A stretch of 56,305 bases of DNA from Actinomycetota bacterium (GTDB lineage Bacteria > Actinomycetota > Geothermincolia > Fen-727 > JAQUKT01). Location: positions 1 through 56,305 of the forward strand of contig JAQUKT010000004.1 of the NCBI GenBank assembly GCA_028718945.1, given 5' to 3'. Below, in pieces: positions 1-56,305 of this stretch; positions within the stretch are counted from its first letter, which is position 1; each line of letters starts with the position of its first letter. The notes under the pieces are model-generated. The model was not told where the DNA came from, ran no database searches, and was given only the letters and a program-made list of their open reading frames with translations. Made by a program: the position numbers and the translations under genes.

Positions 1-38
1 CTTGACCCTACATCCATTCCGATGTACACTTTCTTCAT
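1..38 (-). CDS. 5' end (partial) of probable acyl-CoA dehydratase activase / BadF-BadG-BcrA-BcrD-type ATPase
   Basis: Minus strand reads MKKVYIGMDVGS from ATG at 38, preceded by AAAGGAGGG; this matches the ASKHA phosphate-1 motif (hGhDhGS). Runs off the window edge. Confidence 0.5.
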   Translation of the reverse strand, partial: MKKVYIGMDVGS

Positions 39-105
39 GACGGACCCTCCTTTCACGCTACTTTTTACAAACAAGTTTAAAGGAGTGTCCGTCTTCTTAA
101 TAATC

Positions 106-182
106 CAGGTCTTGCAATAACACATTTAATCATCATACGCAAGGCAGGCAAAACAAATGTGTTATTGCAAGACCTGACCCCC
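106..182. repeat. REP-like inverted repeat pair (GGGGTCAGGTCTTGCAA family)
   Basis: CAGGTCTTGCAATAACACATTT (106-127) is the exact reverse complement of 155-176 AAATGTGTTATTGCAAGACCTG, which continues ACCCC; same motif at 16257, 21753 and 42045. Confidence 0.85.
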
Positions 183-222
183 TTGCACCGCGGTTTCGAT
201 CCCGTGGGAAGTTTTTGTTGAA

Positions 223-298
223 TGGAGCGGGAGACGGGGCTCGAACCCGCGACCTAGAGCTTGGAAGGCTCTCGCTCTACCAACTGAGCTACTCCCGC
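223..298 (-). tRNA. tRNA-Gly (TCC)
   Basis: Reverse complement GCGGGAGTAGCTCAGTTGGTAGAGCGAGAGCCTTCCAAGCTCTAGGTCGCGGGTTCGAGCCCCGTCTCCCGCTCCA folds as a cloverleaf; anticodon TCC, encoded CCA. Confidence 0.97.
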
Positions 299-547
299 TT
301 TTTCTATATTATAGGATATCAGAATGCTCTTCACGAAAACCCGCTCAAAACTCAAACATTCGAAACCTATCCCAACATATGCTCAAGAAAAAAATATACT
401 ATTCTCATAGGCTCTTCATCAATTTATTGTCCTTACGCATGCCATTCAAAGTCACCGATTCTGTATTTTTCTTCCCGCAATCGTCAATAAGATCTGATGA
501 AATATTCCCCAGGGACAACCAGGCACTCCATACGAAGCAATTTGGGT

Positions 548-587
548 TTGACCAACTCTTCAAGTTTTTGTAGTATATACATATGTA
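548..587 (+). promoter_or_regulatory. sigma70-type promoter with adjacent palindromic operator for the TA operon
   Basis: TTGACC-N17-TAGTAT (548-576) followed by the palindrome TACATATGTA (578-587), upstream of the antitoxin ATG. Confidence 0.6.
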
Positions 588-612
588 AGTATGTATGTCT
601 GGAGGGATTAGC

Positions 613-894
613 ATGAGCAAAAAAATGACGGTTGTTTTTCATGATGAGGAACTCTACACCTATCTGAAGGTCGAAGCGGCAAGGAGGCACATAGCAGCAA
701 GTGAAATCATTGCTGAGGCTGTGCGTGAGTGGCTGGAAAGTCGCGAGGATGCTGAATTATTGCCTGCTATTGAAGCTGCCCGGAGCGAGTGGCAGGAAAA
801 GGGTGGACGTACCTGGGATAAAGCTGAGCATGAACTAAAAGAGGCGTTAAGACAGCGAGAGCGAGCTGCTGAGGCAAAAGTTGTACAGGATTGA
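613..894 (+). CDS. Ribbon-helix-helix/CopG-like antitoxin
   Basis: GGAGG RBS; N-terminal strand-helix pattern (KKMTVVFHDEELYTYLKVEAARR..ASEIIAEAVREWL); overlaps the toxin gene. Confidence 0.75.
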   Translation: MSKKMTVVFHDEELYTYLKVEAARRHIAASEIIAEAVREWLESREDAELLPAIEAARSEWQEKGGRTWDKAEHELKEALRQRERAAEAKVVQD

Positions 895-1159
895 AGTTTC
901 CCCAGCCGCTGACCGTGATTTGGAGAAACTCAAGCAGAGAATCCAGCGGCATGATTTTGAACATTTGCGAGCTGCCATCAGAGGTCTGGCCAATGAACCC
1001 CGTCCCTCTGGAGTCAGAAAAATCAAGGGGGCTAAAAGAGCTTACCGCATCAGGGCAGGTAATTACCGAGTGGTTTACGAGATTTATGATAAAGAGAACT
1101 TAGTAGTGATATTGCAAGTAGCAAGGCGGACTGAGGCAACTTACCGCTCGCAGCAATAA
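881..1159 (+). CDS. relE: Type II toxin, RelE/ParE family
   Basis: MYRIEVSPAADRDLEKL...PRPSGVRKIKG..RAYRIRAGNYRVVYEI; 92 aa. Confidence 0.9.
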   Translation: MYRIEVSPAADRDLEKLKQRIQRHDFEHLRAAIRGLANEPRPSGVRKIKGAKRAYRIRAGNYRVVYEIYDKENLVVILQVARRTEATYRSQQ

Positions 1160-1206
1160 AAGATTCGCACTATCGAAAAGTACTTAAGAACAAACGGTTG
1201 AATGGC

Positions 1207-1546
1207 ATGAGCAAAGCAAAAGCGGGAGACATAGAAATCTGTTATGAAATTGCCGGGGAGGGCAAGCCCCTGGTAATGATTATGGGTCTCACCGCTAACA
1301 TGGACCGGTGGGCTCCAGAACTGATAGATGAACTTGTAAAAAACTTTCGGGTTCTCATATTCGACAACCGCGGCTCGGGGCGAACCAAAGCGCCACCAGG
1401 TGGATTTTCAATAGGGCAGTTCGCAAACGATAGTTCGCAACTTCATGGACAAATATCTACTGAGGATTGAGGGAGCGCGGCACGGATTCCTGTACCAGTG
1501 CATGGAAGAATTCCTAAAAGAGCTATACCGGTTCCTCAAAGATTGA
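1207..1546 (+). pseudogene. Alpha/beta hydrolase (enol-lactonase-like) with large internal deletion and frameshift
   Basis: N-terminus (YEIAGEGKPLVMIMGL...FDNRGSGRT) stops near 1470; another frame carries the C-terminus LLRIEGARHGFLYQCMEEFLKELYRFLKD* (TGA 1544-1546); the GxSxG region is absent. Confidence 0.75.
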
Positions 1547-1567
1547 GTGTTTGAAAATTCGAGCCAT

Positions 1568-2386
1568 TCAACCGACCTTTTCTTTCAGCCTCTCATGGCA
1601 GATCACATCTTCTGCCTGGTGGTCGGGTCCGAGCATTGCAAACCCTTCCCTCAAGTCGAAAAGCCCATCGAAAAAGTCAACTATCCACTCAACTGCCTTG
1701 TTCGAAAACACCATTCCCCAGTGACCTATTGGCCAGTTAACCAGTTTGTTGTACCCACAGTCGAGAATGCCGGAATCCCGAGGAACAATCATCTCATCGA
1801 AGTTGCTGATTATCGAAAGGCACTTGATTGCGCGACATCTCGAGGGGTCCGAATTCAGCTCTTTTATGAGCTTACTTCCCGGAAGCATTTGTCTGCCAGA
1901 TTTCGCCCAGAGTCCAAGATACGCCCAGTACACGCCCTTGTGTGGCGTCCCCAGGTAAACAGCCCTGTAAACGTACTTCCAACCACCGAGCTTCTGCAGG
2001 TAGTACCTTGAAATGATTCCACCGAGACTATGCCCTACGAGATTTACTTTCTCGGCGTCAAATTTTTGGCGCGTTCGCTGGACCTCAACGGCAAGCGCCG
2101 CCGCAGATTTCTCAACATCCCCCAACTGCAAGGAAGGCAAATCCGCCTCGTAAACATCAAATCCCTCAAGCTCGAGCCTGCTTCTCAAGTATAGACCGTG
2201 GATGGCAGGCGCGCCGAACCCAGGAACATAGATTATCGGGAAACGCTCTAATGCTGCCAGTTCGTGGGCTTTACTGGTCAGGTGAGCCTTATCACTCTCC
2301 TGTTTGGGAGTCAAATCGTATTCGGAACTTTTTTTTGCTTCCTTTTTGCCTGCTTTATTTGGTTTTTTGTCTCGAACCTCTCTCAT
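1568..2386 (-). CDS. Alpha/beta hydrolase, lipase/esterase
   Basis: VPGFG oxyanion motif, GHSLGG nucleophile, LGTPHKG, DEMIVP, GHWGM; true start may be further in. Confidence 0.85.
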   Translation of the reverse strand: MREVRDKKPNKAGKKEAKKSSEYDLTPKQESDKAHLTSKAHELAALERFPIIYVPGFGAPAIHGLYLRSRLELEGFDVYEADLPSLQLGDVEKSAAALAVEVQRTRQKFDAEKVNLVGHSLGGIISRYYLQKLGGWKYVYRAVYLGTPHKGVYWAYLGLWAKSGRQMLPGSKLIKELNSDPSRCRAIKCLSIISNFDEMIVPRDSGILDCGYNKLVNWPIGHWGMVFSNKAVEWIVDFFDGLFDLREGFAMLGPDHQAEDVICHERLKEKVG

Positions 2387-2439
2387 ACTCTTACGAATTT
2401 TTCCTCCATTCTAAGATACAAAATCTCATCTGGACTTCC

Positions 2440-3201
2440 TCAAACGGGATCTTTCACGAAGTCAAATGGCGTTTCATCCGTTAAGTACTTATCCAGTTCT
2501 TCTCCATCATATAGTTTGATAACAATCCTTCTTATCCTTCCCGCAACCCTGTCAATCAGAGCCTTGGTCAGCCGCTCGCCTTTGAAAGGCGTAAGATCGA
2601 TTGGCTTCCCAATCCTCGCAGTGACTCCCTTGTATGTAATAAACCTTATGCCTTCACTTGCATTCGGGAGCTTGACATAAGCGGATACGAGAAAACCAGG
2701 GATTTTTGGCAGTTCCTTTTCCTCATCTGCCACCACAGCGCATGGAATCACGGGAACCATCTCCTCAAGCGCAAGTTTTGCAAATCCAGTCTTGAAAGTG
2801 GCTATTTTTGTTACCCTGTGCGGATTGAAAAAAGACTGGACACCCTCAGGAAAGACTCCAACAAGTTCACCATTCCTCAGAAGTTCTTTTGCTATGTTGA
2901 TGTTCTTATCGCTCTCCTCACCACCATAGATTGAGAGTGGAAAAGCTCCAGCCAAGGAATAGAGCTGTTTCACGAGAGGCATTTTGAAAGAATAGGAAGC
3001 CGCCGCAAAATTCACAAATCTATCGATGGAATAGCCAAGCACTACCGGGTCAAGAAGTGAGCGATGATTGCTAACTATGAGCGCTGGCCCTTCTTCGGGG
3101 ATATTTTCCTTTCCCTCGGTTCTTGCGCGGTAGTGCCAGTCAACAACCGGACCTACTACCATCCTTGCCGCCTCATAAAAAAGCATGTTTCCTACATCCA
3201 C
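2440..3201 (-). CDS. plsC: Lysophospholipid acyltransferase (PlsC-like)
   Basis: NHRSLLD (HX4D) and FPEG motifs. Confidence 0.85.
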   Translation of the reverse strand: MDVGNMLFYEAARMVVGPVVDWHYRARTEGKENIPEEGPALIVSNHRSLLDPVVLGYSIDRFVNFAAASYSFKMPLVKQLYSLAGAFPLSIYGGEESDKNINIAKELLRNGELVGVFPEGVQSFFNPHRVTKIATFKTGFAKLALEEMVPVIPCAVVADEEKELPKIPGFLVSAYVKLPNASEGIRFITYKGVTARIGKPIDLTPFKGERLTKALIDRVAGRIRRIVIKLYDGEELDKYLTDETPFDFVKDPV

Positions 3202-3422
3202 TTAGAGTCCCTCCACTTGCTTGAGAGTTTTTCTCTGCTCTCTCAAAGAAACATAATGTCCGACAAATTTGCCTATATATTTTACGCCATATTTATATAA
3301 CTCGAAATCCGCGGTATCAACCGGGCTCTTGCAGGCAATACACGTGCTAAGTCATTCTATTTGGAATCATAATAACTTTGCGCAAAAAGCTTCAAACAAT
3401 GTTGAGGTAAATTAAATCCCTC

Positions 3423-3900
3423 GGTGGGCGCAATTGCTGAACGAAGCTCGAACCTTTTTTGAACGAAAAATGCTCGAATAGCTCCGCTCCGCGTTTCCGC
3501 CCGCCGAACTTCGGCGAGCAAAGCAAAACAATTTCTATAGCGGACCCGATTTCCTTGGACACGGATTAACAGTAACGTTGATGTCCAGGGAGGTGATCCA
3601 ATGGGATCAGGAGACAAGGGAAACAATTGGATTGAACCATTGTGGGAGTGGATAAAAACCGCTCACCACGCCGAAAAACTGGCTTCGCCCAACGAATTTG
3701 ATGAAATCAAATCGTTGGTGGAAAAAATTGGAACGAACCGCCGCCTGCTGGACAGAAAACTGATTTTTGATTTTCAAAAGCCCTTTGATTTTGTGCCGAA
3801 ATATAGGGCTTTTTGCGAAGCGAGACCCGCCGAAGGCGGGGCGAGCGAGCAAACAAACTGCCCGCAAAATTCGCAATGTTTAGATTGGTCGGGGTGGGCG
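3423..3900. mobile_element. Deleted remnant of an integrative element at tRNA-Pro with attL/attR core GGTGGGCG
   Basis: 8-bp direct repeat GGTGGGCG at 3423-3430 and 3893-3900 (the latter in the tRNA-Pro T-arm/acceptor region), enclosing a recombinase-like ORF end. Confidence 0.6.
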
Positions 3901-3948
3901 GATTCGAACCGCCGACCTCGTGCTCCCAAAGCACGCGCGCTAACCTAA
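3601..3948 (+). pseudogene. C-terminal fragment of probable large serine recombinase/integrase reading into the antisense of tRNA-Pro
   Basis: NWIEPLWEWIK...EKIGTNR..LDRKLIFDFQKPFDF resembles recombinase C-termini as I recall them (not searched); oriented toward the tRNA 3' end; no catalytic domain. Confidence 0.5.
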
Positions 3949-3963
3949 CTGCGCCACACCCCG
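3886..3963 (-). tRNA. tRNA-Pro (TGG)
   Basis: Reverse complement CGGGGTGTGGCGCAGTTAGGTTAGCGCGCGTGCTTTGGGAGCACGAGGTCGGCGGTTCGAATCCGCCCACCCCGACCA; anticodon TGG. Confidence 0.97.
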
Positions 3964-4027
3964 CATTTCTTAGCCTACTAAGTTCAACATACCCGTACAA
4001 GTCAAAAACATGAGAGGCGTGAAACCT

Positions 4028-5656
4028 TCACTTTATCTTACGTTCAATCGGCACCCAGGCTTCACCCTTTTTCTCGAGAAGATAAGTCATCTCCTTTTTG
4101 ATGCCGGAAACACTTGAAACGGGAACCCCTGCACGGAAGGTCGTAGAATTCCAGACTTCAACCGTGTCAGCAGTTGCAAATTTCCCAGAAAGAACCTTGA
4201 AATTCTCATATTTTACGCTCATGAGATCGGAACTCAAAAGATAGCCGCGTGCGGTATTCTTTTCCATCTCAGCATACTCATCATCAAGAAGTTTTCCAGA
4301 GCATGCTTGTGAAAGAAAAGAAAGGTTCCCGGTTTTTGAGGCTTCAGACTTTGCGGCGAAAAATGTGCCAAGCGCGCCCTTCAGGCTCTCTTTGGTCCTT
4401 GTGTCAGCGTCGGGATTAGCCTCAACGCTCAACGGAGCGTAAAATCCCTTCTCGAGAGGTTTGCAACCGCGGAACTCGACTCTTATTGTGTGATAGCCTT
4501 CAGGAAGCCCGTTCAGTTCAAGACCCGACTCTGTCCTTGTTAGTTTCGCCCTCAAACTTCCGTCGTCTCCACCCCCGAATATCCAGTAGAGGTGAAGCCC
4601 TATCCGCGCAACCTCGCGGCTCAACTCCTTGCTTTCGCTAACAGTGCTCTTGACAGCATCCACTACCTCAACCCAGCTTCCGCCATGTGCCCCGAATCGA
4701 CTCAGGACGCTCTGAGCCTCCCCTGTAACACTGGAAATGTTTTCAAGAACCGCCTTTGCCTCATCAAAGATGAATCTTCCCGCGTCAACAAGCCTTTTGG
4801 CATAATCCGGAACATCTCTTATGCCTTGAGGAAAATCACCGAGAGACATTGCCTTCTTCAGACCCTCGTTTTCTTCTGCGTCGCCCACATACTTGCCATC
4901 AATAAAGACGCTCGAGCCCGCCGGAGCAACAATAGCTTTCGTCGGCTCAGTAGAAAGCAGTATTCGATGCCTGTTGAATGGCCAGAACCCTCCCGCACCT
5001 TGAGCGGTAATGTCAACATCGAAGCTATCATTCTGGTATTCAAGCCTCACCGAGAAATCGGTACCGCTTTCCTGCTTGTCCTCGAGAAGCCTCCCGAAGA
5101 GACGGCTTTCCTTTCCTCCCGGATAAACACTATACTCCGTGAGTCTTCCACATTTTTCAGCCTGATGATTCTGCCAAGTCAAAAAATAGCTCCTATCCGA
5201 GAAGGAACCTCCGGGATGAACGAGCATCTCATACGCGCTGTTCCAGTCACCAACCTTGAGCCTCGAAAGATACCTCTCTACCGCCGCCTGTGGAGTATGC
5301 CCTGAAGCAATCACAAAAAGCGCAATTATGATTCCTACAACAAACAAAACAAGAAGTGGAACGCCAAATTTGACCCCTTTCGAAAGACCGCCTATTCGCT
5401 CGCCAGCCCTCAATGCCCAGGTTTCAAGTCCAGCCGCGCGGGCTTCCGCTTCAGGAGTAAGGGGCGCGGCGCACATAGTGCAGAATTTTGCATCCTCTTC
5501 TAACTCGGCACCGCACTTCGGGCATTTCTTTCTGCTTTCCTTCTCATTCATGGGTTCTTCATCCCTGCCAGAGTTTTCAATTACCTCCGTTGTATCCCTT
5601 ATTTTTTCTTCTTCCCTCGAAGACTCATCTCCGCGGTGAACGAACCATTTTCTCAT
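4028..5656 (-). CDS. Zinc-ribbon membrane protein with large extracytoplasmic region (TcaA-like architecture)
   Basis: CPKC..CTMC zinc ribbon, one TM helix, then beta-rich segments including PEGA-like motifs. Confidence 0.65.
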   Translation of the reverse strand: MRKWFVHRGDESSREEEKIRDTTEVIENSGRDEEPMNEKESRKKCPKCGAELEEDAKFCTMCAAPLTPEAEARAAGLETWALRAGERIGGLSKGVKFGVPLLVLFVVGIIIALFVIASGHTPQAAVERYLSRLKVGDWNSAYEMLVHPGGSFSDRSYFLTWQNHQAEKCGRLTEYSVYPGGKESRLFGRLLEDKQESGTDFSVRLEYQNDSFDVDITAQGAGGFWPFNRHRILLSTEPTKAIVAPAGSSVFIDGKYVGDAEENEGLKKAMSLGDFPQGIRDVPDYAKRLVDAGRFIFDEAKAVLENISSVTGEAQSVLSRFGAHGGSWVEVVDAVKSTVSESKELSREVARIGLHLYWIFGGGDDGSLRAKLTRTESGLELNGLPEGYHTIRVEFRGCKPLEKGFYAPLSVEANPDADTRTKESLKGALGTFFAAKSEASKTGNLSFLSQACSGKLLDDEYAEMEKNTARGYLLSSDLMSVKYENFKVLSGKFATADTVEVWNSTTFRAGVPVSSVSGIKKEMTYLLEKKGEAWVPIERKIK

Positions 5657-5658
5657 CT

Positions 5659-6276
5659 TTATCCCCCTTCGCCCTTGTAAGCAAGTTCTCTGCCCCTGTC
5701 ATAAGAAGTTATTATTATGCCGAGAATGAAGCCGACGAATAGAAAAATTGTGACAACCTGTCCTCCCGCCACATTGACCTGCATGAAGCGAACATCTTTT
5801 ATCACAGCCTTGATAACACTGCTCAAGGCAAAAACAGTTATCCAGATGGTGAACATAACGCCACCCAAGAAAGCGCATATATGAGTCTCAACTACCCTTC
5901 TTCTTGTTCCTATGCCCGCGACCATGAGAAGAGAAATCAAAAGGGGAATGATTGAAAGGTACAGGAAAATTCGAGGAATATAAAGTTCCCAGCCACTGTA
6001 GTTCCTTGAAACGAGTGAGAAGCCAATAAGTTCAACTTTAATGGATGCCCACGGAGCGTAAACCATCGCCATCATGAGAACCATGAAAAGTGCTGTAAGG
6101 ATGGGTCCTTTTCTGCTCCACAGGATCGAAAAAAATCTCGCAACGGTGGGAAACTGCTTCTCTTTTGCTTCCAAATCCTCTCTTTCAACTCCAATTCCGG
6201 CTTCAAGAGTAGCGCCGCACTCCTTGCAAAATCTGCTCCCTTCCGCGTACTCGCTACCGCAGTTATCGCAACGCAT
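5659..6276 (-). CDS. Zinc-ribbon multi-pass membrane protein
   Basis: CDNC..CKEC then about four hydrophobic helices; GGAGG RBS. Confidence 0.75.
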   Translation of the reverse strand: MRCDNCGSEYAEGSRFCKECGATLEAGIGVEREDLEAKEKQFPTVARFFSILWSRKGPILTALFMVLMMAMVYAPWASIKVELIGFSLVSRNYSGWELYIPRIFLYLSIIPLLISLLMVAGIGTRRRVVETHICAFLGGVMFTIWITVFALSSVIKAVIKDVRFMQVNVAGGQVVTIFLFVGFILGIIITSYDRGRELAYKGEGG

Positions 6277-6600
6277 TTCTAAACCTCCGTTCGTTCCCTT
6301 TATTCTTTCTTACACGCACGGTTTTTCTCCCCTTTGAAATCAAATCCAAACATGATTATGACACCTCGAATATCAAAGGTCGAACAAAACCGGATAAACA
6401 ACCCACATTTTATCGTAAAAAAATGCACTCGCCGACCCTCAAAGAAGACAATGGATGAGGTTTCCTGCCCTCAAAAGGCACCGGGAAAAATCCCAAATGA
6501 TTTGTGATAAGAAAAGCCGTGTTGTATTCTCTTAATTTGTAGAAAAAAACACTCTTATGGTCATCATTTGAGTATCGAATGGCTTGGACGGAGAAGAAGT

Positions 6601-7584
6601 GTGGCGGAATTAAGATGGAACCCAATACTTAAGACCTGGACGATAATCTCCTCTCACAGGCAGAAAAGACCATTCCTTGAAAAAGACAGCTGCCCTTTTT
6701 GCCCCGGTTCAGGAATGGTTCCAGATGAATTCGATGTTTACGCATACCCAAATGACTTCCCCTCACTGATGCTCGATCCACCGGAACCCGACATAGAAGG
6801 TGATGACCTGATACCAGTAAAGGAAGCACTTGGTCACTGCGAGGTTACCCTTTACTCACCGAAGCATGACATAACACTTCCCGAACTGTCACTTGCGCAT
6901 GTCAACAAACTCGTTGAACACTGGGAGAAGCGATACATGGAAATTGGCTCAATTGATGGAATCGAATATGTGTTCATTTTTGAAAACCGCGGAGAGGCGG
7001 TAGGGGTTACAATGATTCACCCGCACGGGCAGATTTACGGCTATTCCTACATCCCGCTCAAAATTCAGTTTGAACTCTCAAATTTCAAGGAGCACATGGA
7101 AGAAAAAGGAAAGTGTCTTATGTGCCACCTTCTTGAACACGAGCACGAAGAAGAAAAAAGAATCGTATATGAGAGTGATGGATTCACCGCTTTTGTCCCT
7201 CCGTTCGCGGACTACCCTTATCAGGTCTTCGTTGTCCCGGAGCGGCACACGGGCTCTCTCTCCACGATGTCAGCGAGCGAAAAAAAAGGTCTTGCAAAGG
7301 CAATCAAGTGCATTACCGGTGGATATGATGACCTATTCGGATTTCCCTTCCCCTACATGATGTGCATGCACCAGGTGCCTACTGACGGTGGCAATTATGA
7401 TTATTACCATTTCCACATAGAGTTCTACCCGCCGATGCGCGCTCCCGATAAACTGAAATTCGCCGCATCATCGGAAACGGGAGCATGGGCATGGATAAAC
7501 GACACAATCCCTGAAGAAAAAGCAAAAGAACTGCGGGACAGGTTCTCGAAAAGGCTTTCTGAGCTCGATGCTGAAAAGCAATGA
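6601..7584 (+). CDS. galT: Galactose-1-phosphate uridylyltransferase
   Basis: ELRWNP, CPFCPG, FENRG..GVTMIHPHGQ (HPH active site); GTG start at 6601 preferred. Confidence 0.95.
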   Translation: MAELRWNPILKTWTIISSHRQKRPFLEKDSCPFCPGSGMVPDEFDVYAYPNDFPSLMLDPPEPDIEGDDLIPVKEALGHCEVTLYSPKHDITLPELSLAHVNKLVEHWEKRYMEIGSIDGIEYVFIFENRGEAVGVTMIHPHGQIYGYSYIPLKIQFELSNFKEHMEEKGKCLMCHLLEHEHEEEKRIVYESDGFTAFVPPFADYPYQVFVVPERHTGSLSTMSASEKKGLAKAIKCITGGYDDLFGFPFPYMMCMHQVPTDGGNYDYYHFHIEFYPPMRAPDKLKFAASSETGAWAWINDTIPEEKAKELRDRFSKRLSELDAEKQ

Positions 7585-7617
7585 ATCAAAAAGAAAAGGA
7601 GTCATTGAAAAGGAACT

Positions 7618-8787
7618 ATGCTCGATAACGAAACAATAAAAAAAACCATACTCGAGTTTGATGAAAGGTTCGGAAGAGGTGAAAAACCTTCACTTTTCTT
7701 TGCCCCAGGAAGGGTAAACATCATAGGAGACCACACTGACTACAACGGCGGATTCGTTCTGCCAATGGCAATCCAACTTGGAACATACATGTTGATTCGG
7801 AAGAGTGAACTTGCTCCCGCAAGACTTTACTCCAAAAACCTCAATGATGAGACAAGATTTCATCCCGGAAAGATCAAGAAGCAAGCTGACTGGGCTGATT
7901 ATGTTAGGGGCGTCTTTTTGATTGCAAAAGAGACATGTGGCGAACTCCCATCCTTTGATGCCATTTTCTTTGGAGACCTTCCGCTTTCCGCGGGACTGTC
8001 ATCGTCGGCTTCAATCGAACTTGTCATAGCAACAGGGCTTCAAGCGCTTGGTTGCAATATCTCAAATTCTCAAGCAGTGAAAATCGCAAGACGCGCGGAA
8101 AACGAGTTCGTTGGAGTCTCCTGCGGGATAATGGACCAGTTCACTGTCGCATACGGACAAAAAGAGCACGCAATCCTTCTGAACTGCGAAACGCTCGAGT
8201 TCCGTCATGTTCGTTTCAATGCGAAAGCCTGCTCACTCGTGGTGATTGACACCGGAGCCAGGCGATCACTGGTTGAATCCGCCTATAATGAAAGGCGGCG
8301 CGAATGCGAACACGCGCTCGAGATTCTCGAAGAAAAAATAGGTCCGCGTGGTTGCCTCTCAAGAATCAAGCCAAAGGAATTCGAGGAATACAAGTGGGCA
8401 CTTCCAGAAGCAGAAAAGAAACGCGCTGAGCATGTGATTTACGAGAGCCTGCGGGTGGAAGAAGCAGCAAGGTGCCTCGAAAAAGGTGACGCAAGGACTT
8501 TGGGTTATCTCATGAACCGCTCTCATGAATCCCTTCGAGACCTTTTTGAAGTCTCAAGCCTTGAACTTAACGCAATTCAAAAAATCTCTCTGACTCAACC
8601 CGGTGTGCTTGGTTGCAGAATGACCGGGGCTGGATTCGGGGGTTGCATGATAGCGCTTGTGGAAAATGAACACCTTGAAAAGTACATGAGAAGGCTTCCA
8701 AACCTCTACTGGAAAGAAACACATTGCGAGGCTGAACTGATAGTGGTATCCGCATGTGACGGCGCAAGAAAATGCGAGGAAATCTGA
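7618..8787 (+). CDS. galK: Galactokinase
   Basis: APGRVNIIGDHTDYNGG, PLSAGLSSSAS, CGIMDQ, RMTGAGFGG. Confidence 0.96.
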   Translation: MLDNETIKKTILEFDERFGRGEKPSLFFAPGRVNIIGDHTDYNGGFVLPMAIQLGTYMLIRKSELAPARLYSKNLNDETRFHPGKIKKQADWADYVRGVFLIAKETCGELPSFDAIFFGDLPLSAGLSSSASIELVIATGLQALGCNISNSQAVKIARRAENEFVGVSCGIMDQFTVAYGQKEHAILLNCETLEFRHVRFNAKACSLVVIDTGARRSLVESAYNERRRECEHALEILEEKIGPRGCLSRIKPKEFEEYKWALPEAEKKRAEHVIYESLRVEEAARCLEKGDARTLGYLMNRSHESLRDLFEVSSLELNAIQKISLTQPGVLGCRMTGAGFGGCMIALVENEHLEKYMRRLPNLYWKETHCEAELIVVSACDGARKCEEI

Positions 8788-9027
8788 TTAAAGTCAGTGG
8801 TTGAGCGCAAGGAAAAACATTGCAATGGACGCCAACAAATCGCTTGAAGAGAATAAAGGTTTCGCATATCAGGCTCATACGGTTTCCACCATGAGGCGAA
8901 TTCCTTTGGATTGGAAGTGTTGTCAGTAACTGATGGCGGGGCAATGGCAAAAACTATCGAGAGTAGTCGGCATAAAAAACTAAATCTTTGTTGTGGTTTG
9001 GCAAGTAATCAATAGACGGGAGGGAAT

Positions 9028-10035
9028 GTGAGAATACTCATAACAGGTGGCGCCGGATATATCGGTTCATGCATGCTTCCGATGCTTTCATCTGCCGGTC
9101 ACGATGTTTTAGTGCTCGACAATCTCTCAAGGGGTCACAAAGAGGCAGTGCGCGCTTTTGATATTGAAGTCGTTGACCTCGAGGATTCGCAGGCGATCGC
9201 CGACATCTGTTCTCGCTTCAAACCGGAAGGCTGCATTCACTTTGCGGCTGTAAGTCTTGTAGATGAATCGATGGCTGACCCCCTCAAGTATTTTCGCGTC
9301 AACCTATCAGGAGGATTGAATCTTTTGAGAGCGCTTGTCCTCAGCAATTGCTGCCTTTTCGTCTTTTCCTCCACAGCGGCAGTTTACGGCATTCCCCAAC
9401 AGGTTCCGATTTCCGAAGAACAAGAGTGCAAGCCGATAAATCCATACGGGCTTTCGAAACTGATGTTTGAAAAAATTCTGCTTGAGCTCGACCGCGCGGG
9501 CATCCTCCGCTTCGTTTCGCTCAGGTATTTCAATGCAGCGGGAGCTGACCTCAAAAGCGACCTTGGCGAAGACCACGAGCCCGAAACTCATCTAATCCCG
9601 AACGTAATCAGGGCTGCGCTTGGAATCTCAAATGAAGTAAGAATCTTCGGAACCGACTATCCAACAAAAGATGGAACATGCATGAGAGATTACATCCACG
9701 TAAAAGACCTGTGCCGCGCTCACATCCTCGGTCTTGAAAGGATAGCAAGCGGAGAGAAAAGCGCAATCTATAATCTTGGTGGAGGCAGCGGGTTTTCGGT
9801 GAGAGAAGTGATTGAATGCGTGAAAAGAATTTCGGGAAGGGAATTCAAGGTCATCGAAGATAAAAGAAGAGCAGGAGACCCTCCCGTTCTTGTGGCGTCA
9901 TCAGGCAAAATCTCAAAAGAACTCGGCTGGGTGTTGGAATTCAAAAGCCTCGAAGAAATAGTAAGGACCGCATGGGTTTGGCACTCCAAACATCCAGATG
10001 GCTACTCAAGAACTTTGCCCGGCACGCTCGATTGA
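9028..10035 (+). CDS. galE: UDP-glucose 4-epimerase
   Basis: GGAGYIGS, HFAA, SSTAAVYG, YGLSK, RYFNAAG, RDYIHV. Confidence 0.95.
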   Translation: MRILITGGAGYIGSCMLPMLSSAGHDVLVLDNLSRGHKEAVRAFDIEVVDLEDSQAIADICSRFKPEGCIHFAAVSLVDESMADPLKYFRVNLSGGLNLLRALVLSNCCLFVFSSTAAVYGIPQQVPISEEQECKPINPYGLSKLMFEKILLELDRAGILRFVSLRYFNAAGADLKSDLGEDHEPETHLIPNVIRAALGISNEVRIFGTDYPTKDGTCMRDYIHVKDLCRAHILGLERIASGEKSAIYNLGGGSGFSVREVIECVKRISGREFKVIEDKRRAGDPPVLVASSGKISKELGWVLEFKSLEEIVRTAWVWHSKHPDGYSRTLPGTLD

Positions 10036-10686
10036 GGATAGGCGACTGCTGAAATCCAGATACCTGTCAGTAATTACTCCATCAACAGAAATCCTCCAAA
10101 GGCGTATGAACTCCTCGAGCTCATTCGCGGTCCATGCATATACTTCAAGTCCAAGAATGTGCGCTTTTTTGACAAGCTCCTCATCTATTGCGCGATAGTG
10201 TGGAAGTACAATGCTGCAACCAGCCTCGAGCGCGTTCACAAGTTTTTTTTCCTCGCCGTATCCCATCATGAAAAGATACCCTGTTTGTATGTGAGAAAAC
10301 ATATCTTTAAATTCCTTCAAGAAATCAAGGTCAAACGAGGTAACAAGAGTATCTTTCTCTATCGCGTACTCCTCGAGCATGCTGCCAACTTCAGATGGAG
10401 GGGCATCCTTCACTTCGATATCAAACCAGACCCATCCAGCAAGCTTCTCGAGAACATCCCTCAGGAAAGGGCGCTCGGGTGCATGTTTTCTCAAATCTTC
10501 TGACTTCGAGCGGCTTATGATGTGATTCCAGATAGCAGGGTCGTGGCATAATATCAGTTCTCCGTCCTCAGTGGAGCGCACATCGGTCTCAATTCTCCGC
10601 ACGCCCGCCCGAACCGCTTTCTCCATGGCTTCGAGCGTGTTGTCCGTTCCGAACCCCCTGCCGCCTCTGTGAGAGATAATCCTCAT
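10006..10686 (-). CDS. Glycerophosphodiester phosphodiesterase
   Basis: SHRGG..DNTLEA, ETDVR..DG..ILCHD, IEVK, AWTAN, VDGVITD. Confidence 0.92.
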   Translation of the reverse strand: MRIISHRGGRGFGTDNTLEAMEKAVRAGVRRIETDVRSTEDGELILCHDPAIWNHIISRSKSEDLRKHAPERPFLRDVLEKLAGWVWFDIEVKDAPPSEVGSMLEEYAIEKDTLVTSFDLDFLKEFKDMFSHIQTGYLFMMGYGEEKKLVNALEAGCSIVLPHYRAIDEELVKKAHILGLEVYAWTANELEEFIRLWRISVDGVITDRYLDFSSRLSSIERAGQSS

Positions 10687-10852
10687 TTAAGACTCAGACT
10701 CCTTTCCGCTGAACTTCCGTCGCTTCTCAAACATCGAATTCTTTAGCGGCTCGCCCTCATTATCTCAAATTTCAAGAACGGGTTCCTCAACGGGCTGCTT
10801 TAAGAAACTTTGAAGCGCCGCTCGGGAAACTGTATCACAATCACACAAATTA

Positions 10853-10881
10853 TTGAGATAGCAAAATTTCGGTGTTATACT
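10853..10881 (+). promoter_or_regulatory. sigma70-type promoter with extended -10
   Basis: TTGAGA-N17-TATACT with TGn before the -10; AAGGAGG RBS and TTG start follow. Confidence 0.65.
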
Positions 10882-10905
10882 TTGCACGCAAGGCAAGGAG
10901 GAGAT

Positions 10906-11895
10906 TTGAAAAATCCTGAAAGGCGAGGATTTCTCGAAAGCATAAAGAGCATAGAGGAGCGTCTTCTTCTTATAGTAAACCCCATGAGCAAAAAAGGCGC
11001 GGAGATCGCGTCAAGGATAAGAAGCATGATAAGACGCGAAGGCGTGAATCTCGAGGAAACTTCCACCGACCACCCGGATGACGCGGGCTCGACGCTGGAA
11101 TTCTGGTCAAAAAGATTTGGTGGGTCGAGAGTCATCATGGTTTTCGGGGGAGATGGGGCAATCAATCAGGTGATAAACAACGTTATGCTCTCGCACTCTA
11201 ACAAAAATGTCGTGCTGGTGCCATTTCCATGCGGGACGGCGAACGACTTCTGCCGGGCAATGGGTCTTGACTCGGTTGAGAAAACACTGGAGGCAATGGC
11301 TGCTTTCAAGGTGAAGCCCATTGACCTCATCAAATTAGAAATGGTGGACAGAAACGGAAAGCAAACAGTTAGATATTGCTCAAACATAATAGGACTGGGA
11401 TTAGATGGAGACCTGGCAAAGAGAGCATTGGGATACAAGCGATACGGCGTTGCCGGCTACTGGTATTCCAGCATAAAAAGGGCAATCCAGCTTATTTTCA
11501 AGGAACCCGAAACTTACCTGCTGAGAATCAAGACTCCGTCTCTCGAGCAGTACGGCCATTTCTTCGATGTGCTGCTCTCAAAAATCGATAGATACGGGCA
11601 AAACCTTCATGTAGCGCCTGGAGCAAAACTTGACGATGGCAAAATCTACATAACCATAGGAAAACCAATGAGCACAATAAAAGCCTTTCTTACAGTAATG
11701 TTGCTCCTGAAAGGGCTTCACACGAAAATGCCTGGAATTGAGTTTTTCGTCACGGAGAGCGCGGAAATTGAAATACTCGATGATGTTTATGCCCAGGAAG
11801 ACGGCGAGGTTCGTTTCTATCCGCATGAAACAAAAATCTATCTTTCGGTCGAGAGAAAAGCCCTGGAAGTCCTGTCCCCGGCTGAATCATCCTGA
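10906..11895 (+). CDS. Diacylglycerol/lipid kinase family protein
   Basis: LLIVNP, GGDG, PCGTANDF, GLGLDG, DGE motifs; TTG start at 10906. Confidence 0.88.
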   Translation: MKNPERRGFLESIKSIEERLLLIVNPMSKKGAEIASRIRSMIRREGVNLEETSTDHPDDAGSTLEFWSKRFGGSRVIMVFGGDGAINQVINNVMLSHSNKNVVLVPFPCGTANDFCRAMGLDSVEKTLEAMAAFKVKPIDLIKLEMVDRNGKQTVRYCSNIIGLGLDGDLAKRALGYKRYGVAGYWYSSIKRAIQLIFKEPETYLLRIKTPSLEQYGHFFDVLLSKIDRYGQNLHVAPGAKLDDGKIYITIGKPMSTIKAFLTVMLLLKGLHTKMPGIEFFVTESAEIEILDDVYAQEDGEVRFYPHETKIYLSVERKALEVLSPAESS

Positions 11896-11909
11896 TTTCC
11901 CCATACACA

Positions 11910-12581
11910 ATGAGAATCCTTTTTGTGTGCACCGGAAACATCATGAGAAGCGTGATTGCCGAATGCGTGGCTCGTAAATACCTGACGGAAATGCTCCGCG
12001 AAAAAGCAGATGTCATATCGGTAGAATCCGCGGGATTGAAAGCCACCTCCTTTGAACCCCCTCATCCGGAATGCATAAGCGCCCTTCAGAAACTTGGAAT
12101 CGAGGAATGCGATGTCTCTTCAAAACCAATAACCGAAGAAGCTGTGAACTCCGCGGATATTGTTATCGCAATGACAAGAGAGCAGTGCTACCAGGTTGCG
12201 TCTGAATTCAGAGGGCACTCGAGCAGATGTTTCTCCCTCATTGGATTGAACGGCTTGATAGATTCGCTCCTTGACGGTGAAAGAACAAATGTTGATTCAA
12301 GCGAACTTTCAAGAGAAGAAATCGAGAAGGTGCTTCAAACTGCAACTCGCGCCATTATCTCAGCATCAAAAAAAGATTCGAGGGCGATACCGGGAGTTCC
12401 GCTGACTTCAAGGGAACTCATGACGCTTTTCCCGGTATGTTTCCGCGAGGTTTCGAATATAAGTGACCCCTTACCCGGAACAAAAGATGAAGTTGAGATG
12501 TGCGCAAGGAAAATCGAAAAAGAAGTCGGGCTCATGTTGGATGGAATGTTTGCCGTTGGCCTCAAATCATTTTCTCGATAA
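11910..12581 (+). CDS. Low-molecular-weight protein tyrosine phosphatase family
   Basis: ILFVCTGNIMRS (CX5R P-loop), SAG, late ISDP acid loop. Confidence 0.85.
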   Translation: MRILFVCTGNIMRSVIAECVARKYLTEMLREKADVISVESAGLKATSFEPPHPECISALQKLGIEECDVSSKPITEEAVNSADIVIAMTREQCYQVASEFRGHSSRCFSLIGLNGLIDSLLDGERTNVDSSELSREEIEKVLQTATRAIISASKKDSRAIPGVPLTSRELMTLFPVCFREVSNISDPLPGTKDEVEMCARKIEKEVGLMLDGMFAVGLKSFSR

Positions 12582-13155
12582 CTTTGCGCATCTCAGACAA
12601 AGCCCTTCCGCGATGACTTATCGCGTTTTTCTCATCGAGGGTGAGTTCAGCCATTGAACGGGAATACCCTTCGGGCTGGAAAACAGGGTCGTATCCGAAA
12701 CCTCCGCTTCCTTTCCTTTCCGTCAAAATATGCCCCTCGCAAATCCCCGTCGCGAGATGAATACAATCGGGGCTCAGCACAAGCGCGATGACGCAAACGA
12801 ACCTCGCCCTTCTTTTCTCGAAAGGAATCACTTCGAGCTCGCTCAAGAGCAGTTCGATGTTTCTCTCTGCGTCTCCCTCAACGCCGGCATATCTCGAGGA
12901 ATAAACACCCGGACGTCCTCCAAGAGAATCAACCATTAAACCGGAATCATCCGAGAGCGAAGGAATCCCTGTGTGATCAAAAAGAGAAAGTGCTTTGAGA
13001 GTAGCGTTCTCCTCAAAAGTTTCGCCAGATTCCACCGGCGGTGACCAGCCTTCGAACTCCTCAAAAGTATGAATCGAAAGCCCTGGAATAATAAGAGCCT
13101 TTCTTATCTCCTCTACTTTTCTCCTGTTTCTGCTTGCAATCGCTATGTCCATCAT
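12562..13155 (-). CDS. rdgB: Non-canonical purine NTP pyrophosphatase (RdgB/HAM1)
   Basis: SRNRRKVEE, DDSGL, PGVYSSRY, GFGYDPVF, SHRG. Confidence 0.96.
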   Translation of the reverse strand: MMDIAIASRNRRKVEEIRKALIIPGLSIHTFEEFEGWSPPVESGETFEENATLKALSLFDHTGIPSLSDDSGLMVDSLGGRPGVYSSRYAGVEGDAERNIELLLSELEVIPFEKRRARFVCVIALVLSPDCIHLATGICEGHILTERKGSGGFGYDPVFQPEGYSRSMAELTLDEKNAISHRGRALSEMRKVIEKMI

Positions 13156-13886
13156 TCGCGCTTTCGCGGCAATTCCAAAACCTCGTGCTGGCAGGCAATC
13201 AGTTTCTGGATACCCGAAAGAGAAAGTTCAATCAGCTCTTCAAGCTCACTTCTCTCGAGGGGTTTTTTTTCGGAAGTTGCCTGGATTTCGATTATCCTTC
13301 CGCTTTCGAGCGCAACCAGGTTCATGTCAACAGCTGCGTGGAAATCTTCCTCGAAACAAAGGTCGAGACATGGGACACCAGTAACAATTCCAGCACTTAC
13401 CGCGGCAAGAAACTCGCCCGTAGGTATCGCTTCAAGGACTCCCCTCTCAATCATGGTGTCAAAGGCATCGAAGAGAGCAACGAAGGCTCCAGTGATAGAA
13501 GCGGTTCTCGTCCCCCCGTCCGCCTCTATCACATCGCAGTCAACAACAAAAGTGCAATTAGGAAAAGCATTGAGGTCAAAAGCCCCGCGAAGGGACCTTC
13601 CTATGATCCTTTGAATCTCAGCCGTCCTTCCGCCCACTCTTCCAAGCGCCGCTTCCCTTGTGCTGCGTGTCTCCGTAGCTCTCGGCAGCATCGAATATTC
13701 CGCGGTAATCCATCCACCCTCGGTGCCTCTCAAGAAGGCTGGCACTCCCTCTTCAAATGTCGCCGTGCAAACCACTCTCGTTCTTCCAGTTTCAATCAAG
13801 CAGGAACCTTCAGCGTGTGGAATATAGTCTCTGGTTATCTTCACAGGTCTCAACTCTTCCGGAGCCCTTCCATCAGTCCTTATCAA
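13152..13886 (-). CDS. rph: Ribonuclease PH
   Basis: RTDGRAPEELRPV, EYSMLPRAT, EIQRIIGRSLR, DGGTRTASITG. Confidence 0.97.
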   Translation of the reverse strand: MIRTDGRAPEELRPVKITRDYIPHAEGSCLIETGRTRVVCTATFEEGVPAFLRGTEGGWITAEYSMLPRATETRSTREAALGRVGGRTAEIQRIIGRSLRGAFDLNAFPNCTFVVDCDVIEADGGTRTASITGAFVALFDAFDTMIERGVLEAIPTGEFLAAVSAGIVTGVPCLDLCFEEDFHAAVDMNLVALESGRIIEIQATSEKKPLERSELEELIELSLSGIQKLIACQHEVLELPRKRE

Positions 13887-13907
13887 ATTTCACCTCCTGG
13901 TCCAGTT

Positions 13908-14666
13908 CTAAAGAATTATCCGAAGCCCCTCAACAGCAAGAATAATCTCTCCACTAAATTTCTTTCCCGCATCCTCGAGCGCCATTTCTCCATTCAGAGT
14001 TGGCCAGATGTGGGTGAGGAGAAGCCGCTTGGCTCCCGCGAGTTCAGCAATCTCCCCCGCTTCAGAAGCAAAGAGATGACCGGAAAGCCTCAATGAAGTT
14101 TCGCTCGTGAAAGTAGCCTCGCAGATAAAAAGGTCGCAGTCCCGCGCAAGCCCAACAAGCGAATCGGTAAATTCTGTATCGCCTGAATAGCAAACCGACT
14201 GACCGTTCACCTCCACCCTTATGACAAGCGCATCGGGGATATGCTTTGCAATCCCGGTTTTCACTCTAAAAATGTCAAAGGCAATATCCTCATCGGGCTT
14301 TGCTTCCCTGACTTTGAGGCATTGCATGAAACTATCGTGGCTTTCCCGAGAAACAACCCTTCCGAGCGCGTCACTTCCGCCTTCAGGAAGAATAACCGAA
14401 AGCGGGGGGAGTGGCTTTTCCCAGAACTTCCTTGCCGTGCAAAGACCGAAGATGTCAACGTAATGGTCGTAATGCATGTGAGTAATAACTACTCCGCCAA
14501 TCTCCTCAGGAGACAAGTATTTCAAAAGGTTGCCGAGAGCGCCCGCGCCGAGGTCGAGCACGAAGTTTTTGTCCCCGTATGTAAGCAGGAATGAACTGCA
14601 CGCCTTTCCAGCGCCAGCATACCCTCCGGAACTCCCAAGAACAACTATCTCAAGTGGCGTCTTCAC
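13908..14666 (-). CDS. MBL-fold metallo-hydrolase
   Basis: LGSSGG, THMHYDH, YSGDT, CEAT, LLTHIWP. Confidence 0.9.
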   Translation of the reverse strand: MKTPLEIVVLGSSGGYAGAGKACSSFLLTYGDKNFVLDLGAGALGNLLKYLSPEEIGGVVITHMHYDHYVDIFGLCTARKFWEKPLPPLSVILPEGGSDALGRVVSRESHDSFMQCLKVREAKPDEDIAFDIFRVKTGIAKHIPDALVIRVEVNGQSVCYSGDTEFTDSLVGLARDCDLFICEATFTSETSLRLSGHLFASEAGEIAELAGAKRLLLTHIWPTLNGEMALEDAGKKFSGEIILAVEGLRIIL

Positions 14667-14687
14667 ATTGAATCTCCATATTCCTCA

Positions 14688-15518
14688 TCAGGTGAATTCA
14701 AGAGGCGGTCTATAACTGAAATCTTCCGGTATGCTCATAACGTTTTCAACCTCTGGTCCGAGAAAAACTCTGCCGAGTTTTCTACTTTTCTCGGCATCGC
14801 CGGTTGTCAGGAAATGATGAATACCTTTTTCGCCCGAGTTTCTCTTCCATCCAAGACGCTCGAGAATGTCTTCAACCTCGGTTGCCGTCTCCTGAGCGCT
14901 GTTCACAAGTTTGATATCCAGTCCGACAATCCTTTGAATCAAATCAGAAAGAAGCGGGTAATGCGTGCAGCCGAGAATCAATGTGTCAATTCCCTCATTT
15001 ACAACCGGCATGAGGCATTTAACCGCAACTCTTTCTATTTCTTCTCCCTCAACCTCGCCACGCTCCACGAATTCGACCAGCGCCGGGCAAGCCCGAGAAA
15101 CAATATCGGAGCGCGGATCGAGTCTCCTAAGCGCTCGTTCATACGAGCCGCTTTTTATGGTGCATTCGGTTCCTATCACTCCAATCCTCTTGCTCTTCGT
15201 GTGTCTCAATGCCGCCCTCACCCCCGGCTTGATGACGCCAACAACTGGAATACTATAATACGCCTGAGCCTCCTCGAGCGCCGCCGCAGTAGCGGAATTG
15301 CAGGCTATCACGACTAACTTAACCCCGAATCCAAGAAGGTAATCTATGATGTCTCCTGCAAACTTCCTTACCTCATCAATGCTTCGCGGTCCGTAGGGTC
15401 CACGGGCGTCGTCGCCAATGTATATCAAATGCTCGAATGGCATGCGGTCAATGAAGGCTCGCGCAACCGTAAGCCCCCCCACTCCGCTATCGAACATTCC
15501 AACCGGCTTTTCGTTCAT
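14688..15518 (-). CDS. murI: Glutamate racemase
   Basis: FDSGVGGLTV, VIACNSA, LGCTHYP. Confidence 0.97.
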   Translation of the reverse strand: MNEKPVGMFDSGVGGLTVARAFIDRMPFEHLIYIGDDARGPYGPRSIDEVRKFAGDIIDYLLGFGVKLVVIACNSATAAALEEAQAYYSIPVVGVIKPGVRAALRHTKSKRIGVIGTECTIKSGSYERALRRLDPRSDIVSRACPALVEFVERGEVEGEEIERVAVKCLMPVVNEGIDTLILGCTHYPLLSDLIQRIVGLDIKLVNSAQETATEVEDILERLGWKRNSGEKGIHHFLTTGDAEKSRKLGRVFLGPEVENVMSIPEDFSYRPPLEFT

Positions 15519-15624
15519 TTCACGACCTTGTGGATATCAGGCAAAATATGTGATTTTGCCCCTTTTGAGATTCCATTCGCGTAGATAAACATCACAACTT
15601 TTCCATCTTTGAAAAAATAAACGA

Positions 15625-15651
15625 GCAGGCGAAATACTTCACTCCGCCTGC
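15625..15651 (-). terminator. Probable intrinsic terminator after dodecin
   Basis: GCAGGCG...CGCCTGC stem followed by TCGTTTATTTTTT on the minus strand. Confidence 0.55.
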
Positions 15652-15679
15652 CCTTCGCATTTACGATCTGAAGTTAAAC

Positions 15680-15898
15680 TTAATCCTCCTTGCCAAGATA
15701 CTTGAATGAAACCTTGACACGCGCGCGATAAGCCACAACCTTCCCATTCTCGAGCTTCATGTCAAGTGCGGCGACCTCGGCAATCCTGAGTTCCTGCAGG
15801 CTCTTCGACGCAGCCTCCACCGCGTTTTTCGCTGCCTCTTCCCACGAGTTTTCGCTCGTCCCTACCAACTCGATAATCTTGTACACGCTTTCTGCCAT
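15680..15898 (-). CDS. Dodecin family protein
   Basis: SVYKIIELVGTSENSWEEAAKNAV...YRARVKVSFKY. Confidence 0.92.
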   Translation of the reverse strand: MAESVYKIIELVGTSENSWEEAAKNAVEAASKSLQELRIAEVAALDMKLENGKVVAYRARVKVSFKYLGKED

Positions 15899-16213
15899 CT
15901 CTTGCTCCTCCTTTCTTCCAATACAAACTTCTCTAACCCCCAAAAATTCTATCAACAATCACGGCAAAAAACAAAAAATCACTCAGAAAAGATATCGTCA
16001 AAATCTTCAGCCTGTTTACCTTGAAGCATAAATGAAAAATGTTGAATGACAATTGGATCACCAGCAAACTGAATGGCCTCTCATGTGGTATTTGACCGCT
16101 TTCAATGGAGAGCCAAATCTTCCCTACCTCGATGAGGAACGGCTAAGCACCAGACCTAAAATTCTTTATCTAATGAAGTTCCTCGAAAGAATGAAATCCG
16201 AAAAGCCGCTCTT

Positions 16214-17614
16214 TCAGGCTGCTTTCATCAAGGCAGCCGACCAGACTGGTTCACAAAAATGTGTCATTGCAAGACCTGACCCCATCAGGACTTGCTTTGC
16301 TTTCTCTAAAGGTTTTTCTTTGGGACCAACCGGAACATCGGGCTCAATTCCCTTACCGTCTATCGCGTCTCCATTCGGGAGATAGTAAAGAGAAACAGTC
16401 AACTTGATTGCTCCTCCGTTATCAAGGTCATAGATTTTCTGGATTGAACCTTTTCCGTAAGTCTTTGAGCCAACAACAGTTGCTCTTCCGTGTTCTTTCA
16501 GAGCTCCGGTAACTATTTCGGAAGCGCTTGCGCTCATGCCATTCACAAGAACCACAAGGGGCTTTTCTGTCTCCTGTTCTGCGGTTGTGCGAGAAGCCAT
16601 GCGTTTCTGACCCTTGAATTCATAGGAGACAACCACGCTTCCCCTCGGTAGAAACACGCTCGAAAGTTTGACCGCTTCATCCAGCAATCCCCCCTTGTTG
16701 TCTCTCAAGTCCAGAATGAAGCCTGAAACTCCCTTTTTATTCATTTCCGCTACTGTTTTTCTAACTTTTTCCCCGATGCCCTTGCTGAAATCGAGAACCG
16801 TGATATGCCCGAATCTTCCATCAAGAATCTCTGTCTCGAGGTCAGGAGTTGTTATCTTTTCCCGGGTTATTTTGAACTTTAACTCCTTTTTCGCTCCCTC
16901 TCTTTGAACCGCTATCTCGACTTTCGTCCCCCTTTTTCCCCTTATCCAGCTCACAACCACATCGAGGTCAACCCCCTTTGTGCTTCTACCATCAACACTC
17001 ATTATGAGATCGCGGCTCTTGACGCCCGCTCTTTTGGCAGGTGAGCCCTTCAGCACCTTAAAGACTTTCGGCCTGCTCTGTTTTTCATCCTCACGAAGAA
17101 CAATGCCGGTGCCATAAAACGAACCGGATAGGTCTTCGTCTATCCTCTTATTATCAATCGCGTCAAAATAGCAACTATGCTTGTCACCAAGTGCTTTGAC
17201 AAGCGCTTTGATTCCAATGTCTTCGAGTTTGGAGGAAGATTTTATACCTTTTGCCTTCGCCTTCTCCACCGCTTCTTCCGCGGCAGAAACAACCTTTTCC
17301 TTCGAATACTCTTTGAGGTAGTAGTTCTTTATGTCAAAAACTGCCTCACGGTAGGACTCGGATTCATTCAAACCAAACTCGCTTGCACGTTTTTTCTCGC
17401 CTTGAAAGAGGACAATGTCAATCAGAATGCCGGCACCTATTATAAGTGCCACAACTAAAATGCCGACAAGCGTGAAAACCAAAGTCCTTCTTTTATGAGT
17501 GCGACGCGGAGGACCGCCGTAAGGAGGAGCAGGCATTCCTTCAGGGAAAAGCCCGGTCTGGTAGTAGGACGCATCTTCAGCTGAATGCTTCGCATCTTTA
17601 TTAGAATCGCTCAT
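16214..17614 (-). CDS. ctpA: S41 family C-terminal processing peptidase with PDZ domain
   Basis: PDZ (GSPAKRAGV), LDLRDNKGG, SASASEIV, TYGKGSIQ, GIEPD. Confidence 0.93.
   Translation of the reverse strand: MSDSNKDAKHSAEDASYYQTGLFPEGMPAPPYGGPPRRTHKRRTLVFTLVGILVVALIIGAGILIDIVLFQGEKKRASEFGLNESESYREAVFDIKNYYLKEYSKEKVVSAAEEAVEKAKAKGIKSSSKLEDIGIKALVKALGDKHSCYFDAIDNKRIDEDLSGSFYGTGIVLREDEKQSRPKVFKVLKGSPAKRAGVKSRDLIMSVDGRSTKGVDLDVVVSWIRGKRGTKVEIAVQREGAKKELKFKITREKITTPDLETEILDGRFGHITVLDFSKGIGEKVRKTVAEMNKKGVSGFILDLRDNKGGLLDEAVKLSSVFLPRGSVVVSYEFKGQKRMASRTTAEQETEKPLVVLVNGMSASASEIVTGALKEHGRATVVGSKTYGKGSIQKIYDLDNGGAIKLTVSLYYLPNGDAIDGKGIEPDVPVGPKEKPLEKAKQVLMGSGLAMTHFCEPVWSAALMKAA
16257..16283. repeat. REP-like repeat copy inside the S41 peptidase 3' end
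   Basis: AAATGTGTCATTGCAAGACCTGACCCC; translated as GSGLAMTHF on the minus strand. Confidence 0.85.
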
Positions 17615-17816
17615 ATCGTATTCCTTCGTAGTTGAACGCGATAAATGTTATCAAAAAAAGACATTCAAGCGGTAAACGCAAAAAGAAAACTTCAAAACAC
17701 CCTTGATGGCATCCCGAGCCTGATTGTTAGTATGTATTTAGGCAATGCTTCGCTTTTTTTCGCAAGCAAAACCCGCAACTGCGCCAGACTGAACGGATTT
17801 GCCAGATTAGTCCCGC

Positions 17817-18716
17817 TTATACTTCTATGTATCTTCGCAAAGCAAAGTTGCTTCCCAAAGCGCCAATTATCATACCAACGAGTATGAGCAGGAATGAAAG
17901 CAAAACCAGGTAGCCTGTAGAGATAAGATTGGCTTCGGCAGCCGCCTCGACTTTTGTCATAAGCCATGAGTGAATCATAATCGCAACAATAATACCTACA
18001 ATGGCGCCCGTAATTCCCTCAAAAACACCCTCAACAATGAAAGGCCATCTTATGAACCAGTTAGTAGCCCCAACCAATTTCATGATTCCAATTTCATTTC
18101 TGCGGGCGTAGATTGCCATCCGTATAGTAATAGAAACAAGCGAAACTGCGACAATAGCAAAAGCCACTACAACAACAAACCCAATTTTCTGAATCGCGCC
18201 AGTCCACTTCAGTACTTTGTTGACAACATCCTCGGGGAACTTTATCTCTTTCTTACCGTTCTCATCAACGCTTATCTCGGGTCTGTTCATGAGCCTCTGT
18301 GCCACCGCCTTATTATACTTGGGGTCTTTCATTCGAACCTTGAATTCGGCAGGCAGTGGGTTACCTTCAATCTGCTCGATAATGTCAGGGCTATCCTTAT
18401 ACATTTCCTTGAACTCCTCGAGCGCTTCTTCTTTTGAAATGAATCTCACGCTTTTCACCTCGGGCATCTTTTTTATGAAGCGCTCGAGACTATCTCTCTC
18501 CTCGGCAGTTACCTCATCTTTCAGGAACACGCGTATCTCATCAACCCTGTATTTGAGATTGGTTGCAAGACCATCCCCAGCGTGAACAACCATCCCGACA
18601 AAGCCAAGTAACACAAGGGAAAGACTCGTTACCATAACAGCGGCAACAGTAAGCGCCATATTCCGCCGCATGCTCGTCGTTGCTTCCCTTAAGAAATAAA
18701 ATGCGTTAACTGCCAT
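17817..18716 (-). CDS. ftsX: Cell division permease FtsX
   Basis: NPLP, RRNEIGIMKLVGAT.WFIR.PF..EG. Confidence 0.95.
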   Translation of the reverse strand: MAVNAFYFLREATTSMRRNMALTVAAVMVTSLSLVLLGFVGMVVHAGDGLATNLKYRVDEIRVFLKDEVTAEERDSLERFIKKMPEVKSVRFISKEEALEEFKEMYKDSPDIIEQIEGNPLPAEFKVRMKDPKYNKAVAQRLMNRPEISVDENGKKEIKFPEDVVNKVLKWTGAIQKIGFVVVVAFAIVAVSLVSITIRMAIYARRNEIGIMKLVGATNWFIRWPFIVEGVFEGITGAIVGIIVAIMIHSWLMTKVEAAAEANLISTGYLVLLSFLLILVGMIIGALGSNFALRRYIEV

Positions 18717-19392
18717 AACCGTAGACACCCCTTAACTGGTCTCTGACGACCCTTCCCTCTTTTAACTCGATTACCCGTTTCTTGAAGGTGTTCACAATGT
18801 CTTGATCATGCGTCGCCATCAAAACAGTGGTTCCAGTATTATTGATCTTCTCAAGAAGCTTCACTATTCCGTGAGACATCGAGGGGTCGAGATTCCCGGT
18901 TGGCTCATCGGCAAGCAGTATTGGAGGTCTGTTCACAAATGCCCTTGCAATCGAAACTCGCTGCTGCTCCCCGCCGGAGAGCTCATCCGGATATGAGTCG
19001 AGTTTGTGGCTCAAACCCACGAGTCTCAAGACCTCGGGGACATAGGCTTCTATGATCCTTCTCGGTCTTCCGGTAACCTCAAGTGCGTAGCCAACGTTCT
19101 CATAGACGGTCTTGTTTGGAAGGAGTTTGAAATCCTGAAAAACGCAGCCCACCTTCCTTCTCAAATAGGGAACTTTCCACTTCTTTATTTCGCTGAGATT
19201 CGTATCGGCAATGTATATTTCACCGTTCGTTGGCAACTCCTCTTTCAGAATCAACTTGAAGAAAGTCGATTTTCCGGAACCAGTCGGTCCAACAATAAAG
19301 GCAAATTCCTTTTTTTCAATGTCAACTGTTACATCCTCTAAGGCATAGACATTTCCATGATAGACCTTTGTGACTCTGCGAAACCTTATCAC
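18706..19392 (-). CDS. ftsE: Cell division ATP-binding protein FtsE
   Basis: GPTGSGKST, VFQDFKLL, LSGGEQQRV, ADEPTGNLD; GTG start after GGAGG. Confidence 0.96.
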   Translation of the reverse strand: MIRFRRVTKVYHGNVYALEDVTVDIEKKEFAFIVGPTGSGKSTFFKLILKEELPTNGEIYIADTNLSEIKKWKVPYLRRKVGCVFQDFKLLPNKTVYENVGYALEVTGRPRRIIEAYVPEVLRLVGLSHKLDSYPDELSGGEQQRVSIARAFVNRPPILLADEPTGNLDPSMSHGIVKLLEKINNTGTTVLMATHDQDIVNTFKKRVIELKEGRVVRDQLRGVYGYGS

Positions 19393-19533
19393 TTTCCATA
19401 CCTCCAAAAAAATCTTCTCATCTGTTGCCTATGATAACTAATGTTAATATTGTTTTCAACTGTTAAGTGCTGCTCTATTTTGACAACTACCGTGTGGGCA
19501 TCCATCAAAAGTCTGCATACGAATACTTACGCG

Positions 19534-20262
19534 TTAGGTAGAAATATCCTTCCCTCTGCCTCTCAAGAATTTCAAAACGGAATCAGCGTTTCTGTTTACA
19601 ACAAACTCCTCATCTATCTCCGCCTCATCTATAAGACGAAGCGCCTCATCGAAAACGCCCACCAACTCCGCCTCGTGCGCATCACTACCAACAACAATCC
19701 TTGCCCCAACCTTCTTTATCTCCGAAAGTATCTTTCTGCAGTTTTTCTCGCTTCCCTTCCTGACAAAAGTGAATGACGCATTATTGATCTCAATCAGCAC
19801 TCCCTTCCGGTGAGCTGCTCTTACCACCTTCTCGTAGTCAACGGGAAAAAGAGGGTTACCAGGGTGAACGAGTACATCCGCAATCCCCTTCTCAATGACC
19901 CTGAGAATCGCAATTGTATTTTCCTCGACACTTTTTCCCTCATATCCACAACCGGGATGAAATCCGGCGCCAACAATGTCGAGGGTGGTCAAAATCTTTT
20001 CCGGCAAATCAAGTGAGCCATCCATGTCAATCACGTTACACTCGGCTCCTCGAAGAATTCGAACACCGGAAATCTCGCGAGGGAGCGCTATCAAATTGCT
20101 GAAATGATAGATGTGCGGTCCTCCAGGCATTGCCGGACCATGGTCTGTTATTCCCACCATCTCAAGCCCACGTGACGAAGCAATGTTGCAAATCTCTCTT
20201 GTGGTGGAATAACCATGTCCACTTGATATCGTATGTACATGAAGGTCTGCTCTTAGATTCAT
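19534..20262 (-). CDS. PHP-domain phosphatase (YcdX-like)
   Basis: DLHVHT..SGH, ITDHGP, HPGN, EINN, GSDAH. Confidence 0.9.
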   Translation of the reverse strand: MNLRADLHVHTISSGHGYSTTREICNIASSRGLEMVGITDHGPAMPGGPHIYHFSNLIALPREISGVRILRGAECNVIDMDGSLDLPEKILTTLDIVGAGFHPGCGYEGKSVEENTIAILRVIEKGIADVLVHPGNPLFPVDYEKVVRAAHRKGVLIEINNASFTFVRKGSEKNCRKILSEIKKVGARIVVGSDAHEAELVGVFDEALRLIDEAEIDEEFVVNRNADSVLKFLRGRGKDIST

Positions 20263-20275
20263 TGCTCACGATTTC

Positions 20276-21398
20276 TCAATGCGACTCGCCACTCTCGTTT
20301 CCTGCTTTTCTCCATCTCAATGCTTCTTCAATAAACTCTTCAATCTCGCCATCCATAACCGCCTGAACATTTCCCTTTTCGAGACCCGTCCTGTGGTCCT
20401 TGACAAGTTGATATGGCTGAAAAATGTAGGAGCGTATCTGGTTCCCCCAGGCAATGTCTTTTCTTTCACCTCGAAGTGTTTGTATCTCCTCCTCCTTCTT
20501 CTTTCTTTCGAGCTCGAAAAGTCGCGATTTCAATATTCTCATCGCAACTGTTTTGTTGCTTGTTTGAGAACGCTCATTCTGGCACTGGACTACCATGCCG
20601 GTTGGTAAATGCGTAACTCTTACCGCTGAATCTGTCACATTCACATGCTGACCGCCCGCGCCCGAAGAATGAAATGTATCAACTCTCAAATCCTTAGGGT
20701 CAATCTCAATTTCGATTTCCTCTCCAACCTCGGGTATGACATCAAGGGATACGAAAGACGTGTGTCGTCTTTTCGAAAAATCAAAGGGAGAGATTCTGAC
20801 AAGTCTATGAACTCCCTTCTCCACTGAGAGAAGCCCGTATGCATATTCGCCCTTGACCGTAAAAGTCGCACTCTTTACTCCGGCACCTTCACCGGGCTGT
20901 ACATCATTCAAATCAACCTCGAATTTTCTTTCCCCCGCCCATCGAAGGTACATCCTCAAAAGCATCGCCGCCCAGTCCTGAGATTCAAGGCCGCCAGCGC
21001 CTGGATGCAGTGAAACAATCGCGTTGCCCCTATCGAACTCACCCGTAAGAAGAGAGTTTCTCTCGATTTCATTTAGCTCTTGATCAAGTGATACAATCCC
21101 ATTTTCTATTTCTGGTTCAAAGGAGGGATCGTTCTCGCTCAATCCGAGCCTATTCATTTCTCCAAGCTCACTAATATGACTTGAAATCCGATCATAAAGG
21201 GAAACCTTGTCATCGAGCCTGGAAAGGCGAGACATCAATTTTCTTGCATTTTCCTGGTCTTCCCAGAAGTCAGGCGAACTTGATAGTTTTCGGAGTTTTT
21301 CGATCTCGGGGCGCGAGGATTCTACTTCAAAGATACTCACCCATTTTCTTTAGTCTTGAGAGTCGTTTTTCTATCTCGCTGCCAAAGTCAGTCACCAT
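20276..21398 (-). CDS. prfB: Peptide chain release factor 2 (programmed +1 frameshift after codon 23)
   Basis: SPF and GGQ motifs; upstream 23-codon ORF MVTDFGSEIEKRLSRLKKMGEYL ends CTT-TGA and joins the main frame by +1; RBS AGGTG. Confidence 0.95.
21326..21342 (-). other. prfB programmed ribosomal frameshift signal
   Basis: GGGTGAG TAT CTT TGA A: internal SD-like sequence, slippery CTT-T, in-frame UGA. Confidence 0.88.
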
Positions 21399-21448
21399 CA
21401 TCGATCACCTCAATCTGAACATAAGACATATAACGATCACCGACCCAA

Positions 21449-21611
21449 GTGCTCCATTCCATAAATACGGTTGCATTCGATCGCCGATCCATCCACAGAA
21501 GAGGGTTCCGCTCCCTCCGAGTACAACAGAAGTACGCGTCAGTAGCGCGCCTTGCGTTAGCGGCGCCTCGACGCTCTCTCTATACGACACCGTATCTATG
21601 GAACGGAACGC
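21449..21611. mobile_element. MITE-like element copy A (163 bp)
   Basis: Imperfect TIRs GTGCTCCATTCCATAAATACGG / CCGTATCTATGGAACGGAACGC; body closely similar to 40264-40424. Confidence 0.8.
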
Positions 21612-21752
21612 TAAGTCAGGTTACCACATGACATCGAGTAAAAGAATAGTTACGCAATAAGACCTTTAACAAAATGCGGGAGTTTCCTGAACCAAACCCG
21701 GTAATCGCATTGTTCATATCGTACTATTCAATAAATGGAGGGGCAAAAATGA

Positions 21753-21822
21753 AAATGTGTCATTGCAAGACCTGACCCCATGACTGACCCCATGACCCCA
21801 CAAGACCTGACCCCATGACCCC
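21753..21822. repeat. REP-like copy with tandem TGACCCCA stutter
   Basis: AAATGTGTCATTGCAAGACCTGACCCCA, with five TGACCCCA units in total, just past the secA stop. Confidence 0.85.
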
Positions 21823-21828
21823 AAAGGT

Positions 21829-24327
21829 TCAAGCCCCACAGCATTTCTTGTACTTCTTTCCGCTTCCGCACGGGCAGGGATCGTTTCTCCCAATTTTCTC
21901 GTGCCGCCGCTGTTGCGGAACTTCCTCCTCACCACCGGAACTCTCAACTACGCTCAATGGCATTCTTTCCCTTTCAACTTCAACGACCTGAGCATGGAAG
22001 ATGTACCTTGCAAATTCCGTCTTTATCGATTCTGTCATTGATTGAAACATGTCGAACGCCTCTGCCTGGTACTCAACAAGCGGGTCGTGTCCTGCCATGC
22101 CCCTCAAACCGATTCCTTCCTGAAGATAATCGAGCTCATAGAGATGCTCCCGCCATTTATTGTCGAGCACCTCGAGCATTACCCATCTCTCCAGTTCCCT
22201 CATCATTTGAGAACCAATCTGCTCTTCCCGCTCCTCATATACCCTCAAGGCATCTTCAACCAGCATATCCTTGAGTTCCTCCTGGCTCATTCCCTCAACA
22301 TCGAGGTCATCGAGCGAGATATTGGTTGGAAATACCTGAGAAATATATGTAAAAAGGCCGCTGAAGTCCCATTCCTCCGGAAAAACCTGCGGATTCGCAA
22401 AAATGTCAACAGCGCTCCCTATTGCCTCCTCGACCCATTCGAGAGCAAGCTGGTGGAACTCTTTCCCTTCAAGAAGGCGATTTCTCTCCCCGTAAACAAC
22501 CTCTCTCTGTTTATTCATCACATCGTCATACTTCAAGAGGTTCTTCCTTATCTCGAAGTTTTGAGCCTCAACCTGCTTCTGGGCTGATTCTATTGCTTTC
22601 GTAACCAACTTGTGTTCGATTGGAATGTCATCGGGAAAATTGAACCTGTCCATCAGGTTTGCTATTGCCTGGGGAGCAAACCTTCGCATCAGGTCATCCT
22701 CCAAAGAAAGATAGAACCTCGAAACACCCGGGTCGCCCTGACGCCCTGAACGACCTCTCAACTGGTTGTCAATTCTTCTCGCTTCGTGCCTTTCAGTCCC
22801 TATTACTTTAAGACCACCGAGTTCAACTACTCCTTCGCCAAGCTTTATGTCGGTTCCCCTTCCAGCCATGTTCGTAGCAATCGTAACCGTGTTCTTCTGC
22901 CCGGCTAAAGCGACTATCTGCGCCTCCCTTTCATGATGTTTGGCATTGAGAACCTGATGCGGTATGCCCTGCTTCTCGAGCATCTTGGAAAGCCTTTCTG
23001 ATTTTTCAATCGAAACAGTCCCCACGAGCACAGGTTGCCCTCTCTCGTAACAAGCGCATATATCGTCCGCCACAGCCTCGAATTTTATCTTTTCCGTTTT
23101 GTAAATCAGGTCCGGCAGGTCTTCTCTTATCATCGGCTCATTCGTAGGGATTACAACCGTATCGAGACCATACGTGAGCTTGAATTCATCAGCCTCCGTC
23201 GCAGCGGTTCCTGTCATTCCCGCTAACTTCTCATACATTCTGAAGTAGTTTTGGAATGTTATCGTCGCAAGAGTCTGGTTTTCTTCCCTTATTCTCACAT
23301 TTTCCTTCGCCTCTATTGCCTGATGGATACCATCCGAGTAACGACGACCCGTCATCAGTCTGCCTGTGAACTCGTCAACTATTATGACCTCGCCATTCTT
23401 TATGATGTATTCAACCTCGTTCTGAAATAGCTCCTTTGCCTTTATCGCGGCATCCAGATGATGAATGAGATTTGCGTAAACATTATCGTAGAGATTATCA
23501 ACTCCAAGAATCTCCTCGACCTTTTCAATCCCCTCCTCGGTAACCGCCACAGTTCTCGTCTTCTCATCAATCTCGTAGTCAACATCGCGCTTGAGTCTCT
23601 TGGCTACCTGAGAAAAGCGCCTGTACCACTTTACTGATTCAGTAGCAGCTCCACTTATGATTAACGGAGTTCGCGCCTCGTCAATGAGAATGCTGTCAAC
23701 CTCATCAACTATCGCATAGTAATGACCCCTCTGCACTTTCTCGTCCAGAGACATGACCATGTTGTCACGAAGATAGTCAAAGCCAAACTCGTTATTCGTT
23801 CCGTAAGTTACATCACAGGCATACTCCCTCTTCCTTTCGGCAGGTCCCATGTGAGCCTGGATAACTCCAACATCCATTTTCAGCGCGCGATAAATCTCAC
23901 CCATCCAGACGCTATCGCGTTTTGCCAGATAGTCGTTCACAGTGACAACGTGAACTCCCGCCTTTGACAGGTGATTGAGAAAAACCGGCAGAGTCGCAAC
24001 AAGCGTCTTTCCTTCGCCGGTCTTCATCTCCGCGATTTTTCCCCGGTGAAGAGCGATCCCTCCCATTATCTGAACGTCAAAGTGTCTCTCCCCGAGCTTT
24101 CTTTTTGCAACTTCACGAACAACAGCAAATGCCTCAGGGAGAAGTTCATCAAGGGACTCGCCGGCTTCATGCCTTGCTCTAAACTCATCAGTCATCGAAG
24201 AAAGGTCTTCATCGGAAAGTTTCTCAAACCGTGGTTCAAGTGAGTTTATGTAACCAACAGCCTCTTCGAGTTCCCTAATCTTCTGGTTCTCGCCAAAACG
24301 CAGCGCTTTCTGAACTGACTTCAGCAT
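21829..24327 (-). CDS. secA: Preprotein translocase subunit SecA
   Basis: [41 protein letters not shown]-terminal SEC-C motif. Confidence 0.98.
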
Positions 24328-25864
24328 CGAAACTCAAATCCTCACCAGATATTCTCGGCAACACCTTCGCGATTGCCCTCAATACCTTGCTATCGTACTT
24401 CACGCCTCTCTCGAGATTCATCTCGGTCAATGCTTCACTCTCGGACAAGGGCTCCTTGTCGTCGCTTCCAGTTATGAGATTCTCAAAATCCTCCGCTGCC
24501 TTCAAAATTCCGGAGCCAACACTAACAGCCCTGCTTTTTCGGGGATCAACGACTCTCTTCTCCAATCCGCCTCTTCCCCTCAGTATCTCCGAAGCAACTT
24601 TTAGGTAATCAACCTTTCCAAGAATATCTTCGCCACCCGAAACGACCTCTTCAACCCCAAGAAGACGGTCCTGCTCAGATACGTGTTCCTCTTCCCTCGC
24701 TATGACACCGATGTCATGAAGATACGCGGCGTATTCCACCTGCCTCGTATCCTCAGGGCCAAGTCCAAGTTCGCGCGCGACCGCTCCCGCAAGAGTTGCG
24801 AGCCGCTTGGAATGACCCGGGGGTATCTTCCCAATTTCCTCCGGAATAACGGAGAGCGTCTTTACCGTGCCCAAAAGATAGATATCAGCAGCAGCAATCC
24901 TGTTGTATGCATATCTTATTACCGCAAGCAAGGGCAGAACAAGAATAACGAACCAGTTTCCAATGCCAATAAACACAAGCCCCATAAGAACACCAAGAAA
25001 ACCAATGGCGATAAACGGAACCCAGTATTTCCTCAATACGCTTGAAAAATAGGCTCCGGCGGGATATTGACCTTCCTTTGAGAGCATATATGAAAGGCGA
25101 AGAACATGGGCAATGAACAGGAAGGCAGCGGCAATCGCTGACGCGATCAGAATCCCGGGCCAGTAATGTCCCTGTAGTTCGGGTTTTTCGGGAAGAACGT
25201 TCAAAAGAAGCCTGTATATCAGCACGAAAGCCCCAACAGCAGAATAATCAAATAACAATTCAAGAATTCTTTCCTTGCTGATTTCTTTATTTCGTTCCGT
25301 TACAAGAGTTACAAGCGAACCGATCAGGAAAATCCAAACGACCTCAACAGCAGGATCTTTGATGGGAAGTGCAACGAGTGCTCCTATGAGAGGGGCAAGA
25401 CCAAGGCTCAACCTCGCACCGTCCCTCAACTCTATGTCGAAGTTCGCGCAAACAGTAAAGAGAACCAGGAAAAAAACCGTGTTCGTGAAATCTATCTTGC
25501 TTACATTCGTAAAAACGATGCTCAATGCAAGAGTAACAAGAGAGGCAATTACCGCAGCAATAAAAACTTTATCCACGCCACCACCACGAACCCCCCGACG
25601 AGATGTAACGCGTTCCTTTCGCTCGTGGCGCTCTTCAGCAGGAGTCTCAACCAGTTCATCAGGCGCACCTTCTGATTCTAAATCCTCAGTCGCAGCCTCT
25701 ATTTCATGCTCTTTAGAACTCTCGCTCGAACTAAAGGATTCTGCTTCACGCCACTCTTCATGGAGAAACGATTCCTGACTACTCTTTCTTCTTTTCTTTC
25801 TTCTCCGCCCTGTCTTCTTTCGTAAACTGGCGGACTCTTTTTCTTCGAATTCTTCTGGTTCCAA
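24275..25864 (-). CDS. Membrane protein with degenerate HD-GYP domain
   Basis: Multi-TM region paralogous to the upstream gene; GHS..HDIG retained, HHE/GYP/AVAD motifs lost; start uncertain. Confidence 0.75.
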
Positions 25865-27392
25865 CTTCCGTCCGCTCCCATCCCTCTATATCCTTTTCTA
25901 TTCCACTCTTTAGCTCCTCATAATGCTCGATACCGCTCACATCTCCGGTTTCTTTCTCTTCGTTGGCAGTCTCCTTTTCCTTGAGAGCCTCCTCGAGCGT
26001 TGGCTGTTCTTCCACAGTAACAGGCTCTTCTTTGACATAAGACTCAGGAACCTTCAGGGGGTCCTGTCGAGCCCCCTCCCATATTCCTTTCCTCACAACA
26101 ATATTTACGAACGCATCCACTACTTCGGGATCAAACTGGATGCCCTTCGCCCTTATTATCTCAGACACCGCACCATAAGCATCAAGCGGTTCCCTTCTCG
26201 GGCTCGGTCTTTGCATTGCATCAAACGCGTCGGCAACCGCGAGAATCCTGGAGCCCATTGGTATCGCATCACCAGCAAGCCCATCAACGTACCCACTTCC
26301 ATCAGTCATCTCGTGGTGATGCAGAACAGCCGGCGCAACAGGCTCTATGGATGATTCTTTCGAAAGTATTTCTCCCGCAATAAGAGGATGTTTCTTGATC
26401 TCCTCCCATTCCTCGGGGCCAAGCATTTCTGCTTTTGCAAAAATCTGAGGGTTCAATGGTAGTTTCCCAATATCATGCAGAAGCGCTGCCCTCCTCATGA
26501 AGTGAATGTCCTCATCGTTCAAGCCCAATTCCTCGGCAATCTCGACCGACATTTCCGCAACCGCTACCGAGTGCCCCTTGCTGAACAAGGAACGTTCCTC
26601 AATAGCTTCCACGACAGCAAGACTGGTTTCATCACAAACATCACGCATTGCCTCATATCTCGTATATACAACTCTCATCCCAAGAAGTGGAGCAAAAAGC
26701 AATACGAGCGCAGGAACTTCGAGCCTCACATAAAGTATCGCCGACAGGAAACCTATAACTGAATAGACGAAGTATGAGAGCAGTTTCGGAAGCATCTTCT
26801 TTAACCAGAAGCGGTAAAGACTCTCGCTCTTACGTGCGAGCAACGGCGTGACAAGGCAGGTATTTACGGCGAAAAAAACTATAGTTGCAAGCAGCCATGG
26901 AAATACGAGACCTCCGGCGTTCTTCAATCCCGGATTTAAGACTTCACCTCCGGTGTGGCTGAAGACCCATGCCGCCAGACCAGCACTGAGGAAGTACTGA
27001 CAGGTATTGAACGCAACTCTCCTTACCCCGCTCTCCTCGCGCTCCATCCAGAAAACGGGTATCCCGAATAGCGAAATGAGAGAAGCAACAAGCGGTCCAG
27101 AAGTCATCATCGCAACCACAACTGGAATCATTGCAAGAGAAAGTCTCCCGCCTCCTTTGAGCGGAAGCGCAAAAAGTTCAGAGGCAAGGAAAAAAAGCCC
27201 CATCAATAGAAGTACCCACCAGTTCTCTTTCTGGTAAGTCAATATGAGTAAGACGAGCACTCCGAGTGAGGCAATGAAAGCCACAGCCATTGTATTGTCG
27301 CGACGCTCACCATCACCAAGGAAACCCGACGTGCCTTTTTTTTCTTTCTTTCCAAACAATTCCTCGTCAAATTCGAGTTTCTTTCCTACCAC
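25779..27392 (-). CDS. Membrane-bound HD-GYP domain protein (putative c-di-GMP phosphodiesterase)
   Basis: Multi-TM N-terminus; GHS, LHDIGK, HP, HHHE.TDGSGYV, RILAVADAFDAM. Confidence 0.88.
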   Translation of the reverse strand: MVGKKLEFDEELFGKKEKKGTSGFLGDGERRDNTMAVAFIASLGVLVLLILTYQKENWWVLLLMGLFFLASELFALPLKGGGRLSLAMIPVVVAMMTSGPLVASLISLFGIPVFWMEREESGVRRVAFNTCQYFLSAGLAAWVFSHTGGEVLNPGLKNAGGLVFPWLLATIVFFAVNTCLVTPLLARKSESLYRFWLKKMLPKLLSYFVYSVIGFLSAILYVRLEVPALVLLFAPLLGMRVVYTRYEAMRDVCDETSLAVVEAIEERSLFSKGHSVAVAEMSVEIAEELGLNDEDIHFMRRAALLHDIGKLPLNPQIFAKAEMLGPEEWEEIKKHPLIAGEILSKESSIEPVAPAVLHHHEMTDGSGYVDGLAGDAIPMGSRILAVADAFDAMQRPSPRREPLDAYGAVSEIIRAKGIQFDPEVVDAFVNIVVRKGIWEGARQDPLKVPESYVKEEPVTVEEQPTLEEALKEKETANEEKETGDVSGIEHYEELKSGIEKDIEGWERTEVGTRRIRRKRVRQFTKEDRAEKKEKKKE

Positions 27393-27480
27393 CTTATGCC
27401 AGCCCCTCCCATGAGCAATAACTCAGCGAGATACTTCAATACTTTCTTGATGGTCACAATTGTATTTGCCATGTTGATCT

Positions 27481-28023
27481 CTATCTATTTGTTTCTATTA
27501 TTCCATGACCCTCGTCCGAGCGGCGATAAGCGATGCAAACGCGGTCAGTCAGGGCATTCAGAAAAACAAAGAAATCATGCCCAAGCATATCCATCTGCAA
27601 AACTGCCTCTTCCGGGTCCATTGGTTTCAACTGTACTTTCTTGTTTCGAATAATCTGCGAACTGTCTATTTTCTCACCTGGCTCCGCAAGAACATATTTT
27701 GCCGTCTTGCTGCCAGAGTGAGTTCTGACAATCTGCTTTTCGTGAAACTTTTTTATCTGGCGCAGCATCTTGTTGGTCGCCTTGTCAATAGCCGCGTACA
27801 TATCATAATCGCGCTCAGCAGCCCTCAGAATAGCCCCGTCCCCGGAAAGCGTAAGATCTACCTTCTGATTTTTCTTGATGCTCGGGTTTTTCTCAACCGC
27901 AAGCCTTACCTCAAGCTCTATAAAGTCAAGTCCAAGTTTTCCTATCTTTGAAACTTTCTCTTCAGTGTAATTCCTCAGCGCCTCGGTTACCTCTAAATTC
28001 TTGCCCTTCACAATGGTTTCCAT
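27481..28023 (-). CDS. hpf: Ribosome hibernation promoting factor (long HPF/RaiA)
   Basis: GKNLEVTEALRNY..EK, DMYAAID, C-terminal LKPMDPEEAVLQMDMLGHDFFVF. Confidence 0.95.
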   Translation of the reverse strand: METIVKGKNLEVTEALRNYTEEKVSKIGKLGLDFIELEVRLAVEKNPSIKKNQKVDLTLSGDGAILRAAERDYDMYAAIDKATNKMLRQIKKFHEKQIVRTHSGSKTAKYVLAEPGEKIDSSQIIRNKKVQLKPMDPEEAVLQMDMLGHDFFVFLNALTDRVCIAYRRSDEGHGIIETNR

Positions 28024-28273
28024 CAGCACCACCCCTCAAAACATACTTCTTGAAGGAACCCTTACCTAACTTGGAAAGTTAGATCTCACACACGCAAATA
28101 CCTTTAGCCCGCATAGTTTTGAACTTACATATCCAACAAGAAACCTCAAAATTTGCCACACAATAGCACGCATCACTTTTTTTTAGACTATCACAGGGCT
28201 CTTCAGGTGTCCACAAAGGAAATCGTGTCATTATCTTCTTAGGAATTGTTACAAATCTGAAAGGGAATAATAA

Positions 28274-28485
28274 GGCGGGTTCCGCTGACCTGGTCTTTGC
28301 CCCCACACTCGCCTGCTGAGGTTTTGCAGGCTTGCCAATTTACAAACCCACGCCACCTTCTCTCCCTTTGAAAGAAGGCAGGACTAACACCTAAGCCGCA
28401 CCATGCTCAGCAACCATTAGTTGCCTTACGTGGGTCGCTTTGCCTGCGGCTGGCATCGACTTTCAACCACAGACCGAAACCCGCC
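28274..28485 (-). ncRNA. raiA-motif RNA (about 212 nt)
   Basis: Minus strand has the raiA-motif blocks as I recall them: GGUCUGUGGUUGAAAGUCGAUGCCAG.CGCAGGCAAA.CGA.CCACGUAAG, GAGCAUGGUGCGGCUUAG, GUCCUGCC, CAGCAGGCGAGUGUGGGG.CAAAGACCAGGUCA; closing stem GGCGGGUU/AACCCGCC; upstream of hpf/raiA. Confidence 0.92.
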
Positions 28486-28510
28486 TACAAAAATATTTTT
28501 AGCCCCTGCC

Positions 28511-28538
28511 ATGTAGCTGACAATATGTAGCTGACAAT
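28511..28538. repeat. Exact 14-bp tandem duplication
   Basis: ATGTAGCTGACAAT twice, between the flgM-like stop and the raiA RNA 5' end. Confidence 0.9.
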
Positions 28539-28542
28539 AGTT

Positions 28543-28812
28543 TCAATCTAATTTGTCCGATATGACTCGCCCGATTATCTTTTTAGCAACCTCGTCACTG
28601 CTCACATCGTAGCTCGAAGACTCAATTGCTTTCTTTACTTTCTCTACTCTATCCTTCCTTACCACAGGAGTATCACCTATTGTTTTCACAACCTCCTTGA
28701 CCGATTCGAGATCTTTCGAGTTTTCCTTTTTTTTGGTCTCGGTCCTTCCAGCATTCTTTTTCTTTTTCAGTGAATCGAGCGTGTTTTGTATTTCCCTGTC
28801 GGACAACTGCAT
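28543..28812 (-). CDS. flgM: FlgM-like anti-sigma-28 factor
   Basis: 89 aa; C-terminal VRKDRVEKVKKAIESSSYDVSSDEVAKKII matches the FlgM R..RV..(I/L)K.AI..G.Y.V...IA..(I/L) pattern; follows comF as in Bacillota. Confidence 0.75.
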   Translation of the reverse strand: MQLSDREIQNTLDSLKKKKNAGRTETKKKENSKDLESVKEVVKTIGDTPVVRKDRVEKVKKAIESSSYDVSSDEVAKKIIGRVISDKLD

Positions 28813-28852
28813 ATCCACCCGCCCTTTCAATCGCAACTCGACCTCAAGAAAA

Positions 28853-28880
28853 GTATCGGTAGTTGAAATTCTCAACTGAA
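28853..28880 (-). promoter_or_regulatory. sigma28 (FliA/WhiG)-like promoter with palindromic spacer
   Basis: TTCA-N16-ACCGATAC about 40 nt upstream of the flgM ATG; spacer contains AGTTGA-N5-TCAACT. Confidence 0.5.
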
Positions 28881-29035
28881 ATAACCATGAAACCGAAGTT
28901 AGATTCCAAAACGCCTTTCGTTTATGAAAAACGCAATATTTATATGAATTTATCATTCTTGCGGGTGATGAACAAGCAGAAATTTCCCATATTTCTTTTT
29001 AGAATCGGCCAGAATAGTGATTTTGAAATTTCTAC

Positions 29036-29893
29036 TTACTTGCTCTTATAGACTCTCAAAGGCACAAGCGCAGCAACAAGAATGTGAACCGATGTTGCGC
29101 CGCCCGAAAAAAGAGTGGAAGCACACTCGAGAACTGTCGCGCCCGTGGTCAAAACATCATCTACAAGAAGAACTCCCCGGTTTTTCTGTGCATCTCCAGA
29201 TACTTCGAAAGCGCCCTTGACATTCTGCTGGCGACCGGTACGTGGCAACTCGTCCTGATCAAAAGTTTTTCTTGTTTTTACCAGCAACGATGAGCACTTC
29301 CTTCCGAAATGCGAAGATACTGCGCGAGCGAGCAATTCCGCGGGGTTATAACCCCTTTCCGTGACCTTTTTCCTTTCGGATGGCACAAATGTAATTATAT
29401 CCGGGTGAGAAAATGAGGGGTCATTCCCGCAAGCAACCACCATCATTCTACCAAGTGGAATGGCACTCTCCCTGTAGCCGGACTTGAGTTTCATCACGAG
29501 TTCTCTTGTTTCTCCCCTGTACTCACCTCCCGCCCTTACGCCTGATACCTTGCAAATATCACAAATCTCTTCAAGGGCATACTCGTACTGGGATGTTTTC
29601 GTGGAAGAAACCTTTTTCTCAAGACAACTTGAGCAAAGTAACCCCGTGCCTTGCAAACCACAGCAGACACATTTTGAAGGGAAAACCAGTTCGATAAGCT
29701 CTCTTTTTGCTTGCTGAAGACCCTTTTTTGAACAAACGCTCAGTAGCAAAGGAGATTCACGCACCTGTTCTAACCGTTCCCGTAGGATTCCGCAGGAAAT
29801 GTTTTGGCAAGTTTTTGCTTGCTCTGCTAATATAGAATACAGGAATTCCCTAAATAAATCAAGAGCCGTGAAGACTATGGAGGCTTTTTTCAA
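29036..29893 (-). CDS. comF: ComF family amidophosphoribosyltransferase-like protein
   Basis: CVCCG/CSSC zinc motif, VP...RGYNPA, R..NVKGAF, LLVDDVLTTGAT; true start probably internal. Confidence 0.88.
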   Translation of the reverse strand: MKKASIVFTALDLFREFLYSILAEQAKTCQNISCGILRERLEQVRESPLLLSVCSKKGLQQAKRELIELVFPSKCVCCGLQGTGLLCSSCLEKKVSSTKTSQYEYALEEICDICKVSGVRAGGEYRGETRELVMKLKSGYRESAIPLGRMMVVACGNDPSFSHPDIITFVPSERKKVTERGYNPAELLARAVSSHFGRKCSSLLVKTRKTFDQDELPRTGRQQNVKGAFEVSGDAQKNRGVLLVDDVLTTGATVLECASTLFSGGATSVHILVAALVPLRVYKSK

Positions 29894-30926
29894 AGGGGGG
29901 TCTCGCTATCCCTTCCTCGGTTACTATTCCGGAGATATATTCTGCCGGGGTGATATCGAAAGCCGGATTGTAAACAGGAGCATTCTCGGGAGCAATTCTC
30001 AATCCCGAAATCGAGCGCACCTCTACCGGGTCTCTGCGTTCAATCTTTATTTCATCACCGCACCTGCATGAAAAATCCACAGTTGAAAGAGGAGCGGCAA
30101 TATAGAATGGAATCCCGTGCGCACGCGCGAGAACAGCAAGGCTGTATGTTCCAACCTTGTTAGCGGCATCGCCATTCAAGCAGATTCTGTCAGCCCCCGT
30201 TATGGCAAGGTTTATTTTACCCTCTCTCATGACCATTCCAGCCATTCCATCAGTCAGAAGAGTATATGGAACCCCGGCACGCTCGAGTTCCCATGACGAA
30301 AGCCTTGCTCCCTGAAGAAGGGGTCTGGTCTCATCTACATAGACATGGATTTTCTTGCCGCGCTTGTGCGCCTCGATGAGAATGCTCAAGGCAGTGCCAA
30401 ACCTGAGCGCAGCAAGCGCACCGGAATTACAATGAGTAATAATCCCTATTCCATCCTTGATGATTTCCTGCCCGACTTCGACGATTTTCTTGTTGGTCTC
30501 GACCGTAACGCTTGCAATTCTCATGGCACGTTCTTCAAGTTCCTCCATCAGTGTTTTTTCATCCACGCCCCAGGCTCCATCGAGCAATTCCTGCATCTGC
30601 TCGAGAGCCCAGAAGAGATTTCGAGCGGTAGGTCTTGTTGAGGCAATCAAATCAACTGCTTCTCTAACTGCCTTTATGATGCTTTCCGTATCTCCATGCG
30701 AGGAAATCGCTCCAAGAAGAACACCGAAAGCGGCAGCAATTCCAATAGCCATCGCCCCTCTTACGGAAAGCCTTTTTATGGCATTCGCAACTTCGGATGG
30801 AGTCCTCAACTCAAGAAATCTCAGATCGGATGGAAGCGCATTTTGGTCGAGAATGTAAAGTGCGCCGTTTTCGAATCTGATTGAGTCATCTTCGGTAAAC
30901 TGGAAAGATTCAAGTCCCAACTTCAT
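29859..30926 (-). CDS. mtnA: S-methyl-5-thioribose-1-phosphate isomerase
   Basis: LDQ, VRGA, RPTA.NL, THCNSGALA, ETRPLLQGARL, NKVGTY, NPAFDITP. Confidence 0.95.
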   Translation of the reverse strand: MKLGLESFQFTEDDSIRFENGALYILDQNALPSDLRFLELRTPSEVANAIKRLSVRGAMAIGIAAAFGVLLGAISSHGDTESIIKAVREAVDLIASTRPTARNLFWALEQMQELLDGAWGVDEKTLMEELEERAMRIASVTVETNKKIVEVGQEIIKDGIGIITHCNSGALAALRFGTALSILIEAHKRGKKIHVYVDETRPLLQGARLSSWELERAGVPYTLLTDGMAGMVMREGKINLAITGADRICLNGDAANKVGTYSLAVLARAHGIPFYIAAPLSTVDFSCRCGDEIKIERRDPVEVRSISGLRIAPENAPVYNPAFDITPAEYISGIVTEEGIARPPFEKSLHSLHGS

Positions 30927-31501
30927 TCGGAACCATTTCCCGAGGAAAGTATGAAAGCAATCTTACAACAAGCCTCCAGAGCCTCTGCTCTGTCAATCGC
31001 ATCATCAAGGTCCGTGCCCATGACAACGGGACCCTGCTGCTCGATGATAACAACATGATTTTCCCGCATCGCAGAACTCACCGCGCCTGCAAGCCCCGCG
31101 GTTCGAGGTCTGTAATAAGGCACAAAAGCAACGCCTCCAAGATTCTCGAGATGCGGCATTGCTTTCTCAACACCTTTCTTCCCCCTGTGAGCAAGAGCAA
31201 CCGCGTATGGGGAGTACACTCTTATCACAGCCTGGCATTCGTTCTGTGTTTTTAGAACCTGATAATGAATTGCGGTGTCATCACTGAGGGACTTTCGCTT
31301 CTCATCCTGCGCGATGCCTTCTCCATTCAAAACAATGAGATCGTCCTCGCATAAACTACCGAGTCTGGAGCCCTTTCGGGTAATCACAATCTCATTCTCA
31401 CTTAGTCTCGAACCAATCGATCCAAGGGTCCCCGCTACAAGACCGGAAGCATACATTCTCTTTCCCGCGGAAATCATCGCGTCTTTTCTGCGCAGCTTCA
31501 A
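30923..31501 (-). CDS. Class II aldolase/adducin-fold protein with degenerate active site
   Basis: FucA-like overall pattern (GLVAG..G, IT..G, SPYA.A, PY.RP, DLDDA.DRAE.LE) with the metal ligands replaced. Confidence 0.8.
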   Translation of the reverse strand: MKLRRKDAMISAGKRMYASGLVAGTLGSIGSRLSENEIVITRKGSRLGSLCEDDLIVLNGEGIAQDEKRKSLSDDTAIHYQVLKTQNECQAVIRVYSPYAVALAHRGKKGVEKAMPHLENLGGVAFVPYYRPRTAGLAGAVSSAMRENHVVIIEQQGPVVMGTDLDDAIDRAEALEACCKIAFILSSGNGSE

Positions 31502-31513
31502 AAAACCACCTCT

Positions 31514-32770
31514 CTATGTTCCAAGAGTCCAGGACTCGAGGTAATCTTTCTGCTCGGGGGTAAGCTGGTCTATTTCTATGCCAAGCGTTTCGAGCTTGAG
31601 CCTTGCAATTTCGCTGTCAATATCAGCGGGAACCCTGTAAACCTTCCTTTCGAGATCATTAGAGTTCGAGAGCGCGTATTCCACAGACAGCGCCTGATTT
31701 GAGAAACTCAAATCCATGACACAGGCTGGATGCCCCTCGGCTGCCGCGAGATTCACGAGCCTTCCCTCACCGAGCAGATATACTCTTCTCCCATCAGAAA
31801 GGCGAAATTCCTCAACATGCTCCCTTATCCTAATTCTGCTTTCACACATGCTCTCAAGTGCAGGAATGTCTATCTCGACGTCAAAATGCCCTGAATTGCA
31901 GACAACTGCCCTGTCCTTCATGAGATCGAAGTGCTCGCGCCTTATCACATGTTTGTCGCCAGTGGCAGTGATAAAGATGTCTCCCCTTCGTGCCGCCTCG
32001 AGGGAACTCATGACCTCAAATCCATCCATTACCGCTTCTAATGCTTTCAACGAATCAACTTCCACCACAATAACATTAGAGCCCATGCCCTTTGCCCTCG
32101 AAGATATTCCTTTGCCGCACATGCCATATCCAAAGACAACGAGCACTCTTCCAGCAAGAAGCAGGTTCGTGGCGCGAATTATTCCGTCGAGTGTTGACTG
32201 ACCAGTTCCATACCGGTTGTCAAAGAGATGCTTAGAGTATGCGTCATTCACGGCAATCACGGGATAGAGAAGCACTCCCATCTTCTCCATGCTTTTGAGC
32301 CTTATTACCCCGGTGGTCGTCTCCTCTGTTCCAACTAAGACTCTTTTTGCGCGCTCCTCATACTTCCTGTGAAAAGTGGTGATGAGGTCCGCTCCATCAT
32401 CCATGGTAACAACGGGCTCGCGTGAAAGGACGCTTTCTATGTGCTGGTAATAAGTTTCGCCATCCTCCCCCTTTCTCGCGAACACACTGATTCCAAAATC
32501 CCTGACAAGCGAAGCGGCAACATCATCCTGGGTTGACAGAGGATTTGACGCGCAAAGGAAAACCTCCGCACCGCCAGCCTTGAGTGTTATCGCGAGATTC
32601 GCTGTTTCACTCGTCACATGAAGACACGCGCCAATTCTCGTTCCTTTGAGGGGTTTTGTAGCCTCGAATCTCTTTCTTATCGACTCGAGGACTCTCATTT
32701 CAAGACCAGCCCACTCGATACGCTTCCTACCCGAAGAGGCAAGTTCAATATCCGTTATGTCGTAGTCCAC
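31514..32770 (-). CDS. ahcY: Adenosylhomocysteinase
   Basis: [46 protein letters not shown]. Confidence 0.97.
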
Positions 32771-32824
32771 TTTTCCCCTTTCTCTTTTGATTTCATCATG
32801 ACTCTCTTGAGATATTAACGGAGT

Positions 32825-33679
32825 TCAAGCTATCAAAGCAACTCTCTCGATGAGACTATCGAGAAAGCCTTTCAGCTCTCCTACACTCTCGCGCACCCTG
32901 TTCAAAACAAACTCGTGTGTGATGCCAGAGGATGTCTGTGGAAGCAAAACATTCGAAATACAGGAAAGAGCGCCAACTTTCAATCCCGCGTACGCAGCAA
33001 TCAATGCCTCAGGAGCAACTGACATTCCAACCAGGTCCGCCCCAAAAATCCTCAAGAGCGCCGCTTCGGCACCTGTCTCGTAACTTGGTCCGGGAACATA
33101 AGCATAAACTCCTCTTTCAACTCTCGAACCCTGCGGTAAACTCTTTTCAATCGCTTCCTTGATATCGTCCTGATAGATACTGGAAGCAGAAACATGGACA
33201 GATTTTTCATGCCTGTTAGTAATGCCTCTCAACGGATTCTCGCCAAAAAGCAATATGTGGTCATCTACGATTATGAAATCACCCAAGATATACGCGGGAT
33301 TGAGTCCGCCAGCAGCAGAAAACAGGATGATTTTCCTGACCCCCGACAATGCATAAGCAAGAATCGGGAAACAGGCCTCAAGCATTGAATATCCTTCATA
33401 AAAGTGAGCACGCCCGACCTGAACAAGCACCTCACCGTAAACGGTGTCAACGACTCCAACATGCCCTTCGTGCCCTGGCACGCGAGGAACGGGGAAATTA
33501 GGAATCGACCTGAAATCCATATATCCTGCATTAAAATTTCTTCCCTCGAGAATAGCGTCCCAGCCAGTCCCTAAGATCAAAGCTATTTCGGGAATCTTCC
33601 CCAAGGAGGATTCAAGGTAATGCGCGGAATTTTCTGCAAGTCCCCAGGTGGATGGCAGCGTAATTTCAGGCATCCTCAC
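32825..33679 (-). CDS. Purine nucleoside phosphorylase (trimeric type)
   Basis: VPGHEG, GRAHFYEG, AAGGL, GPSYET, GADLVGMS. Confidence 0.9.
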   Translation of the reverse strand: MRMPEITLPSTWGLAENSAHYLESSLGKIPEIALILGTGWDAILEGRNFNAGYMDFRSIPNFPVPRVPGHEGHVGVVDTVYGEVLVQVGRAHFYEGYSMLEACFPILAYALSGVRKIILFSAAGGLNPAYILGDFIIVDDHILLFGENPLRGITNRHEKSVHVSASSIYQDDIKEAIEKSLPQGSRVERGVYAYVPGPSYETGAEAALLRIFGADLVGMSVAPEALIAAYAGLKVGALSCISNVLLPQTSSGITHEFVLNRVRESVGELKGFLDSLIERVALIA

Positions 33680-34779
33680 TCACCTGAAAAAACACCCAGT
33701 CGCTTTTTCAACTCTTCGATTCGAGTTACCGGAGTTGGGTCTGTCCCGTAGGCGATGGCAAGATACGCGCTTGTGAAATCACCGAAATATATGATGTCAA
33801 GCATTCTTTCAATTCCGTTTTCACCTCTCGAAAAAACCTGGGTCATGCGCCCCACGAATTCCCCAATGAGTTCCATGGTTATTTCTATTCGCGCGGAAAC
33901 CCTCTTGTTCTCTCCTGAGTCTCTCAAGAAAATCAGATGAGCCAAAGACCATACACTCTCGAGATTCTGCCATCCAACGGTCTCGTTGTGATTGAGTTCA
34001 GGAAATGAATTGTAGAACGCCAATACTTTGCTATTCTCGTTGAACTGACATTTCCAGCGCTCGGCTACCACCATGTTCGGTCCTTCGGAGCCATAAACAA
34101 CCGGCATATACCCAAAAAGGTCTTTCGCAAGCCTCTTCGTTGGATTTTCTTCCACGGGTTTACCGGGAGAGAATTCCTTCGAACGAGCCTCCAACAAAGA
34201 AATAGAACCTTTGATCTTAGGAGTAACATCCTTGATGAGGTGAAGCTTCTCGAGCGCGCAAACGATTGGAACAAAAAGATAGGCAAGCGCCGCCCTCGGC
34301 TGAAAACCAGACGCGATATGAAAAACTGGTAGCCCTTTTGACGAGGCAATGTCGAGAAGCTTCCCGCCGCTCGTAATGGCTATGATTTTTGCCTTTCTTT
34401 CAATGGATTTTTCAACACAGGTCAAAGTCTCTTCCGTGTTTCCGGAGTAACTTACCGCAAAAACAAGACTGTTCTCTCCAACAAACTCCGGAAGCTCGTA
34501 TCCCTTGACGGGAAGGCATGGAAGAAAAAGACCACTTTCCGGTAAATTCGCAACTATATCCCCGGAAATCCCCGAGCCGCCCATTCCGAGGACGATAACA
34601 TTACTTATCTTTCCCATTTCGGGTATTTCTGTGGAAGAACCTATATCAAGCGCATGACGAATTTGCTCCGGAAAACGCGATAGCGTCTCGAGCATCCCTT
34701 CAGAATCAATTTGTTTCATTGCCCCGACATCATCAAGGTCTATCATCTTTCTCCATCCCGGTTTACAAATTTCGGTCAA
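33676..34779 (-). CDS. Bifunctional phosphoglucose/phosphomannose isomerase
   Basis: GMGGSG, SYSGNTEETL, QPRAA, WKCQFNENSK, PELNHNE. Confidence 0.93.
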   Translation of the reverse strand: MTEICKPGWRKMIDLDDVGAMKQIDSEGMLETLSRFPEQIRHALDIGSSTEIPEMGKISNVIVLGMGGSGISGDIVANLPESGLFLPCLPVKGYELPEFVGENSLVFAVSYSGNTEETLTCVEKSIERKAKIIAITSGGKLLDIASSKGLPVFHIASGFQPRAALAYLFVPIVCALEKLHLIKDVTPKIKGSISLLEARSKEFSPGKPVEENPTKRLAKDLFGYMPVVYGSEGPNMVVAERWKCQFNENSKVLAFYNSFPELNHNETVGWQNLESVWSLAHLIFLRDSGENKRVSARIEITMELIGEFVGRMTQVFSRGENGIERMLDIIYFGDFTSAYLAIAYGTDPTPVTRIEELKKRLGVFSGE

Positions 34780-36208
34780 CAGAGTAAATCAACTTCTCGC
34801 CCTCTTTCACAAGAGCCTCTACTTCGGCTTCGGAGGTCGCCTCTGAATATATCCGCACCACCGATTCGGTTCCGGAAACCCTCAACATCAGCCAAGAGCC
34901 ATCCTCCCTGTGAAACTTGAGTCCATCTATGGTCTCCGCATCCACCACCTTCTGACCTCCGATCTCGGAGGGTCTCAAATTCGGAAGGCTTGAAAGTAGC
35001 GATGCCTTCTGTGAGTGAGTTAATTCGATGTCCTTCCTCAGGTATACAAATTTCCTTCCGAGCTCTTCCATCAAACTGGTTATCAGCTGTCCAAGAGTTT
35101 TTTTATGAGTTGCCATAATCTCGATGAGAAGAAGACCAACAAGAATTCCATCTCTTTCGGGTATGTGATTCTTGATTCCGGTACCGCCTGATTCCTCTCC
35201 ACCAATCAATATGTCCTCCTCGAGCATCAAATCGCAAATGTGCTTGAAGCCAACCGGCACCACGTGCAGTTTCAAATCATATCGCTCGCAGAGTCTATCT
35301 ATCATGCTGGTTGTTGAAACGGTCTTCACGACATTACCGGTCCAACCGCGCTGCTCGATTAGGTGCTTGAGTAGAAGCGCAAAAACCATGTGCGAGCTTA
35401 TGAACATTCCGGAAGCGTCAATCGCGGTAACGCGGTCAGCGTCGCCGTCCACCGCGATCCCAGCATGACATCCCCGTCGAACAACTGCTTCTCTCAAGTC
35501 ATTCAAATTGGAGCCAATCGGCTCCGGCTGAAGACCCGGGAAGAGTGGGTTGTGAACACCATGGATTTCCTCGCAGGAAAGACCAAGCGTCTCGAGAGCT
35601 CTCTTCATGAGTCCCTGCCCGGCACCGTACATCGGGTCGAAGGTTATTTTCAAGTCGCCGGCATTTGAGATTTTCTCCGGATCAACCAAAGAGACGACTT
35701 TTTCAAGATATCGCGGTATCGGTTCAAAGAGCTCTATTTTCCCCTCTTTCAGGGCATCCTCGAACAGGACATCCGGTCTTGGGGGTGGCGAATTTTCGAG
35801 TATCCTCAGCTCCTTTTCTATTTCAGAAGTTATGGCAGTCGAAGCAGAGCCACCGTAAGGAGCCTTGAATTTTATGCCATCGTATCTGGGGGGGTTGTGA
35901 CTTGCGGTTATCATAATCGCGCCATCCGTCTTCATGTCCATGGTTGCAAATGAAATTGATGGAGTTGGAACAAAAGTTTTTGAGATACGAACCTTTATGT
36001 TGTGTTCAGAGGCTGCCAGTGCGGAAACTTGAGCGAATCGGTCAGAAGAGAAGCGTGTGTCATATCCAATCAAGAGCTCAGGGATTCCTGAAGAATGTTT
36101 CAAAACGTACCTTGAAATTGCGCACGCAACCAACCACACTTTGTCGTAGGTAAAATCCTCAGCGATTACTCCCCGCCATCCATCCGTCCCGAAACTTATC
36201 GGCTCCAT
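34763..36208 (-). CDS. Phosphoglucomutase/phosphomannomutase
   Basis: FGTDGWRG, TASHNP, DGDADR, GGEESGG, R.SGTE. Confidence 0.95.
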   Translation of the reverse strand: MEPISFGTDGWRGVIAEDFTYDKVWLVACAISRYVLKHSSGIPELLIGYDTRFSSDRFAQVSALAASEHNIKVRISKTFVPTPSISFATMDMKTDGAIMITASHNPPRYDGIKFKAPYGGSASTAITSEIEKELRILENSPPPRPDVLFEDALKEGKIELFEPIPRYLEKVVSLVDPEKISNAGDLKITFDPMYGAGQGLMKRALETLGLSCEEIHGVHNPLFPGLQPEPIGSNLNDLREAVVRRGCHAGIAVDGDADRVTAIDASGMFISSHMVFALLLKHLIEQRGWTGNVVKTVSTTSMIDRLCERYDLKLHVVPVGFKHICDLMLEEDILIGGEESGGTGIKNHIPERDGILVGLLLIEIMATHKKTLGQLITSLMEELGRKFVYLRKDIELTHSQKASLLSSLPNLRPSEIGGQKVVDAETIDGLKFHREDGSWLMLRVSGTESVVRIYSEATSEAEVEALVKEGEKLIYSVDRNL

Positions 36209-36223
36209 CTATACCCACGCCCT

Positions 36224-37183
36224 TCATACCCTTTCTCTCCAGTAGTTGAGAAGGTCCTCGAGAGTCTTCTCAAAAGGAATACCTGGTTCCCATCCTGTCG
36301 CCCTTCTAAATTTTGTGGCATCAGCCTCAAGGATCATGACATCAGAAGGGCGCATCCTTGACGAATCCTCCCTCACCTCTATTTCAACATCGCTCAACTT
36401 CAAGAGAATATCAAGCATTTCTCTTATGGTTACCGCTTTTCCGCTGCCGATGTTATAGACCTCGCCAGGCTCGCACTTTCCCGCCGCAAGCCAGTATGCC
36501 CTTATCATGTCTCGAACATCAGTAAAATCTCGTTTTGCCTTCAGGTTTCCAACATAGATAACCGGTTCATGTTTGCCCTTTTCAATGACCGCTATTTGCT
36601 TTGCGAAATTACTTGAAACAAAAACTTCCCCGCGCCTCGGTCCCGTATGATTGAAAGCGCGGGTTCTTATGGCTTGAAGACCGTAACTCTTGTGATATTG
36701 ATAACCAAGTAGGTCCTGTCCAACCTTACTGACTCCATAGGGGCTGAGCGGCCTCAAAGGATTCGTTTCACTTATCGGAATCTCGTTCTCATATACCATT
36801 CCATATTCCTCACTCGAACCCGCTATCTGAATTTTCGTGTCAAATAACTTCAAATCACGCATTGCCTCAAAAACATTTATCTCGCTCACCAAATTGGTAA
36901 CAACTGTTTCAACGGGAGCCTTCCATGAAGTTGGAACGAAACTCTGCGCCGCAAGATGAAAAATGTAATCCGGCTTTGCTTCGGCAAGACAGTGCCTTAC
37001 CGCAACAGTGTCCTTCAAATCACAGTCAAAAAGCTTCATTGCGCCTTCTGGTATCTGCGATAGGTTGTCCATCCTGCTTCTCCAGCGAACCGTTCCAAAT
37101 AACTCGACATCCCCTCTTGAAAGACAATACTCAGCAAGATGACTCCCAACAAATCCAGTAACGCCAGTAATGAGAACTCTCAA
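36224..37183 (-). CDS. GDP-sugar dehydratase/reductase SDR (Rmd-like), paralog 1
   Basis: TGVTGFVG, HLAAQS, SSEEYG, YGVSK, RAFNHTGP, RDFTDVRD. Confidence 0.88.
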   Translation of the reverse strand: MRVLITGVTGFVGSHLAEYCLSRGDVELFGTVRWRSRMDNLSQIPEGAMKLFDCDLKDTVAVRHCLAEAKPDYIFHLAAQSFVPTSWKAPVETVVTNLVSEINVFEAMRDLKLFDTKIQIAGSSEEYGMVYENEIPISETNPLRPLSPYGVSKVGQDLLGYQYHKSYGLQAIRTRAFNHTGPRRGEVFVSSNFAKQIAVIEKGKHEPVIYVGNLKAKRDFTDVRDMIRAYWLAAGKCEPGEVYNIGSGKAVTIREMLDILLKLSDVEIEVREDSSRMRPSDVMILEADATKFRRATGWEPGIPFEKTLEDLLNYWRERV

Positions 37184-37218
37184 AAATACCTCCTCACCAA
37201 AAAGCCTATATGGAAGCG

Positions 37219-38340
37219 CTACTTTGAAAACCTTATTTTCCTCGAGCCAACCACTGCATCAGGCCAGATGCGAATACCCCTTCGGAGCTCGTTTCCCTCA
37301 CCGATTTCGACATTATCCCCTAAAACAGCTTCCTCCGCAATATGAGTCTCGTCTCCTATCTTCGTATTCCTGCCAATAATGCTTCTTTCAACAATGCATC
37401 CTTTCCCCAAGCTTGACCCGTAGAGCACCACCGAACCCTCAACCTTCGAGCCTGCGCCAACAACTACGCCATCGCCAAGTGTCGTCAGGGGTCCGACACG
37501 CGCTCCTTTTGAAACCTTCACATTGTTGCCAACAACAACCGGAGGATGGAGTTCAGCAGTCTCAGAAACTATGAAGTCAGCACCGGCAAAAATCCCCTGT
37601 CTCACTTCATTTGCATTCAGAGGAACATTTATCTTCCCTTCGAGAATGTCATGATGCGCGGCGAGATATTTGGAAGGTGTCCCGAGGTCGAGCCAGTAAC
37701 AATCAGATGGATACCCGTACATGGGAACTCCTCTATCGAGCAGGGATGGAAAAAGTTCGCGTTCGAAGGAATAATTCTTCCCGGGAGGAACTTCCTCCAG
37801 GACCCCTGGCTCGAGGACATACGTTCCAGCGTTTATCAGGTTGGTAACAACCTCATCCCACGATGGTTTTTCAAGAAATTCCTTTATTCTGCCATCGCCC
37901 TCGAGTGGAACGAGGCCATACGCGGTGGGGTCATCAACTGGAGTCAGGGTGATTGTTACCTTCGCCTCCTTTTCCCGGTGGTACTCAAAAAGCGCGTTGA
38001 TATCGAGGTCCGTAAGGATATCGCCGTTGCACACGATAAAAGCCTCATCCCCAACATATTGCTCTACATTTTTTACCGCCCCACACGTGCCGAGCGGTTC
38101 CTTCTCGGTAACGTGAACGAGCTTCATGCCGAGCTTCTCACCAGTTCCAAAGTAATTATCAAAGAGTTCTGGCAAATATCCGGTAGAGAGAATCACTTCC
38201 TCAACACCGTATTCCCTCAAATGCAGAAGCTCGATCTCGAGAAATGGTATGTTTACAAGTGGCAAGAGAGGCTTCGGCGTGGTGATTGTAAGTGGTCTCA
38301 GGCGCGTACCGAATCCACCAACGAGCATCACCGCTTTCAC
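37219..38340 (-). CDS. Mannose-1-phosphate guanylyltransferase / NDP-sugar synthase
   Basis: GGFGTRLRPLT..PKPL, LGTCG, NGD, EKP, INAGTY, C-terminal hexapeptide repeats. Confidence 0.92.
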   Translation of the reverse strand: MKAVMLVGGFGTRLRPLTITTPKPLLPLVNIPFLEIELLHLREYGVEEVILSTGYLPELFDNYFGTGEKLGMKLVHVTEKEPLGTCGAVKNVEQYVGDEAFIVCNGDILTDLDINALFEYHREKEAKVTITLTPVDDPTAYGLVPLEGDGRIKEFLEKPSWDEVVTNLINAGTYVLEPGVLEEVPPGKNYSFERELFPSLLDRGVPMYGYPSDCYWLDLGTPSKYLAAHHDILEGKINVPLNANEVRQGIFAGADFIVSETAELHPPVVVGNNVKVSKGARVGPLTTLGDGVVVGAGSKVEGSVVLYGSSLGKGCIVERSIIGRNTKIGDETHIAEEAVLGDNVEIGEGNELRRGIRIWPDAVVGSRKIRFSK

Positions 38341-38381
38341 TTATCCACCTCCTCGAGCAAGTTCTTTGTCCAACCAGTCTA

Positions 38382-39341
38382 TTATCCACCAACGCATGAC
38401 CGCCAGTAGGAAAGAGTATCCGCAAGAGTTTTTTCAAGTGGAATCTCGGGTTTCCAGCCTGTTTCTTCCCTTATCCTTCTTGCGTCGCCAAGTACAACGG
38501 GAATGTCGCTCGGTCTTGCTCTCTCCGGGTCCTCCTCTACCTTTATCTCGAGTTTCGCCATGCCAAGCAAAGTTCTTAGAATGTCATCAATCTGAACGGC
38601 GCTTTCGCTGCAGACGTTATATACCACCCCTCCCCTTCCCTTCTCCATCAAAAGCCTCAAAGCTCGAACGGTGTCCCGAACGTCGGTAAAATCTCTGCGC
38701 GCTTTTAAGTTTCCCACCTTTATTACGGGCTCCTTGATGCCAGCTTCGATTTCAGCAATCTGTTTCGCAAATGCAGAAACCACAAAATCCACGGATTGTG
38801 CGGGTCCGGCCTGATTGAAACTTCTCGTCACTATGACTCGCCATGAAAAAACCCTTTCGTACATGAGCCCCAACATCTCCTGACAAACCTTGCTCACGGC
38901 ATAGTGGCTCGTCGGCCTCAAGGGAAAATCTTCTCCAACAGGCATACCTTCAGCCATCCCGTATTCCTCACTCGAACAGGCAATATGGATGGAAGTCTTG
39001 ATCCCGAGCTCTCTCAAAGCTTCGAGCAGATTCAACTGCCCAAAGATATTCACCCGATAGGTTTCCACTGGATTCGCCCATGAACCCGCAACAGAAGCAA
39101 GCGCGGCAAGGTGAAAAATCGCATCGGGCTGGTAATCCCTCAAGAATTCCAAAACTTCCGCGTATTGGGTAATGTCAAGAACTCGATAACCAAGTTTCTT
39201 GCTTTCGGAAAGCGGTTTTCCCCTCAATCCTATTCCCTTGATCTCCGATTCCCAGAAACGTTCGATTTCATCTATCAGATGAAAGGCAACAAAGCCATCC
39301 GCCCCGGTTATCAGAACTCTTTTGAACTCAACTGGTTTCAT
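38382..39341 (-). CDS. GDP-sugar dehydratase/reductase SDR (Rmd-like), paralog 2
   Basis: TGADGFVA, HLAA, SSEEYG, YAVSK, RSFNQAGP, RDFTDVRD. Confidence 0.88.
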   Translation of the reverse strand: MKPVEFKRVLITGADGFVAFHLIDEIERFWESEIKGIGLRGKPLSESKKLGYRVLDITQYAEVLEFLRDYQPDAIFHLAALASVAGSWANPVETYRVNIFGQLNLLEALRELGIKTSIHIACSSEEYGMAEGMPVGEDFPLRPTSHYAVSKVCQEMLGLMYERVFSWRVIVTRSFNQAGPAQSVDFVVSAFAKQIAEIEAGIKEPVIKVGNLKARRDFTDVRDTVRALRLLMEKGRGGVVYNVCSESAVQIDDILRTLLGMAKLEIKVEEDPERARPSDIPVVLGDARRIREETGWKPEIPLEKTLADTLSYWRSCVGG

Positions 39342-40258
39342 GTTACCGCTTTCCCGGGGTAATCCCCTTTTTTGCTCCGCATATGAGACTTGCGAATCCT
39401 AAACAGAATATTCAAAAACACAAGAAGAGTGAATCTAAGGCAGATGCCCATGAAAACGAGCAAACTCACAAATGGCTTGAGTGGACCATCGTAGGTTTTT
39501 CTGTGAAATCTGAACATGCTCCTGTGGTGATGGTATAACATTCTTACCGGAACAACTTCGCTACTCTTGCCGATGTGATGAGTTATTAGCGACTTGGGCG
39601 TGAAATAAACTTTCCACCCAGCTTCCCTTAGCCTCCAGCATATGTCCACATCCTCAACATACATGTGGTAATCCTCATCAAATCCACCGACATCATCAAA
39701 TGCCTTTCGCTTGAAGGCAATGAACGCGCCTGAAACCCAATCCACTTCCATTTCAGTTTCATGGTCACATTCCATCTTGCGATACTTTTTCGTGTATGGA
39801 TTCTCTGGTTTCAAAAGACCCAGGAACGCGTGAAAGAACGCGGTTTTGATATCGGGGAATTCCCTGCACGAATATTGAGTAGTTCCATCTGGATTCAATA
39901 CGGAAGGACCTGCCGCCCCGGCGTCTTTTCTTCTCCCAAAAACTTCAATAATCCCGGACACTGATTCTTTACCGAGTACAACATCGCTGTTCATGAAAAT
40001 CAAATAGTCACCGCGAGAAATCGAAAAACCCTGGTTGCATGCCTTCGCGTATCCTTCGTTTTTGACGCCCCACACGAGACTTGCCTCAGGAAAATCACCA
40101 AGAACCATTTCAGGGCTTCCATCCGAAGAATTGTTATCCACCACAATAATCTCGAGTTCGCCATCGAAATCCTGCTCTAAAAGAGAGCAAAGACACGTCC
40201 TCAAGTAATCCCTCGTGTTCCGATTGACTACTATTACGGATACAATTTCTCGACTCAC
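39338..40258 (-). CDS. Glycosyltransferase family 2 (WbbL-like)
   Basis: VDNNSSDG, NSD, WVSGA, GGFDE..MY.EDVD.C; GTG start at 40258. Confidence 0.9.
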   Translation of the reverse strand: MSREIVSVIVVNRNTRDYLRTCLCSLLEQDFDGELEIIVVDNNSSDGSPEMVLGDFPEASLVWGVKNEGYAKACNQGFSISRGDYLIFMNSDVVLGKESVSGIIEVFGRRKDAGAAGPSVLNPDGTTQYSCREFPDIKTAFFHAFLGLLKPENPYTKKYRKMECDHETEMEVDWVSGAFIAFKRKAFDDVGGFDEDYHMYVEDVDICWRLREAGWKVYFTPKSLITHHIGKSSEVVPVRMLYHHHRSMFRFHRKTYDGPLKPFVSLLVFMGICLRFTLLVFLNILFRIRKSHMRSKKGDYPGKAVT

Positions 40259-40263
40259 GCTAA

Positions 40264-40424
40264 GTGCTCCATCCCGTAAATACGATTGCATTCGATCGCC
40301 GATCCATCCGCAGAAGAGCGTTCCGCTCCCTCCGAGTACAACAGAAGTACGCGTCGGTCGTGCGCCTTGCGGGAGCGGCGCCTCGACGCTCTCGGTACGA
40401 CACCATATCTGTGGAACAGAACAC
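40264..40424. mobile_element. MITE-like element copy B (about 161 bp)
   Basis: TIR-like ends with CTAAG repeated at 40260-40264 and 40425-40429; closely similar to copy A. Confidence 0.8.
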
Positions 40425-41465
40425 CTAAGCTCCCTCTCTTTGCGCTATCATCTCTCCTCTTTCAAAAAGGTGCCTCTTTATCCAGCTCCTATAAGGAAAC
40501 GATTCGAACCAGATTTCCATCTCTCGTGGGGAAACAACCCTTTTCGATTGAATTATCCTCCGTTTCTTGAGTATCTTTGGAAGAAGTTTGACAACTTCCC
40601 AAAGTGAAAGAAGTGCCCTTGGGCAGCGAACAAGAAGTGCCCCACCCTTCAAGACTTCAGTCAAAACTATTCCAGGAAGGTTCTTCAGGAGATACCTTGC
40701 CGAGTCGTTCTTTATGATCATCAGATATCTATTCTTGTAATTGTGATACTCGACGAGCAGGGACTTTCTATATCCTGCCCCACCCCTCCTGTGATACGCA
40801 ATCGCATCAGGACGGTAAGCACATTTCCAGCCACGCATCCCAGCACGCCAGTCAAGGTCGAGGTCTTCCCAGAAGGCAAAAAAATCCTCGTCAAAATACT
40901 CTTCAAGCACCGCGACGTCATCGAGCATCTCACGCGAGTACATTGCCGCCGCGCCACAGGTGCCAAAAACAAATTCTGGCGCGTTGAAGAACCTACCTCC
41001 AGCCATTCCCTCACCACGGTTGACCGAAAGCCTGTTCCTGTAAATTATGTGCCCGGCAGAATCAATTACATTTCCCCTTTTTCCGGCAGGAAACCTCAAG
41101 AGCTTGCCGCTTGCGCTCCCCACTCGCGGCTCATCAAAAGCGTCCGCAAGTTTCGAGATAAAATCAGGCTCCAGCACAACATCGGGATTGAGCGACATGA
41201 CAAGTTCGCCTTTCGAAAGGCGAATTCCCTGATTCAAAGCGGGACTGAATCCGATGTTTTTCTCGTTTCTTATCAACCGGGAGCGATTCTTCCAGAAGTC
41301 TTCCTCGAGAATTTCGGTGAGTACTTCATACGAATTATCACTCGAACCATTATCTATTGCGATCAACTCAAGGTTTTCATAGTCTTGAGACTCTGCTGAA
41401 CCAATGCAACGAGCAAGGTCATGTGTGCTGTTGAAGTTGATCAGAACAATTGAAACGAGCTTCAT
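40425..41465 (-). CDS. Glycosyltransferase family 2
   Basis: IDNGSSD, LNPD, CGAAAMY, FDEDFFAFWEDLDL.WR; ATG at 41465 overlaps the upstream stop. Confidence 0.9.
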   Translation of the reverse strand: MKLVSIVLINFNSTHDLARCIGSAESQDYENLELIAIDNGSSDNSYEVLTEILEEDFWKNRSRLIRNEKNIGFSPALNQGIRLSKGELVMSLNPDVVLEPDFISKLADAFDEPRVGSASGKLLRFPAGKRGNVIDSAGHIIYRNRLSVNRGEGMAGGRFFNAPEFVFGTCGAAAMYSREMLDDVAVLEEYFDEDFFAFWEDLDLDWRAGMRGWKCAYRPDAIAYHRRGGAGYRKSLLVEYHNYKNRYLMIIKNDSARYLLKNLPGIVLTEVLKGGALLVRCPRALLSLWEVVKLLPKILKKRRIIQSKRVVSPREMEIWFESFPYRSWIKRHLFERGEMIAQREGA

Positions 41466-41944
41466 TTTTTGACTAAATCCCTGTCGGTACAGACTCTCAC
41501 CACTGCGTCTTTCCTCAAGCTTTGCTCCGAACTCTTCCTTGGCAACCCCTGCGCGGTTATGACAACCCCTATCACTATGAAAACAAGCCCAATCCAAGCC
41601 AGAGGACGAACCTCTTCTTTGAAGACGAACTTCGAATACAGAACAACCGCAATATAACCAGCAGCCACCATGGGATAGGCAACCGAAAGAGAAACACGGG
41701 AAAGCACTATGAGCCAGAAGACAGCAGATATGGCATAAAGCATGATTCCCGCGATTGCCCAAAGACCGTCCTTCAAAACCCTCTTTGCAAGTGAAAGGGG
41801 GTGAGCAAAATCACTTGACCTCAAGGGGTTCTCACCATTGTTGGTAACGGAGTTCATCCCCGCCTTCATGGCAAGCTGTCCAAAAACCGCAAGACCGATA
41901 CTCGTAATCAGCAAGACGGCAGTAATAAAAGTATCAGACATCAA
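41462..41944 (-). CDS. EamA/SMR-type small membrane transporter (ArnE/F-like flippase)
   Basis: Four TM helices; GQLAMK, LSVAYPM, FKE motifs; inside the glycan cluster. Confidence 0.8.
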   Translation of the reverse strand: MMSDTFITAVLLITSIGLAVFGQLAMKAGMNSVTNNGENPLRSSDFAHPLSLAKRVLKDGLWAIAGIMLYAISAVFWLIVLSRVSLSVAYPMVAAGYIAVVLYSKFVFKEEVRPLAWIGLVFIVIGVVITAQGLPRKSSEQSLRKDAVVRVCTDRDLVKK

Positions 41945-42007
41945 TCCCCCTTTTCAAGAATTCTCTCCGCTTTCCCCGCTTTATACAAAGAACAACGAAT
42001 AAGTAAG

Positions 42008-42072
42008 CAGGTCTTTCAACTAATCAACAAATCTGCACTTGATGAAATGTGTTATTGCAAGACCTGACCCCC
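42008..42072. repeat. REP-like copy with degenerate inverted partner
   Basis: AAATGTGTTATTGCAAGACCTGACCCC at 42045-42071; CAGGTCTTTCAA at 42008-42019. Confidence 0.8.
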
Positions 42073-42080
42073 TGGCCCCC

Positions 42081-42761
42081 TCAAAATCTGTATTTGATGA
42101 GCGCCAACAGAGCGCCTATGCCATTCTTCCAGGTTATTTTCTTGCCCTCCCAGTATTCTCTTCCGGCATACGAAATCGGAACCTCATATATTCTAATTCC
42201 CTTTTTGAGCAGTTTCGCGGTTATCTCTGGCTCGAACTCAAATCTGTCTGACTCTATCTCAATCCCGGAAAGCGCCTCCCGCGTGAAAAACTTGTAACCC
42301 GTTTCCATGTCGGTAAGGGTTGTGTTGAATAGAATATTTGTCACCAGGCTCAAGAACTTGTTTCCAACCATGTGCCAGAAAAACATATTCCTGTGTTCGC
42401 CAGTAAACCTCGACCCATATACAACTTCAGCCTTCTTCTTCAAGATTGGCGTCAAAAGCGTTTTGTAGTCCTCGGGGTCGTATTCGAGGTCCGCGTCCTG
42501 AATGATAATCAACTCGCCGGTGGTTTGAGGAAGAGCGGTCCTTATCGCCGCTCCCTTCCCCTCATTTTTCCTCTTGTATATGACCCTTGTGGTTGAATCC
42601 TCCTCCAACCTCAATATGTCGGAAGTCCCATCATCAGAACCGTCATCAACCACAACAATTTCTTTCTCTATGGGTCCAAGGTCAACCGTGCGAACTCTTC
42701 TCAATATTTCCTGTATTGTTCTTCTTTCATTGTATGCAGGGACTATGATTGATAATTTCAC
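42081..42761 (-). CDS. Glycosyltransferase family 2 (polyprenol-phosphate glycosyltransferase, DPM1-like)
   Basis: PAYNE, VDDGS.DGT, N.GKG, QDADLEYDP.D, VYGSRF, DMETGYK. Confidence 0.92.
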   Translation of the reverse strand: MKLSIIVPAYNERRTIQEILRRVRTVDLGPIEKEIVVVDDGSDDGTSDILRLEEDSTTRVIYKRKNEGKGAAIRTALPQTTGELIIIQDADLEYDPEDYKTLLTPILKKKAEVVYGSRFTGEHRNMFFWHMVGNKFLSLVTNILFNTTLTDMETGYKFFTREALSGIEIESDRFEFEPEITAKLLKKGIRIYEVPISYAGREYWEGKKITWKNGIGALLALIKYRF

Positions 42762-44053
42762 CTTCCCACTCCCTCATAAACAAAACCAAGTTTTCTCAGC
42801 ACCTGAGGGTCGAGGCAATTCCTCGCGTCAACAACAACAGGTGAAGCCATTGTCTTTTTGATCCTCGAGAAGTCCAGCCACTTGAACTCGTCCCACCCGG
42901 CAAGAAAAACAAGAATAGATGAGCCCTCCGCGACTTCATAAGCGTCAGACGCAAATGAAACACCCGCTCCTTCGAGTTCGGCCGTGGCGTTCTCCATCGC
43001 CTTGGGGTCATAGGCTTTAATGATTGCTCCTCTTTCAGCCATCATCCTGGTTATCTTCACCGCCGGTGATTCCCTCACATCATCAGTATTCGCCTTGAAA
43101 GCAAGACCGAGAACACCTATTCTCTTCCCTTCGAGATCACCAACTGCCTTCACTACTTTGTCAACAATCCTTTTGTGCTGCTCTTCATTCACATCGAGCA
43201 CACCCTCCAAGAGCTTGAAATGATAACCATGATCCTTCGAAATCTTTATGAGCGCGCGGCAATCCTTCGGAAAGCACGAACCGCCAAAACCAGGACCGGG
43301 CTTCAGGAATTCGAAACCGATTCTTGGGTCATACCCCATGCCAAGTGCAACCTCCCGAACATCGGCTCCGACAACCTCGCAAATGTTGGCGATTGCATTT
43401 ATATAAGATACCTTTGTCGCCAGAAAAGAATTCGAAGCGTACTTTATCATTTCAGCGCTCACCGGGTCGGTCACAAGAAGAGGAGCATCTATTTCTCTGT
43501 ATAGTTCTGTCATTAGCATTATCGCTTTTTGAGAATCGCTTCCAATGACTATTCTTGATGGATTCATGAAGTCCGAGACCGAGGTCCCCTCGCGCAAAAA
43601 CTCTGGATTGGAAACAACATCAAACTCGTGATACTCCTCCATACATTCTTTAATCAGTCTCTCCACCCGCCTGGTAGTCCCAACCGGGACAGTGCTCTTG
43701 TTGACCACCACCCTGTAGGAATCAATGGAGCGCGCAATCTCTCTTGAAACCTCGTCCAAATGTGTGAGGTCCGCTCCTCCAGAATCATCGGAAGGAGTAT
43801 CAACGGTGATGAAAACAAATAGGCTCTCTCGAACAGCCTCCCTTATATCCGTTGTAAATGAAAGTCTTCCGCTTTTCAGGTTTGCGCGCACCAGGTTTTC
43901 GAGTTCTGCTTCATAAATCGGCACATGAGCCTTTGAAAGATCCTCTATTTTGCTCGAGTCACGGTCAACGCAAATAACAGAGTGCCCCAATTCGGCAAGG
44001 CACGCGCCCGTCACCAGACCCACATAACCAGTCCCAACTACCGCGCATTCCAT
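42758..44053 (-). CDS. ugd: UDP-glucose/GDP-mannose 6-dehydrogenase
   Basis: GTGYVG, KSTVPVGT, NPEFLREG, GFGGSCFPKD, GLAFK. Confidence 0.94.
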   Translation of the reverse strand: MECAVVGTGYVGLVTGACLAELGHSVICVDRDSSKIEDLSKAHVPIYEAELENLVRANLKSGRLSFTTDIREAVRESLFVFITVDTPSDDSGGADLTHLDEVSREIARSIDSYRVVVNKSTVPVGTTRRVERLIKECMEEYHEFDVVSNPEFLREGTSVSDFMNPSRIVIGSDSQKAIMLMTELYREIDAPLLVTDPVSAEMIKYASNSFLATKVSYINAIANICEVVGADVREVALGMGYDPRIGFEFLKPGPGFGGSCFPKDCRALIKISKDHGYHFKLLEGVLDVNEEQHKRIVDKVVKAVGDLEGKRIGVLGLAFKANTDDVRESPAVKITRMMAERGAIIKAYDPKAMENATAELEGAGVSFASDAYEVAEGSSILVFLAGWDEFKWLDFSRIKKTMASPVVVDARNCLDPQVLRKLGFVYEGVGR

Positions 44054-44095
44054 GACAAGAATCCCTCTTTACTACTTGCTCTTCCTACCACTGAT

Positions 44096-44620
44096 TTATT
44101 CAACCACCTCTTGAAACAATGTTTCCTCTTCATCATCAAGAACTGGCTTGATCTTTCCCGCAAGACCATCGCGAATAGCAGCCCTTGCAAGTCTGTCGCA
44201 GGCAACATTGCTTTCTCTTGGAACATGCTGGACAAGAACTTCTGAATACCCCTCAATGAGCGACTTGATTTTCGCCACGAGAGGTCGCAGGGATTTGCTC
44301 TTTACCTTGAAGCCTCCGATAACCTGCTTTGTTAGAAGTTCGCTGTCAGTAAGTATTTTCAAGTTTTCAAAACCGAGTTCTCTCGCTTGCTCGAGTATAG
44401 CAATCAAAGCATGATACTCCGCAACATTGTTTGTCGCCCTGCCAAGGTATCTCGACACTTCCGCAAGAACGTTCCCCTCCTCATCGAGTGCCAATCCGCC
44501 GATACCAGCGGGCCCGGGGTTCCCGCTGGATGCCCCGTCGCTCATTACAACAAGCCATCTTTTCTCGCCGGAAGAGGCCTCAGAGCTGCTTGAAACTTTT
44601 TCTCTCCCCCCATCGCTCAT
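44096..44620 (-). CDS. rnhA: Ribonuclease HI
   Basis: SDGASSGNPG, TNNVAEY, TDSEL, HVPRESN..D.LA. Confidence 0.92.
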   Translation of the reverse strand: MSDGGREKVSSSSEASSGEKRWLVVMSDGASSGNPGPAGIGGLALDEEGNVLAEVSRYLGRATNNVAEYHALIAILEQARELGFENLKILTDSELLTKQVIGGFKVKSKSLRPLVAKIKSLIEGYSEVLVQHVPRESNVACDRLARAAIRDGLAGKIKPVLDDEEETLFQEVVE

Positions 44621-45336
44621 TTTACGAGTATCCTTCTGCAATGTTCGCACCTGAAAATTCCTTCTTCATGCTGAATCCTATCTATCTGTGAGCCAGTGAA
44701 TTGAATGTGGCATCCCCCACAATTCTTTCCCTGCTCAATTCTCACAACCGCAACTCCGCCCCTGGTTTTGAGAAGCTGCTCATACTCCTCGACAAGTTCT
44801 TTATCAATCTTTTCCTTCAATGAATCTTTTTCACCTTCAAGCAAACTGATTTCATCCTCTTTCTGAGCAAGCTCCTCGTCATGCTTCTTCCTGTTCGAAT
44901 TCTCCTCGTCCTCTACATCGCGCAAGATTCTCTTTGCGCCCTCTAATTCCTCATTCAAGGAATCAATTGACTCCATCAATTCGAGATCTTGCGTTTCGAG
45001 TTCATCCGTCCTTTTCCTTAAATGAAGAACCTCCGCCTGGACGCCCTGTAATTCCTTCGGATTCATTATCGTTCCGTTGAAAAGTTTTCCCTCCTCTTCT
45101 TTTACCTTTATCGAAAGAGTTTCAATCTCCTGGTCAAGCTTGTGCTGAGCCTGCATCATGTCTCTCAGTTTCTCCTGTTTTTCATCTAAGATTTTCCTTT
45201 TCCCCTCGCAATCCGAAGAAAGCTCCTTTAGGCGCCACTTTTCCGGAAGAGCCTCAATCTCCTTCCTCAATACAAATATTTTTGAATCAATTTTCTGCAG
45301 TTCAAAAAGTTTCTCAGTCTCTTCCTGAGGCGTCAT
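44617..45336 (-). CDS. Coiled-coil C4 zinc-ribbon protein (DUF164/CT398-like)
   Basis: LQKIDS, long coiled coil, CGGC..CEHC..IL; adjacent to rnhA as in Actinomycetota. Confidence 0.88.
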   Translation of the reverse strand: MTPQEETEKLFELQKIDSKIFVLRKEIEALPEKWRLKELSSDCEGKRKILDEKQEKLRDMMQAQHKLDQEIETLSIKVKEEEGKLFNGTIMNPKELQGVQAEVLHLRKRTDELETQDLELMESIDSLNEELEGAKRILRDVEDEENSNRKKHDEELAQKEDEISLLEGEKDSLKEKIDKELVEEYEQLLKTRGGVAVVRIEQGKNCGGCHIQFTGSQIDRIQHEEGIFRCEHCRRILVK

Positions 45337-45357
45337 TTCACCTCTTTTTCATACATG

Positions 45358-45519
45358 GCGCACCGTCCCATGGGTACCCTAACATTTGAGCGCACCCGCA
45401 TCCACTATAGCCTCAAAGTGCTCCCTCGCCATACATCCGTAAGCCTTCGGTCGCGAGCCTTGCTGGCTGGGCGCGGAATGACACCGTCGGTGCGTCAACC
45501 TACCTGTGGGACTGTGCGC
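45358..45519. mobile_element. MITE-like element copy C (162 bp)
   Basis: TIRs GCGCACCGTCCCA / TGGGACTGTGCGC; reverse-complement homolog of 48400-48561. Confidence 0.8.
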
Positions 45520-45643
45520 TAAATATTCATTTTTTTTCATCGGCTTCGCCGGTTTCCTTTATGAACGTTCGACCTGAAAATCAAGAATGTCATCAACAGT
45601 TGTCATTTGACCCCGCAATCCTTCAACATCAAATCCAATTTTA

Positions 45644-46171
45644 TCAACCGACAAAAAGTTTCCACAGAAAACTATTCTTCCCGACAAGCGACACAACCAC
45701 TGTTACAATAACTCCGGCTCCAAGAACCCCTAAGAATATCCAGAATAGAGCCTTCTTGAACGGAATATCGAAAATAAATGCTCCCACCGAACCCGTCCAG
45801 GCACCGGTTACCGGGAGCGGAATCGCAACGAAGATGGCAAGCGCGACTTCCGCATAGAGTTCGTATTTCTTCTCGAGTTTCCGCCGGGTTCTCTCAAAAA
45901 GCCAGTTGAAGAAGCGCTCCATAGTCCTTGAGTGCCTCGACAGCCATCGTGAGATTGGTTCAAGGCAAAGAATGATTATTGGAACTGGAATCATGTTTCC
46001 AATAATTGAAAAAACAAATGCCTTCCACATTGGTAAGTGAAAGGATTGATTGGCAATTGGAATTGAGCCCCTCAACTCCGCAAGAGGCATCATTGCAATC
46101 AAAACTGTAGCTATCTCATGATTTATGTGGCTAAACCATTCGGCCCAGTTAAATGCGCAAAACAATTTCAT
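45644..46171 (-). CDS. COG2426 / small multi-drug export family membrane protein
   Basis: P.AELRGSIP, GN.IPVP, FVAIPLPVTGAWTG. Confidence 0.88.
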   Translation of the reverse strand: MKLFCAFNWAEWFSHINHEIATVLIAMMPLAELRGSIPIANQSFHLPMWKAFVFSIIGNMIPVPIIILCLEPISRWLSRHSRTMERFFNWLFERTRRKLEKKYELYAEVALAIFVAIPLPVTGAWTGSVGAFIFDIPFKKALFWIFLGVLGAGVIVTVVVSLVGKNSFLWKLFVG

Positions 46172-46282
46172 TCCCCCTCATCTATTACGTCAAATTCGCA
46201 TCAAATTGTTGCAAATCCTTCAAAGCAAGCGTCTTTAGAAAAGTCAAACCGAATAATACACGAATATCTTGCGCTGATGTAG

Positions 46283-46297
46283 GGGGGTCTGACCCCC
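46283..46297. repeat. GGGGGTCTGACCCCC palindrome (REP-like)
   Basis: Palindrome sharing CTGACCCC with the REP-like family, directly after the gene stop. Confidence 0.6.
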
Positions 46298-46300
46298 TCT

Positions 46301-47350
46301 CTACATTTCCATCTTCGACGCAAGGGTGCGCGCGACTTCCTCTGCCTCCCTTACTGTTCTCTCCAAGAGTTCAGAGACCGTGGGAACATCATCAATCAAT
46401 CCCATTACCTGACCTGCCGGCAGAACACCGTGCTCGACATCGCCATTTTCAGTGGCAACTCTTATTGATTCGAACGAGTTAGCCATGTAAGCAAGCTGCC
46501 TTGCGTTGCTCCATCCAGAAGCAAGAACCCCGATAAAGAGTTTCCAGTAAGGAAGTTTGAGCATATCAGCTATGGTTTTGGAATATGGTATGGCCTTCAG
46601 CATTCCTACCAGCCCCATGCCTCTTCCTACGGACTTCCTCGCGGCAGGCGTATCGAGCACCCTGCACCACATGCCATCGAATTTCCTCGAGTAAATCGTG
46701 TCATAGACACCCTTTTCGAGAGAAAGTTTCTTGAAATTCTCATGGAGCGGGCTTTCCACTGTAGTCATCAGTCTTGTCCCCATTGCAACACCCTCAGCAC
46801 CAAGCGCAAGAGCGGCAGCAAGTCCGCGCCCATCGCCTATTCCTCCAGCGGCAATCACGGGGATTTCAAGTGCGGAAGCAAGAGAAGGAACAAGGCAGAA
46901 TGTGGTTGGAAACTCGCCGTGCGCCGCCGCCTCATTCCCTGTCGCTATTACAGCGTGGCAACCGTAGTCCTGCGCTCTTTTTGCGTGCCTCAAGTTCGTT
47001 ACGGTTGCTATCACTTTCCCGCCATACTCGCTTGCGGCTTTCACAATCCAGTCGCCCTTTCCAAGCGAGAAGTTGATAACAGGCAACTTCTCCTCAATAC
47101 AAACCTTTGCGTTCTCAGCGGCACCCGGGAAAAGCAGCGAAGCATTTGCGCCAAATGGCTTATCCGTGAGCTCTCTTATCCTATGAATGGCTTTCCTTGT
47201 GGCTTCCGCGTCGAGAACCCCGGTAGCAAGAATCCCGAGGCCACCAGCATTAGAAACCGCAGCCACCATCTCAGGCACGCTGATCCAGCTCATTCCCGAA
47301 AGAAGAACTGGATATTTGATTCCAAACATTTCAGTTATGCGCGTTTTCAT
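46301..47350 (-). CDS. Nitronate monooxygenase / FabK-like flavoprotein
   Basis: AVSNAGGLG, EAAAH, IPVIAAGGIGDGRG, GVAMGTR, AGQV.GLI. Confidence 0.9.
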   Translation of the reverse strand: MKTRITEMFGIKYPVLLSGMSWISVPEMVAAVSNAGGLGILATGVLDAEATRKAIHRIRELTDKPFGANASLLFPGAAENAKVCIEEKLPVINFSLGKGDWIVKAASEYGGKVIATVTNLRHAKRAQDYGCHAVIATGNEAAAHGEFPTTFCLVPSLASALEIPVIAAGGIGDGRGLAAALALGAEGVAMGTRLMTTVESPLHENFKKLSLEKGVYDTIYSRKFDGMWCRVLDTPAARKSVGRGMGLVGMLKAIPYSKTIADMLKLPYWKLFIGVLASGWSNARQLAYMANSFESIRVATENGDVEHGVLPAGQVMGLIDDVPTVSELLERTVREAEEVARTLASKMEM

Positions 47351-47570
47351 GCAAGCCCCCTTTCAAATCCACTACAAAAAAGAAATATGCAAGTTCAAAG
47401 CCCGTACGTTTCATGCAAACGAAAAGAATCACGCGCTAAGAATATATCATTCTTTTGCGCTCTTTTCTTCGGGATTCTTGAGGGATGTCGATAAAGCATT
47501 GCGAAAATCGAAAAAAGATTGTAATCTCGAAAACGATTTAGAAAGCATATCTCTCAAGAGGAAGTCAATA

Positions 47571-48293
47571 ATGTACTGCCCCAAATGCGGTAAGCAAATC
47601 GAGGCCGGAAGTCGCTTCTGCCCTAACTGCGGAAACGCCTTGCAAGAGGAACATGCACACATTCCAGAAGTCAGCACAGGAAATCAAAAAAAAGGAAATG
47701 GTCTGAAGATAGCGGTCATTGTTCTCGCGGCGATAATCGTTCTCGGGGGAATTGCGGCTGGAATCACAATCTCTTCTATCTCAAAGAACGAGAAAGAACC
47801 AAAAGAAGAGCCGAAAAAAGTGGAAGAAACCTTACTCGAAGCAAAGGAAAGGGCAAGAAAAAAGCTCCTCGAGGCAGATGCGCTCGTGCAAGAACTTTCT
47901 TCTCAAGGCGTTGATGTAAGCGCCTACACAGAGGAAGTCGCCGATGCTGAATTCGAACTCGAAGGAGCCACAAGCATCGAGGAGGCAAACGAAGTCTACG
48001 AGATATGTGAGAACATAATTGAAAATTGTAATGAACTGAAAAGCGAAGAAGGCAAGCCCAACAATGAAGATGTTTGCAGGCAGAATCAGAAGATCCTCTA
48101 CGATGCTCTAAAAGCCTACTATGAGAAAAATGGAAACTATCCTGATCAGTTTGAGTATCTCGTTCAGGAAGGATTCCTCGATTCTATCCCCAAATGCCCG
48201 GACGGCGGAACCTACGATTATTTTGTCAACTACGATGTTACGCCCGAACAGTTGAGCGTAAGCTGCAGCGTGCACGGGCAGTTGTATCCATGA
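47571..48293 (+). CDS. Zinc-ribbon membrane protein with C-terminal pilin/pseudopilin-head-like domain
   Basis: YCPKC..CPNC, TM helix, helical linker, then C..NQK.L..AL..Y....G.YP..F..LV..G.L...PKCP.GG.Y...C..HG. Confidence 0.7.
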   Translation: MYCPKCGKQIEAGSRFCPNCGNALQEEHAHIPEVSTGNQKKGNGLKIAVIVLAAIIVLGGIAAGITISSISKNEKEPKEEPKKVEETLLEAKERARKKLLEADALVQELSSQGVDVSAYTEEVADAEFELEGATSIEEANEVYEICENIIENCNELKSEEGKPNNEDVCRQNQKILYDALKAYYEKNGNYPDQFEYLVQEGFLDSIPKCPDGGTYDYFVNYDVTPEQLSVSCSVHGQLYP

Positions 48294-48399
48294 CGTTTTT
48301 AGAAAAAGGGCATTCTTCAAATCTTCTGCCAAATTTAATGTTAGAAGCCGCATCGGAGTAATAAGAACGAGTTTCGTTCCATGCCCTCACAGCACTCTA

Positions 48400-48561
48400 A
48401 TACACCGTCTCACAGGTAGGTTGATGCACCGAGAGTGGCGTTACGCGCCGAGTCAGCAAGACTCCTGACCAAGGCGCATGAGGATGTACGTCGAGGGAGC
48501 ACTTTGAGGCTATAGTGGATGCGGGGCGCTCGAATGTTAGGGTATCTATGAGACAGCGCAC
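48400..48561. mobile_element. MITE-like element copy D (162 bp)
   Basis: TA-flanked imperfect TIRs; homolog of copies C and E. Confidence 0.8.
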
Positions 48562-48612
48562 TAATACCGCCGATAACCGCGGTACTTTACACAATGCCTC
48601 TCCAGCGTTAAA

Positions 48613-49779
48613 TTGATCTATATGGATATAAGCTACTTTCGAGAATTCTTCTTGACGCTCAAGGATAAGATTAGAGAAAAACGGGCGTTCTGGATTTTCC
48701 CCGCCGCTCTCATTCTTGTATGCGTATTGATCCTTTCGATTCAAATCACGCTTGGCGCAAGGAAAAAGACTAACACGTCCATAAAAAACTACAACCCTGA
48801 ATGGAACAGGACGAGCAGTTCAGAAGAATCAACCAAAGCGCAAAGCGAAAGCGGTTCCCCAAAGGATACAGGGCAAGAAAAGCCAGTCATTTATCTTCAG
48901 GACCTCCTGAAGGATTCATCGCTATCAGGTGGTCAAAATGAGACATTAGAATTTACCAACAGAAACGCTTCCGTTGTTTTCAAGGTCTATGGCAGGGCAC
49001 ACGGCGTTGGTCTTTGCATGGATGGCGTCAAATACATGGCGCTTTCCGGGAAGTCGTACATGGAAATAATAAATTACTATTACACGGGAGTTACGCTTTC
49101 TCATGCGGACGACTCAAGAGAAATCAGAGTGAGGGGAAGGGATGGAAAAATTCGAACAATGACAATGAAAGACTACCTCTACCACCTAACCGAGGAGCCG
49201 GAAAGCTTCCCTCCTGAGGGCTTGAAAGTTCTCTATGTTGCCGCGAGAACGTACACTTTGTCATGCATTGAACGCGGGAAACACGCATCGCAGGGGTTTG
49301 ATGTATGCGCGAGCGGAGGCTGCTGCCAGGCATTTGACGAGAACAAGGACCTTTCAAAATATCCGAGGAACATTGCTGCGGTCAATGAAACCAGCGGTGA
49401 GATTCTCACCTATAACGGAAAGCCGATCGTTGCGGCATACTGCGGCTCGTGCGGAGGGCACACGGAAAACAATGAAGACGTATGGGGAGGAAAGCCGCTT
49501 CCATATCTCCGCGGCAAAGTAGATGAATTCTGCCGGCAGTCCCCCAATTTTTGCAAAGAGGTGAGGATGAGTGTTTCTGAACTGGAACGCAAACTCAACT
49601 CGTCGCCAAAAACGAGCGTCGGGAAACTGAATAAACTCGACATCTCGAGTCGAACTCCCGGAGGAAGGGTGAAAAATGCGATTATTAGTGGAACATCTGG
49701 AACAAAGAAAGTATCCGGTCAGACTATTGCCAAGGTTCTTGGTTTCAATAGCACAAGGTTTGAGTATTCGATAAAGTGA
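48613..49779 (+). CDS. SpoIID/LytB-domain protein (circularly permuted), membrane-anchored
   Basis: AARTY, CQAF, T.GEIL.Y.G, SCGGHTEN..VWGG..PYL and HGVG motifs present; ATG alternative at 48622. Confidence 0.85.
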   Translation: MIYMDISYFREFFLTLKDKIREKRAFWIFPAALILVCVLILSIQITLGARKKTNTSIKNYNPEWNRTSSSEESTKAQSESGSPKDTGQEKPVIYLQDLLKDSSLSGGQNETLEFTNRNASVVFKVYGRAHGVGLCMDGVKYMALSGKSYMEIINYYYTGVTLSHADDSREIRVRGRDGKIRTMTMKDYLYHLTEEPESFPPEGLKVLYVAARTYTLSCIERGKHASQGFDVCASGGCCQAFDENKDLSKYPRNIAAVNETSGEILTYNGKPIVAAYCGSCGGHTENNEDVWGGKPLPYLRGKVDEFCRQSPNFCKEVRMSVSELERKLNSSPKTSVGKLNKLDISSRTPGGRVKNAIISGTSGTKKVSGQTIAKVLGFNSTRFEYSIK

Positions 49780-49795
49780 ATTAGAATTATGTAGC

Positions 49796-50191
49796 ATGGA
49801 GCCTGGAGCCAAAATGCCCGAAAAGAAAAAAGTTTTAATAGTCGAAGATGACGAGGAAATTGTAAAACTCCTAAACCTGCGTCTTAGAACTGAGGGTTTC
49901 GAAACGGTGTCAGCAACCGACGCAAAAAGCGGAGTCTCACTTGCGTCCGAATATCAGCCTGACTTGATACTTCTTGACATAGCGCTACCAGACGAAAGCG
50001 GGGCTGAATTCATGAAAAGAATGGAACTTTCAGAGCAAACGAAGAACATTCCGGTAATTGTAATCACTGCTTATCCTTCTAAGGTGAGGCTTACCGAAGG
50101 GTTCAGCACTGTAAGGGAATCTTTCATCAAACCCTTCGAACTCCCCAAGCTCATCGCAACCATGAGAAGTGTGCTTGCCGAATCCAGCTGA
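49796..50191 (+). CDS. Single-domain response regulator
   Basis: VEDD, PDLILLDIALP, IPVIVITA, KPF. Confidence 0.92.
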   Translation: MEPGAKMPEKKKVLIVEDDEEIVKLLNLRLRTEGFETVSATDAKSGVSLASEYQPDLILLDIALPDESGAEFMKRMELSEQTKNIPVIVITAYPSKVRLTEGFSTVRESFIKPFELPKLIATMRSVLAESS

Positions 50192-50222
50192 CAGATTATT
50201 CAAAATAGCACACTGGATTTTG

Positions 50223-50297
50223 TGGTGGGCGTTACTGGATTTGAACCAGTGACCTCCTGCTTGTAAGGCAGGCGCTCTCCCACTGAGCTAAACGCCC
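50223..50297 (-). tRNA. tRNA-Val (TAC)
   Basis: Reverse complement GGGCGTTTAGCTCAGTGGGAGAGCGCCTGCCTTACAAGCAGGAGGTCACTGGTTCAAATCCAGTAACGCCCACCA. Confidence 0.97.
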
Positions 50298-50384
50298 TGA
50301 ACTTTTCTCAGTAATATCCTAAACGCTGTATTGGGTAAAAACCAACGTTTTACCCTGATTACTACTCTTTGAACCGAAATACGC

Positions 50385-50588
50385 TTACTTTCGAAGCATG
50401 GGTGTTCTTTCGCTCTCGATAACCGCCTCAAATGCTTCGCTATATGCCTTCAAAAGCGTCTTGAAACTTGGCTTTTCACCAGGCATTATGAAACCGGCCT
50501 GTGCCCCGAGTTTCACGAGTTCAAGAGCAACTTCCCTGCGGTCTATCTCGGGTCTTCGTTCCATCTCCATCCCTCCTTGAGCCATCAC
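50385..50588 (-). CDS. Small hypothetical protein
   Basis: Helical protein-like ORF with GGAGG RBS before an internal ATG (MEMERRPEID). Confidence 0.55.
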   Translation of the reverse strand: MMAQGGMEMERRPEIDRREVALELVKLGAQAGFIMPGEKPSFKTLLKAYSEAFEAVIESERTPMLRK

Positions 50589-50671
50589 CTAAAACATACT
50601 TTGAGAACATTGATATCTAACAAATACAATCTTACCATCACGTCTCAGATAGAATCAGAGCACTTAAAAAG

Positions 50672-50929
50672 CTACGATACCCGGAAGAATACTGAAGGGT
50701 CCACGTGGTAAATCCTGCTCAGGGCAAGTATTTCCCTCGTTCCGGGATGCGCGTTTCCAAGTTCCCAGTTTTTGAGAGTGTTGTAGTGAACTCCGAGCTT
50801 CTTCGCCACCCATCCCCTTTTCAGCCCTCTTTCTTCCCTCATATCCTTCAACTTATTCGCAAATGCTTTATCGAACTCCTCCACTTCGTTTTCCGTAACC
50901 TCAGAAATCTCGAAAATTTTTTCCTTCAA
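50672..50929 (-). CDS. XRE-family helix-turn-helix regulator
   Basis: LKDMREERGL....VAKKLGVHYNTLKNWELG..HP; GGGAG RBS. Confidence 0.9.
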   Translation of the reverse strand: MKEKIFEISEVTENEVEEFDKAFANKLKDMREERGLKRGWVAKKLGVHYNTLKNWELGNAHPGTREILALSRIYHVDPSVFFRVS

Positions 50930-50951
50930 ACTCTTGACACCTCCCTAAGTC

Positions 50952-50990
50952 TGTCCTAATATGGACAATATAATTGTCATTGAGATGACA
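50952..50990. promoter_or_regulatory. Two TGTC-N8-GACA palindromes (candidate XRE operators)
   Basis: TGTCCTAATATGGACA (50952-50967) and TGTCATTGAGATGACA (50975-50990) in the divergent XRE/ssb promoter region. Confidence 0.55.
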
Positions 50991-51081
50991 GGCATCACTG
51001 CCAGATATGATAACAATGTCTGTCAGATAAGTCAATATTGGTTTTTTGTCTGAACAGGAGAAGTCAGGAACAGGAGAAACG

Positions 51082-51546
51082 ATGTATATGAACACTGTAG
51101 CAATAGCAGGAAATCTTACCTCCGATCCGAAAATGGGCACGGGGCAGGGAAAGGTTGTCAACTTCAGGCTTGCCATCAACAAGAACCGCAGGCAATCCAT
51201 AAATACAGGGGAGCTTGCTTCGCTTTCAGAAGAAGAATCCCACCAGATAAAGGAACGAACCGAGTTTATCGATGTCGAGTGCTGGGGATCTCAGGCTGAT
51301 AACGTATATCACTCTCTCAAGAAAGGTGATAGAGCAATCGTTTTTGGACAAATGAAATATGACCAGTGGACTGATGAGGATGGAAAAACCAAAAGTAAAG
51401 TTAGTATTCGCGCCTCTGTCATAGGGGCTTCTCTCGAATTCGCAACCGCAAGAATAGAAAGGCAGTCAAATTCCACTGAAACAGAAACCTCGAATGCTTT
51501 TAGAGACATCGCGCAAGGGGCTAAAGGGAAACAGAAAGGAGCATGA
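51082..51546 (+). CDS. ssb: Single-stranded DNA-binding protein paralog
   Basis: N.VAIAGNLTSDP, FRLA.N, TEFIDVECWG..A.N...SL.KGD, YDQWTD.DG. Confidence 0.9.
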   Translation: MYMNTVAIAGNLTSDPKMGTGQGKVVNFRLAINKNRRQSINTGELASLSEEESHQIKERTEFIDVECWGSQADNVYHSLKKGDRAIVFGQMKYDQWTDEDGKTKSKVSIRASVIGASLEFATARIERQSNSTETETSNAFRDIAQGAKGKQKGA

Positions 51547-51547
51547 A

Positions 51548-51835
51548 ATGAGCATAGTAGACCTTTCATCTTTTACATCAAAATTGGGAATCACGACGGC
51601 AGTGTGGCTCTATGAAGACGCGGATACATACGTTGTTCAGCACGATTTTCTCCACATGTCTTTTTTCAAAGACGACTTCAAGGAATTTGTTGACACCCTC
51701 ATTGTTGCGCTCAGACAAGTCGAAAGAATGGAAAGTCCTACAAGCCACCTGCATCCGGTCGTCATCAGAAATCCCCGCTCCCCCGAAGAGCCCTCCTACG
51801 GGGATGAAAGCGAATCCTCAAACCGCAGGCTGTGA
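51548..51835 (+). CDS. Conserved-looking hypothetical protein (95 aa)
   Basis: ATG directly after the ssb stop; purifying selection evident from the diverged second copy at 53283. Confidence 0.75.
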   Translation: MSIVDLSSFTSKLGITTAVWLYEDADTYVVQHDFLHMSFFKDDFKEFVDTLIVALRQVERMESPTSHLHPVVIRNPRSPEEPSYGDESESSNRRL

Positions 51836-51852
51836 GGCTCATGAAACTGTTA

Positions 51853-52015
51853 GTGCACCGTCCCGCAGGTAGGTTGACGCATCGAGAGTGTCACTCTGCG
51901 CCGCGCCAGCAAGGCACGCGACCGCAGATGTACTGGATGTACATCGAGGGAGCGGAACGAAGCTGGAGTGGATGCAGGGATGCTCGAATGCCAAGTTATC
52001 TGCGGGACGGTGCAC
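51853..52015. mobile_element. MITE-like element copy E (163 bp)
   Basis: 16-bp perfect TIR GTGCACCGTCCCGCAG, TA on both flanks. Confidence 0.85.
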
Positions 52016-52114
52016 TAAGTGCTCCTGCCATGCCATGTTACCCCCTCAAAAAACCCCTCCCCGATGCCGCCTCGAGCCACCCCTGAACACCCCAAAAGAA
52101 CAGCCGCGGCAAAC

Positions 52115-52136
52115 AAAGGGTCCGAAAGGACCCTTT
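52115..52136 (+). terminator. GNRA-capped hairpin (terminator-like)
   Basis: AAAGGGTCC-GAAA-GGACCCTTT; identical copy at 53489-53510. Confidence 0.55.
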
Positions 52137-52297
52137 CCCTCCTTTATTGAGCGTGCACCTCAATAGTTGTGCTGAGGGAGATGAAAAAGCCCGGAAGCCA
52201 CTCAACTACATACTCCGTTGACATTATAAGAAAGATCCTGGTTCATGTTTGAAAAGGTAGCTCGAGAATAGAATCAAGATATTTGTGATTCATATAC

Positions 52298-52867
52298 CTA
52301 CGGTGCGGTTGTTGATTCATTTTCTATCCGCTTCAATAGGGGTTCGACACCAAGCTCCCTCGCCCAATACCGGAGATAGTCCATTTCCAGCTTTTCAAAC
52401 TGAACCTCATATACCTGCAAGGCATCGAGCAATTGTTTTTCGCTCCCACCGGATAATTTCGCCCATTTCAGCTTCTGCAGGATTGTGTCCTCGGGACTTG
52501 ATACCCGTAATTTGATCCCCAGGACCTCCTCTGTCAGTCGGCGCGAGAAACGTGACCGGTCGAACGGTTCGTCAGTCAACACCCAGAAATCGACTTTGAG
52601 GCCCTCATTAATGTCAATCAGGTTGAACATGCCCCCTTGTTCCATGGCTTCGTAAATGCTTTTTTCTTCCAGGTAGAACTCTTCCGATGAAAACTTCTCG
52701 AACAGCCCCTGCGCTGATGTCTCATCGAGATCAACTACGATGTCGATGTCGTGCGTTAATCGAGGAGCGCCCTGCATGCTGGAGGCGAGCGCGCCGGTGA
52801 CCATGTTCTCTATCCCCAGGTCATCGAGAACCCCGATGACCCTGGCTAGTAGTTCCTGTTGTGACAT
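52298..52867 (-). CDS. Nucleotidyltransferase-fold toxin, MenT1-like
   Basis: TGALASS..GAPRLTHDIDIVV matches the MenT1 motif as I recall it (GGFAV...PRFTRDVDIVV); KVDF, PED.IL.KL, D. Confidence 0.7.
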   Translation of the reverse strand: MSQQELLARVIGVLDDLGIENMVTGALASSMQGAPRLTHDIDIVVDLDETSAQGLFEKFSSEEFYLEEKSIYEAMEQGGMFNLIDINEGLKVDFWVLTDEPFDRSRFSRRLTEEVLGIKLRVSSPEDTILQKLKWAKLSGGSEKQLLDALQVYEVQFEKLEMDYLRYWARELGVEPLLKRIENESTTAP

Positions 52868-53064
52868 CTTTCGATCCGATCGAGATAGATGACCATAATT
52901 TCATCATCCGTTGCAGCTGGAAACCTCTTTCTGAGGCCGTGCAGGAAGCACTCCTTTGCGAAATCGTAAAGCTCGAACGACTTGAGCAGCTTCGCCTCTG
53001 GTGTCATCCGGCGAAGCGTCTGTATGTAGACCACGTGAGCCGAGTCTTTTAATATTGCTGCCAT
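52846..53064 (-). CDS. Small helical antitoxin, MenA1-like
   Basis: 72 aa, upstream of and overlapping the toxin; KL....ELY......L..RFP.A...EI pattern. Confidence 0.6.
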   Translation of the reverse strand: MAAILKDSAHVVYIQTLRRMTPEAKLLKSFELYDFAKECFLHGLRKRFPAATDDEIMVIYLDRIERCHNRNY

Positions 53065-53282
53065 CTACAACATCCCGTATCTATTAGTATTTTTCTAATT
53101 ATAACAATGGAGAAACATACAGGCGTAGTCACCGACAAGAATGTTGCGGGGCAAGTTGGCCTTTCAGCAGCAAATACACGGTAGATTATGCTCCTCGCCT
53201 GATTAGCGCCACAGCAAAATACCAACTGTTACCTTTGCGAAAGGATGCTCTTTATACCACGGTGGAATTATCTCAACTTATT

Positions 53283-53563
53283 AAGACGCGGATACCTATG
53301 TGGTTCAGCACGATTTCCTTCACATGTCTTTCTTCAAGGAAGATTTCAAGGAATTCGTTGATACACTGATAGTTGCGCTAAGGCAAGTTGAAAGAATGGA
53401 AAGCCCCGCAAGGCACCTTCATCCGGTTGTCATCCGAAATCCCATCTCCACTGAAGAGATTTCTTACGGGGTTGAAAATGAATCTTCTAAAGGGTCCGAA
53501 AGGACCCTTTCCCTTTTTCTCGAGCGTCATTGCTATAATAACCTTGTAGAAATTCTTTCTTGA
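53283..53563 (+). pseudogene. 5'-truncated diverged copy of the 51548-51835 gene
   Basis: Colinear with 51615-51822; lacks the first ~23 codons. Confidence 0.8.
53531..53539 (+). promoter_or_regulatory. Extended -10 promoter for sufC/smsC
   Basis: TGCTATAAT 35 nt upstream of the ATG; GAAGGAGG RBS. Confidence 0.6.
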
Positions 53564-53573
53564 AGGAGGAACC

Positions 53574-54296
53574 ATGCTTGAGATAGAGAACCTGACGGTT
53601 TCAGTAGAAGGGAAAGTCGTTCTTGAAAACATAAACCTCGAAATTGAAAGAGGAGAAACAAGAATGCTTTTTGGCGAAAATGGTTCTGGTAAGACATCTC
53701 TACTCATGGCAATAATGGGACTTGGAAACTACAAAGTCGAATCGGGTCAGATACGGTTCAAAGGAGAGGACATAACCGATCTTCCACCATACGAGAGGGC
53801 AAAGCGTGGAATAGGAATAATGTTTCAACGCCCACCTACCATACGCGGGCTTAAACTCAAAGAAATGCTCGAGCTCATCGAGAATAATGGAGAGAGTCCG
53901 GAAGAACTCGCGAGAAAGTTGAATCTTTCTGAATTTCTCGAAAGGGATGTGAACATGGGTTTTTCGGGTGGTGAGTTGAAGAAAGCCGAGCTGCTCCAAC
54001 TGATTGCCCAAAACCCGGACCTCGTCCTTCTCGATGAACCCGAATCGGGCGTTGACCTTGTGAACATAAGCCTTATCGGCACAGCAATCCGAGAGCTACT
54101 CCAGAAAGACCTTCACAAAAGCCGGATGAAGGGGGGTCTAATCATCACACACTCCGGATACATCCTTGACTACGTGGAGGCGGATAAGGGTTGCGTCCTG
54201 GTGAACAAGACAATATGGTGCACCGGCAATCCTCATGAGATTCTTCAGGGAATAAGAGAAAGAGGGTACCAGGCATGTCTGACCTGTCAGAAATAA
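53574..54296 (+). CDS. sufC: Fe-S assembly ATPase SufC/SmsC
   Basis: GENGSGKT, GFSGGE.K, LLDEPESGVD, ITH.G; C-terminal CLTC. Confidence 0.9.
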   Translation: MLEIENLTVSVEGKVVLENINLEIERGETRMLFGENGSGKTSLLMAIMGLGNYKVESGQIRFKGEDITDLPPYERAKRGIGIMFQRPPTIRGLKLKEMLELIENNGESPEELARKLNLSEFLERDVNMGFSGGELKKAELLQLIAQNPDLVLLDEPESGVDLVNISLIGTAIRELLQKDLHKSRMKGGLIITHSGYILDYVEADKGCVLVNKTIWCTGNPHEILQGIRERGYQACLTCQK

Positions 54297-55495
54297 AAAA
54301 GAAAGCAGAGGAAGCCAAAGAGAAACCTGCCACCTATGGTCCGGATATAGACCTTGAAAGGTACACGACTGAGGCTCCGGAACACGACGAGAAAGAACTT
54401 TCAGAAATAGAAATAGTTGACCGCCAAAAATTGCTCAACGCGGGAGTTGACATTTCGGGAAAGGACCGGTCTGGAACCTTCATTCAAGTTGATAGCTCGG
54501 TTATTCATTCGGCGCCATCTCAGGAGGGAATAGAAGTCATACCGACACGCAGAGCACTGGAGATATACCCATGGCTCGAGGATTACCTCTGGAAGGTTGT
54601 TCAAGTCAACACCGACAAATACACTGCGAGAGCGGAGCTGGAATTCCAGAACGGTTATTTCATCAGGGCTCTGCCGGGCGTGAAAAGCATTTTTCCGGTG
54701 CAAGCCTGCCTGTATTTGAAATCAGAAAACATCAATCAAAATATCCATAACATCATTATCGCCGAGGAAAACTCTGAGCTCGATATCATAAATGGGTGCG
54801 CAAACGAATCTCCGGAAGCGGGGGGCCTTCATATTGGCATAAGTGAATTCTATATCAGGAAAGGCGCAAAAATAACTTTCTCCATGATTCACAACTGGAC
54901 AGAAACAACCGCGGTGCGACCGAGAAGCGGGATTCGCATAGAGGAAAATGGTGTTTTCGTCAACAACTATGTTTGCATGCATCCAGTCGAGTCGCTTCAG
55001 TTGTTTCCAACCGCTTTTCTCGTTGGAAAAGGGGCGACGGCACGATTCTCATCCATCCTCCTTGCGGAAAAAGGAGTTTACTTTGATGTTGGCTCAAAGG
55101 CAATTCTTTCTGCACCCGAGGCAAGATGCGAAATGGTGTCGAGAGCGCTCTCCACAGGTGGAACGGTAATCGCAAGGGGCTCAATGGTCGGGGAAGTTCC
55201 GGACATCAAAGGGCATCTCGAGTGCCGTGGAATGATTCTCAAAGGTGAAGGCAGGATTCACTCGATTCCAGAACTCGACGCAAGGGCTGAGGGAGTTGAC
55301 ATGTCGCACGAGGCGGCAGTAGGGAAAATCGCGCGCGAGGAGATAGAATACCTCATGGCGCGCGGCCTTACTGAAGAGGAAGCGGTCGCTACAATTGTGA
55401 GAGGATTCATGCGTGTTGACATCGAGGGGCTCCCGCCTATCCTGAAGGAACAGATTGATCGCGCAATAGAAATTGCAGATAAGTCGCTTCTTTAG
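54275..55495 (+). CDS. sufB: SufB/SufD-family protein (SmsB-like)
   Basis: GYFIR, P.Q.C, HN.II, LECRG, PEL, SHEAAVGKI, YLMARGL.E.EA. Confidence 0.88.
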   Translation: MSDLSEIKKKAEEAKEKPATYGPDIDLERYTTEAPEHDEKELSEIEIVDRQKLLNAGVDISGKDRSGTFIQVDSSVIHSAPSQEGIEVIPTRRALEIYPWLEDYLWKVVQVNTDKYTARAELEFQNGYFIRALPGVKSIFPVQACLYLKSENINQNIHNIIIAEENSELDIINGCANESPEAGGLHIGISEFYIRKGAKITFSMIHNWTETTAVRPRSGIRIEENGVFVNNYVCMHPVESLQLFPTAFLVGKGATARFSSILLAEKGVYFDVGSKAILSAPEARCEMVSRALSTGGTVIARGSMVGEVPDIKGHLECRGMILKGEGRIHSIPELDARAEGVDMSHEAAVGKIAREEIEYLMARGLTEEEAVATIVRGFMRVDIEGLPPILKEQIDRAIEIADKSLL

Positions 55496-55504
55496 TCTTA
55501 GTTC

Positions 55505-55906
55505 TCAATGCGCATTACCGATGCCGAATACCAATCTTGAAATTTCCTTATCAGGGGGTAACAAATCATATTCAACTAAATCCTGAGGGCGTACCCAGGC
55601 ATATTCAACATCCCCGATATTCGATTCTTCTTCGCTTATCCTCGAACTCAAAGCAAAAATCCTCACATCATATTCCGGATACCGATGAGTAACAGTAGCA
55701 AGCAAGGCGCCGACTTCAACCTTGATCCCGAGCTCCTCCATTATTTCCCTCTCAAGCGCATCGGATGCGCCTTCCCCTTCCTCTATCTTCCCGCCGGGAA
55801 ATTCCCATGAGCCAGAATAGGGAGCACCATCTGGTCTTTTAGTGATAAGAACGAAGCCGTCCTTTTCAATTATTGCCGCTGCTACTTCAATCTCTTCGTT
55901 GTTCAT
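55505..55906 (-). CDS. NUDIX hydrolase, MutT-like
   Basis: WEFPGGKIEEGE...ALEREIMEELG Nudix box. Confidence 0.9.
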   Translation of the reverse strand: MNNEEIEVAAAIIEKDGFVLITKRPDGAPYSGSWEFPGGKIEEGEGASDALEREIMEELGIKVEVGALLATVTHRYPEYDVRIFALSSRISEEESNIGDVEYAWVRPQDLVEYDLLPPDKEISRLVFGIGNAH

Positions 55907-56055
55907 CTTATGCTGTCCCATGAAATCATATCGCGTTGAATGTGATTCGGTCGCCCCCGAGCACTCAACCATAGTGACCGTTCTCATGTTTGCCTTGAGA
56001 ATGAATTGAAGAGCCGCGCCTTTCCAAGCCCATTAATCAACACTAAATTTCAAGT

Positions 56056-56305
56056 TCAATCCTTGCCAAGAGATTCTATAAACGCCTCGATTCTTTCACG
56101 AACCTGCGCTTCCGCGTAAACTCGAGAATCTGTCATGTCAGCTTCGATTATGAGAACAGGCTTTCCAGTGCGGCTCCCGATCTCACGCCCTATGTCGTAC
56201 TGACCGAGCGAATACGGCTTGCATGAGCGATTGGAATGCATTACCACTCCATCAGTGTGGAACCTTTCCATGAGCGAGATAATCTTCTCGAGCATGAGGT
56301 CAATC
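56056..56305 (-). CDS. 3' end (partial) of 2-hydroxyacyl-CoA dehydratase subunit (HgdB/FldC family)
   Basis: DGVVMHSNRSCK, P.L.IEAD.TD.R.....Q...RIEAF.E. Confidence 0.85.
   Translation of the reverse strand, partial: IDLMLEKIISLMERFHTDGVVMHSNRSCKPYSLGQYDIGREIGSRTGKPVLIIEADMTDSRVYAEAQVRERIEAFIESLGKD

What the first reader, a model, noticed from the sequence alone, without database searches (positions are those of the whole stretch)
28274..28485. raiA-motif large structured ncRNA hidden between flgM and hpf
Seen: about 212 nt matching the conserved raiA-motif blocks, with a closing stem. Known: raiA-motif RNA is a highly conserved, compactly folded RNA of Bacillota and Actinomycetota whose biochemical function is unresolved. 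Unusual here: flgM lies between it and comF, about 250 nt separate it from hpf, and its variable region (UUCUUUCAAAGGGAGAGAAGG..GGGUUUGUAAAUUGGCAAGCCU) comes from a little-sampled lineage.
Basis: partly seen in the sequence, partly recalled or inferred. Interest (0 to 1): 0.72.

Follow-up and report, generated by a model that had tools for sequence, protein, structure and literature searches.

The report
Ordinary raiA (ModT) noncoding RNA gene
The flagged stretch is a genuine, full-length copy of the known raiA/ModT structured RNA in an uncultured anaerobic actinobacterium, so it is an ordinary family member, but comparing loci showed that raiA RNA genes repeatedly sit next to HD-GYP (c-di-GMP-degrading type) genes.

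Summary
Window 28483..28276 (minus strand) is a full-length raiA-motif RNA (ModT, Rfam RF03072). It scores 171.5 bits against a gathering score of 101.3, E 1.9e-43. The order on the minus strand is comFC-like, flgM, raiA RNA, hpf, two HD-domain membrane genes, secA.

The flgM position is not peculiar to this genome. All 10 related loci with enough upstream sequence show comFC-flgM-raiA-(csp)-hpf-HD-HD-secA, each with a raiA hit of 166-180 bits. These relatives are Geothermincolia-like Actinomycetota MAGs. Family-wide, flgM directly upstream is rare (3 of 87 metagenome loci). Weinberg 2017 already noted flagellar genes upstream of raiA RNAs, and comF-flgM adjacency is known in B. subtilis.

The RNA is the no-P2, P7+P8 subtype. 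Ten lineage sequences support the fold (95% paired, 21 compensatory pairs). There is no RNA-seq for this organism, so transcript ends are inferred only.

Side lead: an HD-GYP gene lies within a few kb of raiA in 22 of 83 dereplicated loci, in three layouts, and none elsewhere on those contigs. Two loci fetched starting from the HD-GYP protein also carried raiA. This fits the published rise of c-di-GMP in a modT deletion. The papers searched do not mention it.

The parts
28276..28483 (-). raiA-motif / ModT structured noncoding RNA, 208 nt. It is the subtype without P2 and with the P7-P8 domain.
   Evidence: Rfam RF03072 scores 171.5 bits, E 1.9e-43, full model. Ten lineage sequences are 95.2% paired on the family structure, with 21 pairs showing compensatory changes; slid controls give 36-42%.
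28495..28523 (-). Promoter-like site, TTGTCA-N17-AAAAAT. Its -10 element ends 11 nt before the first base of P1.
   Evidence: Consensus scan. A -10-like hexamer ends 11-14 nt before the RNA in 6 of 9 lineage loci. This is inferred only; no transcript data exist.
28511..28538 (.). Perfect tandem duplication of a 14-nt unit (ATGTAGCTGACAAT on the + strand), giving two copies of the -35-like TTGTCA.
   Evidence: Read directly from the sequence. Not present in relatives.
28543..28812 (-). flgM (anti-sigma-28 factor), 89 aa. Its stop codon lies 59 nt before the RNA.
   Evidence: Pfam PF04316, E 7e-11. An FlgM gene occupies the same position in L081 and L083-L091.
29036..29893 (-). comFC-like phosphoribosyltransferase gene. 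The ORF start is uncertain because relatives are 224-235 aa.
   Evidence: Pfam Pribosyltran E 7.8e-06, below the curated cut-off. Orthologous position in relatives, some with DZR_2 plus Pribosyltran.
28185..28213 (-). Second promoter-like site, TGGACA-N17-TAGTCT (with TGA just before the -10), between the RNA and hpf. The matching site precedes a csp gene in relatives.
   Evidence: Read from the sequence and from alignment A2. Inferred.
27481..28023 (-). hpf / raiA long-form ribosome hibernation factor, 180 aa from the ATG.
   Evidence: Pfam PF02482 plus PF16321. The 180-aa form is the one on record (P0001).
25779..27392 (-). Membrane (MASE9-like) HD-GYP-type protein with motif HHHEMTDGSGYV.
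   Evidence: Pfam HD_5 E 1.4e-32 and MASE9 E 1.1e-05. Motif alignment A5.
24275..25864 (-). Paralogous membrane HD_5 protein lacking the HHE and GYP motifs (degenerate).
   Evidence: Pfam HD_5 E 1.8e-11. Alignment A5.
21829..24327 (-). secA, the end of the conserved block.
   Evidence: ORF translation. SecA Pfam families at the same position in relatives.

Best explanation
Window 28483..28276 (minus strand) is the gene for a raiA-motif RNA (ModT). This is a roughly 208-nt, compactly folded, trans-acting noncoding RNA. It sits in its usual chromosomal neighbourhood, comFC upstream and hpf/raiA downstream, in an uncultured Geothermincolia-like actinobacterium from a landfill metagenome. By homology with the studied Clostridium and Clostridioides RNAs, it is most likely made as its own abundant, stable transcript. 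The probable start is a housekeeping-type promoter about 5 nt upstream of the closing stem P1. The RNA most likely acts in trans on the switch from growth to stationary phase, possibly as an RNP with KhpA/KhpB-type proteins and with effects on c-di-GMP level. Shown here: identity, fold, subtype and conserved synteny. Inferred: promoter, independent transcription and physiological role.
For: The full-length Rfam hit is 70 bits above threshold. The family's hallmark features can be read in the sequence: P1a, a GU bulge, P1b, a GGU bulge and P1c; GAAA directly after P1c; a 7-bp AGCCGCA/UGCGGCU pairing; and the UUAGGUGUUAG linker (features as described in PMC12968392). Eleven relatives carry a raiA hit of 166-180 bits at the same position. 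The fold shows covariation, with 21 compensatory pairs, 0 of 500 shuffles reaching the observed values, and slid controls at 36-42% paired. Neighbours were identified by Pfam. Promoter-like sites lie just upstream of the RNA and again between the RNA and hpf. In relatives, a csp gene and/or long REP-like hairpins separate the RNA from hpf, which argues against a leader function. Published work shows trans action, high abundance and stationary-phase, sporulation and c-di-GMP phenotypes (PMC10861870, PMC11706538).
Against: There is no transcript evidence for this organism. Only one landfill DNA run holds the window, and the RNA runs hold only other organisms' conserved blocks. No terminator-like hairpin follows the RNA or flgM in the window. 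The promoter-like site is only a 9-of-12 match, and 3 of 9 relatives show no convincing site at that spacing. The physiological role is transferred from Clostridia to a distant phylum.
Confidence: 0.92

Rival explanations
1. The RNA has no promoter of its own. It is the 3' part of a comFC-flgM transcript (or a flgM transcript from a sigma-28-type promoter) and is released by processing at its closing stem.
For: It is on the same strand as flgM and only 59 nt after the flgM stop (59-164 nt in relatives). No terminator-like site lies between them. Weinberg 2017 notes that the upstream gene is usually on the same strand. C. difficile ModT has a processed short isoform.
Against: A -35/-10-like pair sits at the right distance in the window, and a -10-like hexamer sits 11-14 nt upstream of the RNA in 6 of 9 relatives. 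The C. difficile RNA has its own SigA transcription start site.
Confidence: 0.2
2. It is a cis-acting leader or riboswitch controlling hpf, which is how Rfam labels the family type.
For: It is on the same strand as hpf and upstream of it. Rfam's type label is 'Cis-reg; riboswitch'. No terminator lies between the RNA and hpf in the window.
Against: There is a 252-nt gap with a conserved promoter-like site inside it. In 7 of 11 relatives a csp gene lies between the RNA and hpf, and in several a long hairpin follows the RNA. No expression platform is present. Published complementation in trans and variable neighbours also argue against it.
Confidence: 0.04
3. It is a chance resemblance or a decayed, non-functional copy.
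For: None beyond the lack of expression data.
Against: E 1.9e-43 with full-length coverage. The core is nearly invariant and the stems show compensatory changes across relatives whose Hpf proteins are only 46-70% identical.
Confidence: 0.01

Closest known systems
raiA motif RNA / ModT, Rfam RF03072. The closest studied example by subtype is the 204-nt Clostridium acetobutylicum RNA (Ca-raiA; PMC10861870, PMC12968392).
   Same: Full model match. Same length class (208 nt). No P2, with GAAA directly after P1c. A short hairpin plus a long hairpin follow the conserved UUAG..GU..AG linker. P1 has GU and GGU bulges. comFC lies upstream and hpf downstream on the same strand.
   Different: The host is a deep-branching anaerobic actinobacterial lineage, not Clostridia. 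The long hairpin has a 3x3 internal loop (GGC/AAA) where clostridial members have the AGUA/GAA E-loop. High-GC actinobacterial members in my sample also lack AGUA, so this is within family variation. flgM is inserted between comFC and the RNA.
Nocardioides sp. Iso805N raiA RNA (Ns-raiA, 253 nt; PMC12968392), the studied actinobacterial member.
   Same: Same phylum and the same conserved core and P1.
   Different: Ns-raiA has an extra P2 and a 14-bp P7. The window RNA has neither.
B. subtilis comF - flgM ... hpf(yvyD) - secA region.
   Same: comFC is immediately followed by flgM on the same strand, with hpf and secA further downstream. Read-through from comF into flgM is documented (PMC12265714). 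The hpf-secA part of that gene order is from my own knowledge of the B. subtilis map.
   Different: B. subtilis has a long flagellar gene block between flgM and hpf and has no raiA RNA. Here only flgM remains and the RNA follows it.

Membership tests
raiA motif RNA (RF03072) | Covariance-model score at or above Rfam's gathering score, full length | tested here: met
   171.5 bits against 101.3, model positions 1-209 of 209, E 1.9e-43.
raiA motif RNA (RF03072) | Closing stem P1 in three segments, separated by a GU bulge (5' strand) and a GGU bulge (3' strand) | tested here: met
   The sequence reads CGGGUUUCG-GU-CUG-UGGUU ... GACCA-GGU-CAG-CGGAACCCG. P1a has 8 pairs with compensatory changes among 10 relatives. 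Feature definition from PMC12968392.
raiA motif RNA (RF03072) | GAA(A) turn directly after P1c (or P2 inserted there) | tested here: met
   G20-A21-A22-A23 is invariant in the lineage and there is no insertion, so the RNA is the no-P2 subtype (definition).
raiA motif RNA (RF03072) | Conserved core pairings, including the 7-bp helix that Rfam draws between positions 33-39 and 84-90, and the conserved single-stranded UUAGNNGUAA linker. I read that helix as PK1 of He et al.; this assignment is my inference. | tested here: met
   AGCCGCA/UGCGGCU is 100% paired in 10 sequences, with one pair varying on one side only (helix 4). The linker reads UUAGGUGUUAG against the consensus UUAGAaGUAA. Invariant pairs neither support nor contradict the structure.
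raiA motif RNA (RF03072) | Peripheral P7-P8 domain (present in 68% of members), often with an E-loop | tested here: inconclusive
   Both hairpins are present and covary (helices 7-9). The AGUA/GAA E-loop signature is replaced by GGC/AAA, and the two conserved UA model positions are deleted. The E-loop is described as frequent, not obligatory.
raiA motif RNA (RF03072) | Typical neighbourhood: comFC upstream (74%) and raiA/hpf downstream (66%) | tested here: met
   Pfam on the neighbours. Percentages from PMC10861870.
raiA motif RNA (RF03072) | Single copy per genome | not testable with these tools
   One copy in the 56-kb window.
raiA motif RNA (RF03072) | Abundant, discrete, independently transcribed RNA acting in trans | not testable with these tools
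   No RNA run holds this organism. Only promoter-like motifs are available.
Riboswitch / cis-regulatory leader | Sits directly before the regulated ORF with an expression platform (terminator or SD-sequestering helix) | tested here: not met
   252 nt to hpf, no terminator-like site, and a flank fold z-score of -0.46. In relatives a csp gene or a promoter-like site lies between them.

The most novel reading that the evidence does not exclude
raiA/ModT RNA may be functionally coupled to HD-GYP-type c-di-GMP phosphodiesterases. An HD-GYP gene with an intact HHExxDGxGYP-type motif lies within -2.5/+5 kb of the RNA gene in 22 of 83 dereplicated raiA loci. It occurs in at least three layouts. In Acidaminococcaceae-like contigs and a second low-GC group, a stand-alone ~200-aa protein is encoded divergently 120-500 nt upstream. 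In the window's actinobacterial lineage and two other contigs, a MASE9-HD-GYP gene follows hpf. The pairing survives loss of comFC synteny (L212). The RNA and the enzyme could be co-regulated, or could act on each other, for example with the RNA or RNP tuning phosphodiesterase activity or expression. That would explain why deleting modT raises c-di-GMP in C. difficile.
Probability: 0.17. Interest if true: 0.75.

Novelty: new member of a known kind. Interest (0 to 1): 0.3.

Why it matters
The element itself adds one more lineage (Geothermincolia-like, anaerobic, uncultured Actinomycetota) to a well-described RNA family. It shows that this deep actinobacterial branch carries the P2-less form also seen in Clostridia, not the P2-bearing form of Nocardioides. 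The function of raiA/ModT is still an open question, and published analyses concluded that gene neighbourhood gives no unifying clue. The recurrent HD-GYP neighbour seen here is a concrete, cheaply testable lead. It lines up with the one mechanistic result so far, that c-di-GMP rises when modT is deleted. In this lineage the RNA sits inside a block of stationary-phase, motility and second-messenger genes: flgM, csp, hpf and HD-GYP.

Tried and rejected
1. Copy number, KhpA/KhpB, flagellar genes and relatives by taxonomy could therefore not be checked in the genome.

It returned mostly distant Bacilli and Negativicutes. None of those 79 loci has raiA within 4 kb of hpf, so I used them only as a control.

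3. Exact look-up of the window's 183-aa Hpf found nothing because the recorded gene starts at the ATG.

4. Expression could not be assessed. Only a landfill DNA run holds the window. The RNA runs hold short contigs of other organisms' raiA cores, which is no evidence for this organism.

5. The supplement of Soares 2024, which holds the neighbour table, is not held as text.

6. RNAalifold on the 10 sequences mis-paired invariant P1b/c with the core. I used the Rfam structure instead.

7. I considered the missing E-loop to be a lineage novelty and rejected this. High-GC actinobacterial members also lack AGUA. The parse was crude, covering 31 of 83 clusters.

8. The first clustering of raiA loci chained through truncated copies and was redone.

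9. I considered and rejected 'flgM insertion is unique to this genome'. It is lineage-wide.

Full report
OBSERVATION. Rfam cmscan of the whole window gives one raiA (RF03072) match at 28483..28276 on the minus strand. It covers model positions 1-209 of 209, scores 171.5 bits against a gathering score of 101.3, and has E 1.9e-43. The only other hits in the window are three tRNAs.

On the same strand the ORFs, with Pfam assignments, run in this order:
- ahcY;
- a class II aldolase-like gene;
- mtnA;
- a comFC-like phosphoribosyltransferase gene (29036-29893);
- flgM (28543-28812, PF04316, E 7e-11);
- the RNA;
- hpf (27481-28023, PF02482 plus PF16321);
- two membrane HD_5 proteins (25779-27392 and 24275-25864);
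- secA.

The flgM stop lies 59 nt before the RNA, and the hpf ATG lies 252 nt after it.

ANATOMY. The hallmark features of the family can be read directly from the Rfam alignment and from published descriptions (PMC12968392).
- The closing stem reads CGGGUUUCG / GU bulge / CUG / UGGUU on the 5' side. On the 3' side it reads GACCA / GGU bulge / CAG / CGGAACCCG.
- GAAA follows P1c directly, so there is no P2.
- The 7-bp AGCCGCA/UGCGGCU pairing is present. I read it as PK1 of He et al.; that assignment is my inference.
- The linker is UUAGGUGUUAG.
- A three-way domain follows: CCUGC/GCAGG, a 5-bp hairpin, and a long hairpin.

This is the 'no P2, with P7-P8' subtype, like the 204-nt C. acetobutylicum RNA. 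In the long hairpin the two conserved UA positions of the family's E-loop strand are deleted. The lineage has a 3x3 loop, GGC/AAA, instead. High-GC actinobacterial raiA RNAs in my metagenome sample also lack the AGUA signature (a crude parse), so I do not treat this as a novelty.

RELATIVES AND LINEAGE. The closest Hpf proteins in the 5.8-billion-protein collection are 70% identical (one cluster) and then about 57% and below. Where named, the records are 'Actinobacteria bacterium', 'Candidatus Anoxymicrobiaceae' and 'Candidatus Geothermincolia' MAGs. NCBI taxonomy places these in Actinomycetota, class Geothermincolia. Earlier notes on the same genome reached the same placement. The window occurs only in one landfill metagenome DNA run.

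I fetched eleven loci around those Hpf genes, L081-L091. L082 starts too close to hpf to show the upstream genes. The other ten all show comFC-like, flgM, a gap, optionally csp, hpf, two HD_5 genes, then secA or the end of the fetched stretch. Rfam finds a full-length raiA RNA of 166-180 bits in the gap of every one of these, and in L002. The flgM position is therefore a fixed trait of the lineage, not a peculiarity of this genome.

Ten lineage RNAs were aligned (A3). The core is nearly invariant. Variation is concentrated in P1a and the two peripheral hairpins. On the Rfam-derived structure:
- 95.2% of cells are paired;
- 21 pairs show changes on both sides;
- 0 of 500 shuffles reach the observed values;
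- slid controls give 36-42% paired.

TRANSCRIPTION SIGNALS (INFERRED). A sigma-70-like site, TTGTCA-N17-AAAAAT, ends 11 nt before P1. A -10-like hexamer ends 11-14 nt before the RNA in 6 of 9 lineage loci. The -35-like hexamer lies in a perfect 14-nt tandem duplication (28511-28538) that is unique to the window.

A second promoter-like site, TGGACA-N17-TAGTCT (28213..28185), lies between the RNA and hpf. The aligned site precedes a csp gene in relatives. That csp gene is absent from the window and from L081, L087 and L090.

No terminator-like hairpin follows the RNA in the window (flank fold z -0.46). In L083, L087 and L091 a long GGGGUCAGG...CCUGACCCC palindrome follows it (z -3.3 to -7.5).

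No RNA-seq run contains this organism. The RNA runs listed hold only short contigs matching conserved blocks of other organisms' raiA RNAs.

Together these points favour an independent transcription unit, as shown experimentally for C. difficile (own SigA start site, two 3' isoforms). They argue against a leader of hpf. Processing from a comFC-flgM transcript remains possible.

WHAT IS KNOWN. The main published points are these:
- The raiA motif was described in 2017. [quoted passage not shown]
- Soares 2024 found the motif in 2,720 species, with comFC upstream in 74% and raiA downstream in 66%. It showed an abundant trans-acting RNA with sporulation and aggregation defects on deletion (PMC10861870).
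- Lence 2024 renamed it ModT and linked its deletion to raised c-di-GMP through dccA (PMC11706538).
- He 2026 solved structures of three subtypes and showed KhpA-KhpB binding (PMC12968392).
- comF lying immediately upstream of flgM, with read-through, is documented in B. subtilis (PMC12265714).

The window element is therefore an ordinary member in the family's usual place. Other agents in this scan reached the same verdict for raiA loci in about 40 other genomes, one of them in a flgM-csp gap.

HOW UNUSUAL IS flgM? A metagenome scan with the 26-nt 5' core returned 120 raiA loci. For 87 of them I took the nearest same-strand upstream ORF and scanned it against Pfam. The tally was:
- ComFC-type Pribosyltran in 12;
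- DUF436 in 11;
- GT2-type glycosyltransferases in about 9;
- FlgM in only 3;
- FlgN in 1.

The three FlgM loci found by tblastn (L132, L162, L183) also carry ComFC at 40-65% identity to the window's, and two of them carry MtnA at 58-61%, so they look like the window's relatives. flgM directly upstream is thus rare family-wide but fixed in this lineage.

SIDE LEAD: HD-GYP NEIGHBOURS. I ran tblastn of the window's proteins on the oriented raiA loci. This unexpectedly found homologues of the first HD_5 protein next to raiA in many unrelated, low-GC contigs. I then dereplicated at 95% raiA identity, giving 83 clusters.
- 22 clusters have such a gene within 2.5 kb upstream or 5 kb downstream.
- That is 13 of 70 clusters outside the window's lineage, and 8 of 15 clusters with GC below 0.45.
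- No such hit occurs in the 186 kb of the same contigs outside that zone (binomial p 2.5e-4).
- Only 1 of 79 hpf loci without raiA has one. That control set is taxonomically different.

Pfam and motif alignment show these are HD-GYP domains with HHE(K/R)WDG(T/S)GYP or, in the window's lineage, HHHE..DGSGY(V/P). The window's second paralogue lacks both motifs.

The layouts differ:
- A stand-alone protein of about 200 aa is encoded divergently 120-500 nt upstream of the RNA, between comFC and the RNA. It occurs in two low-GC groups; one is Acidaminococcaceae-like according to the names.
- A MASE9-HD-GYP gene follows hpf in the window's lineage and in L139 and L187.

L190 reads recD2, comFC, HD-GYP (opposite strand), raiA, amino-acid ABC transporter, csp, hpf, secA.

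As a prediction test I started from HD-GYP homologues 63-65% identical to the L094 protein, found in independent assemblies. Rfam then finds raiA divergent from them, 225 and 166 nt away, at 195 and 186 bits. In L212 comFC is no longer nearby, but the RNA-HD-GYP pair persists.

None of the papers searched mentions HD-GYP together with raiA/ModT.

Caveats:
- clusters within a bacterial family are not independent;
- the link may be co-regulation or inherited synteny and not a direct interaction.

VERDICT. The element is a new member of a known family, in its canonical context, with a lineage-wide flgM insertion that has precedents. Interest is low to moderate. The only part that could matter for the open question of raiA function is the recurrent HD-GYP neighbourhood, which needs a systematic, phylogeny-aware test.

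Noticed in passing
window 25779-27392 and 24275-25864; L094, L105, L114, L125, L127, L139, L175, L185, L187, L190, L201, L210, L212, L214: HD-GYP (Pfam HD_5) genes are recurrent neighbours of raiA RNA genes. They occur in 22 of 83 dereplicated loci, in three different layouts, with none elsewhere on the same contigs. Two loci fetched by starting from the HD-GYP protein also carry raiA. The papers searched do not mention this.
   Followed up: partly
L083:4530-4610, L087:3024-3108, L091:3015-3090: Long palindromic hairpins built on GGGGTCAGG...CCTGACCCC directly follow the raiA RNA in several relatives (fold z -3.3 to -7.5). The window has none at that spot. They resemble the REP-like family another reader noted at transcript 3' ends elsewhere in this window.
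   Followed up: partly
window 28033-28275, compared with L083:4673-4876, L088:3173-3376, L089:2724-2927, L091:3174-3377 and L002 from about position 300: A cold-shock (CSD) gene lies between the raiA RNA and hpf in 7 of 11 relatives. It is missing in the window and in L081, L087 and L090. The window keeps the promoter-like TGGACA-N17-TAGTCT that precedes csp elsewhere, so this site now faces hpf.
   Followed up: partly
window 28511-28538: A perfect tandem duplication of a 14-nt unit lies just upstream of the RNA and doubles the -35-like TTGTCA. It is absent from relatives. It could be a recent slip or an operator-like repeat.
   Followed up: no
window 24275-25864: The second membrane HD_5 protein has lost the HHE and GYP motifs while keeping the first H and the HD. 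A possible reading is a degenerate receptor or partner of the intact paralogue. The pair is conserved in all relatives.
   Followed up: partly
L092-L211 (metagenome raiA loci): DUF436 (PF04260) is the nearest same-strand upstream ORF in 11 of 87 raiA loci, and GT2 glycosyltransferases in about 9. These are other recurrent neighbours that I did not dereplicate or examine.
   Followed up: no
window 28276-28483 against soil, peat and wetland metatranscriptome runs X4, X5, X8: Short metatranscriptome contigs (about 60-240 nt, word depth up to about 2000) match only the conserved raiA blocks at 80-95% identity. Other organisms' raiA RNAs are therefore readily detected in environmental RNA.
   Followed up: no
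window 29036-29893: The comFC-like ORF is 285 aa from its first start codon and overlaps the end of mtnA by 35 nt, whereas orthologues are 224-235 aa. The true start is probably further downstream.
   Followed up: no

What the first reader, a model, noticed from the sequence alone, without database searches (positions are those of the whole stretch)
28543..28880. Orphan FlgM with its own sigma28-type promoter: possible non-flagellar sigma28/anti-sigma switch
Seen: an FlgM-like gene directly after comF, without the flgN/flgK/flgL/fliD/fliS genes found between comF and hpf in Bacillota. It is preceded by TTCA-N16-ACCGATAC with a palindrome filling the spacer. Known: FlgM inhibits sigma28 and is normally removed by flagellar export, whereas Streptomyces WhiG uses RsiG/c-di-GMP. 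Inference: if the genome lacks a flagellar export apparatus, this is a repurposed FlgM-sigma28 circuit released by an unknown mechanism, clustered with the raiA RNA, HPF and HD-GYP genes (dormancy or development control).
Basis: partly seen in the sequence, partly recalled or inferred. Interest (0 to 1): 0.65.

Follow-up and report, generated by a model that had tools for sequence, protein, structure and literature searches.

The report
Flagellar anti-sigma FlgM kept without flagella
An uncultured anaerobic actinobacterium with no flagellar genes and no RsiG still keeps the flagellar brake protein FlgM and its sigma factor WhiG under selection, so the pair probably now works as a flagellum-independent gene switch whose release signal is unknown.

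Summary
Window 28543-28812 (-) encodes an 89-aa FlgM (Pfam PF04316, 42.6 bits against a cut-off of 25). It lies between comF and the raiA RNA/hpf. Upstream is TTCA-N16-ACCGATAC (28853-28880, -), which fits the published WhiG/sigma-28 promoter definition.

The genome is a Ca. Geothermincolia-type Actinomycetota MAG, 94% complete. It has no FlhA, FlhB, FliPQR, FliF, flagellin, rod or hook-associated genes. It does have one sigma-28 gene (xerC-whiG-rpsB) that is about 64% identical to Streptomyces WhiG.

Across the 21 genomes of its order:
- FlgM is present in 20 and WhiG in 20.
- Flagellar markers occur in only 2, both low-quality MAGs.
- RsiG (PF22802), the known WhiG anti-sigma, is in none. 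It is in 28/30 other genomes of the class.

flgM is under purifying selection (dN/dS 0.10-0.33). Its promoter motif recurs upstream of flgM in at least 10 genomes of the order.

Best reading: FlgM is the WhiG anti-sigma factor here, in an autoregulated loop, and is released by something other than flagellar export. Binding, release mechanism and regulon are not shown. Linkage to raiA, hpf and the HD-GYP genes is inherited gene order, not evidence of shared function. Legionella oakridgensis is a precedent, so this is a new variant of a known kind.

The parts
28543..28812 (-). flgM, 89-aa anti-sigma-28 factor homologue (true start ATG at 28812)
   Evidence: Pfam PF04316 at 42.6 bits against a cut-off of 25. 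A profile of homologues hits solved FlgM chains. Twelve homologues share the MQLSD start. dN/dS is 0.10-0.33. The AF2 model has four helices at low confidence.
28853..28880 (-). WhiG/sigma-28-type promoter: -35 TTCA (28877-28880), 16-nt spacer, -10 ACCGATAC (28853-28860)
   Evidence: Read from the sequence. [quoted passage not shown] It is conserved upstream of flgM in the order.
28861..28877 (.). 6-bp inverted repeat (AGTTGA-5 nt-TCAACT) in the promoter spacer
   Evidence: Present in this genome and absent from the spacers of all relatives examined. Probably not functional.
29036..29893 (-). comF (ComF/GntX-family phosphoribosyltransferase-like), upstream neighbour
   Evidence: TIGR00201 and NF008616 hits (E 1e-20 to 3e-22; both far below their curated cut-offs), plus a sub-cut-off Pfam Pribosyltran hit (25.7 vs 26.3 bits). 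Synteny is conserved.
28276..28483 (-). raiA motif RNA, downstream of flgM on the same strand
   Evidence: Rfam RF03072 at 171.5 bits against a gathering score of 101.3. A sigma-70-like promoter match lies at 28523->28495.
27481..28032 (-). hpf (long ribosome hibernation-promoting factor)
   Evidence: PF02482 plus PF16321, and TIGR00741.
25779..27392 (-). MASE9-HD-GYP-type (HD_5) membrane protein, a putative c-di-GMP phosphodiesterase
   Evidence: PF13487 at 113 bits and PF20972. Its position between hpf and secA is conserved across the class.
24275..25864 (-). second, more divergent HD_5-domain membrane protein
   Evidence: PF13487 at 44.5 bits. Position conserved.
21829..24327 (-). secA, the end of the ancestral comF...hpf-secA block
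   Evidence: ORF translation. 70-76% identical in the order (one of four at 61%) and about 72% over its N-terminal part in the class.

Best explanation
The gene is a true FlgM homologue. In this non-flagellate, RsiG-less order of Geothermincolia it most likely acts as the cytoplasmic anti-sigma factor of the single sigma-28-family factor, WhiG (encoded on another contig between xerC and rpsB).

WhiG-RNA polymerase would transcribe flgM from the TTCA-N16-(G/A)(A/C)CGATA promoter, so the sigma factor drives its own inhibitor in a negative feedback loop. The genome has no type III export gate, so FlgM cannot be removed through a hook-basal body. Release must be intracellular. Regulated proteolysis, as reported for Legionella oakridgensis, is the most likely route. 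A partner-switching protein or a small-molecule signal is less likely.

Shown here:
- Family membership by profile.
- Absence of flagellar and RsiG genes.
- Presence of WhiG.
- Purifying selection on flgM.
- Conservation of the promoter motif.

Inferred, not shown:
- FlgM-WhiG binding.
- WhiG dependence of the promoter.
- The release mechanism.
- The regulon.
For: 1. Identity. Pfam FlgM scores 42.6 bits over the C-terminal sigma-28-binding region. A profile of the homologues hits the solved FlgM chains 9wsf_B and 1rp3_B.

2. Partner. The genome has one sigma-28 gene, TIGR02479 at 278 bits (cut-off 189.6). It scores 296 bits and is about 64% identical to S. venezuelae WhiG 6PFJ_A.

3. No export route. 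There is no FlhA, flagellin or FliF. tblastn with relatives' flagellar clusters finds only FlgM, the sigma factor and che genes.

4. No alternative anti-sigma. RsiG PF22802 is found in 0/21 genomes of the order, against 28/30 other genomes of the class and 8/10 phylum-level relatives. An HMM that includes Geothermincolia RsiGs gives a best E of 1.1 in this genome. The RsiG sequence motif is absent.

5. Retention. FlgM is in 20/21 genomes of the order. That includes all 12 high-quality genomes, which lack all three flagellar markers. dN/dS is 0.10-0.33 at dS 0.75-1.5.

6. Autoregulatory promoter. The strict motif lies upstream of flgM in 10 genomes, with variants in 4 more. It fits the published WhiG search consensus.

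7. Precedent. L. oakridgensis keeps only FliA and FlgM. [quoted passage not shown]
Against: - No physical or expression evidence exists.
- The score against the NCBIfam FlgM equivalog is below its cut-off (33.4 against 40.75).
- No second WhiG-type promoter target could be identified. A relaxed motif scan of the genome gave 74 hits against about 66 in shuffles. The recurrent strict hits in the order lie inside coding sequences. The sigma factor therefore has no demonstrated regulon.
- Two low-completeness MAGs of the order (G016, G019) carry flagellar genes that look native. G016 FlhA is 65% identical to class relatives and has matching GC. Flagellar loss may therefore be repeated and partly recent.
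- All genomes are MAGs. This one is 94% complete.
Confidence: 0.6

Rival explanations
1. Vestigial remnant. flgM is a decaying leftover of a recently lost flagellar regulon and no longer does anything.
For: Two MAGs of the order still have flagellar genes, so some losses may be recent. flgM sits at its ancestral comF-hpf position.
Against: The ORF is intact and of equal length in 20/21 genomes across 13 genera. dN/dS is 0.10-0.33 at dS near 1 between non-flagellate genomes. The N-terminal 13 residues are nearly invariant across the order (10 of 13 invariant), the C-terminal domain is highly conserved, and the promoter is conserved.
Confidence: 0.08
2. Classical flagellar FlgM. The genome is flagellated and its flagellar clusters fall in the unassembled 6% or were not binned.
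For: The MAG has 121 contigs and is 94% complete. A che operon is present at C2:20152-27569. Some relatives are flagellated.
Against: A flagellum needs 30 or more genes, usually at several loci, and none was found. All 12 high-quality genomes of the order lack FlhA, flagellin and FliF, including one at 99% completeness and a 10-contig assembly.
Confidence: 0.05
3. FlgM binds WhiG, but the switch still responds to c-di-GMP. The nucleotide would bind at the retained WhiG pocket, and the neighbouring HD-GYP enzymes would set its level.
For: WhiG keeps the residues that contact c-di-GMP in Streptomyces. In this genome they are R57, G61 and R62. K/R-G-R is found in 11 of 13 WhiGs of the order. Two HD-GYP-type genes are conserved three genes downstream. 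c-di-GMP enzymes are the most widespread predicted WhiG targets (PMC13595943).
Against: In the solved complexes RsiG supplies almost all c-di-GMP contacts (PMC8325347). FlgM has no E-x3-S-x2-R-x3-Q/H-x3-D motif. G61 is replaced by H or A in two families of the order. The HD-GYP linkage also exists in RsiG-containing and flagellated relatives.
Confidence: 0.1
4. FlgM has a different partner or role here, for example another sigma factor or a non-transcriptional role. WhiG would then be controlled by an unrecognised protein.
For: Binding was not tested. Small helical proteins change partners easily. Another protein could fill the RsiG role unseen.
Against: The conserved part is exactly the Pfam sigma-28-binding region. 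Every genome of the order with FlgM and adequate assembly has WhiG. The gene carries a sigma-28-type promoter, as in classical systems.
Confidence: 0.12

Closest known systems
FliA-FlgM module of the non-flagellated Legionella oakridgensis (Tlapak et al. 2017, reviewed in PMC5655016)
   Same: The whole flagellar regulon is missing while sigma-28 and FlgM are kept. flgM is preceded by, or dependent on, a sigma-28 promoter. FlgM must be inactivated without export.
   Different: The phylum differs (Actinomycetota against Gammaproteobacteria). The sigma factor here is of the WhiG2 type, whose normal partner is RsiG. The pattern here covers a whole order with 13 genera, not one species. No experimental data exist here.
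Bacillus subtilis SigD-FlgM, with the comF-(yvyF)-flgM-flgN-flgK-flgL...fliD-fliS-fliT-hpf-secA and codV...fla/che-sigD-rpsB loci (gene order from own knowledge)
   Same: The chromosomal anchors are the same. flgM lies after comF and before hpf-secA, and the sigma-28 gene lies between a xerC-like gene and rpsB. The small FlgM is similar, with a sigma-28-type promoter.
   Different: All structural flagellar genes are missing between the anchors. There is no export apparatus, so the checkpoint logic of hook completion followed by FlgM secretion cannot apply.
RsiG-(c-di-GMP)2-WhiG switch of Streptomyces venezuelae and Rubrobacter radiotolerans (PDB 6PFJ, 7LQ4; PMC7005675, PMC8325347, PMC13595943)
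   Same: The sigma factor is orthologous: about 64% identity, and R57/G61/R62 and T235/L236/E240/L242 are retained. The host is non-flagellate. Sister orders of the same class carry single-motif RsiG.
   Different: RsiG is absent from all 21 genomes of this order. FlgM, reported as lost early in Actinomycetota and not known to bind c-di-GMP, is the only recognisable anti-sigma factor.
Helicobacter pylori FlgM (as summarised in PMC5655016)
   Same: FlgM is said there to be inactivated rather than exported.
   Different: H. pylori is flagellated and has an export gate with which FlgM can interact. This genome has none.

Membership tests
FlgM anti-sigma-28 factor (Pfam PF04316) | Profile match above the curated threshold over the C-terminal sigma-28-binding region | tested here: met
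   42.6 bits against a cut-off of 25, residues 34-80. A homologue profile hits solved FlgM chains 9wsf_B (E 2.5e-9) and 1rp3_B (E 0.0036).
FlgM anti-sigma-28 factor (NCBIfam equivalog TIGR03824) | Score above the equivalog cut-off, which implies the same function as flagellar FlgM | tested here: not met
   33.4 bits against a cut-off of 40.75. NCBI nevertheless names close MAG homologues FlgM.
FlgM anti-sigma-28 factor | Small (about 90 aa), largely unstructured alone, four helices when bound | tested here: inconclusive
   89 aa. The AF2 model has four helices (5-21, 31-45, 51-65, 74-88) at mean pLDDT 62 and pTM 0.22. This is compatible but not diagnostic.
FlgM anti-sigma-28 factor | A cognate sigma-28 (FliA/SigD/WhiG) in the same genome | tested here: met
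   TIGR02479 at 278 bits at G000:C12:3032-3712.
FlgM anti-sigma-28 factor | Physical binding to and inhibition of sigma-28 | not testable with these tools
   No complex prediction or experiment was available.
FlgM anti-sigma-28 factor (classical checkpoint) | Removal by export through the flagellar type III apparatus | tested here: not met
   There is no FlhA/SctV family gene. tblastn finds no FlhB or FliPQR. There is no FliF or flagellin.
RsiG-(c-di-GMP)-WhiG switch | An RsiG anti-sigma factor (PF22802; E-x3-S-x2-R-x3-Q/H-x3-D helix) in the genome | tested here: not met
   0/21 genomes of the order reach the cut-off. Own-genome hmmsearch gives a best E of 1.1. The motif is absent. As a positive control, the same model finds RsiG in 36 relatives.
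RsiG-(c-di-GMP)-WhiG switch | WhiG2-type sigma factor with the c-di-GMP and RsiG contact residues K57, G61, R62, T235, L236, E240, L242 | tested here: met
   This genome has R57, G61, R62, T, L, E, L. Only the first three positions discriminate, because P. aeruginosa FliA also has T-L-E-L.
Orphan FliA/FlgM module of non-flagellate bacteria (L. oakridgensis type) | Flagellar structural regulon absent while sigma-28 and FlgM are retained | tested here: met
Orphan FliA/FlgM module of non-flagellate bacteria (L. oakridgensis type) | flgM transcribed from a sigma-28-dependent promoter | tested here: inconclusive
   A conserved motif fits the consensus.
Orphan FliA/FlgM module of non-flagellate bacteria (L. 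oakridgensis type) | FlgM removed by regulated degradation | not testable with these tools
   Inference by analogy only (PMC5655016).

The most novel reading that the evidence does not exclude
FlgM, not RsiG, is the ancestral anti-sigma factor of the WhiG2 lineage, and RsiG arose as a diverged FlgM-like paralogue that acquired the c-di-GMP-binding helix. Geothermincolia would preserve all the stages: flagella with FlgM and RsiG; FlgM with RsiG but no flagella; RsiG only; and, in this order, FlgM only.

The support is weak but consistent. Single-motif RsiG and FlgM profiles align co-linearly (RsiG '...LRAELVRRKKAG..GKTIISDEEISR' against FlgM '...VRKDRVEKVKKAIESSSYDVSSDEVAK'). hhalign gives a score of 23.2, a P of about 1e-3 and a probability of only 18-23%. 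That score exceeded all 300 column-shuffled controls (mean 11.4, maximum 22.5). The two proteins coexist with one WhiG in most of the class.
Probability: 0.1. Interest if true: 0.8.

Novelty: new variant of a known kind. Interest (0 to 1): 0.5.

Why it matters
Current work on WhiG in Actinomycetota (PMC13595943, 2026) makes three statements that bear on this finding:
- WhiG2-type factors are typically regulated by RsiG and c-di-GMP.
- FlgM was probably lost early in the phylum.

That survey used 673 reference genomes and did not cover these uncultured basal classes.

Here a whole order has a WhiG2-type sigma factor with neither flagella nor RsiG, but with a conserved and selected FlgM. Its sister orders carry FlgM and single-motif RsiG together.

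If FlgM binds WhiG, this gives a third mode of WhiG control. It also gives a living intermediate for asking how the c-di-GMP switch replaced the secretion checkpoint. Finally, it is a second, phylogenetically independent case for studying how FlgM is released without export. The proteins are small and could be tested heterologously in E. coli or Streptomyces venezuelae.

Tried and rejected
1. WhiG regulon. A relaxed motif scan of this genome was not enriched: 74 hits against 49-79 in shuffles. Intergenic CCGATA sites showed no coherent set. The three strict hits in this genome lie inside genes. Across the order the strict motif gave 97 hits against 16 for the reversed control. The recurrent non-flgM hits are conserved coding sequence, such as secA 'FNFPEDMPIEH', a TrkA-like channel and an FAD protein. 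The excess is therefore mostly codon bias, apart from the 10 flgM sites. No motif was found upstream of the che operon, whiG or the pilin genes.

2. Flagellin promoters in the two flagellated MAGs. Only a shared GGACGA(T/C)T was seen, with no clear -35 element. This was not used as evidence.

3. Palindrome in the spacer. It is not conserved and was rejected as an operator.

4. Functional reading of the raiA/hpf/HD-GYP clustering. The gene order is class-wide, including in flagellated genomes.

5. RsiG-FlgM homology. hhalign is weak and profile searches of the PDB gave no cross-hits. It is kept only as a lead.

6. Sigma-28 tree. It was poorly resolved. It shows only that this WhiG groups with S. 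venezuelae WhiG and the class WhiGs, apart from P. aeruginosa FliA and the flagellar-cluster paralogue of G036; the flagellar-cluster paralogue of G055 was left unresolved within the large clade on a long branch.

8. Fold search. It was not run because the FlgM model is of low confidence.

Full report
**What is at the locus**

On the minus strand the window reads comF (29036-29893), flgM (28543-28812), raiA motif RNA (28276-28483), hpf (27481-28032), a MASE9/HD-GYP-type gene (25779-27392), a second HD_5 gene (24275-25864) and secA (21829-24327).

The 89-aa product MQLSDREIQ...SDKLD matches Pfam FlgM at 42.6 bits (cut-off 25) over residues 34-80, the sigma-28-binding part. It scores 33.4 bits against the stricter NCBIfam equivalog, whose cut-off is 40.75. 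A profile of its homologues finds the solved FlgM chains 9wsf_B (E 2.5e-9) and Aquifex 1rp3_B (E 0.0036). An AlphaFold2 model gives four helices at low confidence (pLDDT 62), as expected for a protein that folds on its partner.

All 12 homologues examined start at MQLSD or MQISD. The longer database gene calls (110 and 137 aa) are therefore over-extended and hide the promoter.

**The promoter**

Upstream on the minus strand the sequence is TTCA (28877-28880), 16 nt, then ACCGATAC (28853-28860), about 40 nt before the ATG. The 2026 survey of WhiG regulons searched with -35 xT(C/A)Ax and -10 GCCGA, allowing one mismatch in the first two bases (PMC13595943). This site fits that definition.

The site is conserved:
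- The strict pattern TTCA-N16-G[AC]CGATA lies directly upstream of flgM in 10 other genomes of the order (coordinates matched).
- G005 and G003 have TACA-N16-GACGATA.
- G001 and G013 have TTCA-N16-G(A/T)CGATG.
- A flagellated relative of the same class has the near-canonical TTAA-N16-GCCGATAA.

The 6-bp palindrome in the spacer occurs only in this genome, so I give it no weight.

**The genome has a sigma-28 factor but no flagellum**

Names on close FlgM homologues and earlier notes on this genome place it in Actinomycetota, of the Ca. Geothermincolia type. The assembly is 1.8 Mb in 121 contigs and 94% complete.

- FlhA/SctV is absent.
- Flagellin and FliF are absent.
- tblastn used every ORF of the flagellar clusters of three relatives as queries. 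It found no FlgK, FlgL, FlgN, FliW, CsrA, rod proteins, FliP/Q/R, FlhB or FlhA.
- That search found only FlgM, the sigma factor and a che operon at C2:20152-27569.

One sigma-28-family gene is present (TIGR02479, 278 bits) between xerC and rpsB. It scores 296 bits and is about 64% identical to S. venezuelae WhiG in the RsiG complex 6PFJ. It keeps the residues that PMC13595943 gives as typical of the RsiG-regulated WhiG2 clade, here R57, G61, R62, T235, L236, E240 and L242. The xerC-whiG-rpsB arrangement holds throughout the class.

**RsiG is missing**

Primer sequences in the supplement of PMC8325347 let me recover 22 native single-motif rsiG genes from Thermoleophilia. These revealed a Pfam model, PF22802, and they hit the solved RsiG chains.

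That model gives no hit at or above its cut-off in any of the 21 genomes of this order. It finds RsiG in 28 of 30 other genomes of the class and in 8 of 10 phylum-level relatives, which are exactly those with WhiG. An HMM that includes Geothermincolia RsiGs gives a best E of 1.1 against all six-frame ORFs of this genome. The defining motif E-x3-S-x2-R-x3-Q/H-x3-D has no credible match.

**Phyletic pattern and selection**

In the order (21 genomes, 13 genera, 4 families):

| Gene | Genomes with it |
|---|---|
| FlgM | 20 |
| WhiG | 20 |
| FlhA | 1 |
| Flagellin and FliF | 2 |
| RsiG | 0 |

All 12 high-quality genomes lack the three flagellar markers and carry FlgM.

The two MAGs with flagellar genes (G016, G019) are 77-80% complete, and their congeners lack those genes. 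G016's FlhA is 65% identical to that of class relatives and its contig GC matches the genome. The genes may therefore be native, which would mean flagella were lost repeatedly within the order.

Among non-flagellate genomes flgM has dN/dS of 0.10-0.33 at dS 0.75-1.5. The N-terminal 13 residues are nearly invariant within the order, the C-terminal domain is strongly conserved and the linker is variable. This is not a decaying remnant.

Outside the order, many non-flagellate class members carry both FlgM and RsiG. One family carries RsiG only.

**Surroundings**

The block ahcY-aldolase-mtnA-comF-flgM-hpf-HDGYP-HD-secA is conserved in the order and in the class, including flagellated genomes. The raiA RNA typically lies between comFC and raiA/hpf in Bacillota and Actinomycetota (PMC10861870).

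From my own knowledge of B. subtilis gene order, both regulators sit at ancestral anchors. There flgM lies in comF-flgM-...-hpf-secA and sigD lies in codV...fla/che-sigD-rpsB. Here the structural genes between those anchors are absent. The linkage to raiA, hpf and HD-GYP is thus inherited and does not show a joint dormancy function.

**Mechanism proposed**

WhiG holoenzyme transcribes flgM. FlgM binds and sequesters WhiG, which makes a negative feedback loop. With no export gate, release must be intracellular.

The closest precedent is Legionella oakridgensis. It lacks the whole flagellar regulon but keeps FliA and FlgM. [quoted passage not shown] I therefore favour regulated proteolysis.

A c-di-GMP input through the retained WhiG pocket is possible but less likely. 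In the known complexes RsiG provides most of the contacts, and G61 is replaced in two families of the order.

What WhiG controls here is unknown. All regulon searches failed to find a second conserved target.

**Relation to the literature**

- PMC10746217 noted that basal actinobacterial classes keep FlgM within their flagellar gene sets.
- PMC13595943 reported FlgM as absent from almost all actinobacterial flagellar clusters and WhiG as co-occurring with either flagella or RsiG.
- NCBI's pipeline already names these MAG proteins FlgM.

The new point is the combination of a WhiG2-type sigma factor and a selected FlgM, with neither flagella nor RsiG, across an order. The coexistence of FlgM and single-motif RsiG in sister orders is also new. 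Single-motif RsiGs were previously reported only from Rubrobacteria and Thermoleophilia (PMC8325347).

**A weak lead**

RsiG and FlgM profiles align co-linearly with an hhalign P of about 1e-3 and a probability of 18-23%. The score is above all 300 column-shuffled controls. Sequence-profile searches of the PDB give no cross-hits. This is not evidence of homology yet.

**Limits**

No binding, transcription or stability data exist.

**Verdict**

This is a new variant of a known kind, of moderate interest.

Noticed in passing
G000:C2:20152-27569 (outside the window): A complete chemotaxis operon (cheR, MCP, cheW, cheY, cheB, cheA, cheC, cheD) sits in a genome with no flagellar genes. It presumably serves pili or another output. 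No sigma-28-type motif lies upstream of it.
   Followed up: partly
L174-L179 (G035-G038, G051 and G052) and the table: Single-motif RsiG (about 100 aa, EARVSYQRRVLHGKID) is present in nearly all Geothermincolia outside this order. Single-motif RsiGs were previously reported only from Rubrobacteria and Thermoleophilia. In many genomes it coexists with FlgM.
   Followed up: partly
alignments A1/A3 (RsiG) against A2/A4 (FlgM): There is a weak co-linear profile similarity between single-motif RsiG and FlgM. hhalign scores 23.2 with P about 1e-3, above all 300 column shuffles, at a probability of only 18-23%.
   Followed up: partly
window 24275-27392 (-): A pair of membrane HD_5/HD-GYP-type genes (the first with a MASE9 sensor, the second divergent) lies between hpf and secA. 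The pair is conserved at this position across the whole class.
   Followed up: partly
window 28495-28523 (-): A sigma-70-like promoter match (TTGTCA-17-AAAAAT) lies just upstream of the raiA RNA, and no terminator-like site follows flgM. The raiA RNA may have its own promoter and may also be read through from flgM.
   Followed up: no
window 28813-28956 (-): Public gene calls extend flgM to 110 or 137 aa, which covers the promoter. Homologues show the true start is the ATG at 28812.
   Followed up: yes
G008:C60:92486-93163 and G020:C30:31169-31846: One genus of the order has a second WhiG-type paralogue (about 274 bits) about 20 kb from flgM on the same contig, without flagellar genes.
   Followed up: no
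L180 (G001) and L183 (G004), whiG: Gly61 of WhiG is reported to be sterically essential for c-di-GMP packing. It is replaced by His or Ala in two RsiG-less families of the order, and is Gly in all 12 rpsB-linked WhiGs examined from RsiG-containing relatives.
   Followed up: partly
G016:C13, G016:C112 and G019:C47: Two low-completeness MAGs of the otherwise non-flagellate order carry flagellar clusters with matching GC and 65% FlhA identity to class relatives. This means either repeated recent loss elsewhere or mis-binning.
   Followed up: partly
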